This document shows positions 1 to 56,026 of a DNA stretch of 56,026 nucleotides, in pieces. Source of the stretch: Bacilli bacterium (GTDB taxonomy: Bacteria; Bacillota_I; Bacilli_A; ML615J-28; CAG-698). The translations under genes and the position numbers were made by a program. Every line of letters begins with the position of its first letter. Positions within the stretch are counted from its first letter, which is position 1. The stretch lies in NCBI GenBank assembly GCA_016296945.1, contig JAEDHQ010000002.1, positions 1-56,026 on the forward strand, given 5' to 3'. Below the pieces are notes generated by a model. It was not told the DNA's origin, made no database searches, and saw only the letters and a program-made list of their open reading frames with translations.

Positions 1-2151
1 TATAAACTATTAATTAATAATTTATTTTTAATAGTAATAAATATTATAATTCTTCTCTTCACATTAAACTTTTATTATGCATTAATATTATTAGTAATTT
101 ATTTATTTTATATATATAGAAAAAGTAAGACATTTTTCTATATAATGTTATTAACTGATATATTTATTATTATTAGTTATCTTATTAGAATATTATTAAT
201 TTATGATTATCATTTAGATAGCTTTGAAGGTATTGTTATCAATATTACTCACTATGACAGTTATAATAAACTAATAGTAAAAAAAGGTTTTATTAAAGTA
301 ATAGTTAATGATTATGATTTTTTAAAGATTAAGATTGGAGATAGTGTTTTTGTAACTGGAATAAATAAAGAAATCACAACAAATCGAATTGAAGGATTAT
401 TTAATTATCAAAATCATTATTTTAGTCAAAATATAGTATCGATAATAAAAGCAAAAAGCATTGAAATAAATAGTGGATTTAATGTTTATTATCTAAGAAG
501 GTATTTATATGAATACATTAATAAATCATTTGACGATTTAAGCAGTAGCTATATGTTAGGAATGATTTTAGGCGATAGTAGTTCTATTAGTCAAGATGCA
601 ATGGAGAATATTAGAATTAATGGAATTTCTCATTTATTTGCTATTTCTGGTTTGCATATCACTTTATTGATTTCTATTATGCAAAAATTATTAGAAAAAA
701 TTAATTTAAAAGATAATTTTATAGAGAAGATAATCAGTCTTTTGTTGTTAATTTATTTAATAATTACAAATTTTACTGTCTCAATATTTAGAGCAAGTCT
801 TATGTACTTTATTAGTATCATTAATAAACATTTAAAACTAAGTTTAACAAGTCTTGATATTATCAGTATAATCTTTATCTTATTTGTCATTTTTAATCCA
901 TATTATATGTATTCATTGAGTTTTATTTTGAGTTTTAGCGCTAGTATCTCTATTATAATTTTATCGCAAACCCTAAGAGTAAAAAATATGCGAATGAATA
1001 GTTTTTTAGAATTATTGTTTATTACGTTTGTTTTGCAGATTATCACGTTACCAATTGTAATAAACATTAATAATAGCATTAATCTTTTGTCAATTATTAC
1101 AAATGGTATTTTTATTACATTAGTTTCTTTTATTATTCTTCCTTCTACTTTTCTTGTTTTAATAATTCCTTTTTTTAAAGGAATTTATCAATACTTAATA
1201 TTAGCGTTTAATTGGTTAAATAATTTCTTTGGTAGTATCTTTTCTATTAATATTGTACTTCCTTCTTTTAAGATAATAGAAATAATCATATATTATATAT
1301 TATTAATAACAGTAGTTATGATATGGAATAAAAAAGATAAAAACATAGGAATAATTAAAAACAATAATCGAATTAAAAAGATAATCGTAATTATAAGTTT
1401 TAGTTTGTTCTTAATAACATATTATCAAAAAGCAAATTTAAATATTGATGGAAATATTTACTTTTTAGATATATATGAAGGGGACTGTACAATTATTGAT
1501 TTGCCTTTTAATCAAGGGGTTGTTATGATTGATACAGGAACAAGTGATTGTAAAGAAGTTCTTAGTTTTTTAAAAGTAAAAGGCATTAGAGAAATAGATT
1601 ATTTAGTTCTAACCCATGAACATGATGACCATTGTGGAAACAGCAATAACATAATTAATAATTTTAAAGTAAACAAAATTATCACTAGTGCATATAATAG
1701 TAATAGTTATCCTAATCAAGTAAGATTACAGGTTGGAGATAATTTTAAAATTAATGGTTATGAATTTTATATTTTAGGTCCCAAAAGATTTGATAAAAAT
1801 GATGAGAATAATAATAGTTTAATTGTGTATACTAAAATAGGTGACTATAATTATTTATTTTTAGCTGACGTTACAAAAGAGATCGAAGAAGAACTAATAA
1901 ACCATCAATTAGATGTAGACTGTGTTAAAGTAGCACATCATGGGTCTAATACTAGCACAAGTGAAGTGTTTTATAAAAGTATAAATCCCAAATATGTTTT
2001 TATTGAAACAGGAAGAGTTAAAAACTTTGGTTTTCCTCATCAAGAGGTAATTAATACATTAAGTGATTATCAAATATATCGAACTGACATCAATTATACA
2101 ATTACTGTGAAATTCAATAATAAAAGAAGTATAATCAAAACACTGAAGTAA
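1..2151 (+). CDS. comEC: DNA internalization competence protein ComEC/Rec2 (5'-partial, truncated by window start)
   Basis: Frame 1 is open from base 1, with no stop before the ATG at 145, and the upstream codons encode hydrophobic helices. The gene therefore most likely starts upstream of the window. Polytopic ComEC core ('GISHLFAISGLHITLL') and C-terminal metallo-beta-lactamase motif 'LTHEHDDHCGN'. Confidence 0.9.
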   Translation, partial: YKLLINNLFLIVINIIILLFTLNFYYALILLVIYLFYIYRKSKTFFYIMLLTDIFIIISYLIRILLIYDYHLDSFEGIVINITHYDSYNKLIVKKGFIKVIVNDYDFLKIKIGDSVFVTGINKEITTNRIEGLFNYQNHYFSQNIVSIIKAKSIEINSGFNVYYLRRYLYEYINKSFDDLSSSYMLGMILGDSSSISQDAMENIRINGISHLFAISGLHITLLISIMQKLLEKINLKDNFIEKIISLLLLIYLIITNFTVSIFRASLMYFISIINKHLKLSLTSLDIISIIFILFVIFNPYYMYSLSFILSFSASISIIILSQTLRVKNMRMNSFLELLFITFVLQIITLPIVININNSINLLSIITNGIFITLVSFIILPSTFLVLIIPFFKGIYQYLILAFNWLNNFFGSIFSINIVLPSFKIIEIIIYYILLITVVMIWNKKDKNIGIIKNNNRIKKIIVIISFSLFLITYYQKANLNIDGNIYFLDIYEGDCTIIDLPFNQGVVMIDTGTSDCKEVLSFLKVKGIREIDYLVLTHEHDDHCGNSNNIINNFKVNKIITSAYNSNSYPNQVRLQVGDNFKINGYEFYILGPKRFDKNDENNNSLIVYTKIGDYNYLFLADVTKEIEEELINHQLDVDCVKVAHHGSNTSTSEVFYKSINPKYVFIETGRVKNFGFPHQEVINTLSDYQIYRTDINYTITVKFNNKRSIIKTLK

Positions 2152-2257
2152 ATAATATATTTGTCCACAAATAGAAAGTGTAAAAACTTTTTATTGTGTA
2201 TATATATAACTGAATAATATATAATATACTAATAGATATTATATTATTTGGTAAAGT

Positions 2258-2287
2258 AAAGCATTGTATCTGCAATGCTTTATTTTT
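2258..2287 (+). terminator. Rho-independent terminator after comEC
   Basis: 9-bp stem aaagcattg/caatgcttt, 6-nt loop, followed by a T-run. Confidence 0.75.
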
Positions 2288-2367
2288 ATTTCAAATCATA
2301 AATAAGCAAATGTATTTTTTATATTCAAAAAAAATCAATAATATGATATAATCATTACAATAGGTGA

Positions 2368-3333
2368 ATGAGTATGGCAAATAATATATATTTTTATAAA
2401 GGCGATGAAAAGTTTCTAACAAGTTCAAAGATTCAACGTTTAATCAAAGAAACAAAAGCAGATGAATTAAATATTACTAGCTATGATTGTAGTGAGGTAA
2501 ATGTTGAAAAGGCTATTTTTGATGCTTTAACTCCAGCATTCTTAGGAAATAAAAAAGTTGTTATTATAAAAAATCCTGTCTTTATAGAATCTGAAAAAGC
2601 AAGTAGTTCTCATAATATTAAATTGTTAATCCAATATTTAGAAAAGCCTTGGGAAGAAACTGTCTTAATAATCAATGGTAGTGGTCTTAAAATAAATGAA
2701 AAATTAGAAGTTGTGAAAGCATTAAACAAATATGCTAATATCATTACTACTAATGGAATTAGTGAAGTAGAGTTTTCAGGTTGGTTACAACGTGAATGTG
2801 AACTACAAGGAGTAAAGATTGAAAAAAATGCAATTGCATTATTCTATAAATCTAGTGGCAATGATTTGGAACAAACACAAAATGAAATTTCTAAAGTTAT
2901 TAATTATGTAGGAAAGAATGGATTAATAACTGAAGCTATTACAAAAGAATTAATTTCAAAAAACTCACAAAATGATATTTTTACATTGACAAACGCTCTT
3001 TGTGAGCAAAATAAAAAGAAAGTTTTTGAAGTATATTTAGAGTTAACTCGTTATGAAAAAGATGTTTCAGTTTTAATTAATATGATATCAAAGACATTAA
3101 GGGATAATTTATTAGTTAAGATGCTAGTTAAAGAAGGATATGAACAAGCACAAGTTGCATCTAAAATGAAGGTATCTCCTAATAGAGCTTATTATATGAT
3201 TAAAAATGCTAATATGTTTTCTGTTGATGTTATTAAAAAATATATTAATAATATAGCTTTATTAGATTATAATATTAAAAGTGGTAAAGTCGATAAACGC
3301 ATTGGTTTTGAAGAATTTTTATTAAATTTATAG
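2368..3333 (+). CDS. holA: DNA polymerase III subunit delta
   Basis: About 320 aa. The N-terminus 'IYFYKGDEKFL' and overall layout are typical of HolA, and the position after comEC matches Bacillus. The AGGTGA at 2362-2367 favours the second ATG at 2374 as the true start. Confidence 0.85.
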   Translation: MSMANNIYFYKGDEKFLTSSKIQRLIKETKADELNITSYDCSEVNVEKAIFDALTPAFLGNKKVVIIKNPVFIESEKASSSHNIKLLIQYLEKPWEETVLIINGSGLKINEKLEVVKALNKYANIITTNGISEVEFSGWLQRECELQGVKIEKNAIALFYKSSGNDLEQTQNEISKVINYVGKNGLITEAITKELISKNSQNDIFTLTNALCEQNKKKVFEVYLELTRYEKDVSVLINMISKTLRDNLLVKMLVKEGYEQAQVASKMKVSPNRAYYMIKNANMFSVDVIKKYINNIALLDYNIKSGKVDKRIGFEEFLLNL

Positions 3334-3340
3334 TGTTTAA

Positions 3341-3374
3341 AAACAAGAGGTCCTAAATGGATTTCTTGTTTTTA
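3341..3374 (+). terminator. Terminator after holA
   Basis: Stem aaacaaga/tcttgttt with a 15-nt loop, then a T-run. Confidence 0.6.
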
Positions 3375-3560
3375 TTAAGATAAATAAAGTAAGGAAAATT
3401 GGAATCTTTAAATAGATTAAACATTATGATATAATTTAACCGTCCTTTCTTGTATTATTTCTGGCGATTTAATTATAACAAAGGACATTTTTTTATACAA
3501 TAAAAATACGCTGTCAAATAATCTACTGATTATCAGTAAAATTTTTGACAAAGCTGAAAT

Positions 3561-3590
3561 AAAAAAAACATCTGTCATTCAGATGTTTTT
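3561..3590 (-). terminator. Rho-independent terminator after rpsT
   Basis: 7-bp stem acatctg/cagatgt with a 5-nt loop. It is flanked by an A-run (a U-run on the minus strand) immediately after the rpsT stop. Confidence 0.8.
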
Positions 3591-3854
3591 TTATGCGATA
3601 CTATTAACTAATAAAGCCAAACGAGATTTGTTGCGAGCAACAAAATTTTTATGATAAATGCCTTTTGCTAAACCTTTATCTAATTTTTTGCAAGCTAGAT
3701 TAAAAGCAGCACTAGCTTCTTCCTTTTTACCTGCTGCAACTATTTTTTCTAAGTTTTTGATAGCTGTCTTAACAGATGATTTGAAAGATGCATTTTTTAA
3801 TCTTCTTTTTTCGTTTGTAATATTACGTTTTACTTGTTGTTTAATGTTTGCCAT
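3591..3854 (-). CDS. rpsT: 30S ribosomal protein S20
   Basis: 87-aa basic protein starting 'MANIKQQVKRNITNEKRRLKN', a canonical S20 N-terminus. Confidence 0.95.
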   Translation of the reverse strand: MANIKQQVKRNITNEKRRLKNASFKSSVKTAIKNLEKIVAAGKKEEASAAFNLACKKLDKGLAKGIYHKNFVARNKSRLALLVNSIA

Positions 3855-3984
3855 TATCTTACCTCCATATTACATACTAATTTATTATACTAGAAATTAA
3901 TAAAAAAATCAAGTATTATTTTTAGTTTTTATTATTTATTGTTTAAAAAGAACAAATAAGATAATAATAAAACCGAGGTGATTA

Positions 3985-4926
3985 ATGATGAATGAAATGA
4001 AAAGTAAAAAATTATATTCTATTAGAACTGATTTGGCTTGTGAAAATGGTTTTTTTCGAAAAATGAAAGAACAAGGGAAAACAATTGATAAAAATGGAAT
4101 TGTTATAACAAAATATTTAGATGAAGATAATTCATGTAACGAATTATATTACAATATTGATACAAGGGCAATTAAAACTCATGATACTGATGATTTAAAT
4201 AATTGCATTGATGCGTTATCAGATGTTATCATAGAAATGAAAAAATATTTACAAATAAAAGAAAATGCAAAATGTTTAATTATTGGTCTTGGAAATATTA
4301 ATGTTACTCCTGATTCTCTAGGGCCAATGGTTTGTGATAATGTGATTATCACGCGTCATATGTTTGTTACAAACCAAGATGTTAGTGATGGTATTACTGA
4401 GGTTAGTGCTTTAGCACCAGGAGTAATGGGAACTACAGGTATTGAAACATATGATATTGTTGATGCAGTACTAAAAAAAATAGATATCGATTATGTAATT
4501 GTTATTGATGCTTTGGCAGCCAGAGCTACAGAAAGAGTAAATAAGACAATCCAAGTAACTAATGTCGGAATAACACCAGGTTCTGGAGTTGGAAACTCGC
4601 GAAAGGAATTATCGATTAAAACAATCGGTAAACCAGTGATTGCTATTGGTGTTCCAACAGTTGTTGATGCAGTTACAATTGCCAGTGATACAATTGATAT
4701 AGTCATTAATTATATTAAAAGTCATGTAAAAGAAGAGCAAGATAAAATCTTTGGAAGCTTTGGGAATTTAAAAGAAGAAGACAAAAAAGCCTTAATTGAT
4801 GAAGTCTTAACTGAAAGTGGTTTTAATATGGTTGTAACACCAAAAGAAGTTGATTTAGATATTAATGATTTAACAAATGTAATTAGTGGAGCCTTAAATA
4901 AAGCTCTTCATCCATTAGTAAATTAA
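3985..4926 (+). CDS. gpr: Germination protease (GPR endopeptidase)
   Basis: N-terminal 'IRTDLACE' motif, 'IIGLGN...TPDSLGP' and 'VIVIDALAAR' blocks typical of spore protease Gpr. GAGGTGA Shine-Dalgarno lies upstream. Confidence 0.9.
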   Translation: MMNEMKSKKLYSIRTDLACENGFFRKMKEQGKTIDKNGIVITKYLDEDNSCNELYYNIDTRAIKTHDTDDLNNCIDALSDVIIEMKKYLQIKENAKCLIIGLGNINVTPDSLGPMVCDNVIITRHMFVTNQDVSDGITEVSALAPGVMGTTGIETYDIVDAVLKKIDIDYVIVIDALAARATERVNKTIQVTNVGITPGSGVGNSRKELSIKTIGKPVIAIGVPTVVDAVTIASDTIDIVINYIKSHVKEEQDKIFGSFGNLKEEDKKALIDEVLTESGFNMVVTPKEVDLDINDLTNVISGALNKALHPLVN

Positions 4927-4946
4927 ATGAAAAGAGAAATGACAAT

Positions 4947-5225
4947 ATGAAAGGTAAAATATTTTTATTGTTAATTGCTACATTGTTTATTGGAATGGCA
5001 ATAAATATCCCCACAGAAGATGAGAAAAAAATAATTACACAAGAAAAGTTAGATGAATTTGAGGAAAATGTTATAATCAAAGACAATGATTATGTAAATA
5101 TAGTAAATAGTATAGATCCTACACCATTTAATAATGCTGGAAAAAAAGTTGAAGGATTAATCGATAAAGGTTTTGATTTATGTTTTGGTATTTTAAAAGG
5201 AATGATAGAAAATGATGAACAATAA
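4947..5225 (+). CDS. Hypothetical small secreted/membrane-anchored protein
   Basis: 92-aa ORF with an N-terminal hydrophobic segment (KIFLLLIATLFIGMAI). It is tightly spaced after gpr. No recognisable family. Confidence 0.4.
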   Translation: MKGKIFLLLIATLFIGMAINIPTEDEKKIITQEKLDEFEENVIIKDNDYVNIVNSIDPTPFNNAGKKVEGLIDKGFDLCFGILKGMIENDEQ

Positions 5226-5390
5226 AAAATTAAGGAATATTTTATTAGCATTTGCAATAATTTATATCGCTTATTATTTGGTTGTCTATATAATTCATTT
5301 TTAATTACTAGTTTTTTATGATTAATATTCAAAATAATTTTACTTTATGCTATAATTATGCATATGTAAAATAATATTGGAGTACTAATT

Positions 5391-6509
5391 ATGAAAGTAG
5401 CAATCATTGGTGGTGGAGCATGTGGAGTTATCTGTGCCATAAAACTAAAAAAAAATAATCCTAATCTTAATGTTGTAATATTTGAACAAAATGATCGTAT
5501 CTTAAAAAAAGTCTTAAAAACTGGTAATGGAAAATGCAATATTACTAATCATTTAATAAGTGATGATATGTACAATGATTTTTTATTAATTAAAAATAAT
5601 GAAGAAATTAATGTAACTAAGGAATTATCTGATTTAGGTATTGTTTTAAAAGAAACAACATTAGGTAGAGTATATCCATATTCCGAGTCTTCCAAAACAG
5701 TGATTAATGTTCTTTTAAGAAATTTAGATAGATATGGTGTAAATGTGGAAACCAATTATTTAGTTAATGATATAAACTATCAAAATGATAAGTTCATAAT
5801 TAATAATTCTTTAAAGTTTGATTATGTTGTGATGGCAACAGGATCAATTGCTCAAGAAAAGACTAATGGATATAGTATAATGCAAACATTAGGTCATAAA
5901 GTAAGTACATTAAGACCGGGTTTAGTCCCTATCATAACATATGAAAAGACTGATCATTTACAAGGTATTCGTTGTAAAGTAGAAACTAAAGTTAATGGTA
6001 GAACTTTAAGTGGAGAGTTATTATACAAAAATGATGGTTTATCAGGAATCCTATCTTTAGATTTATCAAGACTAGTTAAAGTAGATGATATAATATGTTT
6101 TGATTTAATGCCAGAGTTTAGTTATCAAGAAATAAAAAATTTATTAAATAAGCAAGCACTTGATAATTATTCAGTAAAAGAACTATTAGAAGGAATCTTT
6201 AGTAAAGTATTAGTTAATGAAATAATGAAAAGAAGTAAAGACTTAGATTCTATTATTGACAATATTAAAAATTTCAGATTTACTGTTAAGGGTTTCAAAG
6301 ACTTTAAAGAAGCACAAATTGTTTGCGGTGGAGTTAAAGTATCGGAAGTAAATAATGATTTTTCATCTAGAAAAATAAAAAATCTATATCTTGGAGGAGA
6401 ACTTTTAGATGTAGATGGTGCTAGTGGAGGATATAACCTATTTTTTGCTTGGTTATCAGGGATTGTGATTGCAAATTCTATCAATAAAAAATGTTCTAAC
6501 TATTGTTAG
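5391..6509 (+). CDS. NAD(P)/FAD-dependent oxidoreductase, HI0933/BaiN-like flavoprotein
   Basis: Dinucleotide fold 'VAIIGGGACG', then 'KTGNGKCNITN', and C-terminal 'GGELLDVDGASGGYNL', characteristic of the HI0933-like family. Confidence 0.85.
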   Translation: MKVAIIGGGACGVICAIKLKKNNPNLNVVIFEQNDRILKKVLKTGNGKCNITNHLISDDMYNDFLLIKNNEEINVTKELSDLGIVLKETTLGRVYPYSESSKTVINVLLRNLDRYGVNVETNYLVNDINYQNDKFIINNSLKFDYVVMATGSIAQEKTNGYSIMQTLGHKVSTLRPGLVPIITYEKTDHLQGIRCKVETKVNGRTLSGELLYKNDGLSGILSLDLSRLVKVDDIICFDLMPEFSYQEIKNLLNKQALDNYSVKELLEGIFSKVLVNEIMKRSKDLDSIIDNIKNFRFTVKGFKDFKEAQIVCGGVKVSEVNNDFSSRKIKNLYLGGELLDVDGASGGYNLFFAWLSGIVIANSINKKCSNYC

Positions 6510-6563
6510 AGCATTTTTCTTTATATTTTTATAAATTAATTATCCGAAAGTAAAATAATGTTA

Positions 6564-6592
6564 TTTACAAAATTGATAAATAAATGTATAAT
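6564..6592 (+). promoter_or_regulatory. Sigma-A-type promoter for the thiT leader
   Basis: TTTACA, a 17-nt spacer, then TATAAT, about 20 nt upstream of the riboswitch. Confidence 0.55.
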
Positions 6593-6608
6593 ATTAGTGT
6601 ATTAGATT

Positions 6609-6690
6609 GACATGGGAGCTACGGCTGAGAGGTTGCGTAATGGCAACGACCATCAAACCTGATCTAGGTAATGCTAGCGTAGGAAAAAAG
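6609..6690 (+). promoter_or_regulatory. TPP (THI-box) riboswitch aptamer
   Basis: Contains the conserved 'ctgaga' and 'acctgatctaggtaatgctagcgtagga' core elements of the THI element. It sits directly upstream of a thiamine transporter gene. Confidence 0.9.
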
Positions 6691-6715
6691 ATTGAACAAT
6701 AGTTTTTTTAAGTAC

Positions 6716-6741
6716 GTTTTTGGCATTCAAAAACTTTTTTA
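6716..6741 (+). terminator. Riboswitch expression-platform terminator
   Basis: Perfect 7-bp stem gtttttg/caaaaac with a 5-nt loop, then TTTTTT. It lies between the aptamer and the thiT Shine-Dalgarno. Confidence 0.8.
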
Positions 6742-6763
6742 TTTTTTAGGAGGTATAGTTGTT

Positions 6764-7369
6764 ATGAGAAAAAAAGAAGTTTTTAATGTTACATTCAGTG
6801 CAATAATGTTAAGTTTATCAGTTGTATTGGAATTATTATTTAAGTTTGTTATTATTTTAGACATGCCAAATGGTGGTGGGCTTTCAATTGCGATGTTACC
6901 TGTAATTGTAGCAAGTATTGTTTGTGGATGGCAATATGGTTTAGTTGCTGGTATTGGTTATGGTTTACTTAACTTTTTAATCGATGGCTACGGATTTAGC
7001 TTATGGTCATTTATCTTTGATTATATTTTAGCTTATGCAAGTGTTGCAATTGCAGCTGTATTTAGAAAGCAAATTTTAGAAGGCAAGAAGAGTTATTTTG
7101 CACTAGCTGTTGTTTGCGTGTTCTTACTTCGTTGGGTTGCTAATGGCTTAAGTGGTGTTATTAATGCCGAAGCTTGGGGATATAATGCAGAATTTTTAGC
7201 AGAAATGTTTGGTGATGGAAAGACTGGAATGGGTTATTTATTCTTATATTCATTTGTAGTTTATAATTATCCTTATCTTTCAATGTCATGCGTTTTCTGT
7301 ATTGTTGTCGGAATCTTAGCTTATAAAGTACTATTCCAAAAATTTGTTCGTGAAGAAACTGAAGAGTAA
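6764..7369 (+). CDS. thiT: Thiamine ECF-transporter substrate-specific (S) component ThiT
   Basis: Polytopic membrane protein downstream of the TPP riboswitch. The ATG at 6764 is preceded by AGGAGG. The longer ORF from 6692 would cross the riboswitch terminator. Confidence 0.8.
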   Translation: MRKKEVFNVTFSAIMLSLSVVLELLFKFVIILDMPNGGGLSIAMLPVIVASIVCGWQYGLVAGIGYGLLNFLIDGYGFSLWSFIFDYILAYASVAIAAVFRKQILEGKKSYFALAVVCVFLLRWVANGLSGVINAEAWGYNAEFLAEMFGDGKTGMGYLFLYSFVVYNYPYLSMSCVFCIVVGILAYKVLFQKFVREETEE

Positions 7370-7460
7370 ACAAGTAAAGATATTAAAATAGTAATTAATA
7401 ATTAAGAGCAAAAACTAAGTTTAAAGAATAGTTATTAAATATACATATGGAAATATAACG

Positions 7461-7497
7461 CGACATAATAGTTTTAATACTAATTATGTCGTTTTTT
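7461..7497 (+). terminator. Terminator after thiT
   Basis: Stem cgacataat/attatgtcg followed by TTTTTT. Confidence 0.7.
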
Positions 7498-7701
7498 ATG
7501 CTTTGCCTATATTATAACTATGATAAAACGGGACAGAATATGATTTTTAAATAAATAATATTATTTAATAAAATTTTTAGAAGATTTTTTAATTTTAATG
7601 TTAAATGTCATAAATATTTTATTTACTATAGATGAAAAATGTGATATAATTAATTTATAAATATATGAAAGGGAAATGCATTTTGCATAAAGTTTTAAAT
7701 T

Positions 7702-8304
7702 ATGAATTTACCAAATAAATTAACTATCGGAAGAATGTGCGCAATTCCGCTTGTTATTGCAATATCTTTGATATCTGCATTGCGTAATATTGTTATTTTG
7801 GAAACAGTTACATTACAAGAATTATTATTACTAATTATTTTTGCTTTAGCATCAATTACAGATTGCTTAGATGGAAAGATTGCAAGAAAATATAATCTTG
7901 TAACTAACTTTGGTAAGTTTATGGATCCATTAGCTGATAAACTATTAGTTTTATCAACACTAATTGCACTACTTGAAATGGGGAAATTTAGTGTTTTTGG
8001 TGTGAGTTTAGGATTCGTAATAACAATTATCTTAGCACGTGAACTTGCTATTACAAGTTTACGTACGATTGCTGCTGATAATGGTGTGGTTATTGCAGCA
8101 TCAAAATTAGGAAAATATAAAACTGTTTCACAAATGGTTATGATAATCTTTTTAATTATTGATTGTTATCCATTTACATTTTTAGGCGGTGTAGCAAGAG
8201 ATGTTACTGCTTTAGTTTTAATTTCAATTGCTACTATCTTAACTATTGTTTCTGGAATTGATTATTTTATAAAAAATGGTTCTGTTCTCAAACAATCTAA
8301 ATAG
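7702..8304 (+). CDS. pgsA: CDP-diacylglycerol--glycerol-3-phosphate 3-phosphatidyltransferase
   Basis: CDP-alcohol phosphatidyltransferase motif 'DCLDGKIARK...GKFMDPLADK'. Sits upstream of recA as in Bacillus. Confidence 0.9.
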   Translation: MNLPNKLTIGRMCAIPLVIAISLISALRNIVILETVTLQELLLLIIFALASITDCLDGKIARKYNLVTNFGKFMDPLADKLLVLSTLIALLEMGKFSVFGVSLGFVITIILARELAITSLRTIAADNGVVIAASKLGKYKTVSQMVMIIFLIIDCYPFTFLGGVARDVTALVLISIATILTIVSGIDYFIKNGSVLKQSK

Positions 8305-8373
8305 ATATCAATAATAATAAAACAAGAATTTAGAAATAAAATAATAAACAACAAATATAAATAGGAGAAAAAT

Positions 8374-9363
8374 ATGGCTGAAGAAAAAAATAAAGCGTTA
8401 GAACAAGCATTTAAGGATATTGAGAAACAATTTGGAAAAGGCTCAGTAATGCGTTTAGGAGAAAAAGTGCATGAAAAGATGGAAGTCATTCCAACTGGAT
8501 CTGTTTCTTTAGATATGGCATTAGGTGTTGGCGGATATCCAAAGGGACGAATCGTGGAAATCTATGGACCTGAAAGTAGTGGAAAAACAACTTTTGCTTT
8601 ACATGCAATTGCGGAGGCACAAAAAGAAGGTGGCATTGCCGCTTTCATTGATGCTGAACATGCTCTTGATCCACGTTATGCTCATGCTTTAGGTGTTGAT
8701 GTTGATAATTTAATTGTTTCTCAACCTGACACTGGTGAACAAGCATTAGAAATTGCTGACCACTTAATTAAAAGTGGTGCTATCTCAATTTTAGTAGTTG
8801 ACTCAGTTGCTGCATTAGTTCCAAAAGCAGAAATTGATGGTGATATGGGAGATTCTCATGTTGGTATTCAAGCTCGTTTAATGTCACAAGCAATGCGTAA
8901 ATTAAGCGGAGCAATTAGTAAGAGTAATGCTGTTGCTATCTTTATTAACCAAATAAGAGAAAAAGTTGGTGTAATGTTTGGAAGCCCAGAAACTACCTCA
9001 GGTGGTCGAGCTTTAAAATTCTATGCATCAGTACGCTTAGATATCCGTCGTGTTGAACAAATCAAACAAGGTGATACTCCAATTGGTAACTTAACAAGAG
9101 TAAAAGTTGTTAAGAACAAAGTAGCTCCCCCATTTAGAGTAGTTGATGTTGACTTAATCTACGGTAAGGGTATAAGTAAAGAAGCTGAAATCTTAGATTT
9201 AGCAGTTAAGTATGATATTATTAATAAGAGTGGATCATGGTTCTCATATAATGATGAAAAACTAGGTCAAGGTCGAGAAAATATCAAACAATATCTACAT
9301 GAAAATCCTAACCTTTTAGAAGAAATTCATCAAAAAATTAAAGATGTATACATGCAAGAATAA
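8374..9363 (+). CDS. recA: Recombinase RecA
   Basis: Walker A 'GPESSGKTT' and highly conserved RecA blocks ('[14 protein letters not shown]'). Confidence 0.98.
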
Positions 9364-9402
9364 AACTTAAAAATTTATTTGCGATAAGAAAAGAAAAAAT
9401 TT

Positions 9403-9435
9403 GGTTTCTAATAATTTTATTAGAAGCCTTTTTTT
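9403..9435 (+). terminator. Terminator after recA
   Basis: 10-bp stem ggtttctaat/attagaagcc (one G-U pair), 6-nt loop, T-run. Confidence 0.75.
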
Positions 9436-9532
9436 ATGAAGAAAGATTTGATTTATAAAGGAAAAGATAAAAAAATATTATAAATACATATTTTTAAATA
9501 TAATAATTTTTTAAATTGAGAGATTTCTTCCA

Positions 9533-9561
9533 TTGACTGAAATAGTTTTTTGTAGTATAAT
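9533..9561 (+). promoter_or_regulatory. Sigma-A-type promoter for rny
   Basis: TTGACT, a 17-nt spacer, then TATAAT. Confidence 0.6.
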
Positions 9562-9649
9562 TAAAAGGATGTAAAATATTATGTATAATTACTTATAATT
9601 TAATAACTAATTTTATATAGATTTACAAATTTAAAAATAGGAGGAAAAT

Positions 9650-11269
9650 ATGTCAAGAATTATTATGCTTTCTGGAAGCAATGTTCTTAACTTCCTTATC
9701 CCTCTATTTGTCGGCATTTTATGTTTATTAGGTGGAGCGTTCATCGCTTTTGCAATTTTACGTTTGCGTTATAAGAAAGCAGGATTAGATGCAAATAAAA
9801 TTATTGAAGATGCGAAAAAGAGCGCAGAAGACAATCGTAAGAAAGTTGTTTTAGAGACAAAACAAGAATTGTTTAAATTAAAACAAGATTCTGAAAAAGA
9901 AATTAAACAAGCTAAAATTGAATGTGATCGTGAAATTAAAGAACGCAAAAAATCAGTTTTAGAAAGCGAACAAAAATTATCTCAGCGTGAAGAACGTTTA
10001 GATAACAGAAGTAACAATCTTGATAAGAGAGAAGAAGGTTTAAATTCAAAAGAACAAAAGATTGATCAAAGAAAAGCGGAACTTGAAAAACAATTTGTGA
10101 AAGTCGACGAATTGATTGCTGAACAAAATCAAAAATTGATTGAAATTTCAGGTTTAAAGGTTGAGGAAGCAAAGAAGATTATTTTAGAAAGAATTGAAGA
10201 AGAAATGTCTTTGGAAATTGCTGGTGTTATTAAAGAAAATGAAGAAAAAGCAAAAGTTGAATCTGCACGTAAAGCCCAAATTTTACTTGCTAATGCAATT
10301 CAACAATATGCTAATGAAAGTGTTAGTGAAAAAACAGTTTCTGTTGTTCCACTTCCAAATGATGAAATGAAAGGTCGCATTATTGGTCGTGAAGGTCGTA
10401 ATATTAGATCAATAGAAGCATCAACTGGTGTTGACTTAATAATTGATGACACACCTGAAGCTGTAGTTATTTCTAGTTTTGATCCAATCAGAAGAGAAAT
10501 AGCACGTCGTACATTAGAAGCATTAATTGCTGATGGTCGTATTCAACCATCAAGAATTGAAGAATTAGTTGCAAAATTTAAGAAAGAATTAGATATAGAA
10601 TTAAGAGAAGCTGGTGAAAAAGCTGTCTTTGATGTAGGCGTTGGTAAAATGCATCCTGAATTAATCAAGTTATTAGGACGCTTAAAATATCGTACAAGTT
10701 ATGGTCAAAATGTTTTAGACCATTCAATTGAAGTTGCTCATTTGGCTGGAAAACTAGCAGTTGAAATAGGCTTAAATGAAGTAGTAGCTCGTCGTGCTGG
10801 TTTGTTACATGATATTGGAAAAGCTGCTGATAGTGAAAATGAAGGAAGCCATATTGATATTGGTGTTGAACTAGCAACAAAATATCGCGAAAATGCTACT
10901 GTTATTGATGCAATTGCATCTCATCATGGTGATAAAGAAGCAACAACTGTGATAGCACAATTAGTTGCTGCTGCAGATACTTTATCTGCTGCTCGTCCTG
11001 GAGCTAGAAATGAATCAATTGAGAATTATATTAAGCGTTTAACACAATTAGAAGAAATTTGTAATGGTTTCAAGGGTGTTGAAAAATCATTTGCTTTACA
11101 AGCTGGACGTGAAATCCGTGTTTTAGTAAAACCAACTGAAGTAGATGATACATTAGCATATAAATTAGCACGTGATATACGTATTAAGATTGAAAATACT
11201 TTAACTTATCCAGGAACAATCAAAGTAACTGTTATTCGTGAAACTCGTGTTCAAGAAACAGCTAAATAA
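9650..11269 (+). CDS. rny: Ribonuclease Y
   Basis: N-terminal TM helix, coiled-coil region, KH domain ('[12 protein letters not shown]') and HD domain ('LLHDIGKA'). Confidence 0.95.
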
Positions 11270-11298
11270 AAAATAAATTTTTATATGTTTGAAAATTA

Positions 11299-11341
11299 AG
11301 TTTCTAGTTAAAACTTTGATAGTTCTACTAGAAACTTTTTT
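11299..11341 (+). terminator. Terminator after rny
   Basis: Stem agtttctagt/actagaaact followed by a T-run. Confidence 0.7.
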
Positions 11342-11358
11342 AAAAGTAGAGGTAATTT

Positions 11359-12135
11359 ATGGAAATATTAATTATCGGTGATGTTTTTTCCAAACTAGGT
11401 CGAAGTGCTTTAGAGAGAAATATCAAAAGGATTAAAAGTGAACGAAAAATCAATTTAATAATCTGTAATGGTGAAAATATATCCCACGGTCGTGGAATGA
11501 ATGAAGGACACTATCTTTGGTTATTAAACCAGGGTGTAAATGTTATTACATTAGGAAATCACACATGGAATCAAAGAAGCATCTATAATATAATTGATGA
11601 CGCCAAATGTCTAGTTAGACCTTATAATTATAAAGGAGATGTTCCAGGGACTGGATATATTACAATTAATTATAATGGAATTAAAATAACAGTTTTTCAA
11701 ATGTTAGGACAAGTTTTTATGAATGAAGAAGTTGATAGCCCATTTGAAAAGACAGAAGAATTATTACAAAAGCTTGAAAGCGATATAATAATTTGTGATT
11801 TTCATGCTGAATCAACAAGTGAAAAGATTGCTTTTGGTTATGCATTTGATGGAAGAATTACTTGTGTTTATGGAACACATACGCACGTTCAAACAGCTGA
11901 TGAAAGAATCTTAGAAAAAGGAACTGCATATATTACTGATATCGGAATGACAGGGCCAATTGAAGGAGTAATAGGTGTCAAAAAAGATATTATAATTGAT
12001 CGATATATCAATAACGGAAAGATGCGTTTTGAACCAGAAGATGAAGGAAAATCGCAATTCTGTGGAATAATTTTAGAAATTAATGATACTACACATAAAG
12101 TGACACGAATCGACAGGCTGAACGTGATAGAATAA
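11359..12135 (+). CDS. ymdB: YmdB-family metallophosphoesterase (2',3'-cyclic-nucleotide phosphodiesterase)
   Basis: 'ILIIGDV...GR', 'NGEN..HG.G' and 'DFHAE' motifs. Sits downstream of rny as in Bacillus. Confidence 0.9.
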   Translation: MEILIIGDVFSKLGRSALERNIKRIKSERKINLIICNGENISHGRGMNEGHYLWLLNQGVNVITLGNHTWNQRSIYNIIDDAKCLVRPYNYKGDVPGTGYITINYNGIKITVFQMLGQVFMNEEVDSPFEKTEELLQKLESDIIICDFHAESTSEKIAFGYAFDGRITCVYGTHTHVQTADERILEKGTAYITDIGMTGPIEGVIGVKKDIIIDRYINNGKMRFEPEDEGKSQFCGIILEINDTTHKVTRIDRLNVIE

Positions 12136-12166
12136 TGATGTAAACTTTAACACAGGAGGTAAAATT

Positions 12167-12427
12167 ATGGATGTATTAAAAGTTTCATCAAAGTCAAAAC
12201 CAAATTCAGTAGCTGGTGCACTTGCAAATTCGTTTAAAGACAAAAGAGCGGTAGAAATTCAAGCAGTTGGAGCTGGGGCATTGAATCAAGCAATCAAATC
12301 AATCGCTATTGCCAGAGGATATGTTGCCCCAACAGGTAAAGATTTAATTTGTATTCCAGCATTTTCTGATATTCAGATTGATGGTGAGGAAAGAACTGCT
12401 ATTAAATTAATAGTAGAAACTCGATAA
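12167..12427 (+). CDS. spoVS: Stage V sporulation protein S
   Basis: 86 aa, 'LKVSSKSKPNSVAGALA...AVGAGALNQAIKSIAIARG', near-canonical SpoVS. Confidence 0.95.
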   Translation: MDVLKVSSKSKPNSVAGALANSFKDKRAVEIQAVGAGALNQAIKSIAIARGYVAPTGKDLICIPAFSDIQIDGEERTAIKLIVETR

Positions 12428-12467
12428 TATATGAAAGATTAGAAATTGTAATCAAAAAAAAGATAGA

Positions 12468-12498
12468 ATAGTGAGTGATTTTCACTTACTATTTTTTT
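12468..12498 (+). terminator. Terminator after spoVS
   Basis: 10-bp stem atagtgagtg/cacttactat, 5-nt loop, T-run. Confidence 0.75.
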
Positions 12499-12618
12499 AA
12501 GAGACAAATTCTTTGTTTTGTCTAAAAATGTAAAAAAAGAGCTTTCAATAATAGGTATTGAAAAAAACTGTAAAAAGTAATAAAATATTAACATATAATA
12601 TTGTTAGTAGGTGTTTAG

Positions 12619-13194
12619 ATGAAAAGTAGTTTACCAATACTTGAAACAAATAGACTAATCTTACGAGAAATCAGAGAATCTGATTCTCTAGATATGTATG
12701 AATATGCGCAACTACCTTACATTGGTCCGCAAGCAGGTTGGGAACCACATGGTAGTATTTCTCATACTAGAGAGGTAATTAAAAGTTTTAATCGTAAACC
12801 ACAGTATGGTCAGCTTGGTGTTTTCGCAATTCTTTATAAAGCCAATATGAAGATGATTGGAACAGTTGAATTACACACATATACTCGTAATTTCAAAGCT
12901 GAATTAGGTTATACTGTTAATCCACAGTATTGGGGAATGGGAATTGCTTGTGAATCATCAAAGGCAGTTATTAGATGGGGTTTTGAAGAACTAAATTTAA
13001 AGCGCATTGAATGCTGTTGTTTCACAGATAATAACCAATCACGACGTGTTTGTGAAAAATTATTATTTCCTTTTGAAGGTATTAGAAGAAAGGGATATAA
13101 ATTATATAATAATTATATTGGTGATCTTGAATGTTATGCGATGACTGATGATGATTACCATAGAATTATTGAAAATGATTTATGGAATAAATGA
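12619..13194 (+). CDS. GNAT family N-acetyltransferase (RimJ/RimL-like)
   Basis: 'LETNRLILREI' N-terminus and a 'QYWGMGIA' acetyl-CoA pocket, typical of RimJ/L-type GNATs. Confidence 0.8.
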   Translation: MKSSLPILETNRLILREIRESDSLDMYEYAQLPYIGPQAGWEPHGSISHTREVIKSFNRKPQYGQLGVFAILYKANMKMIGTVELHTYTRNFKAELGYTVNPQYWGMGIACESSKAVIRWGFEELNLKRIECCCFTDNNQSRRVCEKLLFPFEGIRRKGYKLYNNYIGDLECYAMTDDDYHRIIENDLWNK

Positions 13195-13195
13195 G

Positions 13196-14146
13196 ATGAT
13201 TCATGATATTTTAAGTTTTGTAAAAAGAAATAAAAAACAATATCCACTAATGGAGAAAATTGATTTATATAAATTATTATTTCAAAAAAATCTCTTAGTT
13301 GGTCATTTAGTAACAATAGGTGATATTAAAGATTATTTAAATAAAGAATTAAAGGAAATTAATAATCTTGATGATAACTCTTTACTTTATGAATATATTA
13401 GCGAGTGTGTCGTAAGAATTAATCTTAAACCTTTTTTAAAGGTCTATTCGCAAGAAAGATTATTAGATTTATTTTATAAATCTTCATCTATTGAAACTAG
13501 TAATAATTTACTTAATGATGTAAAAATGTTTGCTTTAGAAGATATCTATCAAGACTACTTAGGAAGAATACCAAGTCATAGTGATATATATCGTCATAGT
13601 TATCATCCTCATTATCGTGTATGTGCTAGTAGTTTATTAGATATCGATTTAAAAACTTTAAAACTTCAAAATTTTATTGAAAGTGTTCGTTCTGATAAAC
13701 TGACAATTATTGCTTTAGAAGGACGTTGTGGTAGTGGGAAAACGACAATAGCTAAAAACTTAAAAAATGTTACAGTCATTGAATTAGATGATCACTTTGA
13801 TTCCGAAAGCGATCCAATTAATTTAGAATATTTAGAAGAATTACTAGAAAGTTTAGAAGTAGGAAATATAATCACAGAAAAATGCTATGATTGTCATCGA
13901 AAATCATATTATTATAAAGAAAAAACAATTAGTAATGTAGTAGTTGTAGAAGGGGTATATGGATATCTTGAAAGATTACGTAAATACTATGATTACTTAG
14001 GTTACATTGTAATCGATAAAGATACACAAATGGAAAGAATTAAGAAGCGAAGCAATTATCAAGATTTTATTTGTAAATGGATTCCGAGAGAAGAAAAATA
14101 TTTTGATAGTTTTGATTTTGTAGTTAATGCTGATATCTTAATTTGA
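13196..14146 (+). CDS. P-loop kinase-like protein (uridine-kinase fold) with an uncharacterised N-terminal domain
   Basis: Walker A 'EGRCGSGKTT', then 'IELDDHF' and 'VVVEGVY' as in Udk/PRK-type kinases. The first ~190 aa are unassigned. The ORF is open from 13148. The ATG at 13196, 1 nt after the GNAT stop, is the most economical start. Confidence 0.55.
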   Translation: MIHDILSFVKRNKKQYPLMEKIDLYKLLFQKNLLVGHLVTIGDIKDYLNKELKEINNLDDNSLLYEYISECVVRINLKPFLKVYSQERLLDLFYKSSSIETSNNLLNDVKMFALEDIYQDYLGRIPSHSDIYRHSYHPHYRVCASSLLDIDLKTLKLQNFIESVRSDKLTIIALEGRCGSGKTTIAKNLKNVTVIELDDHFDSESDPINLEYLEELLESLEVGNIITEKCYDCHRKSYYYKEKTISNVVVVEGVYGYLERLRKYYDYLGYIVIDKDTQMERIKKRSNYQDFICKWIPREEKYFDSFDFVVNADILI

Positions 14147-14176
14147 AAGTTAATTTAAGAAACAAAGGTAAAATAT

Positions 14177-15670
14177 ATGAATACAAAAGACAAAGAAAAC
14201 AAACAAAATATTAAAAAAGTAAAGGCAAAACTAACAAAAAAAGAATTCAGTCGTTTTGTTGTTCCATCTTTAACGCTTGCCCGTAAAAGATTAATTAAAG
14301 ATACACCAGTAATCAATTTTAATTTAGATGATAAATTAAAAGGATTTGGTTTAGGTAAATTCTATTTGATGAAAACTTATGGATGTCAAGGTAATCTTGC
14401 TGATAGTGAAAAGATGGCAGGAATTTTAGAAGCGATGGGATATCAAGAAACACAAGATGATAGTGTTGCAGATGTTATTATCTTTAACACATGTGCAATA
14501 AGAGAAAACGCTGAAAATCGTGTTTTTGGTGAACTTGGAAGAATTAAAAACTTAAAAACAATTAAAAAAGATTTGTTGATGATTATTTGTGGATGCATGA
14601 GTCAAGAAGAAAAAGTAGTTAATATGATTGCTTCTAAATATCCACAAGTTGATATTGTCATTGGCACTCATAATATTGCCTTATTAGGTGAATATATTTA
14701 TGAAGCATATACAAAAAATAGTCGTATCATTGAAGTGTTCTCGAAAGAAGGAGAAATATATGAAGAAGTACCGATGAAACGAGCTTCAAGTCGTCGTGCA
14801 TGGGTTAATATTATGTATGGTTGCGATGAGTTCTGTACATATTGTATTGTTCCATATACTCGTGGTAAAGAACGTTCTCGTCATCCTCAAGAAGTAATAG
14901 ATGAAGTAAAGGAATTAGTCAAGGAAGGATATGTTGATATTACCTTATTAGGTCAAAATGTTAATGCGTATGGCAAAGACTTTGTTGATATCAAATATTC
15001 TTTCGCAAATTTATTAGAAGATTTAAGTAAAACAGGAATTCCTCGTATTCGTTATACCACATCTCATCCTCGTGATTTAGATTTAGAGACAATCAAAGTA
15101 ATGGGAAAATATCCAAATATTATGCCACATTTACATTTGCCAGTGCAATCTGGTAGTAATACAGTTTTAAAACGAATGAATCGTAAATATACAAAAGAAG
15201 AATACTTAGAAAAAGTAAGTTGGTTACGTGAATATGTTCCTGGCATTTCTCTAACAACAGATATTATTGTTGGTTTTCCAAATGAAAGTGATGAAGACTT
15301 TTTAGAAACATTAGATCTTGTAGAAAAGGCTGGTTTTGAAGGTGCTTTCACTTTTATTTACTCGAAACGAGAAGGAACACCAGCTGCATCTTTTCCCGAT
15401 TCAATTAGTGATGAAGTGAAAAAGGAAAGACTATTGCAATTGAATGAAAAAATAAATGAAGGATTTTTAAAAGGTAACCTCCGTTTTGAAAATCAAATAT
15501 TAGATGTTTTAGTAGAAGGATATTCTGAAAAAGATCCAACAATGTTAACTGGGTATACTCCTCATGAAAAATTAGTAAACTTTGAAGGAACAAGTGATTT
15601 AATTGGTAAAGTAGTAAAAGTTAAGATTATAAAGGCTTATAGCTGGCATTTACGTGGCGAATTAGTCTAA
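14177..15670 (+). CDS. miaB: tRNA-2-methylthio-N6-dimethylallyladenosine synthase MiaB
   Basis: UPF0004 domain ('TYGCQGN'), radical-SAM 'CDEFCTYCIVP' and a TRAM C-terminus. Confidence 0.92.
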   Translation: MNTKDKENKQNIKKVKAKLTKKEFSRFVVPSLTLARKRLIKDTPVINFNLDDKLKGFGLGKFYLMKTYGCQGNLADSEKMAGILEAMGYQETQDDSVADVIIFNTCAIRENAENRVFGELGRIKNLKTIKKDLLMIICGCMSQEEKVVNMIASKYPQVDIVIGTHNIALLGEYIYEAYTKNSRIIEVFSKEGEIYEEVPMKRASSRRAWVNIMYGCDEFCTYCIVPYTRGKERSRHPQEVIDEVKELVKEGYVDITLLGQNVNAYGKDFVDIKYSFANLLEDLSKTGIPRIRYTTSHPRDLDLETIKVMGKYPNIMPHLHLPVQSGSNTVLKRMNRKYTKEEYLEKVSWLREYVPGISLTTDIIVGFPNESDEDFLETLDLVEKAGFEGAFTFIYSKREGTPAASFPDSISDEVKKERLLQLNEKINEGFLKGNLRFENQILDVLVEGYSEKDPTMLTGYTPHEKLVNFEGTSDLIGKVVKVKIIKAYSWHLRGELV

Positions 15671-15725
15671 ACCCTAGTAGCATTACATTATTTCTTAGAA
15701 TATAATGTAATGAGGAGGGATATTA

Positions 15726-16250
15726 ATGAATGGCATTCGCGAAATTGTTACTAAAGCTGTAGTTGGCAAAGGTAAAAAACTAATTCGTTTAACTGATACT
15801 TTGACTCCCAATAATACCCCATATAGTATTTTAGGATGTTGGATAATTAACCATCAATTTGAAGCAGAGTTATGTGATAATGTTGTTAATATTAATGGTA
15901 CATATGAGATTAATATCTGGTATGCTTATGATAACAACACTAGAACTGATATTGCAAGACAAGTATCAAATTACACGCAAACAATAAAGATTCGAGAAAT
16001 CGTTGATGACTTATGCAATGATGGTCGCGATGTAATTGTTCGTGTGCTACAACAACCTACAGTTACAAATGGTGAAATTTGTGATAATTTAATTAATGTG
16101 GAAATTATAGTTGAATTGTTAGCTGAAGTAATCGGGGAAACAAAAATTAAAGTCACAATCTTTGATCAATTTGATCCATGTGATCCATATGAACAAGAAG
16201 ACTTTGAAAACCAAATAAATGAAGACTTTATTAATCAAGAAACACAATAG
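15726..16250 (+). CDS. cotE: Outer spore coat morphogenetic protein CotE
   Basis: 'REIVTKAVVGKGKK', 'ILGCWIINH', 'LLAEVIGETK' and an acidic tail match Bacillus CotE. Sits downstream of miaB as in Bacillus. Confidence 0.85.
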   Translation: MNGIREIVTKAVVGKGKKLIRLTDTLTPNNTPYSILGCWIINHQFEAELCDNVVNINGTYEINIWYAYDNNTRTDIARQVSNYTQTIKIREIVDDLCNDGRDVIVRVLQQPTVTNGEICDNLINVEIIVELLAEVIGETKIKVTIFDQFDPCDPYEQEDFENQINEDFINQETQ

Positions 16251-16258
16251 GTGAAGAT

Positions 16259-16954
16259 ATGTATGAGATTTTATTATTTGATATTGATAATACATTATTA
16301 AACTTTGATCTAGCGGAAGAGAAAGCAATTCATGTAGCTTTAGCTCATTATGATATTGAACCAACTTTAGAGGTTGTTTCAAAGTTTAAAGAAATTAATA
16401 AGCAGCTATGGAAAAAGTTTGAATTAGGAAAAATAACAAAAGAAAGATTATTAGAAAAACGTTTCGAAGAATTATTTGAATTCTTAGGTAATATCAAATA
16501 TTTAGAGAATAATATTTCTCGTGAAATCAATACCTATTATTTGAATCAATTAGCAAATTCTAGTGATTTAATGCCTGATGCATATGAAGTATTAAATGAA
16601 CTTTCAAAATCTCATAAGATTTATCTTGTTACAAATGGTGTTACCAAAACACAAACAAAGCGCATCAATAATAGTTCAATAAAAAAGTTCTTTAATGGTG
16701 TATATATTTCCGAAACAATTGGAATTCAAAAACCATACAAAGGTTTTTTTGATTATGTGTTTGCTGATTTAAAGATTAAAGATAAGAAAAAAGTCTTATT
16801 AATTGGTGATAGTTTAACTGCTGATATTATTGGTGGCATTAATTATGGAATAGATACGTGTTGGTATAATTTTAAAACTCAAGAAAGTAAAGATATTCGA
16901 CCAACATATGAAATAAAAAGTTTAAAGGAATTATTAGATATATGTATTTTTTAA
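16259..16954 (+). CDS. HAD-superfamily hydrolase, YjjG-type pyrimidine 5'-nucleotidase
   Basis: HAD motif I 'FDIDNTL', motif III/IV 'LLIGDSLTADIIGG' and 'CWYN'. Confidence 0.8.
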   Translation: MYEILLFDIDNTLLNFDLAEEKAIHVALAHYDIEPTLEVVSKFKEINKQLWKKFELGKITKERLLEKRFEELFEFLGNIKYLENNISREINTYYLNQLANSSDLMPDAYEVLNELSKSHKIYLVTNGVTKTQTKRINNSSIKKFFNGVYISETIGIQKPYKGFFDYVFADLKIKDKKKVLLIGDSLTADIIGGINYGIDTCWYNFKTQESKDIRPTYEIKSLKELLDICIF

Positions 16955-16959
16955 AAAAG

Positions 16960-16985
16960 AGTCGAAACTGATTCGACTTTTTTTA
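16960..16985 (+). terminator. Terminator after the HAD hydrolase gene
   Basis: Stem agtcgaa/ttcgact with a 5-nt loop, then a long T-run. Confidence 0.75.
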
Positions 16986-17046
16986 TTTTAATTGTAGTAT
17001 TTTTTTGGTATAATCTATGTGAAGATATTTCTAAAGAGTAAAAAAA

Positions 17047-17877
17047 ATGAAAGACAAAATTATTAAAAAAAGAATCGTAAAGATTAAGACTCAAAAAGGT
17101 AATAAACTATCATTACTAATTTTATCTAACAAAAATAATAGTGGTTATGCACCTGGAATATTATGGATTCATGGTGGTGGATATTTTACAGGAATGAAAG
17201 AAATGGTATATATGTCACGAGCTTTAAATCTTGTAAAAAAGTATAATGCAGTTGTTATTTCTCCCGGTTACAGATTATCTTTATTTCACCCATATCCTAA
17301 GGCATTAGAAGATTGTTATGAAGCATTGTTATATATGTTTTATCATTGTGATGAATTAAAAATTTTAAAAAATCAAATAATGGTTGGCGGAGAAAGTGCT
17401 GGAGGTGGTTTAGCTATTGCCTTGGTGATGCTTGCTAGAGATAAAAAGGAAGTAAACATTGCATATCAAATGCCTTTATATCCGATGATTGATAATTTTG
17501 ATACTTCATCATCAGTAAATAATCATGGCAAAGTTTGGAATACAAGAAGAAATCATTTCGGCTGGAAACTTTATTTACGAAAAAGAGCTAAAGAAGAAGT
17601 TGAACCATATGCTTCACCTGCTAGACAAAAAGATTATTCTAATTTACCTAGAGCCTATACCTTTGTTTGTGATCAAGAGCCATTTTATGATGAAACAATA
17701 ACTTATATTAATAATTTACAAAAAGCCGGGATATCTGCAAAAGTAGATATCTATCCGAGTAATATTCATGCTTTTGATATGCTTTATCCTTCTAAAGAAA
17801 TCTCGAAACAGGCAATTAAAAAGTTTGAAGAAGAATTTGAGTATGCTTTAAAAAACTTCTTTGCAGATAATAAATAG
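17047..17877 (+). CDS. Alpha/beta hydrolase fold-3 esterase/lipase
   Basis: Oxyanion 'HGGGY' and nucleophile elbow 'GESAGG'. Confidence 0.85.
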   Translation: MKDKIIKKRIVKIKTQKGNKLSLLILSNKNNSGYAPGILWIHGGGYFTGMKEMVYMSRALNLVKKYNAVVISPGYRLSLFHPYPKALEDCYEALLYMFYHCDELKILKNQIMVGGESAGGGLAIALVMLARDKKEVNIAYQMPLYPMIDNFDTSSSVNNHGKVWNTRRNHFGWKLYLRKRAKEEVEPYASPARQKDYSNLPRAYTFVCDQEPFYDETITYINNLQKAGISAKVDIYPSNIHAFDMLYPSKEISKQAIKKFEEEFEYALKNFFADNK

Positions 17878-17900
17878 TGTTTGAAAGACACTATTTTTTT
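17874..17900 (+). terminator. Terminator overlapping the esterase stop codon
   Basis: Stem atagtgt/acactat with a 7-nt loop, then a T-run. Confidence 0.7.
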
Positions 17901-17971
17901 GATAAAAGATTATTGTATTAATAAAATTTTTAAATATTGGAAATAATAAACATACTTAATGAGGTTATACT

Positions 17972-18412
17972 ATGTGGATATTATTTTCAATTCTCTCAGC
18001 CGTTTTTGCGGCAGTTATGAGTTTTACGGTAAAAGTAGGATTAAAAGATTTAAATCCTGTCTTAAGCTTAACTGTTAGAACGTTTTGGGTTTTCATATTT
18101 TCTGTAATCTTAATTCTAATCTGTAAAATATTTAAGTTTAAAATATCAGAAGATATAAAATTCTATTCATTATTTACGATTAAAAATTTTTTATGGATAA
18201 TGGTTGTCAGTGTCGCAACGTTCTTAACATGGCTTTTTTATTTTTTTGCAATCAAAAATGGTACTGCTACAAAAGTAATGGCAATTGATAAATTAAGTAT
18301 CATTTTAATTGTCATCTTAAGTGCAATATTTTTAAAGGAAAAGATTACATTTTCAATGGTTGTGGGGATTATTCTCTTAATTGTTGGTAGTTTTATGATT
18401 GTTTTTAATTAA
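17972..18412 (+). CDS. Single-EamA-domain (DMT superfamily) membrane protein
   Basis: 146 aa with 4-5 hydrophobic helices and a C-terminal 'LKEKIT....GI.L...G' pattern typical of EamA half-transporters. Confidence 0.6.
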   Translation: MWILFSILSAVFAAVMSFTVKVGLKDLNPVLSLTVRTFWVFIFSVILILICKIFKFKISEDIKFYSLFTIKNFLWIMVVSVATFLTWLFYFFAIKNGTATKVMAIDKLSIILIVILSAIFLKEKITFSMVVGIILLIVGSFMIVFN

Positions 18413-18484
18413 TATTTGAAAAATAATAGCTTTTGGTGTATAATAATATAGTTAAAGATATAACACATAATTTGAGGTATTTTT

Positions 18485-18976
18485 ATGGATATAAAAGCTA
18501 TTAATCATTTAAATGATCGAATAAATAACCTTAAGAAAAAGTGGAATCAAGAACTAGATACTGTTAATCACTATTATTGGCCAATTGTAGCAAAAATTAA
18601 ACGTGATAAGAAAAATCATGTCTGGTATTTCACATTATCATTATGCCTTCTTGGTTGTGTTCTAATGTGGATAGTTTTAGGTGAAATAGTTAATGAGTAT
18701 TGGCTTGGTGCTTCATTAGGTGGTAGTGGAATTATTATTTTTTTAACTGCTCTAAGAATGATTAAAACATTAAAAGCTTTAAAGAAAGAGAATACTAATT
18801 GGGAAAAAGCATTAAAAACTGCAAATGAATTGCAAGAAGAGATAAAATTAAAAAGTGAAGAATGTACAAAATATATGCTTGATGAGCTTAAAAATCATGA
18901 TATCGAAATTAAAAATATCGGAACTGCTTATGATGATGTATTAGAATATTTCAACCAATGGGTAGAAACAGTTTAA
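18485..18976 (+). CDS. Hypothetical membrane protein
   Basis: 163-aa ORF with two central hydrophobic helices flanked by charged helical regions. It lies 31 nt upstream of sufC. No family recognised. Confidence 0.4.
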   Translation: MDIKAINHLNDRINNLKKKWNQELDTVNHYYWPIVAKIKRDKKNHVWYFTLSLCLLGCVLMWIVLGEIVNEYWLGASLGGSGIIIFLTALRMIKTLKALKKENTNWEKALKTANELQEEIKLKSEECTKYMLDELKNHDIEIKNIGTAYDDVLEYFNQWVETV

Positions 18977-19007
18977 CTACCCTTTTATATCGCGAGGAGA
19001 TAAAGTT

Positions 19008-19853
19008 ATGCAAAGAGTATTAAAGATTAAAGATTTACATGTGTCTGTTGAAGATAATGATGGAGTAAGCCAAAAAGAAATTTTAAAAGGATTAAATTTA
19101 GAAGTTAAAACTGGTGAAATCCATGCGATAATGGGTCCTAATGGTACTGGTAAAAGCACTTTAGCAGGAACTATTATGGGTCATTATAAATATAACGTTA
19201 CTGATGGAAGTATCAATTTAGATGATTTAGATGTATTGAATATGAGTGTAGATGAACGAAGCCGTGCGGGAATTTTCCTTGCAATGCAATATCCTAATGA
19301 AATTAGTGGCGTTAGTAATTCTGATTTCATCAAAACAGCAATGCAAGCCCGTTTACCTGAAGGTGAACATATTAAACTATTTAAATTTATTAAAGAACTA
19401 GATAAAGCGGTGAGTGATTTAAAAATGCGTAGTGATTTACCACATCGTTATTTAAATGAAGGATTTAGTGGTGGTGAAAAGAAACGTAATGAAATCTTAC
19501 AAATGAAAATGCTTAAACCATCTTTTGCCATTCTTGATGAAATAGATTCTGGTTTAGATGTTGATGCTTTAAGAATTGTTGGTGAAAATGTTAATAATAT
19601 GCGTAGCCCTGATTTTGGCGCAATTGTCATTACCCATTATCAAAGATTACTTGATTATATTGATTGTGATTATGTGCATATAATGGTTGATGGAAGAATT
19701 GTAAAGACGGGGGGAAAAGAATTGATTGAAAAAGTTGATGCTTTAGGTTATGATTGGATTAAAGAAGAATTAGGAATTGTTGATGAAGTTGCTTCTAAAC
19801 CTCGTACTGTTTTAGGTACTTGTGCTGTTAAGAAAGGAACTGAAAACAAATAA
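19008..19853 (+). CDS. sufC: Fe-S cluster assembly ATPase SufC
   Basis: Walker A 'GPNGTGKST', 'FSGGEKKRNEILQ' signature and 'ILDEIDSGLD'. Confidence 0.95.
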   Translation: MQRVLKIKDLHVSVEDNDGVSQKEILKGLNLEVKTGEIHAIMGPNGTGKSTLAGTIMGHYKYNVTDGSINLDDLDVLNMSVDERSRAGIFLAMQYPNEISGVSNSDFIKTAMQARLPEGEHIKLFKFIKELDKAVSDLKMRSDLPHRYLNEGFSGGEKKRNEILQMKMLKPSFAILDEIDSGLDVDALRIVGENVNNMRSPDFGAIVITHYQRLLDYIDCDYVHIMVDGRIVKTGGKELIEKVDALGYDWIKEELGIVDEVASKPRTVLGTCAVKKGTENK

Positions 19854-20752
19854 TGAAACGCTTTATGAAAATCCCATTATTTAATACTTTCAAAAATTGT
19901 AATTATCTATTCTTACATAATAATAACTATGTAAGTAGTAATATAAATCAAAAAGATTTAAATTTCTTAAATGATCTTGAAATAACTATTTATCATTTGT
20001 TGGATAAAGATTGTAATCTTAATTATACATTTAAGCAAGGAATTAATGTGAAAATTACAGAAGTCAATTATTATAATGGTAATCTAAAAATTACAAAAGA
20101 AATCAATTGTTTAGATAATTCTCATATTTCTTTAATTACAATTGAGGAAAGTGAAGATTTAGATTGTAATATTTGTGTTAATGTAAATACAAATATTTTA
20201 AAGAATGCATATCTTGATAGTAAGAAATTAGCTATTTTAAAAAGTAATATAAAGTATGATGAAGAAACATTATTATCAGGTAAAAGAGCTAATACTGAAG
20301 CAATGAATGTTTTGGTTAATAATTATTGTAAACATCAAGAATTTAATTTAGTTAGCAAACATATATCAGTAGAATCTGAATCAAAGATGACTAACTTTGG
20401 CATTTGTAAAGGAAAATCAGTGTTAGATATTAACACTAATGGCTATGTTGTTAGAAATGCAAGTAAGAGTGTGATTTCTCAAAAAACAAAAGGAATTTTA
20501 CTAGATTTTGAAGCAGTGATTAGTGCTAACCCGTGGTTACAGATTGATGACTATGATTGTCTAGCCTCTCATGGGGCCGGAATCGGTTCAATTGACGATG
20601 AAGAATTATATTATTTGATGAGTCGTGGTTTAACTGAATCTGAAAGTAGTCGTTTAATTATTAATGGTTTTGTAAATCCAATTTTTCAAGAAATTAATAA
20701 TAAAGAATTAAAAGAAGAGTTAATTAATTTAAATATTTTAAATGATAAATAA
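19853..20752 (+). CDS. sufD: Fe-S cluster assembly protein SufD (short form)
   Basis: C-terminal SufBD block 'ASHGAGIGSIDDEELYYLMSRGL'. The start overlaps the sufC stop (TAATG). At 299 aa it is shorter than the ~430 aa I recall for Bacillus/E. coli SufD. Confidence 0.8.
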   Translation: MKRFMKIPLFNTFKNCNYLFLHNNNYVSSNINQKDLNFLNDLEITIYHLLDKDCNLNYTFKQGINVKITEVNYYNGNLKITKEINCLDNSHISLITIEESEDLDCNICVNVNTNILKNAYLDSKKLAILKSNIKYDEETLLSGKRANTEAMNVLVNNYCKHQEFNLVSKHISVESESKMTNFGICKGKSVLDINTNGYVVRNASKSVISQKTKGILLDFEAVISANPWLQIDDYDCLASHGAGIGSIDDEELYYLMSRGLTESESSRLIINGFVNPIFQEINNKELKEELINLNILNDK

Positions 20753-20781
20753 ATAAAGAAATTCGAATGGTAGGTGAGAAC

Positions 20782-22005
20782 ATGGATGCTTATAAATTAC
20801 GTGAAGACTTTTTAATATATAAAAATAATCCTGATTTAGTATATATGGATACGGGTGCAACATCATTAAAACCATTCCGTGTTTTAGCAAAAATGAATGA
20901 ATATTATTATGATTATGGAGTTAACATTCATCGTGGTGTTTATAAATTAAGTTATCTTGCTACAGATCAATATGATTTAGCTCGTAATAAAATTGCAAAA
21001 TTTATTAATGCAAAAGATGAAGAAATTGTGTTCTTACGTAATGCGAGTGAAGCATTAAATTTTGTTAGTTTAACTTATGGAGAAGCAAACTTAACAGAAG
21101 GAGATGAAGTGATTACATCTGAACTTGATCATCACTCATGTTTCTTACCATGGATGAAGATTTGTGAGAAAAAGAAAGCAATATTAAAATATATTCCTCT
21201 AACTGAAGATGGACGAGTTACGATTGAAAATTTCAAGAAAGTATTAAGTAATAAAACTAAAGTTGTTGCTATTCACTACTATTCTAATGTTTTTGGATTT
21301 AGAAGCCCAATAGAAGAAATCATTAAACTAGCCCATGAAGTAGGAGCTATTGTTATTGTTGATGCTGCACAAGCGGTTGCTCATACTAAAGTTGATGTTA
21401 AAGAATTAGATTGTGACTTTCTAGCTTTTTCTGGGCATAAAATGTTAGGCCCAATGGGAATTGGCATTTTATACGGCAAGAAAAAAATTTTGAAAAAGTT
21501 AGATCCACTATATTATGGTGGTGATATGAATGATGAAGTATCTAAAAATAAAGTAGAAGTCAAAGAAATTCCTTATCGTTTTGAAACGGGAACACCTGCT
21601 GTTGCGGAAGCAATTGGTTTAGGGGAAGCAGTAGATTATATAAATGAATTAGGATTAGAAAATATTCATAAATATACTAAAGATTTATACAACTACACAA
21701 TTGAAAAGTTACAGAATATTAAAGGTATTACAATTTATAATAAAAACCCAGAACTACCAATTATTGCTTTCAATATTAATGGGGTTCATCCACATGATGC
21801 CGCAACATTGTTTGATGAAGCAAACATTTGTTTAAGAGCAGGCCACCACTGTGCCCAACTCTTAACAAAATGGTTAGGCGTTACAGGAACACTGAGAGGT
21901 TCTTTTTATATCTATAATACAATTGAAGATTGTGATAAATTTATTAATACAGTTATTGATGCAGTAAAATTCTTTGAAAAAATAAATGGTGAAAGTTATG
22001 AATGA
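20782..22005 (+). CDS. sufS: Cysteine desulfurase SufS
   Basis: PLP lysine context 'FSGHKMLGPMGIG' and active-site 'RAGHHCAQ'. The ATG at 20782 follows AGGTGA. The ORF is open from 20767. Confidence 0.92.
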   Translation: MDAYKLREDFLIYKNNPDLVYMDTGATSLKPFRVLAKMNEYYYDYGVNIHRGVYKLSYLATDQYDLARNKIAKFINAKDEEIVFLRNASEALNFVSLTYGEANLTEGDEVITSELDHHSCFLPWMKICEKKKAILKYIPLTEDGRVTIENFKKVLSNKTKVVAIHYYSNVFGFRSPIEEIIKLAHEVGAIVIVDAAQAVAHTKVDVKELDCDFLAFSGHKMLGPMGIGILYGKKKILKKLDPLYYGGDMNDEVSKNKVEVKEIPYRFETGTPAVAEAIGLGEAVDYINELGLENIHKYTKDLYNYTIEKLQNIKGITIYNKNPELPIIAFNINGVHPHDAATLFDEANICLRAGHHCAQLLTKWLGVTGTLRGSFYIYNTIEDCDKFINTVIDAVKFFEKINGESYE

Positions 22006-22438
22006 TAAATATAAAATCGATTTAGAATCTTTATATCGTCAAGTAATTATGGATCATTATAAAAATCCTCGCAATAAGGGATTAGTTGGCTGGCCTCATG
22101 TCCATATCAAAAATCCTTCATGTGGTGATGATATTACAATTGAAGCATTAGTTGAAGATGGTGTTGTGAAAAAGATTCATCATCAAGGAACAGGTTGCAG
22201 TATTTGCTGTTCTTCTGCTTCTGTTTTATCAGAAACATTAGAAGGAAAAACTGTTGAAGAAGCAAATGAACTAATTGAAGAATTCTTTGAAATGGTTAAA
22301 GGAAAAGAAAATCCTAATGAAGAATTAGAAGAAGCTTTAGTTTATCAAGGGGTAGCAAAATTCCCAGCACGTATTAAATGTGCCACAATTTCTTGGAAAG
22401 CATTGCAAAGACTTCTTAATGGTGATGAAGATGAATGA
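21998..22438 (+). CDS. sufU: Fe-S cluster scaffold/sulfur-transfer protein SufU
   Basis: 'HYKNPRN', 'NPSCGD' and '[10 protein letters not shown]' motifs. The ATG at 21998 overlaps the sufS end. The ORF is open from 21986. Confidence 0.9.
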
Positions 22439-23837
22439 TCGTAATGATATTAATAAAATCATTGGTGATTATAAATATGGTTTTCATACAGAAGTAGAAG
22501 ATGTCTTAACAACAGGAAAAGGTTTAAGTAGAGAAGTTGTAGAAAAGATATCAGAATTTAAAAATGAACCTACTTGGATGAAAGATATTCGCATTAAAGC
22601 ATATGAAAAATTTGCTAGTATGCCACAACCTTCTTTTGGACCTAATTTAGATTTTCTTGATTTTAATGATTATACATATTATATTAAAACAAGTAAACAG
22701 GTTGAAAAAAGTTGGGATGATGTTCCTGATAATATCAAAAAAACATTTGACAAATTAGGATTACCAGAAGCAGAAAAGAAATATTTAGGTGGTTTATCAA
22801 CACAATTTGAATCAGAAGTTGTTTATCATAACACATTAGTTGAACTTGAAAAACTAGGAGTTCTCTTTTGTGATACTGATACTGCTTTAAAAAAATATCC
22901 AGAGATTGTAAAAGAATATTTTGGGAAAGTAGTACCTTATACAGATAATAAATACGCAGCTTTAAATACTGCTGTCTGGAGTGGTGGATCTTTTATTTAT
23001 GTACCAAAAGGCGTAAAATTAGAAAAACCATTACAATCATATTTTAGAATTAATAGTGAACAAATGGGGCAATTTGAAAGAACATTAATTATTGTTGATG
23101 AAGGTGCAAGCCTAAATTATGTTGAAGGATGTACTGCTCCAATCTATTCAAAAGATTCACTACATGCCGCAATCGTTGAAATTTATGTCCGTGACCATGG
23201 TTATTGTCGTTATTCTACAGTCCAAAACTGGAGTAATAATATTGTTAATTTGGTTACTAAACGAGCAAAATGTGAAAGTTATGCTCATATGGAATGGATC
23301 GATGGAAACATTGGATCAATGGTTAATATGAAATATCCTGCTTGTATTTTAGCAGGTGATCACGCGAAAGGAACAACTGTATCAATTGCTTTTGCGGGAG
23401 CAGGACAATATCAAGATACAGGTGCGAAGATGATTCATTTAGCTCCAAATACATCAAGTACAATTATTTCAAAATCAATTTGTCGTGGTGGGGGAGTTGT
23501 AAATTACCGTGGTGCTGTGAAGCATAGTAAGAATGCTACAAACGCTAAAAGCCATGTAGAATGTGATACTATTATCTTAGATAATATTTCTAAAAGTGAT
23601 ACAATTCCTTTAAATGTTGTAAGCAATAAAACAAGTCGCATTGAACATGAAGCAACTGTATCAAAAGTATCTGAAGAGCAAATGTTTTATTTAATGAGTC
23701 GAGGATTAACTTCTTCTCAAGCATTAGAGATGATTGTTATGGGCTTTATTGAACCATTCTCCAAAGAATTACCAATGGAATATGCCGTTGAACTAAATCA
23801 ATTAATTAAATTAGAAATGACTGGTTCGATTGGTTAA
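22431..23837 (+). CDS. sufB: Fe-S cluster assembly protein SufB
   Basis: Highly conserved SufB blocks ('YVEGCTAP', '[21 protein letters not shown]'). The likely start is the ATG at 22431 (or 22425), overlapping the sufU stop. The ORF is open from 22380. Confidence 0.95.
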
Positions 23838-23850
23838 TGATATTAAAAAA

Positions 23851-23877
23851 GCAGTAGAAAAAAATCTATTGCTTTTT
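23851..23877 (+). terminator. Terminator after the suf operon
   Basis: 8-bp stem gcagtaga/tctattgc with an A6 loop, then a T-run. Confidence 0.7.
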
Positions 23878-24064
23878 GTATTTTAGGTATGGATAATAAC
23901 ATAAAGAAGATAGTTCATAGAGACAAGAGTTAATTATAAGAATAGTATATACAAGAAGTAGTTATAAAAAAGGAATAGATCGTCTAACCCTAAGTAATAG
24001 AAAATATTAACCTTGAAGTAAAGAGACTTAAATCTATAAAAGATTATTATGTTTCTTTCCTTCT

Positions 24065-24092
24065 TTGAAAAAAAAGAATATTATGGTATAAT
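24065..24092 (+). promoter_or_regulatory. Extended -10 promoter
   Basis: TTGAAA, a 16-nt spacer, then TGgTATAAT. This places the transcription start downstream of the first ATG (24049) of the ORF. Confidence 0.5.
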
Positions 24093-24111
24093 CATTTATA
24101 ATGGTGATACT

Positions 24112-24936
24112 ATGAGTTACTTAAGAATATTTAATTTACAATTTAATAAATATCAATTCACTACAACATTTGAAGAAAACATCGTATATGGAGTCTATTG
24201 TCCTTGTGAAGAGGTCAGAACACAATTTCTTAAATTAATTACAGGAATTAATAATTCTTTTAAAGCTGTTTTGTATAATGACAATGAAGCATTTGAAAAT
24301 AAAGAATATTTTAGAAAGCGATTATATATAGATTTTAAAAATAAATATTTAAAAACATTAAATGCAAATGTAATTAAGGAAGCCATTAATATGCGTTTTC
24401 AAAAAGAATTTAATATTAAGAATTATAAAGATGCCGTTACAATGACAAATATTCGTAGTGAGGTAAAACTTACAAATGAATACTCATTTACTATGCAAGG
24501 AGTAACTTTATCAAGTTATTGCTTATTTAAAGGATTGAATTACCAATATAATATTATTGATAATCCAACATTTAATATTACAAATCCAGATCTTAAGAAG
24601 AAAATTTATCTGAATATATGTAAAAAAGAATTAAATCCAATCATTACTTTTGATAACTTAACAGATGCAAAACAGTATTGTGATAAGTTGATTGTTATTG
24701 GAGATTTTCCTCATCTCTATCAAATTGATCTAAAAAATGATTCTTTTATGCTTTCTGATGATAATATAATTTTGCGTAAACGAATTTTTAAAGTAAATGA
24801 TTCTGTGATTAGTATTAATACATATTCTAAAGAAGAATTGAAATATTTATCGAAAAATAAAGTAAAATACAAGTTCCTTAACTTTAGTGAAATAATTAAG
24901 TTATTAGGAGGTAATAGAAATCAAAATGAAAAATAA
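24112..24936 (+). CDS. ABC-transporter ATPase homologue with degenerate Walker A, signature and Walker B motifs
   Basis: 'GVYCPCEEVRTQFLKLITGI' aligns position-for-position with 'GxxGPNGAGKTTLLKLITGL', but the glycines and the Lys are lost. 'LSSY' replaces LSGGQ and 'IIDNPT' replaces hhhDEPT. The ATG at 24112 follows GGTGA. The ORF is open from 24049. Confidence 0.6.
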   Translation: MSYLRIFNLQFNKYQFTTTFEENIVYGVYCPCEEVRTQFLKLITGINNSFKAVLYNDNEAFENKEYFRKRLYIDFKNKYLKTLNANVIKEAINMRFQKEFNIKNYKDAVTMTNIRSEVKLTNEYSFTMQGVTLSSYCLFKGLNYQYNIIDNPTFNITNPDLKKKIYLNICKKELNPIITFDNLTDAKQYCDKLIVIGDFPHLYQIDLKNDSFMLSDDNIILRKRIFKVNDSVISINTYSKEELKYLSKNKVKYKFLNFSEIIKLLGGNRNQNEK

Positions 24937-25582
24937 AATACTTTTTAAAAATTCTTTACTATTGATAGCATTATTAGCAATAATTGGAATTATATTATAT
25001 GTATTAATAATCTTTTCATTTGATTTTGATAAACTAACTTTTGATGTTAAGTATTGCTTGATTGCGCCTATCTTTTTTATTGCGATTTTAGCGAGTGGCT
25101 TATATTCAATTGATTACTTTAAAACTACATTTTTTTATAACTTAAGTTTTGGCTTAACAAGAAAAGAAAACATGAGTAGCTATTTTAAAACAATTCTTTT
25201 AGTTTTGTTAATGTTATTAATATTTAGTTTTGTTTATTTAATTTCTATTTTTATTTATTTATTTTGTAAAGGAGTTTCTTTTACTGCTTGTTTTAAATTA
25301 ATTGTAGAATTAATAGAAATCGAAATGTTATTTGATGTCATAAGTTATTATATTTTTTGTAATGCGACCATTGCCTTTATCAGTAATTTATTAGATAAAA
25401 TCATCAAAGGTAAAGAAATTATTATCATTATTAGTTATGTGCTTATCATTAGTGTATTATTTATCCTCAATGTTATCTATAATATTCTTAATGGCAAAAT
25501 CATTTTTAATTTCTTATTCATAATCCTGGGAATTGTTCTATTTTTAATAAATTACAAAGTAACATTAAAAAAGAATTATTAA
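24926..25582 (+). CDS. Polytopic membrane protein (ABC-2-like permease partner?)
   Basis: 218 aa with about 6 hydrophobic helices. It overlaps the preceding gene by 11 nt, which suggests translational coupling. Confidence 0.5.
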   Translation: MKNKILFKNSLLLIALLAIIGIILYVLIIFSFDFDKLTFDVKYCLIAPIFFIAILASGLYSIDYFKTTFFYNLSFGLTRKENMSSYFKTILLVLLMLLIFSFVYLISIFIYLFCKGVSFTACFKLIVELIEIEMLFDVISYYIFCNATIAFISNLLDKIIKGKEIIIIISYVLIISVLFILNVIYNILNGKIIFNFLFIILGIVLFLINYKVTLKKNY

Positions 25583-25587
25583 ATTAT

Positions 25588-25633
25588 CCTAGCAAGATTG
25601 CTAATTATTTAGCACTCATGCTAGGTTTTTTTT
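25588..25633 (+). terminator. Terminator after the ABC-like pair
   Basis: Stem cctagca/tgctagg with a large loop, then T8. Confidence 0.55.
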
Positions 25634-25666
25634 CATATTTAGTAATATCTTTTCATATGATTAATT

Positions 25667-26428
25667 ATGAAAGAACAATACTTAAAAACAAATTTTGGAA
25701 AGATGTATTTATATTTATTAGATCGTAATAACAAAAAGACGATAGTTTGGCTTCATGGATGGGGTATGAGTGGAAAAGAGTTTAATAATTTTGGGGATGA
25801 ATTACTTGAATATAATCATCTGTTTTTAGATTTGATGGGATTTGGAAAGAGTGAAGAACCTTGTATCGCAATGACATTAGATGATTATGTATTAATCTTA
25901 AAAAATATTATCGAAACATTAGAATTAGAAGATATATATTTAGTTGGTCATTCATTTGGTGGAAGAATTGCCATTAGTTATGCTTCTCAATATCAAAATG
26001 AGTCCTTAAAAAAAGTATTTTTAGTTAGCGCTAAAGCATTTAAAAATAAAAGCATTACATGTAAACTAAAGATTATTAGATATAAAATAAAAAAGAAATT
26101 CTATTTTATCTTTAATAAAAAAAGATATCACCAATTAATTAATAATAGTGGTTCAAGTGATTACAAAAGTGCTACAAAAATAATGAAGGAGACTTTAAAA
26201 AATATTGTTAACAAGGATTTAAAAAAAGAGTTACAAGAAATTAATTGTAAATGTATTGTTTTAGGAAGTGTTAATGATAGAACTGTAGATTATCATGAAA
26301 CTTTAAAGATCTATCATGCACTTAAAATAAGCAAAATATATCCCTTTTATCAAGCAAATCATTTTTTATACAAGGAAGAAAGAACAAAATTTATCAAAAT
26401 ATTATATAAAGAATTAGGAAGTAATTAG
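25667..26428 (+). CDS. Alpha/beta hydrolase
   Basis: 'VWLHGWG' and nucleophile elbow 'GHSFGG'. Confidence 0.8.
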   Translation: MKEQYLKTNFGKMYLYLLDRNNKKTIVWLHGWGMSGKEFNNFGDELLEYNHLFLDLMGFGKSEEPCIAMTLDDYVLILKNIIETLELEDIYLVGHSFGGRIAISYASQYQNESLKKVFLVSAKAFKNKSITCKLKIIRYKIKKKFYFIFNKKRYHQLINNSGSSDYKSATKIMKETLKNIVNKDLKKELQEINCKCIVLGSVNDRTVDYHETLKIYHALKISKIYPFYQANHFLYKEERTKFIKILYKELGSN

Positions 26429-26429
26429 A

Positions 26430-27902
26430 ATGATTATATATTTTTTTCTTTCATTATTTTGTTTATATTATATTTTTCTTTATCTTCAAGAGTATCATTA
26501 TCATTTTTATGGATTTATTGAAATTATAAAAAAAGGATTAAAGGATAAACTTAGTTATATATTGTTAATTAGCTTTTTAGGATTAATACATTATGATTTT
26601 TCAACTTCTAAAATAATAAATTTAATAATTATAATTTGTTATTGTTTTTTTATTATATTAAAAATAGAAGAAAAACAAATCTTAAAACTTAAATTCACAA
26701 AAAGGATTATTAGAAACCTTTTTATAAATCTATTTTTCTATTTTTTGGGATATCTTTTCTTTTACCGTTTTGTTTGTTTATTGCCACTTCTATCTTTATT
26801 AATTTCTTTTATTTCTTTTTTAATATTAGTTCCGGTTGAGGAAATAATCAAAAAATATTATTATCATAAAGCAAGAAAAAAAATATCAAAAATAAATCCT
26901 TTAGTGATTGCAATTACAGGCAGTGCTGGTAAAACAAGTATCAAACATTTCTTATATCATATATTAAAAGAAAAATATCATTGCTTTATGACTAAAGGAT
27001 CTGTGAATACAGCAAATGGAATTGCAAAAGCAATTAATTTGGAAATGAATGATTTATGCGAAATTGCTATTATTGAGTGTGGTGTTAGTCATGTTAATGA
27101 TATAAGTGAAATATTAAAGATTATTAATTGCAATAAAGCAAATATGATTACTATTATAAGCACAATTTTTCCTCAACATTTAGAAACTATAAAAAGTTTT
27201 GATTTATTAGTCAAAGAAAAAGCAAAACTAGCTCAGGGTAAACTGCATATAGGTTTAAAAGGGATAATTAATGAATTATATAATAGTGATGCAAAAATAA
27301 CAAAAATAATTGGAATAGATCCATTTTTAATAGACTATAAAATAGGAAAATCATTTAAATTTAGTTTAGATAATAAGGAATATAATTATCAATGTAACGT
27401 TTTAGGAAGAAACAATATTACGAATATTTTATTCAGTATTACGATTGCTAGATTTCTTGGATTAAAAATGAAATATATTGAATCACGAGTAAGAACATTA
27501 GAAAATGTTAATAATCGATTAAAAATAAGAAAGTTAGAATCTTTTAATAAAATAATCATTGATGATAGTTTTAATAGTAATTTTAATGGTTTTTGGGATG
27601 CCTTAGAAGTATTAAGTTCATATAATGATAAAAGTTGTGTAATAACCCCAGGAATTGTAAGTGGTGGAAAATATATTAAAGAGTACAATCAGAAGATAGC
27701 TTTAAAGATAATGGAAGTAGCCGATAAATGCTTTTTAGTAGAAAGTGTTGTTAGTGGATATATTAAAGAAATATTTGATGAAAAGTTATATGATTATTAT
27801 TATGTTGCTAGTTTTCAAGAAGCATATAAAATGGCAATTGAAGATTATCAAGTAAATTCTATTTTAATTGAGAATGATATTCCAGATATCTATAAAAAAT
27901 AA
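26430..27902 (+). CDS. MurF-type Mur ligase (UDP-MurNAc-tripeptide--D-Ala-D-Ala ligase-like) with an N-terminal 5-TM membrane domain
   Basis: Mur-ligase P-loop 'VIAITGSAGKTS', 'IIECGVSH', 'FPQHLE' and the MurF-type C-terminal 'IIDDSFNSN'. The first ~140 aa are five hydrophobic helices instead of the soluble MurF domain 1. Confidence 0.7.
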   Translation: MIIYFFLSLFCLYYIFLYLQEYHYHFYGFIEIIKKGLKDKLSYILLISFLGLIHYDFSTSKIINLIIIICYCFFIILKIEEKQILKLKFTKRIIRNLFINLFFYFLGYLFFYRFVCLLPLLSLLISFISFLILVPVEEIIKKYYYHKARKKISKINPLVIAITGSAGKTSIKHFLYHILKEKYHCFMTKGSVNTANGIAKAINLEMNDLCEIAIIECGVSHVNDISEILKIINCNKANMITIISTIFPQHLETIKSFDLLVKEKAKLAQGKLHIGLKGIINELYNSDAKITKIIGIDPFLIDYKIGKSFKFSLDNKEYNYQCNVLGRNNITNILFSITIARFLGLKMKYIESRVRTLENVNNRLKIRKLESFNKIIIDDSFNSNFNGFWDALEVLSSYNDKSCVITPGIVSGGKYIKEYNQKIALKIMEVADKCFLVESVVSGYIKEIFDEKLYDYYYVASFQEAYKMAIEDYQVNSILIENDIPDIYKK

Positions 27903-27922
27903 TAAAATGAAAGGATAATAAA

Positions 27923-29038
27923 ATGATAAATGTTTTAATTTTATTTGGAGGTAAATCAGTTGAGCATGATATTTCAATTATTACATACACACAAGTTATT
28001 TGTGCGATTGATTTAAAGAAATATAATGTGAAAAGTGTATATTTAGATCAAGATAATAATTTCTATTTATTAAAAAAAGACATTAAATTTGATGGAGATA
28101 TTAAAGATATAATTGACAAGAAGAATTTAATAAAGTGTTGTTTTAAAAAGAAATATCAAAAGAAAATCAATAAATATCTAGTCTATTGCAATAATTATCT
28201 TGTTGATGTTGTTATAAACTGTGTACATGGGAAAGGATTAGAAGATGGAACATTAAGTGGATATTTTGATTTATTAAATGTAAGCTATACTAATAGTAAT
28301 TTATTAAGTAGTTGTATTTTTCATAATAAATTTTATACAAAATTGATTTTAAATAAATATAATATCAAAACTATTGATTATGAATATATTACAAAATATG
28401 AATGGATTAATTATCAGCAAGAAACAATTAAAAGATTGAATAGATTTGGGGAGATGATTGTAAAACCATCTAATTTAGGATCTAGTGTAGGAGTAAATAT
28501 AGCTGATAAAACAAACATAATTCAAATGATTGATAATGGATTTTTGTATGATGATGGAATTATTGTAGAAAAAAAACTCAAGAGATTTTTAGAATATAAT
28601 CAAGCAGTATATAAAATAAATAATGAGCTTATAATTTCTAAAATTGAGGAAGTTAAGAACAATTCTAGTGTTTATGATTTTATTGATAAATACGAAAATA
28701 GCGATATAACACGAATTTGTCCTGCAAAGATAAGTAATCAGCTTCGCAATAAACTTACAAAAATAACAAAGAAAATCGGGCAAATAGCTAATTCTAAAGG
28801 AGTAATCAGAATAGATTATTTATACGATTTAGATGAAGAAATCATTTATTTAAATGAAATAAATGTGATACCAGGAGCTTTAAGTTTTTATTTGTTTGAA
28901 GCAAAAAATATTTATTTTCCATCTTTGATTGATGATTTAATTAAGGAAGCAATTAAAGATAACGAAAGACAAAATGAACTAGTTACAACATTTAAATCAA
29001 ATGTTTTAGAATCTAGAAAAAGAAATAAATTAAAATAA
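27923..29038 (+). CDS. ddl: D-alanine--D-alanine ligase
   Basis: 'ILFGGKSVEHDISI', 'HGKGLEDGTLSGYF', 'VYDFIDKY' and 'LNEINVIPGA' ATP-grasp Ddl motifs. Confidence 0.88.
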   Translation: MINVLILFGGKSVEHDISIITYTQVICAIDLKKYNVKSVYLDQDNNFYLLKKDIKFDGDIKDIIDKKNLIKCCFKKKYQKKINKYLVYCNNYLVDVVINCVHGKGLEDGTLSGYFDLLNVSYTNSNLLSSCIFHNKFYTKLILNKYNIKTIDYEYITKYEWINYQQETIKRLNRFGEMIVKPSNLGSSVGVNIADKTNIIQMIDNGFLYDDGIIVEKKLKRFLEYNQAVYKINNELIISKIEEVKNNSSVYDFIDKYENSDITRICPAKISNQLRNKLTKITKKIGQIANSKGVIRIDYLYDLDEEIIYLNEINVIPGALSFYLFEAKNIYFPSLIDDLIKEAIKDNERQNELVTTFKSNVLESRKRNKLK

Positions 29039-29062
29039 GCAAGGAGTTTTCTTTGCTTTTTT
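29037..29062 (+). terminator. Terminator after ddl
   Basis: Stem aagcaagg/ctttgctt with a 6-nt loop, then a T-run. Confidence 0.7.
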
Positions 29063-29171
29063 AATATTTTAGGATTGTTATCATTAATTGCATTTATCAA
29101 TTGATAAAAATAATACTTTTAAATTAGATAAAAAAGTGGTAAAATAACTATATTGATTATATTGGTGGATT

Positions 29172-30557
29172 ATGGATACTTTATTAAGATTTTTTAAGAA
29201 ACACAATTTAGAATTTATTAATAAAACTTTTGTACTTGCTGTTTCAACGGGAATTGATTCATCAGTGCTATTAGATATGTTTATAAAATTTAGAAATGAG
29301 TTTAAGATAAATATTGTTATTGCACATGTTAATCATCATAGACGAGCACAATCAGAAATAGAAAAAGATTATATTATTAATTATGCGAAAGAAGAGAATA
29401 TTAAATGTGTAGTCAAAGACTTGTATTTTGAAAAAACAAATAATTTTCAAGAAGAAGCACGAAAGAGAAGATATATGTTTTTTGAAGAAGTCATAAAAGA
29501 AGTAAATGGTGATTATTTAGTTCTTGCTCACCATGCCACTGATAATACAGAAACTGTTTTGATGCGTATTCTTCGGGGTAGTTCTTTAAAAGGATATGCT
29601 GGAATTAATAGTTACAATAGCATCAATAAGAATGATTTAAAGTATCAAATTATTAGACCATTATTAGAATTAAGCCGCTCTCACATAAAGAAGTATCAAG
29701 AAGAGTATAATGTGAGATACTTTGATGATGAATCAAACTTTCATAATGATTATACAAGGAATCGGATTAGAAATAAAGTATTACCTGTATTAAGCAAGGA
29801 AACAAGTAATTTAGATCAAAAGATTTTAGAGTTCAGTAATACATTGTATCAAGCAAGTTTGATTATTGACAATAAAAGAGATGAAATCATTAGAAATAAA
29901 GTTATATTTGATGGAGATTTAATTAAATTTTCTCGTAGTGATTTCTATAAATTAGATAGTTTTATGCAGGAAGAAATATTGTTTGAATTATTAAAATGTT
30001 TTCAATTAAGTAAAGCAAATATTTTAGAATTGATCAAATTAATTTATAGTAAAAATAAGAATTATTATATTTGTTTTAAGAATTTATTTGGCTTCTCACT
30101 AAGTTATGATTTAGTCACTATAAATAAAAATGTAAATGAGAAAACTGAGGATAACTCATTAAAAGATTTTAGTTTAATTATTGATGATTTTGGGAAACAT
30201 ATAAATGAATCATATATTGTAAATGACACATTTAATATAAATGTAACTAAAATAGAGCAATTTGATATTACTAATTTATATCAAATGTGTTATAATATTG
30301 ATGATTTACCAATCACGATTCGCACAAGACGAGATGGAGATAGAATTAAGCTTAGTAATGGCTACAAAAAGGTTAATGATTTATTTATTGATTTAAAAAT
30401 AAGTAAAGAAGAACGAAATAATAAATTATTAGTTGTGGATAAAAATAATGAAATATTGATGATCTTTGGTCTTCGAAAAAGTGAAGTTTTAAAAAGTATT
30501 AAATTAAAGGAAGAAAACATTATAAAAATATCTTTAGAAGAAAATAGGAGAGTATAA
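29172..30557 (+). CDS. tilS: tRNA(Ile)-lysidine synthase
   Basis: PP-loop 'AVSTGIDSSVL' and 'AHHATDNTETVLM'. Part of tilS-hpt-ftsH synteny. Confidence 0.9.
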   Translation: MDTLLRFFKKHNLEFINKTFVLAVSTGIDSSVLLDMFIKFRNEFKINIVIAHVNHHRRAQSEIEKDYIINYAKEENIKCVVKDLYFEKTNNFQEEARKRRYMFFEEVIKEVNGDYLVLAHHATDNTETVLMRILRGSSLKGYAGINSYNSINKNDLKYQIIRPLLELSRSHIKKYQEEYNVRYFDDESNFHNDYTRNRIRNKVLPVLSKETSNLDQKILEFSNTLYQASLIIDNKRDEIIRNKVIFDGDLIKFSRSDFYKLDSFMQEEILFELLKCFQLSKANILELIKLIYSKNKNYYICFKNLFGFSLSYDLVTINKNVNEKTEDNSLKDFSLIIDDFGKHINESYIVNDTFNINVTKIEQFDITNLYQMCYNIDDLPITIRTRRDGDRIKLSNGYKKVNDLFIDLKISKEERNNKLLVVDKNNEILMIFGLRKSEVLKSIKLKEENIIKISLEENRRV

Positions 30558-30561
30558 AATT

Positions 30562-31101
30562 ATGGAAAACTTTATTGAAGAAGTTGTTTTATCAAATGAA
30601 GAAATCGTTAGAATATGTGAAAAAATAGGAAAACAAATTACAGAAGATTATCAAAATAAAAATCCATTATTAGTTGGTTTATTAAAAGGAAGTGTTCCTT
30701 TTATGGCAGAACTAATGAAACATATAAAATGCGATATGGAAATTGATTTTATGGAAGTATCTAGTTATGCAGGAGTAAATTCAACTGGTGCTGTTACAAT
30801 CTTAAAGGATGTAAAAGCAGATATTCGTGGTCGTGATATTATTTTAGTTGAAGATATCGTTGATACAGGATTAACAATTCAAGAAGTGATTAATTTTTTA
30901 GGCAGTCGTGGTGCACGCAGTATCGAAATTGCAACACTACTTGATAAACCAGCTGGACGTACTGTGAAGTGTCAAATTCCTAAATATATTGGTTTGGAAA
31001 TTGAACCAAAATTCGTTGTTGGATTTGGTTTGGATTATAATCAAAAATATCGTAATTTACCATATGTGGGCGTTTTAAAACGTTGGGTTTATGAAAAATA
31101 A
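30562..31101 (+). CDS. hpt: Hypoxanthine phosphoribosyltransferase
   Basis: PRPP-binding 'ILVEDIVDTGLT' and 'LLKGS.PF'. Confidence 0.93.
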   Translation: MENFIEEVVLSNEEIVRICEKIGKQITEDYQNKNPLLVGLLKGSVPFMAELMKHIKCDMEIDFMEVSSYAGVNSTGAVTILKDVKADIRGRDIILVEDIVDTGLTIQEVINFLGSRGARSIEIATLLDKPAGRTVKCQIPKYIGLEIEPKFVVGFGLDYNQKYRNLPYVGVLKRWVYEK

Positions 31102-31121
31102 GATAGAGGTGTAGAATTAGA

Positions 31122-33155
31122 ATGAATAACAATCAAAACAAAAATAAAAAACCAATTCAAAAGAAGTCATATCTTGGTTTAATAGTAATTTCTATTATCT
31201 TATTCATTGGTGTTTGGGTATTTATTAGCCAATACGTTAGCCAAGCAGATGAATTGACAAGCCAAGATTTTTGGACTTATTTAGATAATAACCAAATTGA
31301 ATCAATGAAGGTTCAACCTGCTGGTGGAAATAATTCTGATGATTATGTTATTAGCGGTAAGTATATTGATGAAAATGGTAATGTTAGAAAGTATGAAATT
31401 ATTTATCCAAAGAACATTATTGATGAAAAGATCTTTGATCCAGAAGGTGATTACCACCATTTAGTAAAAACTAATGTGGTAAGATTAGTAACTATTAATT
31501 GGTTAGATATAATATTAATTGTTGGCCCAATCATCTTATTAGTAATTGGATTAGTTTTTATTTTTAAAAATGCTGGTAACTCAAATAAACAAGCATTTGA
31601 TTTTGCAAAGAACCGTGCTCGTTTAAGTCGTCGTACAGATAAGACATTTAATGATGTTGCTGGTTGTGAAGAGGAAAAAGAAGAACTTGTAGAAATAATT
31701 GATTTCTTAAAGAATCCAAGAAAATACCAAGAAATTGGGGCAAGAATTCCAAAAGGTGTTTTACTAGTAGGGCCTCCAGGAACAGGAAAGACTTTACTTG
31801 CGAAAGCTGTTGCTGGGGAAGCAAAAGTTCCATTCTATTCAATTTCCGGTAGTGACTTTGTAGAAATGTTTGTTGGTGTTGGTGCTAGTCGTGTTCGTGA
31901 TATGTTTAAGACAGCTAAACAAAATGCTCCATGTATTGTTTTTATCGATGAAATCGATGCGGTTGGTCGTCAACGTGGTGCTGGTTTAGGTGGTGGTCAT
32001 GATGAACGTGAACAAACATTAAACCAATTACTAGTTGAAATGGATGGTTTTGCCGAAAACAGTGGTGTTATTGTTATGGCTGCTACAAACCGTGTTGATA
32101 TTTTAGACCCTGCATTGTTACGTCCAGGTCGTTTTGACCGTCATATTCGTATCAGTAATCCTGATGTTAATGGACGTACTGCAATCTTAAAAGTACATGC
32201 TCGTAATAAGAAATTATCACCAAAGATTAATTTAGAAGATATTTCTCGCCGTACTCCTGGATTTAGTGGTGCTGATTTAGAAAACTTACTTAATGAAGCA
32301 GCATTATTAGCAGCTAGAGAAAATCGCCGTGAGATTAAGATTTATGATATCGATGAAGCAATTGACCGTGTAATGATGGGACCTGCTAAGAAGAGTAGAA
32401 AATATACTGAACAAGAAAAAGAAATGGTTTCATATCATGAAGCAGGACATGCTGTCATTGGTGTAATTTTCAAAAATGCGCAAACAGTTCAAAAAGTTAC
32501 TATTGTCCCACGTGGTGATGCTGGTGGTTACACAATGATGACTCCAGATGAAGAATTATACAACTACACAAAACAAGCATTAAAAGAGACTATTACTGGT
32601 TTACTTGGTGGTAGAGTAGCTGAAGAAATTATGACTAGCGATATTACTACTGGTGCATATGATGATATCAAACGCGCAACAAAAATTGCTCGTGCAATGG
32701 TAGCAGAATATGGTATGAGTGATTTAGGACCAGTTCAATATGAAGAAGGAAATCATTCAATCTTCTTAGGTCGTGACTATATGAACGAAAAGAATTTCTC
32801 TGATCAAGTTGCATTAGAAATCGACCGTGAAGTTCGTCGCATCATTGATGAATGTTATAATGAAGCTCACCGTGTTTTAGAAGAAAATAAAGAATTATTA
32901 GAAAATATTGCAAAACACTTACGTGAAATCGAAACACTTACAAAAGAAGACATTTACGAAATTGTTAATACTGGTAAGTTAGAATGGTGGGAAAAGAAGA
33001 AAGCAAAAGAAGAAGCTAAGAACATTGCTTTAGAAAAAGAAAAAGAATTACAAGAAATTTATCAAAAACAATTAGAAGCAATGAAAGAAGCTCGTTCTCA
33101 AAAAGAAAATTCGACAGATGATAATAAAGACAATAAAGAAGGTAATGATCAATAA
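31122..33155 (+). CDS. ftsH: ATP-dependent zinc metalloprotease FtsH
   Basis: Two TM helices, AAA+ 'GPPGTGKT', '[20 protein letters not shown]' and zinc site 'HEAGHA'. Confidence 0.98.
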
Positions 33156-33418
33156 TGCGCGTTGATAAATTTTTGAAAGTATCACGACTTATTAAAAGAA
33201 GAAGTGTTGCCAAGGAAGCATCTGTTGATGCAAAGATCATTGTCAATGGAAAAATTGCAAAACCAAGTACTGATCTAAAAGTAGGCGATATTATTGAAAT
33301 TAATTATTATCGTAGTATTTTAAAAGTAAGAGTAAAAGCAATGCTTAATTCTTCAAAAAAAGATGATGCTTTAGAAATGTATGATATTCTAGAAGTTATC
33401 GAAAAAAATAACGAATAA
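33155..33418 (+). CDS. yabO: RNA-binding S4-domain protein YabO
   Basis: '[21 protein letters not shown]' is near-identical in pattern to Bacillus YabO. The start overlaps the ftsH stop. Confidence 0.9.
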   Translation: MRVDKFLKVSRLIKRRSVAKEASVDAKIIVNGKIAKPSTDLKVGDIIEINYYRSILKVRVKAMLNSSKKDDALEMYDILEVIEKNNE

Positions 33419-33426
33419 AAAAAGCT

Positions 33427-33457
33427 AAAGATTCTAGATGATTCTAGAATCTTTTTT
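33427..33457 (+). terminator. Terminator after yabO
   Basis: 11-bp stem aaagattctag/ctagaatcttt with a 6-nt loop, then a T-run. Confidence 0.8.
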
Positions 33458-33602
33458 GCATTAGTGTAATGAGTTTATAAAAGATTAATGCAGATTATAA
33501 ATATATATTATATTTTTTGATATTATATTACTTAACAAAATATAAATAATATGATAAAATAATAAAAAATATGAATTAATAAAAAAAATGTGAGGTATTA
33601 AA

Positions 33603-34901
33603 ATGAGTGGAAACAAAGAATTAAAAATTGCAATTATTGGTGCTGGTAGTACATATACTCCAGAATTAATAGAAGGGATAATTAATAAGCACCAAACTCT
33701 TCCAGTTAGAAAATTATATCTAATGGATATTGAAGAAAGAAAGTTAAATATCGTTGGTGGCTTATGTAAACGAATGGTTGAACACGCAAAGATTAATTGT
33801 GAAGTTATTTTATCTACTGATTTAGATGAGTCAATAACAGGAGCTAGTTTTGTATGTGCACAAATTCGTGTTGGTAAACTTCCTGCTCGTGTTCTTGATG
33901 AAAAGATTCCTCTTAAATATGATTTAATAGGTCAAGAAACAAATGGAATTGGTGGTTTCTTTAAAGGAATGCGTACGATTCCTGCAATTATGAATATAGT
34001 TCATCGTATGGAAATATTATGTCCTGATGCATGGTTAATTAATTTTAGTAATCCTTCGGGAATGATTGCGGAAGCAGTATTAAATAATAGTAAAATTAAA
34101 ATGATGGGATTATGTAATGTTCCAATTAATACAATTGATGGATTAAAGAAAAAAATGGATTTACCTAATGCGGAAGTTGAATATGTAGGCTTAAATCACT
34201 TAGCATGGATTACATCAATTCGTCAAGATGGTATTGATTATTTACAAAAAGCAATTGATGAAGGAGTAAATGGTGCCGTAATGCAAAATATCCCACAAAC
34301 TTCTTTCTCTCATGATTTAATTAAGTCAATTGGGGCTATTCCAACATCATATTTAATTTATTACTATTTCCGTGATGCTCAACTAAAAAAAGCTAAGGAA
34401 GCTGAAAAGTGCCGTGGTGAATTATGTATGGAAATTGAAGAACAATTATTAGAAATCTATTCTAATAGTGAAGTCAATACTAAACCTGAATTATTAAGTA
34501 AGCGCGGTGGAGCTCGTTATAGCGAAGTTGCTATTAATCTGATTGACTCAATTTATAATGATACAAATGATATTCAAGTCGTTAATGTCTTAAACAATGG
34601 GGCAATTCCATTTATGGCTGATAATGATGCTGTTGAAGTTTGTGCTCGTATTGGTCGTGACGGGGCTAAAGTTATTAAAACAAATTGTAACAATGAACAT
34701 ATCAAAGATTATATGTTAATGATGAAAGCATATGAAAAGCATGCAGTTAATGCTGCATTAACTGGCAATGAAGATGAAGCAATTAGAGCATTATTGATTA
34801 ATCCATTAGTTGGGGATTATAATAAATTAAAACCAGCTTACGATGAATTAAAAGAAGCTCATAAAGCATTTCTTCCTCAATTCTTTAAGGATGTAAAATA
34901 A
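33603..34901 (+). CDS. 6-phospho-beta-glucosidase, glycoside hydrolase family 4 (LicH/CelF-like)
   Basis: 'IIGAGSTYTPEL', 'PLKYDLIGQETNGIGGFFKGMRTIP' and 'INFSNPSG' match GH4 LicH/CelF. Confidence 0.88.
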   Translation: MSGNKELKIAIIGAGSTYTPELIEGIINKHQTLPVRKLYLMDIEERKLNIVGGLCKRMVEHAKINCEVILSTDLDESITGASFVCAQIRVGKLPARVLDEKIPLKYDLIGQETNGIGGFFKGMRTIPAIMNIVHRMEILCPDAWLINFSNPSGMIAEAVLNNSKIKMMGLCNVPINTIDGLKKKMDLPNAEVEYVGLNHLAWITSIRQDGIDYLQKAIDEGVNGAVMQNIPQTSFSHDLIKSIGAIPTSYLIYYYFRDAQLKKAKEAEKCRGELCMEIEEQLLEIYSNSEVNTKPELLSKRGGARYSEVAINLIDSIYNDTNDIQVVNVLNNGAIPFMADNDAVEVCARIGRDGAKVIKTNCNNEHIKDYMLMMKAYEKHAVNAALTGNEDEAIRALLINPLVGDYNKLKPAYDELKEAHKAFLPQFFKDVK

Positions 34902-34902
34902 G

Positions 34903-35919
34903 ATGGATAAAAAATATATCTTAGGCGTTGATGGCGGAAATACAAAAACTGATTATTTTTTGTTTACTAATGATGGAGAATTTATTGATTTTTATCGTGA
35001 TGGAACTTGTAGTCATGAGAGATTAAGTGATAGCTTTGACGGAAGTTTCCGTGTCATGAGCAAAGCTATTATGAAAATATTAGAAAAAAATAATTTAACA
35101 GTACCTGATATTTGCGCCGCAGTTTTTGGCTTAGCAGGTGTTGATACTCCATATCAAAAACAAAAACTTGAAGAAGTAGTTACAAAAATAGGTTTCCAAA
35201 ACTTTCGTGTTGTCAATGATTCATTTTTAGGAATCAAAGCAGTCAGTGAATTTGGTGTTTGTTCGATTTGTGGAACAGGAACTTCAGCTGGAGGAATTGA
35301 TTTAAAAGGTAATTATTTACAAGTAGGAGGAATAGGCGCAATCGTTGGAGATGAGGCTGGTGGAAGTTGGTTAGCTCGTCGCGCAATTAGACAAACATTT
35401 GATGCCTTATATCGATTTGATCAAAAATCATTGATTAATCAAATTGTTTTAGATGAATTGCAAGTAAACGATAAATATTATTTGATGGAAGCGATAAGTG
35501 AACGTTTAGGTAAAAGATTAGTTGATCTAACAAAAATCACTAAAGCTGTTTTTGAATGTGCTAATCAAGGTGACCAAGTTTGTATTGATTTATTAAAAGA
35601 AATGGCGAATAATTTAGCAAGAAGCGCTGGTGGTTGTGTTAGTAATTTAGAACTAGGAGACCATCCATTAGTTGTTCTTGCGGGAAGTGTTTGGGTTAAA
35701 GGAAGTAATCCTACTTTAGTGAATGAGTTTAAGAAACTAATAAATCAATATACACAAAAAGAGTGTAATGTTATAATATTGACAGTGCCACCGGCTACAG
35801 GAGCTATTATTTGGGCTTTAGAATTAGCAAGTGGATCTTGGCCATGTGATGATTTAAGAAACAAAGTTACAAATGCAGTTATTGAAAAATTAAGTAGTAT
35901 AGAAGGTAACAAATGCTAA
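34903..35919 (+). CDS. BadF/BadG/BcrA/BcrD-type ATPase, N-acetylglucosamine-kinase-like
   Basis: 'LGVDGGNTKTD' phosphate-1 motif and 'CGTGTSAGG'. Adjacent to the GH4 gene. Confidence 0.75.
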   Translation: MDKKYILGVDGGNTKTDYFLFTNDGEFIDFYRDGTCSHERLSDSFDGSFRVMSKAIMKILEKNNLTVPDICAAVFGLAGVDTPYQKQKLEEVVTKIGFQNFRVVNDSFLGIKAVSEFGVCSICGTGTSAGGIDLKGNYLQVGGIGAIVGDEAGGSWLARRAIRQTFDALYRFDQKSLINQIVLDELQVNDKYYLMEAISERLGKRLVDLTKITKAVFECANQGDQVCIDLLKEMANNLARSAGGCVSNLELGDHPLVVLAGSVWVKGSNPTLVNEFKKLINQYTQKECNVIILTVPPATGAIIWALELASGSWPCDDLRNKVTNAVIEKLSSIEGNKC

Positions 35920-36482
35920 TATTAGGCTCAAAATCTCCACGTCGGAAAGAGATCTTATCATTAGTCGGCATTGATTTTAAAGTTATTATCAAAGAGGTAG
36001 AAGAAGATATTGTTTGTGATAATTATCTAGATTATCCTAAACTTACAGCCATTAAAAAAGCAATGGCCCTTATAGACGAAGTAAACCCCGATGATATTAT
36101 TTTATGCTGTGATACTATTGTTCATATTGGAAATGAAATTTTAGGAAAACCACACAATAAAGAAGAGGCATTTCAAATGATCAAGAATATTAGTGGTAAT
36201 ACTCATGAAGTAGTCACAGGAGTATTTTTAGGTAACAAAGAAGAGCAAGTGACTTATAGTGTTTTAACTAAAGTAACTGTATCTACATTAACTGATCAAG
36301 AAATTATAGATTACATTAACACATCTGAACCATATGATAAAGCAGGAGGATATGCAATTCAAGGTTTATTTGGAAAATATATTGAAAAAATTGATGGCGA
36401 TTACTATAATGTTGTTGGCTTGCCAATTAGTTCTATATATAAGCATTTAAAGTTACTCAAAAATTATAAGGATAAAAAATGA
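35913..36482 (+). CDS. maf: Maf-like nucleoside triphosphate pyrophosphatase
   Basis: 'ILGSKSPRRKEIL', 'DKAGGYAIQG' and 'NVVGLP'. Confidence 0.92.
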   Translation: MLILGSKSPRRKEILSLVGIDFKVIIKEVEEDIVCDNYLDYPKLTAIKKAMALIDEVNPDDIILCCDTIVHIGNEILGKPHNKEEAFQMIKNISGNTHEVVTGVFLGNKEEQVTYSVLTKVTVSTLTDQEIIDYINTSEPYDKAGGYAIQGLFGKYIEKIDGDYYNVVGLPISSIYKHLKLLKNYKDKK

Positions 36483-36832
36483 GGCATTTAGGAAATATTA
36501 TTTGGATTTTGTTTTTTGGTTTGTGGAGTTCTTTCTGCTATTTTCTTGTAGGTTTATTTCTATGTATAACGATTATCGGCATACCCTTTGGAAAACAATG
36601 TTTTAAAATAGGAACTTTAGTTTTAGCTCCATTCGGTAGAGATATCCGAATTGATTTTGCCAGTCATCCTTTTGCAAATATCATTTGGCTTTTTACTGTG
36701 GGAACTGGAATGGGCGTATCATATTTAGTTGCGGGAGCAATTTGTTGTCTTACAATTATTGGAATTCCCTTTGGAAAACAATGTTTTAAATTAGCACAAA
36801 TTTCTTTAATTCCTTTTGGAGCAACTTTTTAA
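36479..36832 (+). CDS. yccF: YccF-domain inner membrane protein
   Basis: Duplicated 'ITIIGIPFGKQCFK' YccF repeats. Confidence 0.9.
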   Translation: MRHLGNIIWILFFGLWSSFCYFLVGLFLCITIIGIPFGKQCFKIGTLVLAPFGRDIRIDFASHPFANIIWLFTVGTGMGVSYLVAGAICCLTIIGIPFGKQCFKLAQISLIPFGATF

Positions 36833-36841
36833 AAATTAAAA

Positions 36842-36898
36842 ATAAAAACGATATTAAATTTAAGTTTGTAATAAAACTTAATCTAATATCGTTTTTTT
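36842..36898. terminator. Bidirectional terminator between convergent yccF and the M42 peptidase gene
   Basis: Long hairpin cgatatta...taatatcg with an inner stem taagttt/aaactta, flanked by an A-run and a T-run. Confidence 0.8.
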
Positions 36899-36903
36899 AA
36901 TTT

Positions 36904-37938
36904 TTAATTTAAGACATATGCTTTAACTAATTCAAATGTGTTAATAATTCCTTTAATATGTGTGCGTTCCATGCCATGAGATGCAGCAACGCCGCTACCA
37001 ATTAAAGCACCACGAATATTGTTTCCAGCTTTTAAAGCTGTTGTTACATCACTTGAATAATATGGGAAGACATCAACTGCAAAATCTAATTTTTTTTCTT
37101 TCGCAAGATTGATTAGTTTTGTGTTCATTTCATAATTATATGGTCCCCCACTATCTTTTGCACAAATTGATACTTTTTCTTCACTACCATCTAAAGTAAG
37201 ACCAACACAGCCCATATCAACAGCTAATAATTCACTAACTTCTGGGATATTACTTGCACCAAAACCGATTTCTTCATAAACAGATAAAATTATCTTTAAT
37301 GTTTTTTTAGGAGTAAGGTTATTTTCTTTTAAATAATCAATTAGTCCGAATAAAATTCCAACAGATAGTTTATCATCTAAGAATCTTGATTTTAAATAAC
37401 CACTTTCTGTAAAAACTGTTTTTGGATCAAGTGAAATGTAATCACCATTATAGATTCCTAAATCCAATACTTCTTGTTTATTATGAACCATTTCATCTAA
37501 ACGAATATGCATATGACTTGTATCGCGAGGAAGAGTTGAGGAATCAGGATATACATGAACTGCAGGTGAATCAGATAAAAATGTTCCTTGATACACCTTA
37601 CCATCTCTAGTGTGAACTAAGCAATATTCACCATCATAAGTTGCTAAAACAGGTCCACCAATACGGTCAAAACGAAGTGTTCCATTGCTATTAATACTAC
37701 TAACAATCGCTCCTAGAGTATCAACATGAGCAGCTAAACCTAATTTTTCTTCGCTTTCACCTTTAATAGTGATTACAAAAGCTCCACTATTTAAAACTTC
37801 ATAATTTAAATTTCTTTTTTCAGATTCTTTCTTTAAAAATTCAATTGCTTTGTGAGTAAAGCCACTAGGACTAGGCACTTCTAAAATTTTCTTTGTAAAT
37901 TCAATAATATTTAAATATTCTTTATTTATTTTTTGCAT
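36904..37938 (-). CDS. M42 family metallopeptidase (glutamyl aminopeptidase/FrvX-like)
   Basis: 'GLAAHVDTLG', 'RFLDDKLSV', 'VYEEIGFGAS' and 'ASHGMERTH', typical of M42. Confidence 0.85.
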   Translation of the reverse strand: MQKINKEYLNIIEFTKKILEVPSPSGFTHKAIEFLKKESEKRNLNYEVLNSGAFVITIKGESEEKLGLAAHVDTLGAIVSSINSNGTLRFDRIGGPVLATYDGEYCLVHTRDGKVYQGTFLSDSPAVHVYPDSSTLPRDTSHMHIRLDEMVHNKQEVLDLGIYNGDYISLDPKTVFTESGYLKSRFLDDKLSVGILFGLIDYLKENNLTPKKTLKIILSVYEEIGFGASNIPEVSELLAVDMGCVGLTLDGSEEKVSICAKDSGGPYNYEMNTKLINLAKEKKLDFAVDVFPYYSSDVTTALKAGNNIRGALIGSGVAASHGMERTHIKGIINTFELVKAYVLN

Positions 37939-38809
37939 CTTGTTTCTCCTTTATTTTTGCTAATGCCAATACTTCTTCCTTAGAAAATGTGTAATGATTA
38001 TTACAATAATGACATACTACTTCTAAATCTTTATCAAGACTTGCTTCTTCATATAAATCTTCTTTTGATAATGTTAATAAACCAGAAACAAATCTTTCTT
38101 TTGAACAAGGACATTTAAATTCTACAGGTGTTTTCTCTAATACCTTGTAATCATTATTAAAGAATAATTTTAAGATTTCTTCTAAATCATCATGCTCTTT
38201 TAGTAATTTTGAGAATTCAATTTTTGATTGAAGTTTTTCTTCTAAATAAGAAATTGTTTCTTCACTAGCATTTGGAAGTAATTGGATTAAAATTCCCCCA
38301 CAAATACTACAAGTATTATCGCAATCAAATTCTGAACCTAAAAGAATTGCGGAAGGAGTTTGCTCTGATTTCGCAAAATAATATGTGAAATCTTTTGCTA
38401 AGTCACCCGTATTAATCTCAATAGATGATGTGAATAAATTATCTAATTTCAAATCTTTAATAACATCAATGTAACCATTATATCCTAATGTAGTTACTTC
38501 ATCTAAACCATTGCGATTTGTAAAATTAACATGTGGATTTTGCACATAACCACGAACATGACCATAACTATCAGCATCAGCACAAACATAACCAATTGGG
38601 CCATTGCCATTTAGTTTGATAGTAACTGCTTCTTCTAGTTTTAAAGTACCACCAATCATTAAAGCAATTGTCATGGTTTTTCCTAAGACACTTGCTGCAC
38701 TTGGCCAAATATCGTGACGTTTTAATGCTTCATTAGTTGTGTCAGTACTTCTAACAACATAAACTTTAATTTCATCATTTAAAGCTATTGCTTTATATAA
38801 ATAATCCAT
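37922..38809 (-). CDS. hslO: Redox-regulated chaperone Hsp33
   Basis: Hsp33 fold with a C-terminal zinc centre 'CPCS...CHYC'. Confidence 0.93.
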   Translation of the reverse strand: MDYLYKAIALNDEIKVYVVRSTDTTNEALKRHDIWPSAASVLGKTMTIALMIGGTLKLEEAVTIKLNGNGPIGYVCADADSYGHVRGYVQNPHVNFTNRNGLDEVTTLGYNGYIDVIKDLKLDNLFTSSIEINTGDLAKDFTYYFAKSEQTPSAILLGSEFDCDNTCSICGGILIQLLPNASEETISYLEEKLQSKIEFSKLLKEHDDLEEILKLFFNNDYKVLEKTPVEFKCPCSKERFVSGLLTLSKEDLYEEASLDKDLEVVCHYCNNHYTFSKEEVLALAKIKEKQDAKNK

Positions 38810-38894
38810 ATAACACTCCTATATATCTATAAATTTTTATTGTATATATTTTAATATAAATCAAAAGAAATTTCAATATTAATAAGGCAAACAA

Positions 38895-38919
38895 ATAAAA
38901 AAGGTAGGAAACCCTACCT
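38895..38919 (-). terminator. Terminator after the M28 peptidase (pseudo)gene
   Basis: 7-bp stem aggtagg/cctacct with a 4-nt loop, and an A-run on the plus strand (a U-run on the minus strand). Confidence 0.75.
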
Positions 38920-38921
38920 GA

Positions 38922-39886
38922 TTACAGATGATGATTAATTGATAAAAAGATATCACGCAATAAAAAGATATTATCTTCATCAAATATAATATCACGATAT
39001 GTGTGAATTCTTCCTAAATATAAACCAAGAGTTTTATTTTTATTAAATGCACCTACACCAATAAAGTTAGCAAACTTTTTATGATCTGATGGGAAAATTG
39101 CTTTTTTATGTGATTCTACAATAAGTTGTTTCTTACCCTTGTTTTGATATTTAGTGATGCTATCAATTAGGTTACAATCAATATTTTTATGAATGAATAA
39201 TAAATTATCACCATCACTAACACAATCAAAATTAATAATATACTTATTATTAATTCCATCGTTTTGGTGTTGTTTATAAAATGCTTTTGAGCCAAGCAAT
39301 CCTTTTTCTTCATTGTCAAATAAAATAAAACAAAATTGATCAGCTAATTCAAAAGGAACCTTTTTAATCATTTCAATAATTGTAATAACTCCACTTGTAT
39401 TATCATTATAATTGTTTTTATTTGGAATGCCATAAAGCATCATATATATAATTAAGAATAAAGATCCTAATAAACCTACTTCATATCCTAATAAACCTAA
39501 TCCATAGGGTTCTAAAAGATATTTTAGTAAGAACCCCATAAATAATGCCGGAACAACTAAAAGCAAACCGATTAAGATTTGAATAAATAAAAAGAAAACA
39601 ATATTTTTGGAGTAATAAAATTAGGAAGAAAACCTAAGGAAGCACATGTATCATAATGGGCTGTATAAATGTATTTCGCATTATGATAATTGCCAATAAT
39701 AATATTGCGATTTGTTTCTTTATTATTATACTTTTCAATAGAAACTGAAAAATTTGTATCTTTTAATTCTTTTTTAATAAATTCGATAAAATCACTTTTT
39801 TGCTTTAATGATTTTCTGACCATAAAATTATTTAAAATCGCTTTTGATGTTTGTGTTAAATTGCTAGTCTTTTGAACTTCTTTCAT
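38922..39886 (-). pseudogene. M28 family peptidase split by a 1-nt frameshift in an A5 run
   Basis: The N-fragment (39886-39572) starts at 'MKEVQK' with an AAGGAG Shine-Dalgarno and carries 'AHYDT'. The C-fragment has no ATG (the track start is a TTG) and carries 'DNEEKGLLGS'. One extra A in the A5 run at 39604-39608 joins '...NFITPK' to 'NIVFFLFIQILIGLLLVV...'. Confidence 0.75.
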
Positions 39887-40003
39887 AGTTAGTCTCCTTA
39901 GAAGAATATAATATAATTTTGATAGAATAATTATACTACTTAAGAACAAAAAAACAATATTTTTTTGATAGTACATACATTCAGTTTTAAAGCGCTTATA
40001 AAA

Positions 40004-40032
40004 TAAAAAATGGTTCCTTTCGGAACTACCAT
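40004..40032 (-). terminator. Terminator after the tRNA operon
   Basis: The GGTTCC/GGAAC hairpin with a TTTC loop is followed on the minus strand by a U-run. Confidence 0.7.
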
Positions 40033-40109
40033 TAGGTCATCTAGACCACTATATATATTGTCAAATAATAAAAGTTTACCTTAAACTTTATTATTTGTTA
40101 TTTTAAAGA

Positions 40110-40185
40110 TGGCAGGGCTTACTAGATTCGAACTAGTGAAATGACGGAGTCAAAGTCCGTTGCCTTACCGCTTGGCTAAAGCCCT
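40110..40185 (-). tRNA. tRNA-Gln (anticodon UUG)
   Basis: The reverse complement folds as a cloverleaf: acceptor AGGGCTT/AAGCCCT, anticodon arm ACGGA-CTTTGAC-TCCGT, T-loop GTTCGAATC and an encoded CCA. Confidence 0.9.
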
Positions 40186-40194
40186 ATAAAAGAA

Positions 40195-40279
40195 TGGTGG
40201 CGGGGAGTGGATTCGAACCACCGAACTCGGAGAGAGCGGATTTACAGTCCGCCGCGTTTAGCCACTTCGCTACCCAGCC
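40195..40279 (-). tRNA. tRNA-Tyr (anticodon GUA), long variable arm
   Basis: The reverse complement is GGCTGGGTAGCGAAGTGGCTAAACGCGGCGGACTGTAAATCCGC...GGTTCGAATCC...CCCCGCCACCA, closely resembling Bacillus tRNA-Tyr. It has one U4:C69 acceptor mismatch. Confidence 0.88.
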
Positions 40280-40294
40280 ACAAATTGCTCTATT

Positions 40295-40323
40295 ATTATA
40301 CTACATTAAAATAAAAATTGCAA
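40295..40323 (-). promoter_or_regulatory. Sigma-A promoter of the tRNA-Tyr/tRNA-Gln operon
   Basis: The minus strand reads TTGCAA, a 17-nt spacer, then TATAAT, ending about 15 nt upstream of the tRNA-Tyr 5' end. Confidence 0.65.
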
Positions 40324-40365
40324 GACTTTTTTTTAATTTTTTTCAATTTTTAAAAAAATCTTTTG

Positions 40366-40394
40366 TTGATATTATTAGCCATATGTGGTATAAT
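40366..40394 (+). promoter_or_regulatory. Extended -10 promoter of the lysyl-tRNA synthetase gene
   Basis: TTGATA, a 17-nt spacer, then TGgTATAAT. The leader to the ATG is only about 40 nt. Confidence 0.6.
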
Positions 40395-40435
40395 ACTATA
40401 AGTAAGAAATAAAAAGAATTATAGTGAGGTGGCTT

Positions 40436-42448
40436 ATGCATTGGGCAGAAGAGATTGCAAAGAAAATAATTGCACGTAATCCAAATAAAGAAGAATATGT
40501 TTGTGCAGCAGGGATTAGTCCATCAGGATCTATTCATATTGGGAACTTCCGTGATGTTGCTACAAGTTATTTTGTTTATAAAGCATTAATAAGAATGGGT
40601 AAAAAAGCTCGTTTTCTTTTCTCATGGGATGAATTTGATCGCACAAGAAAGATTCCTGTTAATGTTAGTAAAGTAAATAGTGATATGGAAAAATACATTG
40701 GTTATCCTTATGTTGATATTCCTAATCCTTTTAAAGATTCTGATTGTAAAACTTATGCGGAATATTTTGAAAAAGAATTTGAAGCATCAATTGGTCAATT
40801 TGGTATTGATATGGATTATCGCCATCAAGCAGAAATGTATCGTAGTGGAAAATATGCAAAATATGTTATTGAAGCATTACAAAAAAGAGGAGAAATATTT
40901 GACATTTTAGATAGTCATCGTACACAAGATGCCAAAGAAGGAGAAAGAGAAGCTTATTATCCTGTAAGTATCTATTGTCCTCATTGCCATCGTGATACAA
41001 CAACAATCACTGAATTAAGTGAAGATTGTACAAAAGCAAAATATCAATGTAAATGTGGTCATAGTGGGGAATTTGATTTCACAAAAGATTTCAACTGTAA
41101 GTTAGCTTGGAAGATTGACTGGCCAATGCGTTGGTTATATGAAAAAGTTGATTTTGAACCTGGTGGAAAAGATCATGCTAGTATTCATGGTAGTTATGAT
41201 ACTGCAAAAGATATTGCAAGAAAGATTTTTAACTTTGAACCTCCACTATTTCAAGGTTATGAATTCATTGGTATTCGGGGAACAACAGGTAAGATGTCTG
41301 GATCATCTGGATTGAATTTAACTCCAGAAACATTATTAAAATTATATCAACCAGAAGTATTATTATGGTTATACTCAAAAACAGAACCAAATAAAGCATT
41401 TGATTTTTGTTTTGATGATGGTATCTTACGTCAATATTTTGAATTTGATAAGATGTATGAAGCTTGTAAAAACAAGACTGCTGAAGATTATATGTATGAT
41501 GTTATGTACTATAGTCAAGTAGAAGGAAGAGAAATCCAAACTGTACCAATGGGATTATTAGTTCAATTAGGTTCAGTAGTTGACTTTAATAACGAAATGC
41601 TTGAAGTAGTATTTGAAAAGATTGGTACACCATATAAGAAAGAAGAATTTGCTGACAGAGTTGCCAGAGCGAAATTCTGGCTAGAAGAATGTTCTCCTGA
41701 AAGTGTTAATCGTTTACGTAAGAATCGTAATTGGGATGTTTATAATCAATTGAATGATTTAGAAAAACAAGAAATTAAAGAATTATATAATTATATCTCT
41801 AAAGGCGGATATACATTAGATGAACTTCAAGTTGAATTATATGCAATTCCAAAACGTGTTCGTGGTATTGTGGATGAAAGTAAAGAGTTAAAACAAATTC
41901 AAGGAGTATACTTTAAGAATGTTTATAAATTATTAATTGATAAAGAAAAAGGACCAAGATTATACTTATTCTTATATGCAATTAATCCAGAAGATTATAA
42001 GAAATTATTAGATTTTTCAACACCAGCAACACCTGAAGAATTAACAAAAGTTGAAGAGGTTGTAGAAGAAGTAAAAGTTGAAAAAGTATATGGTGAACCA
42101 GATCCAGTTGAACCAGTAAAAAAAGAAATCACAATCGATGAATTTTTAAAAGTTGATTTAAGAGTATGCAAGATTTTAAAAGCACAAGAAATAAGAAAAT
42201 CAGCCAATTGTTTAAAAATTACATTAGATGATGGTATTAAAGAAAGAGTAATTGTTTCAAGTATAAAGAATGATTATACTTGTGAAGAATTAATTGGTAA
42301 AAAGATCATTGTTGTTGCAAATTTACAACCTGCTCGTATCACTGGTGTAACTAGTGAAGGTATGTTATTAGCAGGAACAAATAATGCGTGTGGATGTCAA
42401 ATCATTTTTGTAGATGATATCGTTCCTGTAGGAACAATGATAAAATAA
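40436..42448 (+). CDS. lysK: Class I lysine--tRNA ligase fused to a C-terminal Trbp111/EMAPII-type tRNA-binding domain
   Basis: 'HWAEEIAKKI', 'SPSGSIHIGNFRD' (HIGH variant), 'DWPMRW', 'DFEPGGKDH' and 'KMSGSSG' (KMSKS) match class I LysRS. The last 106 aa ('DLRVCKILKAQE...ANLQPARITGVTSEGMLLA') match the OB-fold tRNA-binding domain of the MetRS C-terminus and CsaA. The ATG at 40436 follows GAGGTG. The track start at 40424 is a GTG inside the Shine-Dalgarno. Confidence 0.9.
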   Translation: MHWAEEIAKKIIARNPNKEEYVCAAGISPSGSIHIGNFRDVATSYFVYKALIRMGKKARFLFSWDEFDRTRKIPVNVSKVNSDMEKYIGYPYVDIPNPFKDSDCKTYAEYFEKEFEASIGQFGIDMDYRHQAEMYRSGKYAKYVIEALQKRGEIFDILDSHRTQDAKEGEREAYYPVSIYCPHCHRDTTTITELSEDCTKAKYQCKCGHSGEFDFTKDFNCKLAWKIDWPMRWLYEKVDFEPGGKDHASIHGSYDTAKDIARKIFNFEPPLFQGYEFIGIRGTTGKMSGSSGLNLTPETLLKLYQPEVLLWLYSKTEPNKAFDFCFDDGILRQYFEFDKMYEACKNKTAEDYMYDVMYYSQVEGREIQTVPMGLLVQLGSVVDFNNEMLEVVFEKIGTPYKKEEFADRVARAKFWLEECSPESVNRLRKNRNWDVYNQLNDLEKQEIKELYNYISKGGYTLDELQVELYAIPKRVRGIVDESKELKQIQGVYFKNVYKLLIDKEKGPRLYLFLYAINPEDYKKLLDFSTPATPEELTKVEEVVEEVKVEKVYGEPDPVEPVKKEITIDEFLKVDLRVCKILKAQEIRKSANCLKITLDDGIKERVIVSSIKNDYTCEELIGKKIIVVANLQPARITGVTSEGMLLAGTNNACGCQIIFVDDIVPVGTMIK

Positions 42449-42454
42449 AAAGTT

Positions 42455-42481
42455 AAAGTATGGTTTTCCATACTTTTTTTA
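42455..42481 (+). terminator. Terminator after lysK
   Basis: 9-bp stem aaagtatgg/ccatacttt with a TTTT loop, then a T-run. Confidence 0.8.
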
Positions 42482-43235
42482 ATATTAACTAAATAATAAG
42501 CTAAACTAGATTACTAGTTTATTTTATTATTGATGCTCTTTATGAAACAATTTGATTTATCAATCTAAAAACGTGTATACCATACTTTAGTATATTTGAT
42601 GCATTATAAAAATTATAAATTATGTGATTCATATAAAAAGGAAAATAGATGAAAAGCATATGACAATTGCCAAAGAAAAGATTATAAAATATTAAAGAGA
42701 AGTTACTATAATTTATAATTAATGAAGATTGCAATTTATGGATTTTGATAAAAATATTGTTTCATTATTGAAAAATAATATAAAAATGTTTTAAATATTT
42801 TATCTTCTAAATATATGATAATGACTTTATTAGTTAATAAAGGAAATAGAATATTATTAACAAACAATATTGGCTAGTCAATAAAATGAGGAGATTTATT
42901 ATCTAATTCTAAGATTTAGTATGTTTAGGATTAAAAAGTATTTTTTATTTTTTATTATGTCATGCAATGATATATTATTAAAAGATTATACTATTATATT
43001 ATTAGATGAAGGAAAAAACTATTAATAATAACTATTAATTCATTATATATAACTAATTGATGATATTATTTTTTAAAAGGTATGATAAATAATATATGGA
43101 AATATAAAAAAAGTATATTATTAGTATATATAAAATAAGTTCAATGAATTGTTGTTTATTAAACTTTTTTTTACATTTTTTTCTAATAAGAATATAATAT
43201 AATTAGTATAAAGATAAATTATATTAGGAGGTATA

Positions 43236-43865
43236 ATGTTAGCTTATTGGATTATTTATTCTGTTTATTGTTTTGTTCATCTAATATTTAGTTTTTTAGA
43301 AAAAGAAAAGCCTCGTAAAATTACAAAATTATTAATAATGCCATTATTAATATTAGGATTATTTCTTTTTGATGTAAAAAATTATTTTATCTATTTAGGA
43401 TTATTATTTGGGTGGATTGGAGATATTTATTTACTTAATAATAAGGAAAGAAAATATTTCGTAATTGGCACCATATGTTTTATCTTTGGACATATTGCGT
43501 ATATTCTTGAAGTAATGAGATTATATATCATTGATTATGGATTAAGTGATCAATTAATTCATTTTTTATTAATTATCCTAATCATAGCAATAATCCTCTT
43601 ATTCTTTGCTTATTTTAAAATGAAAAGAAAATTGGGAAAACTTGCTTATCTTGGTAGTACCTATTTTTCAATATTAATTGGTGGATTTGTTTTATCCTTT
43701 CTATTGCAAAAACCATTATTATCAATTGGCTTTGGATTTTTTATCATAAGTGATATCTTAATATCAGTATTTAGGTTTTATAAAAAACCGAAAAGAAGTC
43801 ATTTTTATATTATGATTACATATTTACTAGCACAAACATTAATTGCTTTAAGTTTTATTCTATAA
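43236..43865 (+). CDS. YhhN-family (lysoplasmalogenase-like) membrane protein
   Basis: Polytopic protein with 'GWIGDIYLL', 'FGHIAY' and 'FFIISDILI', the YhhN signature pattern. AGGAGG Shine-Dalgarno. Confidence 0.75.
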   Translation: MLAYWIIYSVYCFVHLIFSFLEKEKPRKITKLLIMPLLILGLFLFDVKNYFIYLGLLFGWIGDIYLLNNKERKYFVIGTICFIFGHIAYILEVMRLYIIDYGLSDQLIHFLLIILIIAIILLFFAYFKMKRKLGKLAYLGSTYFSILIGGFVLSFLLQKPLLSIGFGFFIISDILISVFRFYKKPKRSHFYIMITYLLAQTLIALSFIL

Positions 43866-43968
43866 TACTTTTTAATATATCATTTTTGATATAATGTGTT
43901 TCTAAATAAGCATTTCAGTTATTTTTTTTAAAATGTTATAATGATATTGTGAAAAAGGAGAATTGATT

Positions 43969-44733
43969 ATGAGATTAGAAAATAAAGTTGTTGTTATTAC
44001 GGGTAGTAATTCAGGTGTAGGCGCAGCTGCTGCTAAAATGGCTGCTTCTGAAGGTGCAAGTGTTGTTATTAGTGCAAGACGAGTTGAAGCATTACAAAAA
44101 GTTAAAGAAGAAATTGAAGCAATGGGTGGGAAAGTATTAAGTATTCCAACTGATATTTCTAAAATGGAAGATTGTGAAAAACTAATTGAAACAACAGTAA
44201 AAGAATTTGGAAAAATTGATGTATTAGTAAATAATGCTGGTGTGTTAGATAGTGGACTAAAAGCAATTGATAAATTTGCTAATGAAGATTTAGATAAAGT
44301 TGTAGAAATAAATGAAAAAGGCACAATGTATTGTATGCGTGCTGCTTTAAAATATATGAAGGAAGCTAAATCAGGATCAATTGTAAATGTTGCTTCTGTT
44401 GCTGGTACAAATGGTTGTGGTGGTGCTGCATATGTTGCAAGTAAAGCAGCAATCATAGGTATTACAAAACATGCTGCAATGTTAACTGCAGGTAAAGGTG
44501 TTCGCTGTAATGTTTTATGCCCAGGAAACATTTTAACTCCAATGACTGCAGGTATGGATTATTCAAATATGGATATGGAAATGTTTGGTGCAATGGCAAG
44601 TCACTCTGATATTAAAGGATGTCCATCTTGTCAAGCAGAAGATGTTGCCAAAGTAATTTTATTCTTAGCAAGTGATGATTCTAAACCAATTACAGGTCAA
44701 GCAATTGTTTGTGATTTTGGTGCTAACTTATAA
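43969..44733 (+). CDS. Short-chain dehydrogenase/reductase (SDR) family oxidoreductase
   Basis: 'VVVITGSNSGVG', 'NNAG' and catalytic 'YVASKAA'. The ATG at 43969 follows AAAGGAG. The track start at 43963 is a TTG. Confidence 0.9.
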   Translation: MRLENKVVVITGSNSGVGAAAAKMAASEGASVVISARRVEALQKVKEEIEAMGGKVLSIPTDISKMEDCEKLIETTVKEFGKIDVLVNNAGVLDSGLKAIDKFANEDLDKVVEINEKGTMYCMRAALKYMKEAKSGSIVNVASVAGTNGCGGAAYVASKAAIIGITKHAAMLTAGKGVRCNVLCPGNILTPMTAGMDYSNMDMEMFGAMASHSDIKGCPSCQAEDVAKVILFLASDDSKPITGQAIVCDFGANL

Positions 44734-44743
44734 AATTATTAAT

Positions 44744-44785
44744 AAAAAAAGAGATTTTATCATTGAGGTAAAATCTCTTTTTAGT
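44744..44785. terminator. Bidirectional terminator between the SDR and metal-binding lipoprotein genes
   Basis: 12-bp stem aaagagatttta/taaaatctcttt with a 9-nt loop, flanked by A- and T-runs. Confidence 0.8.
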
Positions 44786-44790
44786 TATTT

Positions 44791-45723
44791 TTAATAGTTA
44801 TTTAAAGCTTTAATTAAAACATCCAAATTATTTTCCATAACAGTAAAATAATCTTTCATTTTTTCTGTTTGGATTTCTAGATTATTTAAATACAGAATAC
44901 TAGGATTTAAACTAGGATTATTTTTATTTAATGTGTTGATGTATTGCGATACAAGTGATTGTTGTGCTTCATTTTCAGTTACAATTAAATACTTTAAATT
45001 ATGTTCTAATGCATAATCAACAATTTCACTAAACACTTTTGCATTAGGATCACTTGATTCATTATCAGAACGTAAGCTCATGCGGTCAAATTGATAACGA
45101 TATGACCAATAAGCATAAGCATCATGATCGACAATAATTGTTTTCTTTTTAGTGTCTGATAATTTTGAATCGAATTTAGTGGCTAACTCATTTAATCTAG
45201 TTTTTAAATCCTCAGCATTATGAGTAAATTCTTCACTATATTCTTTGAATTCATCAATTTCTAATAGAGAATCAAGAATATGTTGAACAACATGTTGCAT
45301 TTGAAATGGATCAAGCCAAATATGGGGATCATAGGCAGTATCACTAGTAGTATGTGGTGAGTTGCTTGTTAAGCCATCTTTTGTTACTAATAGTAAACTT
45401 TTACAAGAACTAACTTTTAAACATTTTACATTGGCAAAAGTAGTAGAAATTCCCTTTTCAATGAAAGGCTCTAACCCTAATCCAATATAAATAATCATTT
45501 TAGCTTCACTCATCTTAATTAGTGTTTTAGCAGTTGGTTCATAGTCATGCACTTCAGCATTACTAGGATAAGCAGATTTTACATTTAGTTTATCACCAAC
45601 AATTTGTTCAGTGAAAAACGTTAATGGATACACAGTTGTATAGATATCCACTTTTTCTTCTTCGCAACCAAAAAGCATAAAACTAATTATTATCATTAGT
45701 ATTGGCAATAATATTTTCTTCAT
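44791..45723 (-). CDS. Metal (Zn/Mn) ABC-transporter substrate-binding lipoprotein, ZnuA/TroA family
   Basis: Lipobox 'MLFGC', then 'EVHDYEPTAKTL', 'YIGLGLEPF', 'DPHIWLDP' and 'VDHDAYAYW'. Confidence 0.85.
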   Translation of the reverse strand: MKKILLPILMIIISFMLFGCEEEKVDIYTTVYPLTFFTEQIVGDKLNVKSAYPSNAEVHDYEPTAKTLIKMSEAKMIIYIGLGLEPFIEKGISTTFANVKCLKVSSCKSLLLVTKDGLTSNSPHTTSDTAYDPHIWLDPFQMQHVVQHILDSLLEIDEFKEYSEEFTHNAEDLKTRLNELATKFDSKLSDTKKKTIIVDHDAYAYWSYRYQFDRMSLRSDNESSDPNAKVFSEIVDYALEHNLKYLIVTENEAQQSLVSQYINTLNKNNPSLNPSILYLNNLEIQTEKMKDYFTVMENNLDVLIKALNNY

Positions 45724-46165
45724 TTTTAGTTTTCCTTTTTATTCTCATTTTTAAATTTTTGAATAATTTTATGTTTTTAAAAAAACAGAATAATTCAGAG
45801 GGGAGCAGTACTTTTTTTAAGAAAGGATTAATTTTATTTTTTATAAGATAAACAATAAAGTATAATCTAATGCGATGCTTTTTCGCAAGAAACTGATAAT
45901 AAATTATAACTCCTATGATAAAAAATAATACAGTATAAACCCTTATCTGATAATTAATGTTTTTTATAATATACTTTATAGTAATAAATACTATTAAAAA
46001 CCAATAACATAATTCAATTATATATTTAATAACTAAACTTTTAAAAGATTTCTTATTGCAAATTACATTATTAATTACATTTAATGAGTCATAAGTAATC
46101 CCTAAAAATAATCCAATGATAAAACAATGAATGATAATTAGAACTTGTTCGTATAAAGAAATCAT
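45683..46165 (-). CDS. yabQ: Spore cortex biosynthesis protein YabQ
   Basis: Membrane protein with 'FIIGLFLGITYDS'. It sits immediately after yabP with a 4-nt overlap, as in Bacillus. Confidence 0.75.
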   Translation of the reverse strand: MISLYEQVLIIIHCFIIGLFLGITYDSLNVINNVICNKKSFKSLVIKYIIELCYWFLIVFITIKYIIKNINYQIRVYTVLFFIIGVIIYYQFLAKKHRIRLYFIVYLIKNKINPFLKKVLLPSELFCFFKNIKLFKNLKMRIKRKTKNEENIIANTNDNN

Positions 46166-46434
46166 TTAAAAAGTTTTTGAATGAATCCTTTTTCCTTCTC
46201 TTTTTGACTTTTATTAGCATAAACTAAAGAATCAATATTACCAGTAATAAATATATTTCCTTTATCTACATCAAACATTTGCATTTCCAAGTTATTTCCT
46301 TTAATATTAAGAATTCCTAAAACTGTGTCTAGTTGAAACTCTAATGGATTTAAAGAAATAATCTTTTTTACACCAGAAATCTTTAAACTTTTACGATTTT
46401 CTAATGTTAATGTGTTTGTTAATATATCATTCAT
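46162..46434 (-). CDS. yabP: Sporulation protein YabP
   Basis: 'LTLENRKSLKISGVKKI....P..F.L.T..G.L.IKG..LEM' is the typical YabP pattern. GAGGTGA Shine-Dalgarno. Confidence 0.88.
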   Translation of the reverse strand: MNDILTNTLTLENRKSLKISGVKKIISLNPLEFQLDTVLGILNIKGNNLEMQMFDVDKGNIFITGNIDSLVYANKSQKEKEKGFIQKLFK

Positions 46435-46498
46435 CTTTTTTCACCTCATAAAAGTATATTCAAAAGGTAAAAAAATTATTAAAGATAAAAATTAAAAT

Positions 46499-47065
46499 TT
46501 AATTATTATAAGGATTAGTTGTGTCTTTTTTATTGATTTTTAATAATTCATCAAATTGTTTAAAAAAGTTTGAATACGTAATTGCTTTAAACCCATAACT
46601 TATATTATCAGGTTTAATTTCCATAATTTCACTTTCATTCATATAACGTAAAATAATTTCTGTGCCTGGATGGAAGATAACAACACGATAAATTTCTTTT
46701 GTACCATCCTTTTTTGGATTAAAACTTAAAAAAGGTTTAAGTTCATTTAAGTATCTTTTGTTAGGATAATTTCTTCCTTGTCTTTTCCCGCCAAATCTTA
46801 AACACCAAGTGTTTTTAGAATTAATAGTAACAGAAGAGTTGGACGGAATCTTACAAATAGCACAATACATAATAATCTTTTCATCTTCAATAATACAATC
46901 AAAACGATTGTCTTTAGTTTTTGAAAACTTTAAATTTTTTTGTTCACAAAAACTTTCTAACTCATCATAGAGAACTTTTTCTTTTAATTTATTAATTATA
47001 TAGGTTAAAAGAAAGCAAATAATTAAAGCAACAGCAATAAATATTAAATAATCTTGTAGTTCCAT
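46499..47065 (-). CDS. Hypothetical membrane-anchored protein (tentatively NERD-like)
   Basis: N-terminal TM helix. The segment 'FDCIIEDEKIIMYCAICK...SKNTWCLRFGGKRQGRNYPNKRYLNELKPFL' loosely follows the NERD pattern (D-hhh ... hhhxxK ... W ... NP..q), but the usual Glu is not evident. Confidence 0.4.
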   Translation of the reverse strand: MELQDYLIFIAVALIICFLLTYIINKLKEKVLYDELESFCEQKNLKFSKTKDNRFDCIIEDEKIIMYCAICKIPSNSSVTINSKNTWCLRFGGKRQGRNYPNKRYLNELKPFLSFNPKKDGTKEIYRVVIFHPGTEIILRYMNESEIMEIKPDNISYGFKAITYSNFFKQFDELLKINKKDTTNPYNN

Positions 47066-47067
47066 AA

Positions 47068-47616
47068 TTATCCAATTATTTCGATTTCTTCCGCAATTTG
47101 AGCAAAGATATCTTCAGTAGTAAGTATTTCAGTATGATTTGGAATGCATGATTCAATTACTTGATTAAAATTATCGATTACCTCATCATTCCACTCACCT
47201 TTTTCAATTATTAACTTTTCAATGTCTTTAGCAAGCGTTGATAATATGTTTTTGCGATGTGCTGATAAGTGCCCCTTTTCATCAAGACTTTCGCAGAAGT
47301 CATCGATATATAAAGCATAATGGATTAATAGTTCATATCGCTTGAACAAAAAATAATCCTTTTTAAAATAGTTTTCATAATATATTTTGATTTGTTCTAA
47401 TTGTTCGTGAAGATATTTAAATCCTGTTTCAAAAATTATTTCAAGATCAACAGCTTCATCACTTTCACCATTCTTTTTAAAGTATTCTACAATGTAATCA
47501 CAAACATAAATAACATCTTTTAAATGATAATGAAGAATTGAATTATTATCTTCTAAAACTTTTAAAAATTCTTTATGAGCATTTAAATAATTTTTATAGT
47601 CTTTACTTTGAATCAT
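47068..47616 (-). CDS. Hypothetical all-helical cytoplasmic protein
   Basis: 182-aa ORF, acidic, with no TM helix and no recognisable motif. It starts with a 1-nt overlap on the upstream gene and ends 2 nt before the downstream gene. Confidence 0.4.
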   Translation of the reverse strand: MIQSKDYKNYLNAHKEFLKVLEDNNSILHYHLKDVIYVCDYIVEYFKKNGESDEAVDLEIIFETGFKYLHEQLEQIKIYYENYFKKDYFLFKRYELLIHYALYIDDFCESLDEKGHLSAHRKNILSTLAKDIEKLIIEKGEWNDEVIDNFNQVIESCIPNHTEILTTEDIFAQIAEEIEIIG

Positions 47617-48206
47617 TATTTTCCCTTTCTTGCATTTTTGATTGCTTTTAATGTTTCTCGGTCTTTAATTTTATAAGGAGATCTTCCTTTTTTATCTTTC
47701 TTTAAATATGTTTCTAAAAGAATTCGTAACTCTTCTAATGTTCCTTGGATTAATCCACTTTTCGCAATTGTAAAAGCATCAGTATCTGTTATAAAGAAAT
47801 AGAATGCATCTTTTACTTCAATAACTTTTTGAATATTAACCCAATTGATAACCATTTTTTCATTTGTGGTTAATTCATGACGTAGGATTTTTTCTTTTGA
47901 TAATTCAACTTGTTCAATAGAATCTTTCCTTGCTTTATAATCTCTATTTGCTGATGTGTGAATATTAGTAAATGTGTAGAAAGGCACAAATATAATTCCA
48001 ATAATTGCGATTAGCCACATTAAAAAATTTGTGGAAGAATCTTCATCATCTTGAAAAAATCCAGTTACTAGCATAAATAATGCTACAATTCCAAAAATAG
48101 TAATGAAATACATTATAAATGAATTTCTTAACATATAATAACGATAGAAATTCTTATTTACTTTTTTGTCATAATTATTTTTAAATATTACTTTTAAAGC
48201 CGCCAT
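47616..48206 (-). CDS. YcxB-like membrane protein
   Basis: Two N-terminal TM helices, then a ~100-aa soluble domain ending '...W..I.KVIEVKDAFYFFI.....FTI.K' as in YcxB-like proteins. GGAGG Shine-Dalgarno. Confidence 0.55.
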   Translation of the reverse strand: MAALKVIFKNNYDKKVNKNFYRYYMLRNSFIMYFITIFGIVALFMLVTGFFQDDEDSSTNFLMWLIAIIGIIFVPFYTFTNIHTSANRDYKARKDSIEQVELSKEKILRHELTTNEKMVINWVNIQKVIEVKDAFYFFITDTDAFTIAKSGLIQGTLEELRILLETYLKKDKKGRSPYKIKDRETLKAIKNARKGK

Positions 48207-48377
48207 ATTTCCTCCAAATAAATAAATTTTATTATGTATGATAATTATATCAAATATTTCGTAAATAAAAAAGAGTATTTTATATTATCAATTATATAAT
48301 TATTGTCATAAAGGAAATCATTGATTTTATATTGTAAATTAGTAAATAAAGTATTATAATTTTTAAGAGGTGTAGTT

Positions 48378-49094
48378 ATGGATACAATAAAAATAAAAAA
48401 CAAAAACAAAACATTAATGATTGCTCATCGAGGATTAAGTGGTCTAGAAAGAGAAAATAGTATGAAAGCATTTGTGGCGGCAGTAAACCGCAGTTTCTAT
48501 GGAACAGAATGCGATATTCACTTAACAAAGGATAAAATCTTTGTGATTTCTCATGATGAGCATACACGACGTGTAAGTAATTATGACGTAATAATAAAGG
48601 ATACATTATTTAAGGATTTAGAAAAAGTTCGTTTAAATAAATTCAATAGTTTTGAAGAAGATCGTATGCTATATTTACCAACATTAGATGAATATTTAGA
48701 ATTGCATATTAAATATCAAAAACATTGTGTTATTGAAATTAAATGTCTTCTAACAGATAGTGAAGTCGATATCTTATTAGATAAAGTAAAAGATTGTCTT
48801 GAACTAATTACTTTTATTTCCTTTAACTTAGAAGTTTTACAAAAAATAAGAAAACGTAATCAAAATATTCCTCTCCAATATTTAACTTCTAAATATGATG
48901 ACAATTTAATTAACATATTATTACAAAACAAATTAGATATTGACATCAATTACCAAGAACTAAATGAAGAGCGAATAAAAAAGTTTCATGACAATAAAAT
49001 AATTGTCAACGCTTGGACAATTAATGAAAAAGAAGTCGCATTAAAGATGATATATTGGGGAATAGATTACATTACTACAAACATTTTAGAATAA
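48378..49094 (+). CDS. Glycerophosphodiester phosphodiesterase family protein
   Basis: 'IAHRGLSG..ENS..AF', 'ECDIHLTKD' and 'NAWTIN' GDPD motifs. Confidence 0.85.
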   Translation: MDTIKIKNKNKTLMIAHRGLSGLERENSMKAFVAAVNRSFYGTECDIHLTKDKIFVISHDEHTRRVSNYDVIIKDTLFKDLEKVRLNKFNSFEEDRMLYLPTLDEYLELHIKYQKHCVIEIKCLLTDSEVDILLDKVKDCLELITFISFNLEVLQKIRKRNQNIPLQYLTSKYDDNLINILLQNKLDIDINYQELNEERIKKFHDNKIIVNAWTINEKEVALKMIYWGIDYITTNILE

Positions 49095-49168
49095 ATTTTA
49101 TTTTAATATTAAAATAATACAAATTACAACATTGCTCCTAATATATAATTACTCTCGAGGTGAGAGAA

Positions 49169-50041
49169 ATGAAAATAGTGGTTGTTGCCCCATATAAAGC
49201 AAAAGTTTTAAAGAGTGTAGAAGCCCTTGAAAAAGTCAACTTGGGTGATGTAAAATTGATTGGTTGCATAGATACAATTAATCAAGTAATAAGTGAAGAA
49301 AGGATTAAGATTAGGTCTGAGATTATTGATGCGACAGAGGAAGAATTAATTATAAAAACAAAAGATATAATTGATGATGATACTGTGATTGTTTTCGATC
49401 AAGTGGATGAGTTTATTCAAAAAAAGATTATCTGTAATGATAAAATGTATAATATTGATGAAGATATAAATTATTTTTACACGATTGATATCCCTGATAT
49501 TAAAAATTTTATCTTTGTAAGCAATCATTCAAAAAAAAGGCATTTAGATTTTGATGATAAGAAAAAAGCAATACTATCAATTTTTGAATTTATGAATGGC
49601 TTAGGAATAAAAAAGTCTAATGTTGCTGTTTTAACAGATAAATTAACAAAAACAGATATTTTAGAAGTAAACTTAATTCGAATGATTTTAAAAGAGGATG
49701 TCTGTAAGAATGTCAATATCATAAGTCCTTGTCGGATTGATGAATTATTTAGTAAGAAGTATTATAATAACATCTATGATAAGAATATTAATCTTTTAAT
49801 ATTTAAAAACTATGATATAACACAAACATTTATAAATACTTTAGGTTTATTTTCAAATAATAAAATAGCTTCAATATGTAGCTATGAAAATAAATTGTAT
49901 ATTGATGCCTCAAATCAATATGATGAAAGAAATATATTATTTTCAATTCTACTCACAAGTAAGTATTTAAATGATCAAAGAAGAATAAAGATTTTCAATA
50001 AAGAATTAAACGCTCTATTTCTTTCAAAAGAAATATTATAA
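49169..50041 (+). CDS. Divergent phosphate acetyl/butyryltransferase-like protein (tentative)
   Basis: The layout resembles PTA_PTB enzymes: an N-terminal 'KIVVVAP...VLKSVEAL..V.LGDVKLIG' block, a mid 'LGIKKSNVAVLT' block and a C-terminal 'NLLIFKNYDITQTF' block. Conserved catalytic-region residues appear replaced. The ATG at 49169 follows GAGGTGA. Confidence 0.35.
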   Translation: MKIVVVAPYKAKVLKSVEALEKVNLGDVKLIGCIDTINQVISEERIKIRSEIIDATEEELIIKTKDIIDDDTVIVFDQVDEFIQKKIICNDKMYNIDEDINYFYTIDIPDIKNFIFVSNHSKKRHLDFDDKKKAILSIFEFMNGLGIKKSNVAVLTDKLTKTDILEVNLIRMILKEDVCKNVNIISPCRIDELFSKKYYNNIYDKNINLLIFKNYDITQTFINTLGLFSNNKIASICSYENKLYIDASNQYDERNILFSILLTSKYLNDQRRIKIFNKELNALFLSKEIL

Positions 50042-50090
50042 TAAATAAAAAAATTAAGATAAAAAAATCTAGATATTACTCTAGATTTTT

Positions 50091-51344
50091 TTAATTGATT
50101 GAGGCAACAATATTTAAATTTTTTAACTTTGCGATTGGTTTTTCATATCCTCTTTTAATAATATCAGCATTTCTGATAATCGTATGGTTTTTCGCAATAA
50201 TAGCTGCAATTAATAAAGAGGCTCCTCCTCGCAAGTCTTGGCATGTCACTTTTGAACCTGTTAACGGAGTATTACCATTAATGATTATTGTGTTTTCGCT
50301 AATTGTAATATCAGCCCCCATTTTGTTCAAATCACCAATATGATTAAAACGACGTTCAAATATTGTTTCTGTTAACGTGGATGTTCCTTCGATTTGTGTT
50401 AAAAGAGGGGTAATGATCGGTCCTAGGTCTGTAGAAAAACCTGGATAAATTGCGGTTTTAATTGCAACTGGTGATAATGTTTTTCCTTTTAATGCGGTAA
50501 TGGAATTATTATTAATCGTAACAATATGACCGATGGCTTTTAAAGTATCAATAAAACTTGTAAGAAGTGTAGGATCGATATTTGTTATGGTTACGGGTTG
50601 GTTGTCATTAATGCAACCTAATGCAAGGTAAGTTGCTGCTTCAATTCGATCAGAGATAATTCTATATCTTGTCCCATGAAGTTTGTTTGTCCCTGATATT
50701 ACCAATCTGTTTGTACCAACGCCAGTTATATATGCTCCCATCTTAATTAAGAAATTGGCAACATCAGTTACTTCTGGTTCTATTGCCGCATTTTCAATAA
50801 TGGTATTACCTTTTGCTAAAACTGATGCAAGCATTATATTAATTGTTGCCCCTACAGATGGAAAATCTAATTTAATTAGATTTCCAAGAAGTTTTTTTGC
50901 TTGATATAGAGTTCCTTTTTTTGTTTCCTTAATTTTTACATTCAATAATTTAAAACCATTTTGATGATAGTTTATAGGACGAGATCCAATATTACAACCA
51001 CCACATTGATGAAAAAATATTTTTTTTCGGTATCCAAGATAGCTTCCAATTAAATAATATGATCCTCGGAGTTTATTAATTGAATCTTTAAAATGATATT
51101 TTGCTTTGCTATTTCTTTTAAAAGATAAAATATTATTTTCAAAGGAAATAAAATGTCCCATATCAGTAATAATCTTTATTAAGTTTCGAACATCAGTAAT
51201 ATCAGGGATATTTTCTAAAATAACTTGTTCATCTGTTAATAGGCAGGCAGGAATAATTGCGACTGCACTATTTTTTGCACCACTAACTTTTACAGTTCCG
51301 GAAATGTTTTTATTCTTATTTGATTTATAAATATGCAAATCCAT
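50091..51344 (-). CDS. murA: UDP-N-acetylglucosamine 1-carboxyvinyltransferase
   Basis: 'VSGAKNSAVAIIPA' and active-site 'GGCNIGSRPINYH' (Cys present). The ATG at 51344 follows GAGGT. The track start at 51356 is a GTG inside the Shine-Dalgarno. Confidence 0.9.
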   Translation of the reverse strand: MDLHIYKSNKNKNISGTVKVSGAKNSAVAIIPACLLTDEQVILENIPDITDVRNLIKIITDMGHFISFENNILSFKRNSKAKYHFKDSINKLRGSYYLIGSYLGYRKKIFFHQCGGCNIGSRPINYHQNGFKLLNVKIKETKKGTLYQAKKLLGNLIKLDFPSVGATINIMLASVLAKGNTIIENAAIEPEVTDVANFLIKMGAYITGVGTNRLVISGTNKLHGTRYRIISDRIEAATYLALGCINDNQPVTITNIDPTLLTSFIDTLKAIGHIVTINNNSITALKGKTLSPVAIKTAIYPGFSTDLGPIITPLLTQIEGTSTLTETIFERRFNHIGDLNKMGADITISENTIIINGNTPLTGSKVTCQDLRGGASLLIAAIIAKNHTIIRNADIIKRGYEKPIAKLKNLNIVASIN

Positions 51345-51490
51345 TTTATACCTCACATAATACTTTATATGAAGTTATTTAAATAAATATACAAAAAAAT
51401 AAAAAAATAATATATGGGTTAAAATAAAAAAATAAAACGTTTACTTTTATATATATTTGTGATACAATATTATAAAGTGATGGTGATAAA

Positions 51491-52606
51491 ATGAGATGTA
51501 GAATTGAACGAGATCGATTAGGAGAAGTGGCGATTCCTCAAGAGGCTTATTACGGCATTGGGACTGTTCGTTCAAAAGATGCTTTTCAATTAACAAAACA
51601 CGGGTTATCCCGTCAAATGATTAAAGCTTTAGCGTTATGTAAAAAGGTGATTGCTAAGACTAATTGTGATATGGGATTACTTGAAAAAAGAAAAGCAGAA
51701 GCGATATGTTTGAGTGCCGATGAAATTTTGAATGGACGTTTACATGGTCAATTCATTACGGATGCTTTGCAAGATGGTTATGGATATGGTATGGATATGA
51801 ACGCTGCTGAAGTTATCTGTAATCGTGCGAATGAAATGTTAGGTAGTAGTAAAGGCAAATATGATATAGTAACATTACAAGAAGTAGATATGTTTACAAA
51901 CATTAAAGAAACAAATGTTTTGGTTGGAAGGTTATCAGCAGTTAAACTAACAAAAAAATTGATTGCGGAAAACAAGAAATCATATAATGCAATTCTTGAA
52001 AAATTAGAAGCATCTAATATTTCTAAAACTAGTAAAACATATTTACAGCTTATGAGTGTTGTTGAAATATTACAACGAGATACAAAGCGTGTTGATAAAG
52101 CAATGGATACTTTATTAGTATTTTCTTATGGTGAATCAGTTGATTTACCAATAGAACAAAAAGAGGAATATTTACGATGCTTTGTAAAAAACTTAAATGA
52201 AAATGTTACGGAAAAATATCAATTAAGTAAAAACTATTATACAACAAGTAACAACCTTGATTGTTTTATGAATTTATCTGCTGCTGTTAAAAATTTAATG
52301 ATTAATTTTTCTCGTTGTATGAGTGATTTAAAAGAACTAGCAAAGGAAGGCAAGATCAACTTTCCAAATGTTCAAGATATAGAAGTTTCAGCCCCAGATT
52401 TATTATTTGATTTTGTTAAACAAGTATCTTTTTATATAGTAGGAAATGACTTAACAGTATCAAGAACTATAGAGGCTGGTGTTATGAATGAAAATCCATA
52501 TATTCCGATTATCTTAGCTTCATTATTTGAAAGTATTAATCTTGTAAGAAGAGGAATTAGAACAATTAAAGAACGAGTTTTTGAAATAATGGAAATTAAA
52601 GAATAA
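51491..52606 (+). CDS. Truncated, catalytically degenerate aspartase/fumarase-superfamily homologue
   Basis: The N-terminus 'RIERDRLGEVAIPQEAYYGIGTVRS' and the block 'GNDLTVSRTIEAGVMNENPYIPII...FES' align with aspartase/class II fumarase. The 'GSSxMPxKxNP' SS-loop, the 'SQSTND' motif and the C-terminal domain are missing or replaced. Confidence 0.65.
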   Translation: MRCRIERDRLGEVAIPQEAYYGIGTVRSKDAFQLTKHGLSRQMIKALALCKKVIAKTNCDMGLLEKRKAEAICLSADEILNGRLHGQFITDALQDGYGYGMDMNAAEVICNRANEMLGSSKGKYDIVTLQEVDMFTNIKETNVLVGRLSAVKLTKKLIAENKKSYNAILEKLEASNISKTSKTYLQLMSVVEILQRDTKRVDKAMDTLLVFSYGESVDLPIEQKEEYLRCFVKNLNENVTEKYQLSKNYYTTSNNLDCFMNLSAAVKNLMINFSRCMSDLKELAKEGKINFPNVQDIEVSAPDLLFDFVKQVSFYIVGNDLTVSRTIEAGVMNENPYIPIILASLFESINLVRRGIRTIKERVFEIMEIKE

Positions 52607-52622
52607 TTATAATGCAAATAAA

Positions 52623-52659
52623 AAAGCAATATTGGTTTAACCAGTATTGCTTTGTTTTT
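52623..52659 (+). terminator. Terminator after the aspartase-like gene
   Basis: 13-bp stem aaagcaatattgg/ccagtattgcttt (one G-U pair) with a 5-nt loop, then a T-rich run. It overlaps the 5' end of the maximal RHS ORF. Confidence 0.8.
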
Positions 52660-52709
52660 ATAAAAACCAAATAATTAAACTAATTAATCATAATAATCCA
52701 CAAACACAT

Positions 52710-54608
52710 ATGTATATATATAAAGTTATGATTATGTTAAATGAAAACATCATAATGAATGGTTTTTATGAAGTAGAAGATATGTTAGAAATTAATAGTC
52801 TATCAGTTGCTTCATCAATAAACCATAGTTATTTTAAAGGAACAATGAATATGCTTTGTATAAATACACAAGATTGTTCATTCAATAACACAATAGATTT
52901 AGATAGTGGAGATAGAATTATCGATAAAGTAAATAATATGGGTCAATTAGTTTTACATCAAGTATTAAGAAATAATCAAAATAATATTAAACAAACCTTC
53001 ACTTATAAGAATGTTGACTCAGATAGTAATAGATGTTATAATGTAATAAACAAAGAAGAATTCTTTACTAATGATTTAAATAATCCAATAAGAAAAATAG
53101 AATATCAAAATGATCCATTTACATTAAATATAACAAAGAAAACATTAAGTAATCAAACACAATGTTTAGAAGATATCGAATATAATTATGATAAAAAAGG
53201 ACAATTGATTGAAGAAAGAAATCTAAGTGAAGATATAAAGATAACATATGCATATGATAAGAATGGAAACATGATAGAAAGAAGGAAGTATAATCTTTCT
53301 TTAAACACATTACTTGATCATAATACATATGAATATGATTATAATAATCCAAATAAGTTAACTAGTTATTATAAAGATAATACAAATTATAGTATTAGTT
53401 ATCATGTTAATATGTCATCATTCCCACAAGCAATCATAAATGAAGATACTAATAATACAGTATGCACATTTGAATGGGATTATAAAAGACTAACAAAATA
53501 TAGTATTGATCAAGATTATTATCTTAATTTTATATATAATGTAAATGGCTTAAGGACATCAAAAGTAATAGTTAATAATTATGCAGGAGGAACAATAACA
53601 CATAGTTATCGTTACTATAAGAATAGATTAATTGAAGAAGAAGTAATAGATGATATAAAAGGTGATGAATATAAATTACATTATTTATATGATCAATTTA
53701 ATGAATTATATGGCTTCAGATATGAAAATAATGAATACTATTATATAAAAGATAGCTTACATACAATAATAGGAATAATTAATTCATCAAAGCAAATAGT
53801 ATGTGAATATAGATATGATGGATATGGCAATCATTTAGTATATGATGGTAATAAAGTATTACAAACAGGAAGATACTTTATAGGTAATATAAATCCATTT
53901 AGATATAAAGGATATTATTATGATGTGGAAACTTCATTATTTTGGTTATCATCAAGGTATTATTCACCAGAATTATGTCGATTTATAAGTCCAGATGATG
54001 TAGAATATTTGGATCCTGAAAGTATCAATGGATTGAACTTATATGCGTATTGTGGAAATGATCCCGTTAATAAGTATGATCCTAGTGGGCATAGTGCAAT
54101 TTTAGCTATTTTAATTGCGGTAGGAATTTTAGCTGTAGATACAATTGTAGAAACTGCTATATTGATGAATTCAGACAAATATAAAGCTGAGAATGTTTAT
54201 CATGTTAATCCATCAACTGGTGAGGGAAATGTACATATTCCTAATTCTGCTGCATTTAATAACCCAATAGCTCAATTAATTTATTCTAATTATCTATATG
54301 AAAATGTAAAGAATAAAGATGGAAGCAATTTTTTTACAGGTGATCCTTATGATATTGTTGGTGAATGGCAAGCACATAATCTTGCGGCTAATTTAACAGG
54401 TTCATTAATGGTATTGGGTTTTATTCCTTTAGCATTACTATCAAATGGGGATTATTTTTGGTCAAAATTATATGATGCACACAGTCGTAGTGTTCATGCT
54501 GATATAGGTTCAAATATAAACTCTGACAAAATAGGTATAGTTAGATTTATATCAAAGATTTATAAATGGATTATAAAAATTATAAGCTTCGATATTCTTA
54601 ATTGGTAA
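52710..54608 (+). CDS. RHS/YD-repeat protein with RHS-core motif and a variable hydrophobic C-terminal (toxin-like) domain
   Basis: YD repeats ('YNYDKKGQLIEE', 'YAYDKNGNMIER', 'YRYDGYGNH') and the RHS core end 'RYYSPELCRFISPDD...NLYAYCGNDPVNKYDPSGH'. The start is uncertain: ATGs lie at 52710, 52728, 52734 and 52755, none with a clear Shine-Dalgarno. Confidence 0.85.
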   Translation: MYIYKVMIMLNENIIMNGFYEVEDMLEINSLSVASSINHSYFKGTMNMLCINTQDCSFNNTIDLDSGDRIIDKVNNMGQLVLHQVLRNNQNNIKQTFTYKNVDSDSNRCYNVINKEEFFTNDLNNPIRKIEYQNDPFTLNITKKTLSNQTQCLEDIEYNYDKKGQLIEERNLSEDIKITYAYDKNGNMIERRKYNLSLNTLLDHNTYEYDYNNPNKLTSYYKDNTNYSISYHVNMSSFPQAIINEDTNNTVCTFEWDYKRLTKYSIDQDYYLNFIYNVNGLRTSKVIVNNYAGGTITHSYRYYKNRLIEEEVIDDIKGDEYKLHYLYDQFNELYGFRYENNEYYYIKDSLHTIIGIINSSKQIVCEYRYDGYGNHLVYDGNKVLQTGRYFIGNINPFRYKGYYYDVETSLFWLSSRYYSPELCRFISPDDVEYLDPESINGLNLYAYCGNDPVNKYDPSGHSAILAILIAVGILAVDTIVETAILMNSDKYKAENVYHVNPSTGEGNVHIPNSAAFNNPIAQLIYSNYLYENVKNKDGSNFFTGDPYDIVGEWQAHNLAANLTGSLMVLGFIPLALLSNGDYFWSKLYDAHSRSVHADIGSNINSDKIGIVRFISKIYKWIIKIISFDILNW

Positions 54609-54632
54609 TTTTATATAAAAAGGAGGAATCGT

Positions 54633-55172
54633 ATGAAAAAAATAAAGGCAATTTCAGTATTAATCTTTTCTGGATTTATAGTTGCATTGATATTTGGGTT
54701 TTTAATCGATATTGATTCCAAAAAAAATGTTATAAGAACAAGTGATAAATCACTTTATGAGATGAATGAATATTATTTCTTACCTAGCTATAATGAATTT
54801 GAATATAAAGAGAATGTTACTGGATTTTACACATATGATTCCTCTAATACACTTTTTGGAGGAAGTGTTTCTTATGTATTAGAATTACAATTTGCAACTA
54901 AAAAAGTCTATAATGAATTTTTAGAATATGAGTACACAAGATATGAATATGATAGTAATTCAATCATTTTAAAAAATAATTATGAATGTTATTTGTGTTT
55001 GAATGAAGATATTACTCAATATTATTATGGTGAATATATGCCGTATGCGTTAGGAATGTTATGTTTAAATGAAAAAGATATAAAAATTAGATATGTATAC
55101 TATGTTAATATAGAACATTCCATAGATAATAAATTTAATGATGTATTTCAAAATACAAATTGTACTTGGTGA
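54633..55172 (+). CDS. Candidate cognate immunity protein (membrane-anchored)
   Basis: 179-aa ORF starting 24 nt after the RHS stop, with a strong AAAGGAGG Shine-Dalgarno and an N-terminal TM/signal-anchor (AISVLIFSGFIVALIFGFLI). No known family. The call rests on position only. Confidence 0.5.
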   Translation: MKKIKAISVLIFSGFIVALIFGFLIDIDSKKNVIRTSDKSLYEMNEYYFLPSYNEFEYKENVTGFYTYDSSNTLFGGSVSYVLELQFATKKVYNEFLEYEYTRYEYDSNSIILKNNYECYLCLNEDITQYYYGEYMPYALGMLCLNEKDIKIRYVYYVNIEHSIDNKFNDVFQNTNCTW

Positions 55173-55247
55173 ATGTAGCGCATTTAGAAATACCATTAAG
55201 GGAATTCCTCCTAAGTTGTGAAGGCCTAATATTTAAAGGAGAAAATA

Positions 55248-55829
55248 ATGAAGAAATATATCATCTCAATAATTATTTTTGTATTATTGTTTACTTTAGG
55301 CGGATGTAGATATAAAGGTTATTATGAAATAAAAATACCTACAGATAGTACTTTAAGAGGAACTATTAAAATACCTAATGAATGGGAGTTTATTACTGAA
55401 GATGGAGTTGTGAAATTAATAGAAAAGGAAACAAAGGAAGTAATAGCTGAACAAATAGTACAAGGACATATGAATTTTAGTCATTATCCACATAATGATT
55501 ATGTTGATCCTATTTTTACAAATATTTAAAATTTAAAATTTAATCAAAACATTAATTTTGATATAAAAAATGTGAAAAAATATGATTATGTAAAAGGATA
55601 TTCTAATGCGATTGTGTATTATGAGTTTGAAAGTGAACAAAAAAATTATGTCGTTTTAAAATTTGAAATTTATGATGATAAAAATTTAAACCCTTATTAC
55701 TTATTTATGTTTTTTTATGATATTGATGAAAAAATAGAATTAGAAAAAATTATAAATTCGTATTGTTTTGGTGGAACACTAGGATATGAAAAAAATCATA
55801 TCTATGATGAAGATTACAAATCTAATTAA
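55248..55829 (+). pseudogene. Lipoprotein gene interrupted by a single in-frame TAA (possible orphan immunity gene)
   Basis: ORFs 55248-55529 (lipobox 'TLGGC') and 55572-55829 (GTG-only start, no Shine-Dalgarno) are in the same frame. They are separated only by the TAA at 55527-55529 plus 14 sense codons. Confidence 0.55.
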
Positions 55830-55873
55830 TTATTTAATGAATTAACAGAAACAAACATCACTTTTAACATAAA

Positions 55874-55908
55874 GGGTGGAACTGAGTAATATTAGTTTCA
55901 CCTTTCTT
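55874..55908 (+). terminator. Terminator after the RHS locus
   Basis: 9-bp stem ggtggaact/agtttcacc (one G-U pair) with a 10-nt loop, followed by TTTCTT. Confidence 0.6.
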
Positions 55909-56026
55909 ACATTTAGTGGACAAGAGCGAAACCTGGGTATCCCAGTTGTCGCAACAGTCGAAAATGCTACTTGTTGCATTTTCCTTATCCTCGTAAGGTA
56001 TCGGTGGGGACACTTTTGGCAGACGG
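55909..56026. other. GC-rich, hairpin-dense segment truncated by the window end (structured RNA or edge of a foreign element)
   Basis: By hand count it is about half G+C, against strongly AT-rich flanks. It carries consecutive local hairpins: ctggg-tat-cccag, gcaaca-(15 nt)-tgttgc and cctta-tcctcg-taagg. No start codon opens a plausible plus-strand ORF. Confidence 0.4.

Follow-up and report, generated by a model that had tools for sequence, protein, structure and literature searches.

An rhs fragment with a rare C-terminal toxin domain, probably an orphan-type cassette, in a Bacilli genome

Near the end of the stretch of DNA analysed here (the window, 56,026 nucleotides), an open reading frame of 1.9 kb encodes YD repeats, an Rhs-associated core and a 171-aa tail. 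The locus raises the question of whether such a short RHS protein is a compact toxin, complete in itself, or what is left of a longer one. A sequence-only reading had offered two answers: a new membrane-targeting toxin with an unknown export route, or a 5'-truncated orphan cassette. From the first, the new family stands, but neither a compact RHS nor a special export route is needed; the second, a 5' truncation, is supported by the N-terminal remnant, a frameshift in another strain, the partial shell and an orphan copy in a related genome. The locus is probably the 3' portion of an RHS toxin gene that has lost its 5' part, forming an orphan-type rhs-CT/immunity cassette behind the terminator of a lyase gene. 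The features of the locus are as follows.

52623-52653, + strand: intrinsic terminator (14-bp stem, then a T run) belonging to Lyase_1, the gene upstream (51491-52606)
52647-54608, + strand: maximal rhs ORF, 653 codons from TTG 52647, without in-frame stops
52710-54608, + strand: rhs gene, probably 5'-truncated, 632 codons from ATG 52710; ATG 52782 and ATG 52851 are alternative starts
52710-52910, + strand: N-terminal remnant without signal peptide, predicted disordered (AlphaFold pLDDT 26-36 over aa 1-60)
52911-53969, + strand: fragment of a YD-repeat beta-shell (aa 68-420, ~26 strands, AlphaFold pLDDT ~90), its 3' part overlapping the core
53814-54092, + strand: Rhs-associated core (aa 369-461; TIGR03696 Rhs_assc_core), ending PVNKYDPSGH
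54078-54092, + strand: DPSGH motif, with a putative aspartyl autoproteolysis site after DPSG
54093-54605, + strand: C-terminal toxin domain, 171 aa, from a family not described before (hydrophobic helix, conserved core, non-conserved hydrophobic stretch, amphipathic C-terminal helix)
54620-54626, + strand: strong Shine-Dalgarno (AAGGAGG) of the immunity gene
54633-55172, + strand: cognate immunity gene, 179 aa; aa 1-29 form an N-terminal signal-anchor helix, and a domain with three invariant Cys is predicted to lie outside the cytoplasm
55248-55829, + strand: orphan immunity-type lipoprotein pseudogene, 193 codons, with an in-frame TAA at 55527-55529
55862-55991, + strand: terminator hairpin (55872-55905) and conserved structured non-coding element

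Neither a signal peptide nor an LXG or other trafficking domain had been seen by the earlier reading, and this is borne out by the lack of an N-terminal hydrophobic segment or domain match and by the first ~65 aa, which AlphaFold predicts to be disordered (pLDDT <40). When the first 167 aa were used as query in a word-indexed homology search, there were no matches. Against a profile built from longer relatives, hhalign (probability 88.6%, E 2.7e-6) places aa 63-211 on columns 290-430, with no part before aa 63 aligning; the short segment FKGTMNMLCINTQDCS (52833-52880) is the counterpart of the final strand in the lectin-like domain that these longer proteins have. For the shell fragment, the equivalent in a 2043-aa RHS is the final ~310 aa of shell. 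All five YD-repeat peptides quoted earlier are present in the translation, TIGR01643 YD_repeat scores 20.2 (cut-off 15.8), and Pfam RHS_repeat stays below threshold (13.1 vs a cut-off of 22). Foldseek matches the shell model to Rhs, Tc and teneurin shells (E ~1e-17); against TcC half-shells the TMt is ~0.38, and against complete Rhs shells it falls to 0.10-0.16. The AlphaFold model does not form a closed, toxin-encapsulating cocoon: its ~350 aa and 26 strands make up about a third of one.

The core is intact. TIGR03696 matches aa 369-461 with 65.9 bits (cut-off 32.5, E 3.5e-18), in line with the canonical core that had been recognised as ending in DPSGH at 54092; the sequence RFISPDD...NDPVNKYDPSGH is present, and a profile including the core region matches the Rhs and TcC cores of the PDB. 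Cleavage after DPSG is putative, judged from the motif. The figure of about 460 aa before the core needs correction, however, since ~368 aa precede the core domain and it is the cleavage site that 461 aa precede. Homology with orphan cassettes of other genomes begins at ~53880.

At its 5' end, the maximal ORF does overlap the upstream terminator, as had been pointed out: its TTG (52647) falls inside it. The statement that no candidate ATG has a Shine-Dalgarno holds for the other starts but not for ATG 52851, which has AAAGGA 9 nt upstream and coincides with the annotated start of a relative (P0004). By eye only, the start of a further relative (P0024) seems to fall at this position too. No promoter-like site was found at the scan threshold on the + strand between 52654 and 52850, in a scan that is uninformative in such AT-rich DNA (40 sites vs 36 expected, the best, at 53014-53042, lying inside the ORF). 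In strain L018, the frame that opens at ATG 52710 is lost through deletion of 1 nt near 52762. There is no full-length rhs upstream at the window locus, where the preceding gene is Lyase_1, and no secretion-system gene among the annotated neighbours, which cover most of the 56-kb contig. The reading frame itself has remained open, whereas the other two frames contain 75 and 119 stops (chance of an open frame ~2e-30). A 1.9-kb frame fully open at ~25% GC indicates that the copy is either recent or still under selection, and it may yield a functional product.

Orphan rhs-CT/rhsI modules are established: the core sequence that they retain varies, initiation signals are absent and the immunity gene is expressible (PMC3150448; PMC3967940). 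The definition used here follows PMC3150448. The window cassette retains about one third of the YD shell, the Rhs core with PxxxxDPSGH (the putative cut falling between G and H), the 171-aa tail and a separately translatable immunity gene. It is thus a 3' fragment with a core and an expressible immunity gene, lacking the 5' part and convincing initiation signals, and the same CT/immunity module is linked to a full-length rhs elsewhere (L030, P0226). L030 was the one locus returned by a scan of the genome collection with the single window protein. In this related Bacilli MAG, a 2043-aa RHS with a signal peptide and its immunity gene are followed by three orphan cassettes, one of which has 93% nucleotide identity to window positions 53880-55203 (core end, tail and immunity gene). 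P0226 is a more distant case, in which a tail-family member is fused to a 1694-aa RHS. Other full-length relatives with signal peptides measure 2063 aa (L035) and ~2080 aa (L028), and shorter versions are found next to unrelated housekeeping genes, one split into 180+185 aa (L005) and one of 397 aa (L015). The length upstream of the cleavage site forms a continuum from 20 to 1533 aa, many of the values coming from short contigs and so maybe cut at their ends. As had been expected, toxins are swapped exactly at DPxG[H/C/N], where relatives carry AHH, Tox-REase-9 and Ntox37 domains; several have glycine-rich hydrophobic tails directly after DPxG.

Some relatives look compact, and two of them are pieces of ~1800-2080-aa RHS genes split by a frameshift or a stop codon. 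The "658-aa RHS" of L028, for instance, is the product of a 1-nt deletion in its ~2080-aa gene. In at least one case the lectin-like domain lies in the middle of an RHS, the 1007-aa RHS ORF of L032 being in frame with P0103 across a single TGA. Recoding of this TGA was considered but finds no support in the neighbouring genes of L032, whose lengths are normal. A lectin domain with a short RHS was discarded as an architecture of its own, since the L032 domain is internal to the longer TGA-interrupted frame and the short L028 form results from the deletion. "Lectin-like" is a loose label: P0096 is the one protein in which Pfam detects Laminin_G_3, and there only faintly. There are also medium relatives of 687-882 aa that start at the lectin-like domain and have no signal peptide (L026, L007, L031). 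No rhs gene is called immediately upstream of them, orphan cassettes follow them in L026 and L007, and this medium lectin-RHS form might be functional in its own right. The membrane proteins encoded upstream were considered as a dedicated exporter and rejected, those of L007 and L026 being unrelated.

The tail is a new toxin domain, set in an ordinary gene arrangement. Its description as unassigned holds: neither sequence searches nor Foldseek on the predicted structure gave a known toxin family. The 171 aa have no match in Pfam, NCBIfam, PHROG or PDB sequences, and a tail profile matched PDB sequences only through its Rhs-core columns. The AlphaFold model is all-helical and confident (pLDDT 93.4, pTM 0.85), with no fold neighbour in the PDB (top Foldseek match E 3.2, TM <=0.31) and no match in the BFVD viral structure library. 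It begins with a hydrophobic helix (54096-54170) and ends with an amphipathic one; between them lies a conserved core, IPNS..FNNPIAQ..YS.YL...GD.YDIVGEWQAHN (54237-54380). Residues S52, N57, Q61, E91, Q93 and N96 are invariant in the family and H95 nearly so, with an invariant GEWQxHN-type motif, and from their conservation these polar residues look like a candidate active or binding site. The family is rare (56 of 1.84 billion representatives) and is joined to RHS sequence wherever upstream sequence exists. Tail and immunity gene are linked and co-vary. Measured against orphan copies, dN/dS is 0.7-0.9 for the tail and 0.23-0.33 for the immunity gene; across the family, the tail has a dN/dS of 0.27-0.31, which indicates purifying selection.

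That an immunity gene should follow the toxin had also been proposed, and the relatives bear this out: homologues of the gene at 54633-55172 trail the tail homologues in L005, L015 and L030, and L007 has the same cassette with an IS110 element inserted between the two. In two distant branches of the tail family, the immunity proteins are lipoproteins. The next gene in the window, the lipoprotein pseudogene, shows as two ORFs (93 and 85 aa) because of its in-frame TAA, and an intact copy follows an orphan rhs-CT in L035. The structured element at the 3' end also trails arrays of rhs cassettes in L007 and L030, and has no match in Rfam. By the positive-inside rule and lipoboxes, the immunity proteins face outwards, and this topology, the sole guide to the location, suggests a site of toxin action outside the cytoplasm, on the outer side of the membrane.

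Taken together, these features can be arranged into a model. The ancestral gene would have lost its export signal, most of the shell and an internal lectin-like domain, and the remaining RHS fragment is probably not secreted in its present form. The cassette may have been kept because its immunity gene would protect against neighbours delivering the same toxin. Through the conserved core sequence at ~53880-54092, toxin and immunity gene could be transferred by recombination to a full-length, Sec-exported RHS such as that of the related genome. On such a carrier, the tail, once cut after DPSG, would use the hydrophobic helix at its N terminus as an anchor, and its conserved helical domain would work on the outer side of the cytoplasmic membrane of the target. 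Attack on a substrate in the envelope or associated with the membrane seems likelier than a simple pore of two helices. In the producer, the outward-facing, membrane-anchored immunity protein would neutralise the tail.

Two other accounts of the gene itself have to be weighed. It could encode a functional mini-RHS: the protein of 585-632 aa, or its lectin-bearing cousins (680-880 aa), would leave the cell by a route not yet recognised and deliver the tail, perhaps as a TcC-like half-shell paired with a separately encoded partner. The intact ORF, the SD-like AAAGGA before an ATG that coincides with the called start of P0004, TcC subunits as the best structural matches (TM ~0.4) and the signal-peptide-free medium relatives without an adjacent upstream rhs (L007, L026, L031) all speak for this account. 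It has to contend, however, with the lack of any signal peptide, LXG or trafficking domain before a predicted disordered N terminus of 65 aa, with annotated surroundings (most of the 56-kb contig) in which secretion-system genes were not seen, and with membrane proteins upstream of the medium relatives that are not mutually homologous. The two split genes among the compact relatives, the frameshift in the 5' region of one strain and the lack of a promoter-like site after the terminator weigh in the same direction, and we consider a functional mini-RHS quite unlikely. An assembly chimera or a dead pseudogene without biological role would fit a locus at the end of a MAG contig, next to a lipoprotein pseudogene and in a gene within which many metagenome contigs break. 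Four contigs from four sequencing runs nevertheless match parts of 52988-55954 with 100% identity (the longest match covering 2943 nt), and a fifth, from another strain in another sample (L018), reads across from lyase to rhs with 97% identity. No assembly artefact is involved. Since the immunity gene is also intact, with a strong Shine-Dalgarno and a dN/dS of 0.23-0.40, and purifying selection acts on the tail throughout the family, this account as a whole is hardly credible. The orphan-type cassette thus remains the preferred explanation of the gene.

How the tail acts is a separate matter, whatever the state of its carrier. The two strongly hydrophobic helices noted earlier are present as segments (tail aa 1-26 and 97-117), and with the amphipathic C-terminal helix, the all-helical model and a membrane-anchored immunity protein they could point to a pore-forming or ionophore toxin, whose hydrophobic helices would insert and dissipate the membrane potential. 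The second helix is, however, not conserved, being hydrophilic or absent in many members of the family (P0129, P0130, P0224, P0232). The first follows DPxG in 106 of the 113 C-terminal regions of the same clade that lack the EWxxHN motif, one AHH nuclease region and one Ntox37 region among them; by this sequence distribution, it is a generic junction feature of the clade's C-terminal toxins. These two observations weaken the argument for a pore. Conservation is moreover concentrated in the polar residues listed above, the model is unlike any solved pore-forming domain in Foldseek, and the immunity protein consists of a single anchor and a globular ectodomain, whereas immunity to pore-formers is typically provided by a polytopic membrane protein. 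A pore is for these reasons unlikely. Scarcely less doubtful, and put forward tentatively, is a broader proposal: that the EWxxHN tail is a new toxin fold hitting a membrane-proximal envelope target from outside, and that the helix directly behind the cleavage site is a shared membrane-insertion or translocation device. The scope of such a device would be RHS cargo in Gram-positive bacteria; the helix is seen on nearly all toxin regions of the clade, nucleases included. A bolder and less likely extension of this proposal would make the medium RHS forms without a signal peptide, the window copy among them, functional half-shells that leave the cell by an unknown route.

As an arrangement, the locus is routine: both orphan rhs cassettes and immunity islands are familiar features. 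Reading the compact RHS as a truncated one removes its main surprise. What is new is a rare toxin/immunity family absent from domain databases. Its structure is predicted with confidence and resembles no known fold, and candidate catalytic residues are clear, so that the family is ready for experiment. Extracytoplasmic action, if true, would extend the short list of envelope-targeting interbacterial toxins of Gram-positive bacteria, and the clade-wide hydrophobic helix after the autoproteolysis site hints at a common delivery step for Firmicutes RHS cargo. The locus also holds a caution for annotation: among the short MAG proteins named "RHS repeat-associated core domain proteins", many are mere pieces of longer ones.

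Several known systems can be compared with this locus; a paper on S8-PTS (PMC9424270) was set aside as irrelevant to it. Colicin M/Cmi and TelC/TipC are envelope-acting toxins with outward-facing immunity proteins. They serve by analogy only, through a membrane-anchored immunity protein with a globular domain outside the cytoplasm. The colicin M motif is DxYD(x5)HR, which the D-x-Y-D...H-N of the window tail (DPYDIVGEWQAHN) superficially recalls, with a spacing of 7 instead of 5 and N in place of R. A colicin M-like identity was rejected, the D/Y/D residues not being conserved in distant members; Foldseek matches the tail to neither colicin M nor TelC, and it belongs to neither family. TcC subunits (YenC2 4igl, RHS2 5kis, TccC2 6l7i) are the best matches of the shell-plus-core model (TM ~0.40). 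Taken alone, a TcC subunit is, like the window protein, a part-cocoon ending in the same aspartyl-protease core, but the window shell is roughly half as long, no TcB- or TcA-like partner gene is found at the window locus, and the sequence kinship is limited to generic YD/core homology.

Closer in plan is WapA, a Sec-exported RHS toxin of Gram-positive bacteria, known from Bacillus subtilis and from Streptococcus suis (for the latter, PMC12704120). The full-length relatives of the window gene share its plan, with a signal peptide, a long YD shell, an Rhs core, a variable toxin and an immunity gene in L030, L035 and L028; wall-binding repeats were not detected. The window copy differs further in having no signal peptide and only a third of the shell. 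To our knowledge, the characterised toxin domains of WapA are tRNases, to which the window tail, paired with an extracytoplasmic immunity protein, is unrelated. The closest likeness is to the enterobacterial orphan rhs-CT/rhsI modules (Poole et al. 2011, Koskiniemi et al. 2014). Both are 3' fragments with a core and a DPxG junction, followed by a variable toxin and its cognate immunity gene; in both, the toxin fragment is without good initiation signals and the immunity gene has them, the upstream rhs sequence retained is variable, and the same module lies behind a full-length rhs in other genomes. The window fragment is nevertheless unusually long (about 400 aa of shell) and stands alone beside a housekeeping gene, not directly behind a full-length rhs. 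Its host is a low-GC, spore-forming Firmicute, and the full-length partners of its relatives carry Sec signal peptides in place of T6SS-linked N-termini.

The window is an entire NCBI MAG contig (56,026 bp, about 25% GC) carrying housekeeping and sporulation genes for RecA, RNase Y, SpoVS, CotE, FtsH, YabP/YabQ, and MurA; no gene for a secretion system was recognised among those annotated around the rhs locus, which take in most of the contig. The rhs ORF (52647..54608, + strand) spans 653 codons counted from TTG, or 632 from ATG 52710, and has no in-frame stop, against 75 and 119 in the remaining two frames. Given the DNA composition, the probability of this frame staying open is about 2e-30. 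What the sequence-only reading had observed, from the ORF to its tail, holds overall: the YD peptides it quoted all occur in the translation, the core ends in DPSGH at 54078-54092, and the maximal ORF does overlap the terminator (52623-52653) of the Lyase_1 gene that precedes it. NCBIfam places an Rhs-associated core (TIGR03696) at aa 369-461 (65.9 bits, E 3.5e-18) and scores a YD repeat above cut-off, with Pfam RHS_repeat sub-threshold. Parts of 52988-55954 are matched at 100% identity by four contigs from four sequencing runs, and a fifth contig from another strain (L018) covers the lyase/rhs junction with 97% identity, so assembly error does not account for the arrangement.

Two accounts of the short RHS part had been offered: a new compact, membrane-targeting RHS toxin with an unknown export route, or a 5'-truncated orphan cassette. 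RHS proteins from low-GC Firmicutes form the large clade into which the window protein falls (2291 matches in the first search). Ahead of the cleavage site, these proteins form a continuous length series of 20 to 1533 aa, a spread partly due to genes cut at contig ends. Apparently compact members of this clade have no defined architecture. One of them, P0078 (658 aa), arises by a 1-nt deletion in an RHS of about 2080 aa with a signal peptide (locus L028); the deletion lies in a TATATA run at L028 9950-10000 and leaves ORFs of 1422 and 658 aa, the latter standing in databases as a 'compact RHS'. Another, P0103 (794 aa), starts with a lectin-like domain and is in frame with an upstream 1007-aa RHS ORF across a single TGA (L032 4896-10385), so that the domain is internal to a long RHS there. 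The context of this stop is GEIG-TGA-VILSNG, and nonsense mutation, readthrough, and recoding are candidate causes. Lectin-domain-first RHS genes of 687-882 aa without a signal peptide also occur at L007 3622-5685, L026 10001-12169, and L031 8001-10649; no rhs gene is called immediately upstream of them, and orphan cassettes come after those of L007 and L026.

In the window protein, residues 63-211 (653-aa numbering) align to columns 290-430 of a profile built from five longer relatives (hhalign, probability 88.6%, E 2.7e-6). On this alignment, FKGTMNMLCINTQDCS (52833-52880) corresponds to the final strand of the lectin-like domain, all before it being missing. The AlphaFold model (40-sequence alignment) has residues 1-60 at pLDDT 26-36, followed by about 26 beta strands over aa 68-420 at pLDDT of about 90. 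A Foldseek search with this shell matched those of Rhs, Tc, and teneurin proteins (E about 1e-17); the target-normalised TM was only 0.10-0.16 against complete Rhs shells and about 0.38 against TcC subunits, themselves partial shells. In BLASTP, the window shell aligns with the final ~310 shell residues of an RHS of 2043 aa. The frame from ATG 52710 is closed in strain L018 by a 1-nt deletion near 52762. The claim that no candidate ATG has a Shine-Dalgarno is right for the early ATGs and wrong for ATG 52851, which has AAAGGA 9 nt upstream and occupies the same position as the called start of the related protein P0004. No promoter-like site was found at scan threshold on the + strand from the terminator to 52850, the scan being weak in AT-rich DNA. 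The strongest sigma-70-like site of the region lies inside the ORF on the coding strand, at 53014-53042 (TTGACT, 17 nt, TATAAT, upstream TG; 11/12 matches); it may have arisen by chance in AT-rich DNA, or may be a promoter within the gene that drives its 3' part together with the immunity gene.

The same cassette exists elsewhere. A genome-collection search gave one match, L030 ("MAG: Bacilli bacterium", JAZSNL010000020.1), which is arranged in textbook fashion: the 2043-aa RHS, with a signal peptide at its N-terminus, comes first, then its immunity lipoprotein gene, then three orphan cassettes, each starting within the Rhs core. The second of these, with its 179-aa partner, shares 93% nucleotide identity with window 53880-55203. 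Homology starts at the core beginning (NPFRYKGYYYD), as expected for recombination via conserved core sequence. On L035, another contig of that MAG, a signal-peptide protein of 2063 aa closely resembles the L030 RHS at its N-terminus and is likewise followed by orphan cassettes. Window-type cassettes also appear in L005, as a split 180+185-aa fragment 3' of acetate kinase, in L015, as a 397-aa ORF 3' of a DHH phosphoesterase gene, and in L007, where an inserted IS110 separates the tail from its immunity gene. This IS110-family transposase lies at L007 8546-9715, and the IS110/immunity arrangement recurs in several of the metagenome contigs matched by that immunity protein.

The 171-aa tail (54093-54605) has no match in Pfam, NCBIfam, or PHROGs; when PDB sequences were searched with a profile, only its Rhs-core columns gave matches. 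A word-indexed search gave 24 homologues, preceded by an Rhs core end wherever upstream sequence exists, and a profile search of 1.84 billion representatives returned only 56 tail matches at E ≤ 1e-3. Among the ten longest of these, scanned against Pfam, seven have RHS matches, including the 1694-aa RHS P0226, and two more look like a chance match and an odd fusion. Conserved elements are a hydrophobic helix with DTIVET, then IPNSxxFNNPIAQxIYSxYL, DGxxFFTGDxYDIVGEWQAHN, and later xVHxDxG; S52, N57, Q61, E91, Q93, and N96 are invariant and H95 nearly so. Distant branches retain NS...P...YGYSFYLN...G(F/G)EWxxHN...VDxGxTIF. The AlphaFold model is helical and confident (pLDDT 93.4, pTM 0.85), with no neighbours in the PDB (best E 3.2, TM ≤ 0.31) or BFVD. 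Tail swapping at the DPSGH junction, which had been predicted, is borne out: toxin regions in the clade change exactly after DPxG[H/C/N], to AHH, Tox-REase-9, Ntox37, and several glycine-rich hydrophobic tails. The tail/immunity pair is a new, rare family inside a well-known kind of system.

The membrane-helix-rich character ascribed to the tail stands for the window copy, which has two hydrophobic helices, and loses its weight as a sign of a pore. Among relatives P0001-P0120 of the window ORF, 113 toxin regions are without the EWxxHN motif, and in 106 of these, among them an AHH nuclease region and an Ntox37 region, a TM-like helix directly follows DPxG, so the first helix is a generic junction feature; the second is hydrophilic or absent in many family members. 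The post-cleavage helix may serve the clade as a common means of membrane insertion or translocation. The polar residues that are conserved form a pattern more in line with an enzyme or specific binder than with a simple pore. As had been expected, an immunity gene follows the toxin: 54633-55172, with a strong SD, encodes a 179-aa partner that co-varies with the tail (identity to the window copy 95% in L030, 97% in L007, 85% in L015, and 47% in L005). Its N-terminus is rich in lysine, a single hydrophobic helix is present, and its domain, in which three Cys are invariant, would face outwards by the positive-inside rule. Two distant tail branches have lipoprotein partners (L030 12078-12950; the 193-aa P0192 in L035). 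From this topology and these partners together, the tail is predicted to act at the outer face of the membrane; such action, by an enzyme or binder rather than a pore, is the least secure step.

Further 3', ORFs 55248-55529 and 55572-55829 are the two parts of a 193-codon lipoprotein gene, of orphan immunity type, that an in-frame stop interrupts:

55248-55829, + strand, lipoprotein pseudogene with TAA at 55527-55529, leaving small ORFs of 93 and 85 aa

The intact homologues P0187 and P0192 have GAA at this codon. In L035, the intact gene comes after another orphan rhs-CT; the tail of that rhs-CT (NAPLYAIYL...ELQAHY) seems distantly related to the EWQAHN tail. After a terminator (55872-55905) comes a structured element, conserved and about 130 nt long, which also occurs 3' of the rhs cassette arrays in L007 and L030. 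The conserved non-coding stretch (window 55862-55991; L007 11929-12058; L030 13172-13322; partly L005 12452-12528) comprises the terminator hairpin and three predicted stems, in one of which a G-C pair is replaced by A-U, a compensatory change. Rfam has no match for the stretch, which in the window lies about 35 nt from the contig end. It could be a leader, a small RNA, or a mobile-element end.

The missing 5' part, the partial shell, the L018 frameshift, and the L030 orphan copy support the 5'-truncated orphan cassette; the locus can be accounted for without invoking a new compact RHS that leaves the cell by an unknown route. Across the family, tail dN/dS is 0.27-0.31; against near-identical orphan copies it is 0.7-0.9 for the tail and 0.23-0.33 for the immunity gene, values that rest on small substitution counts and agree with the orphan-cassette reading. 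Specialists would find nothing surprising in the arrangement; the modest, testable leads are the toxin family and the helix that follows the cleavage site across the clade. Orphan rhs-CT/rhsI modules retain variable lengths of rhs sequence and have poor toxin initiation signals and expressible immunity genes (PMC3150448; PMC3967940), and the properties of the window-type cassettes match theirs.
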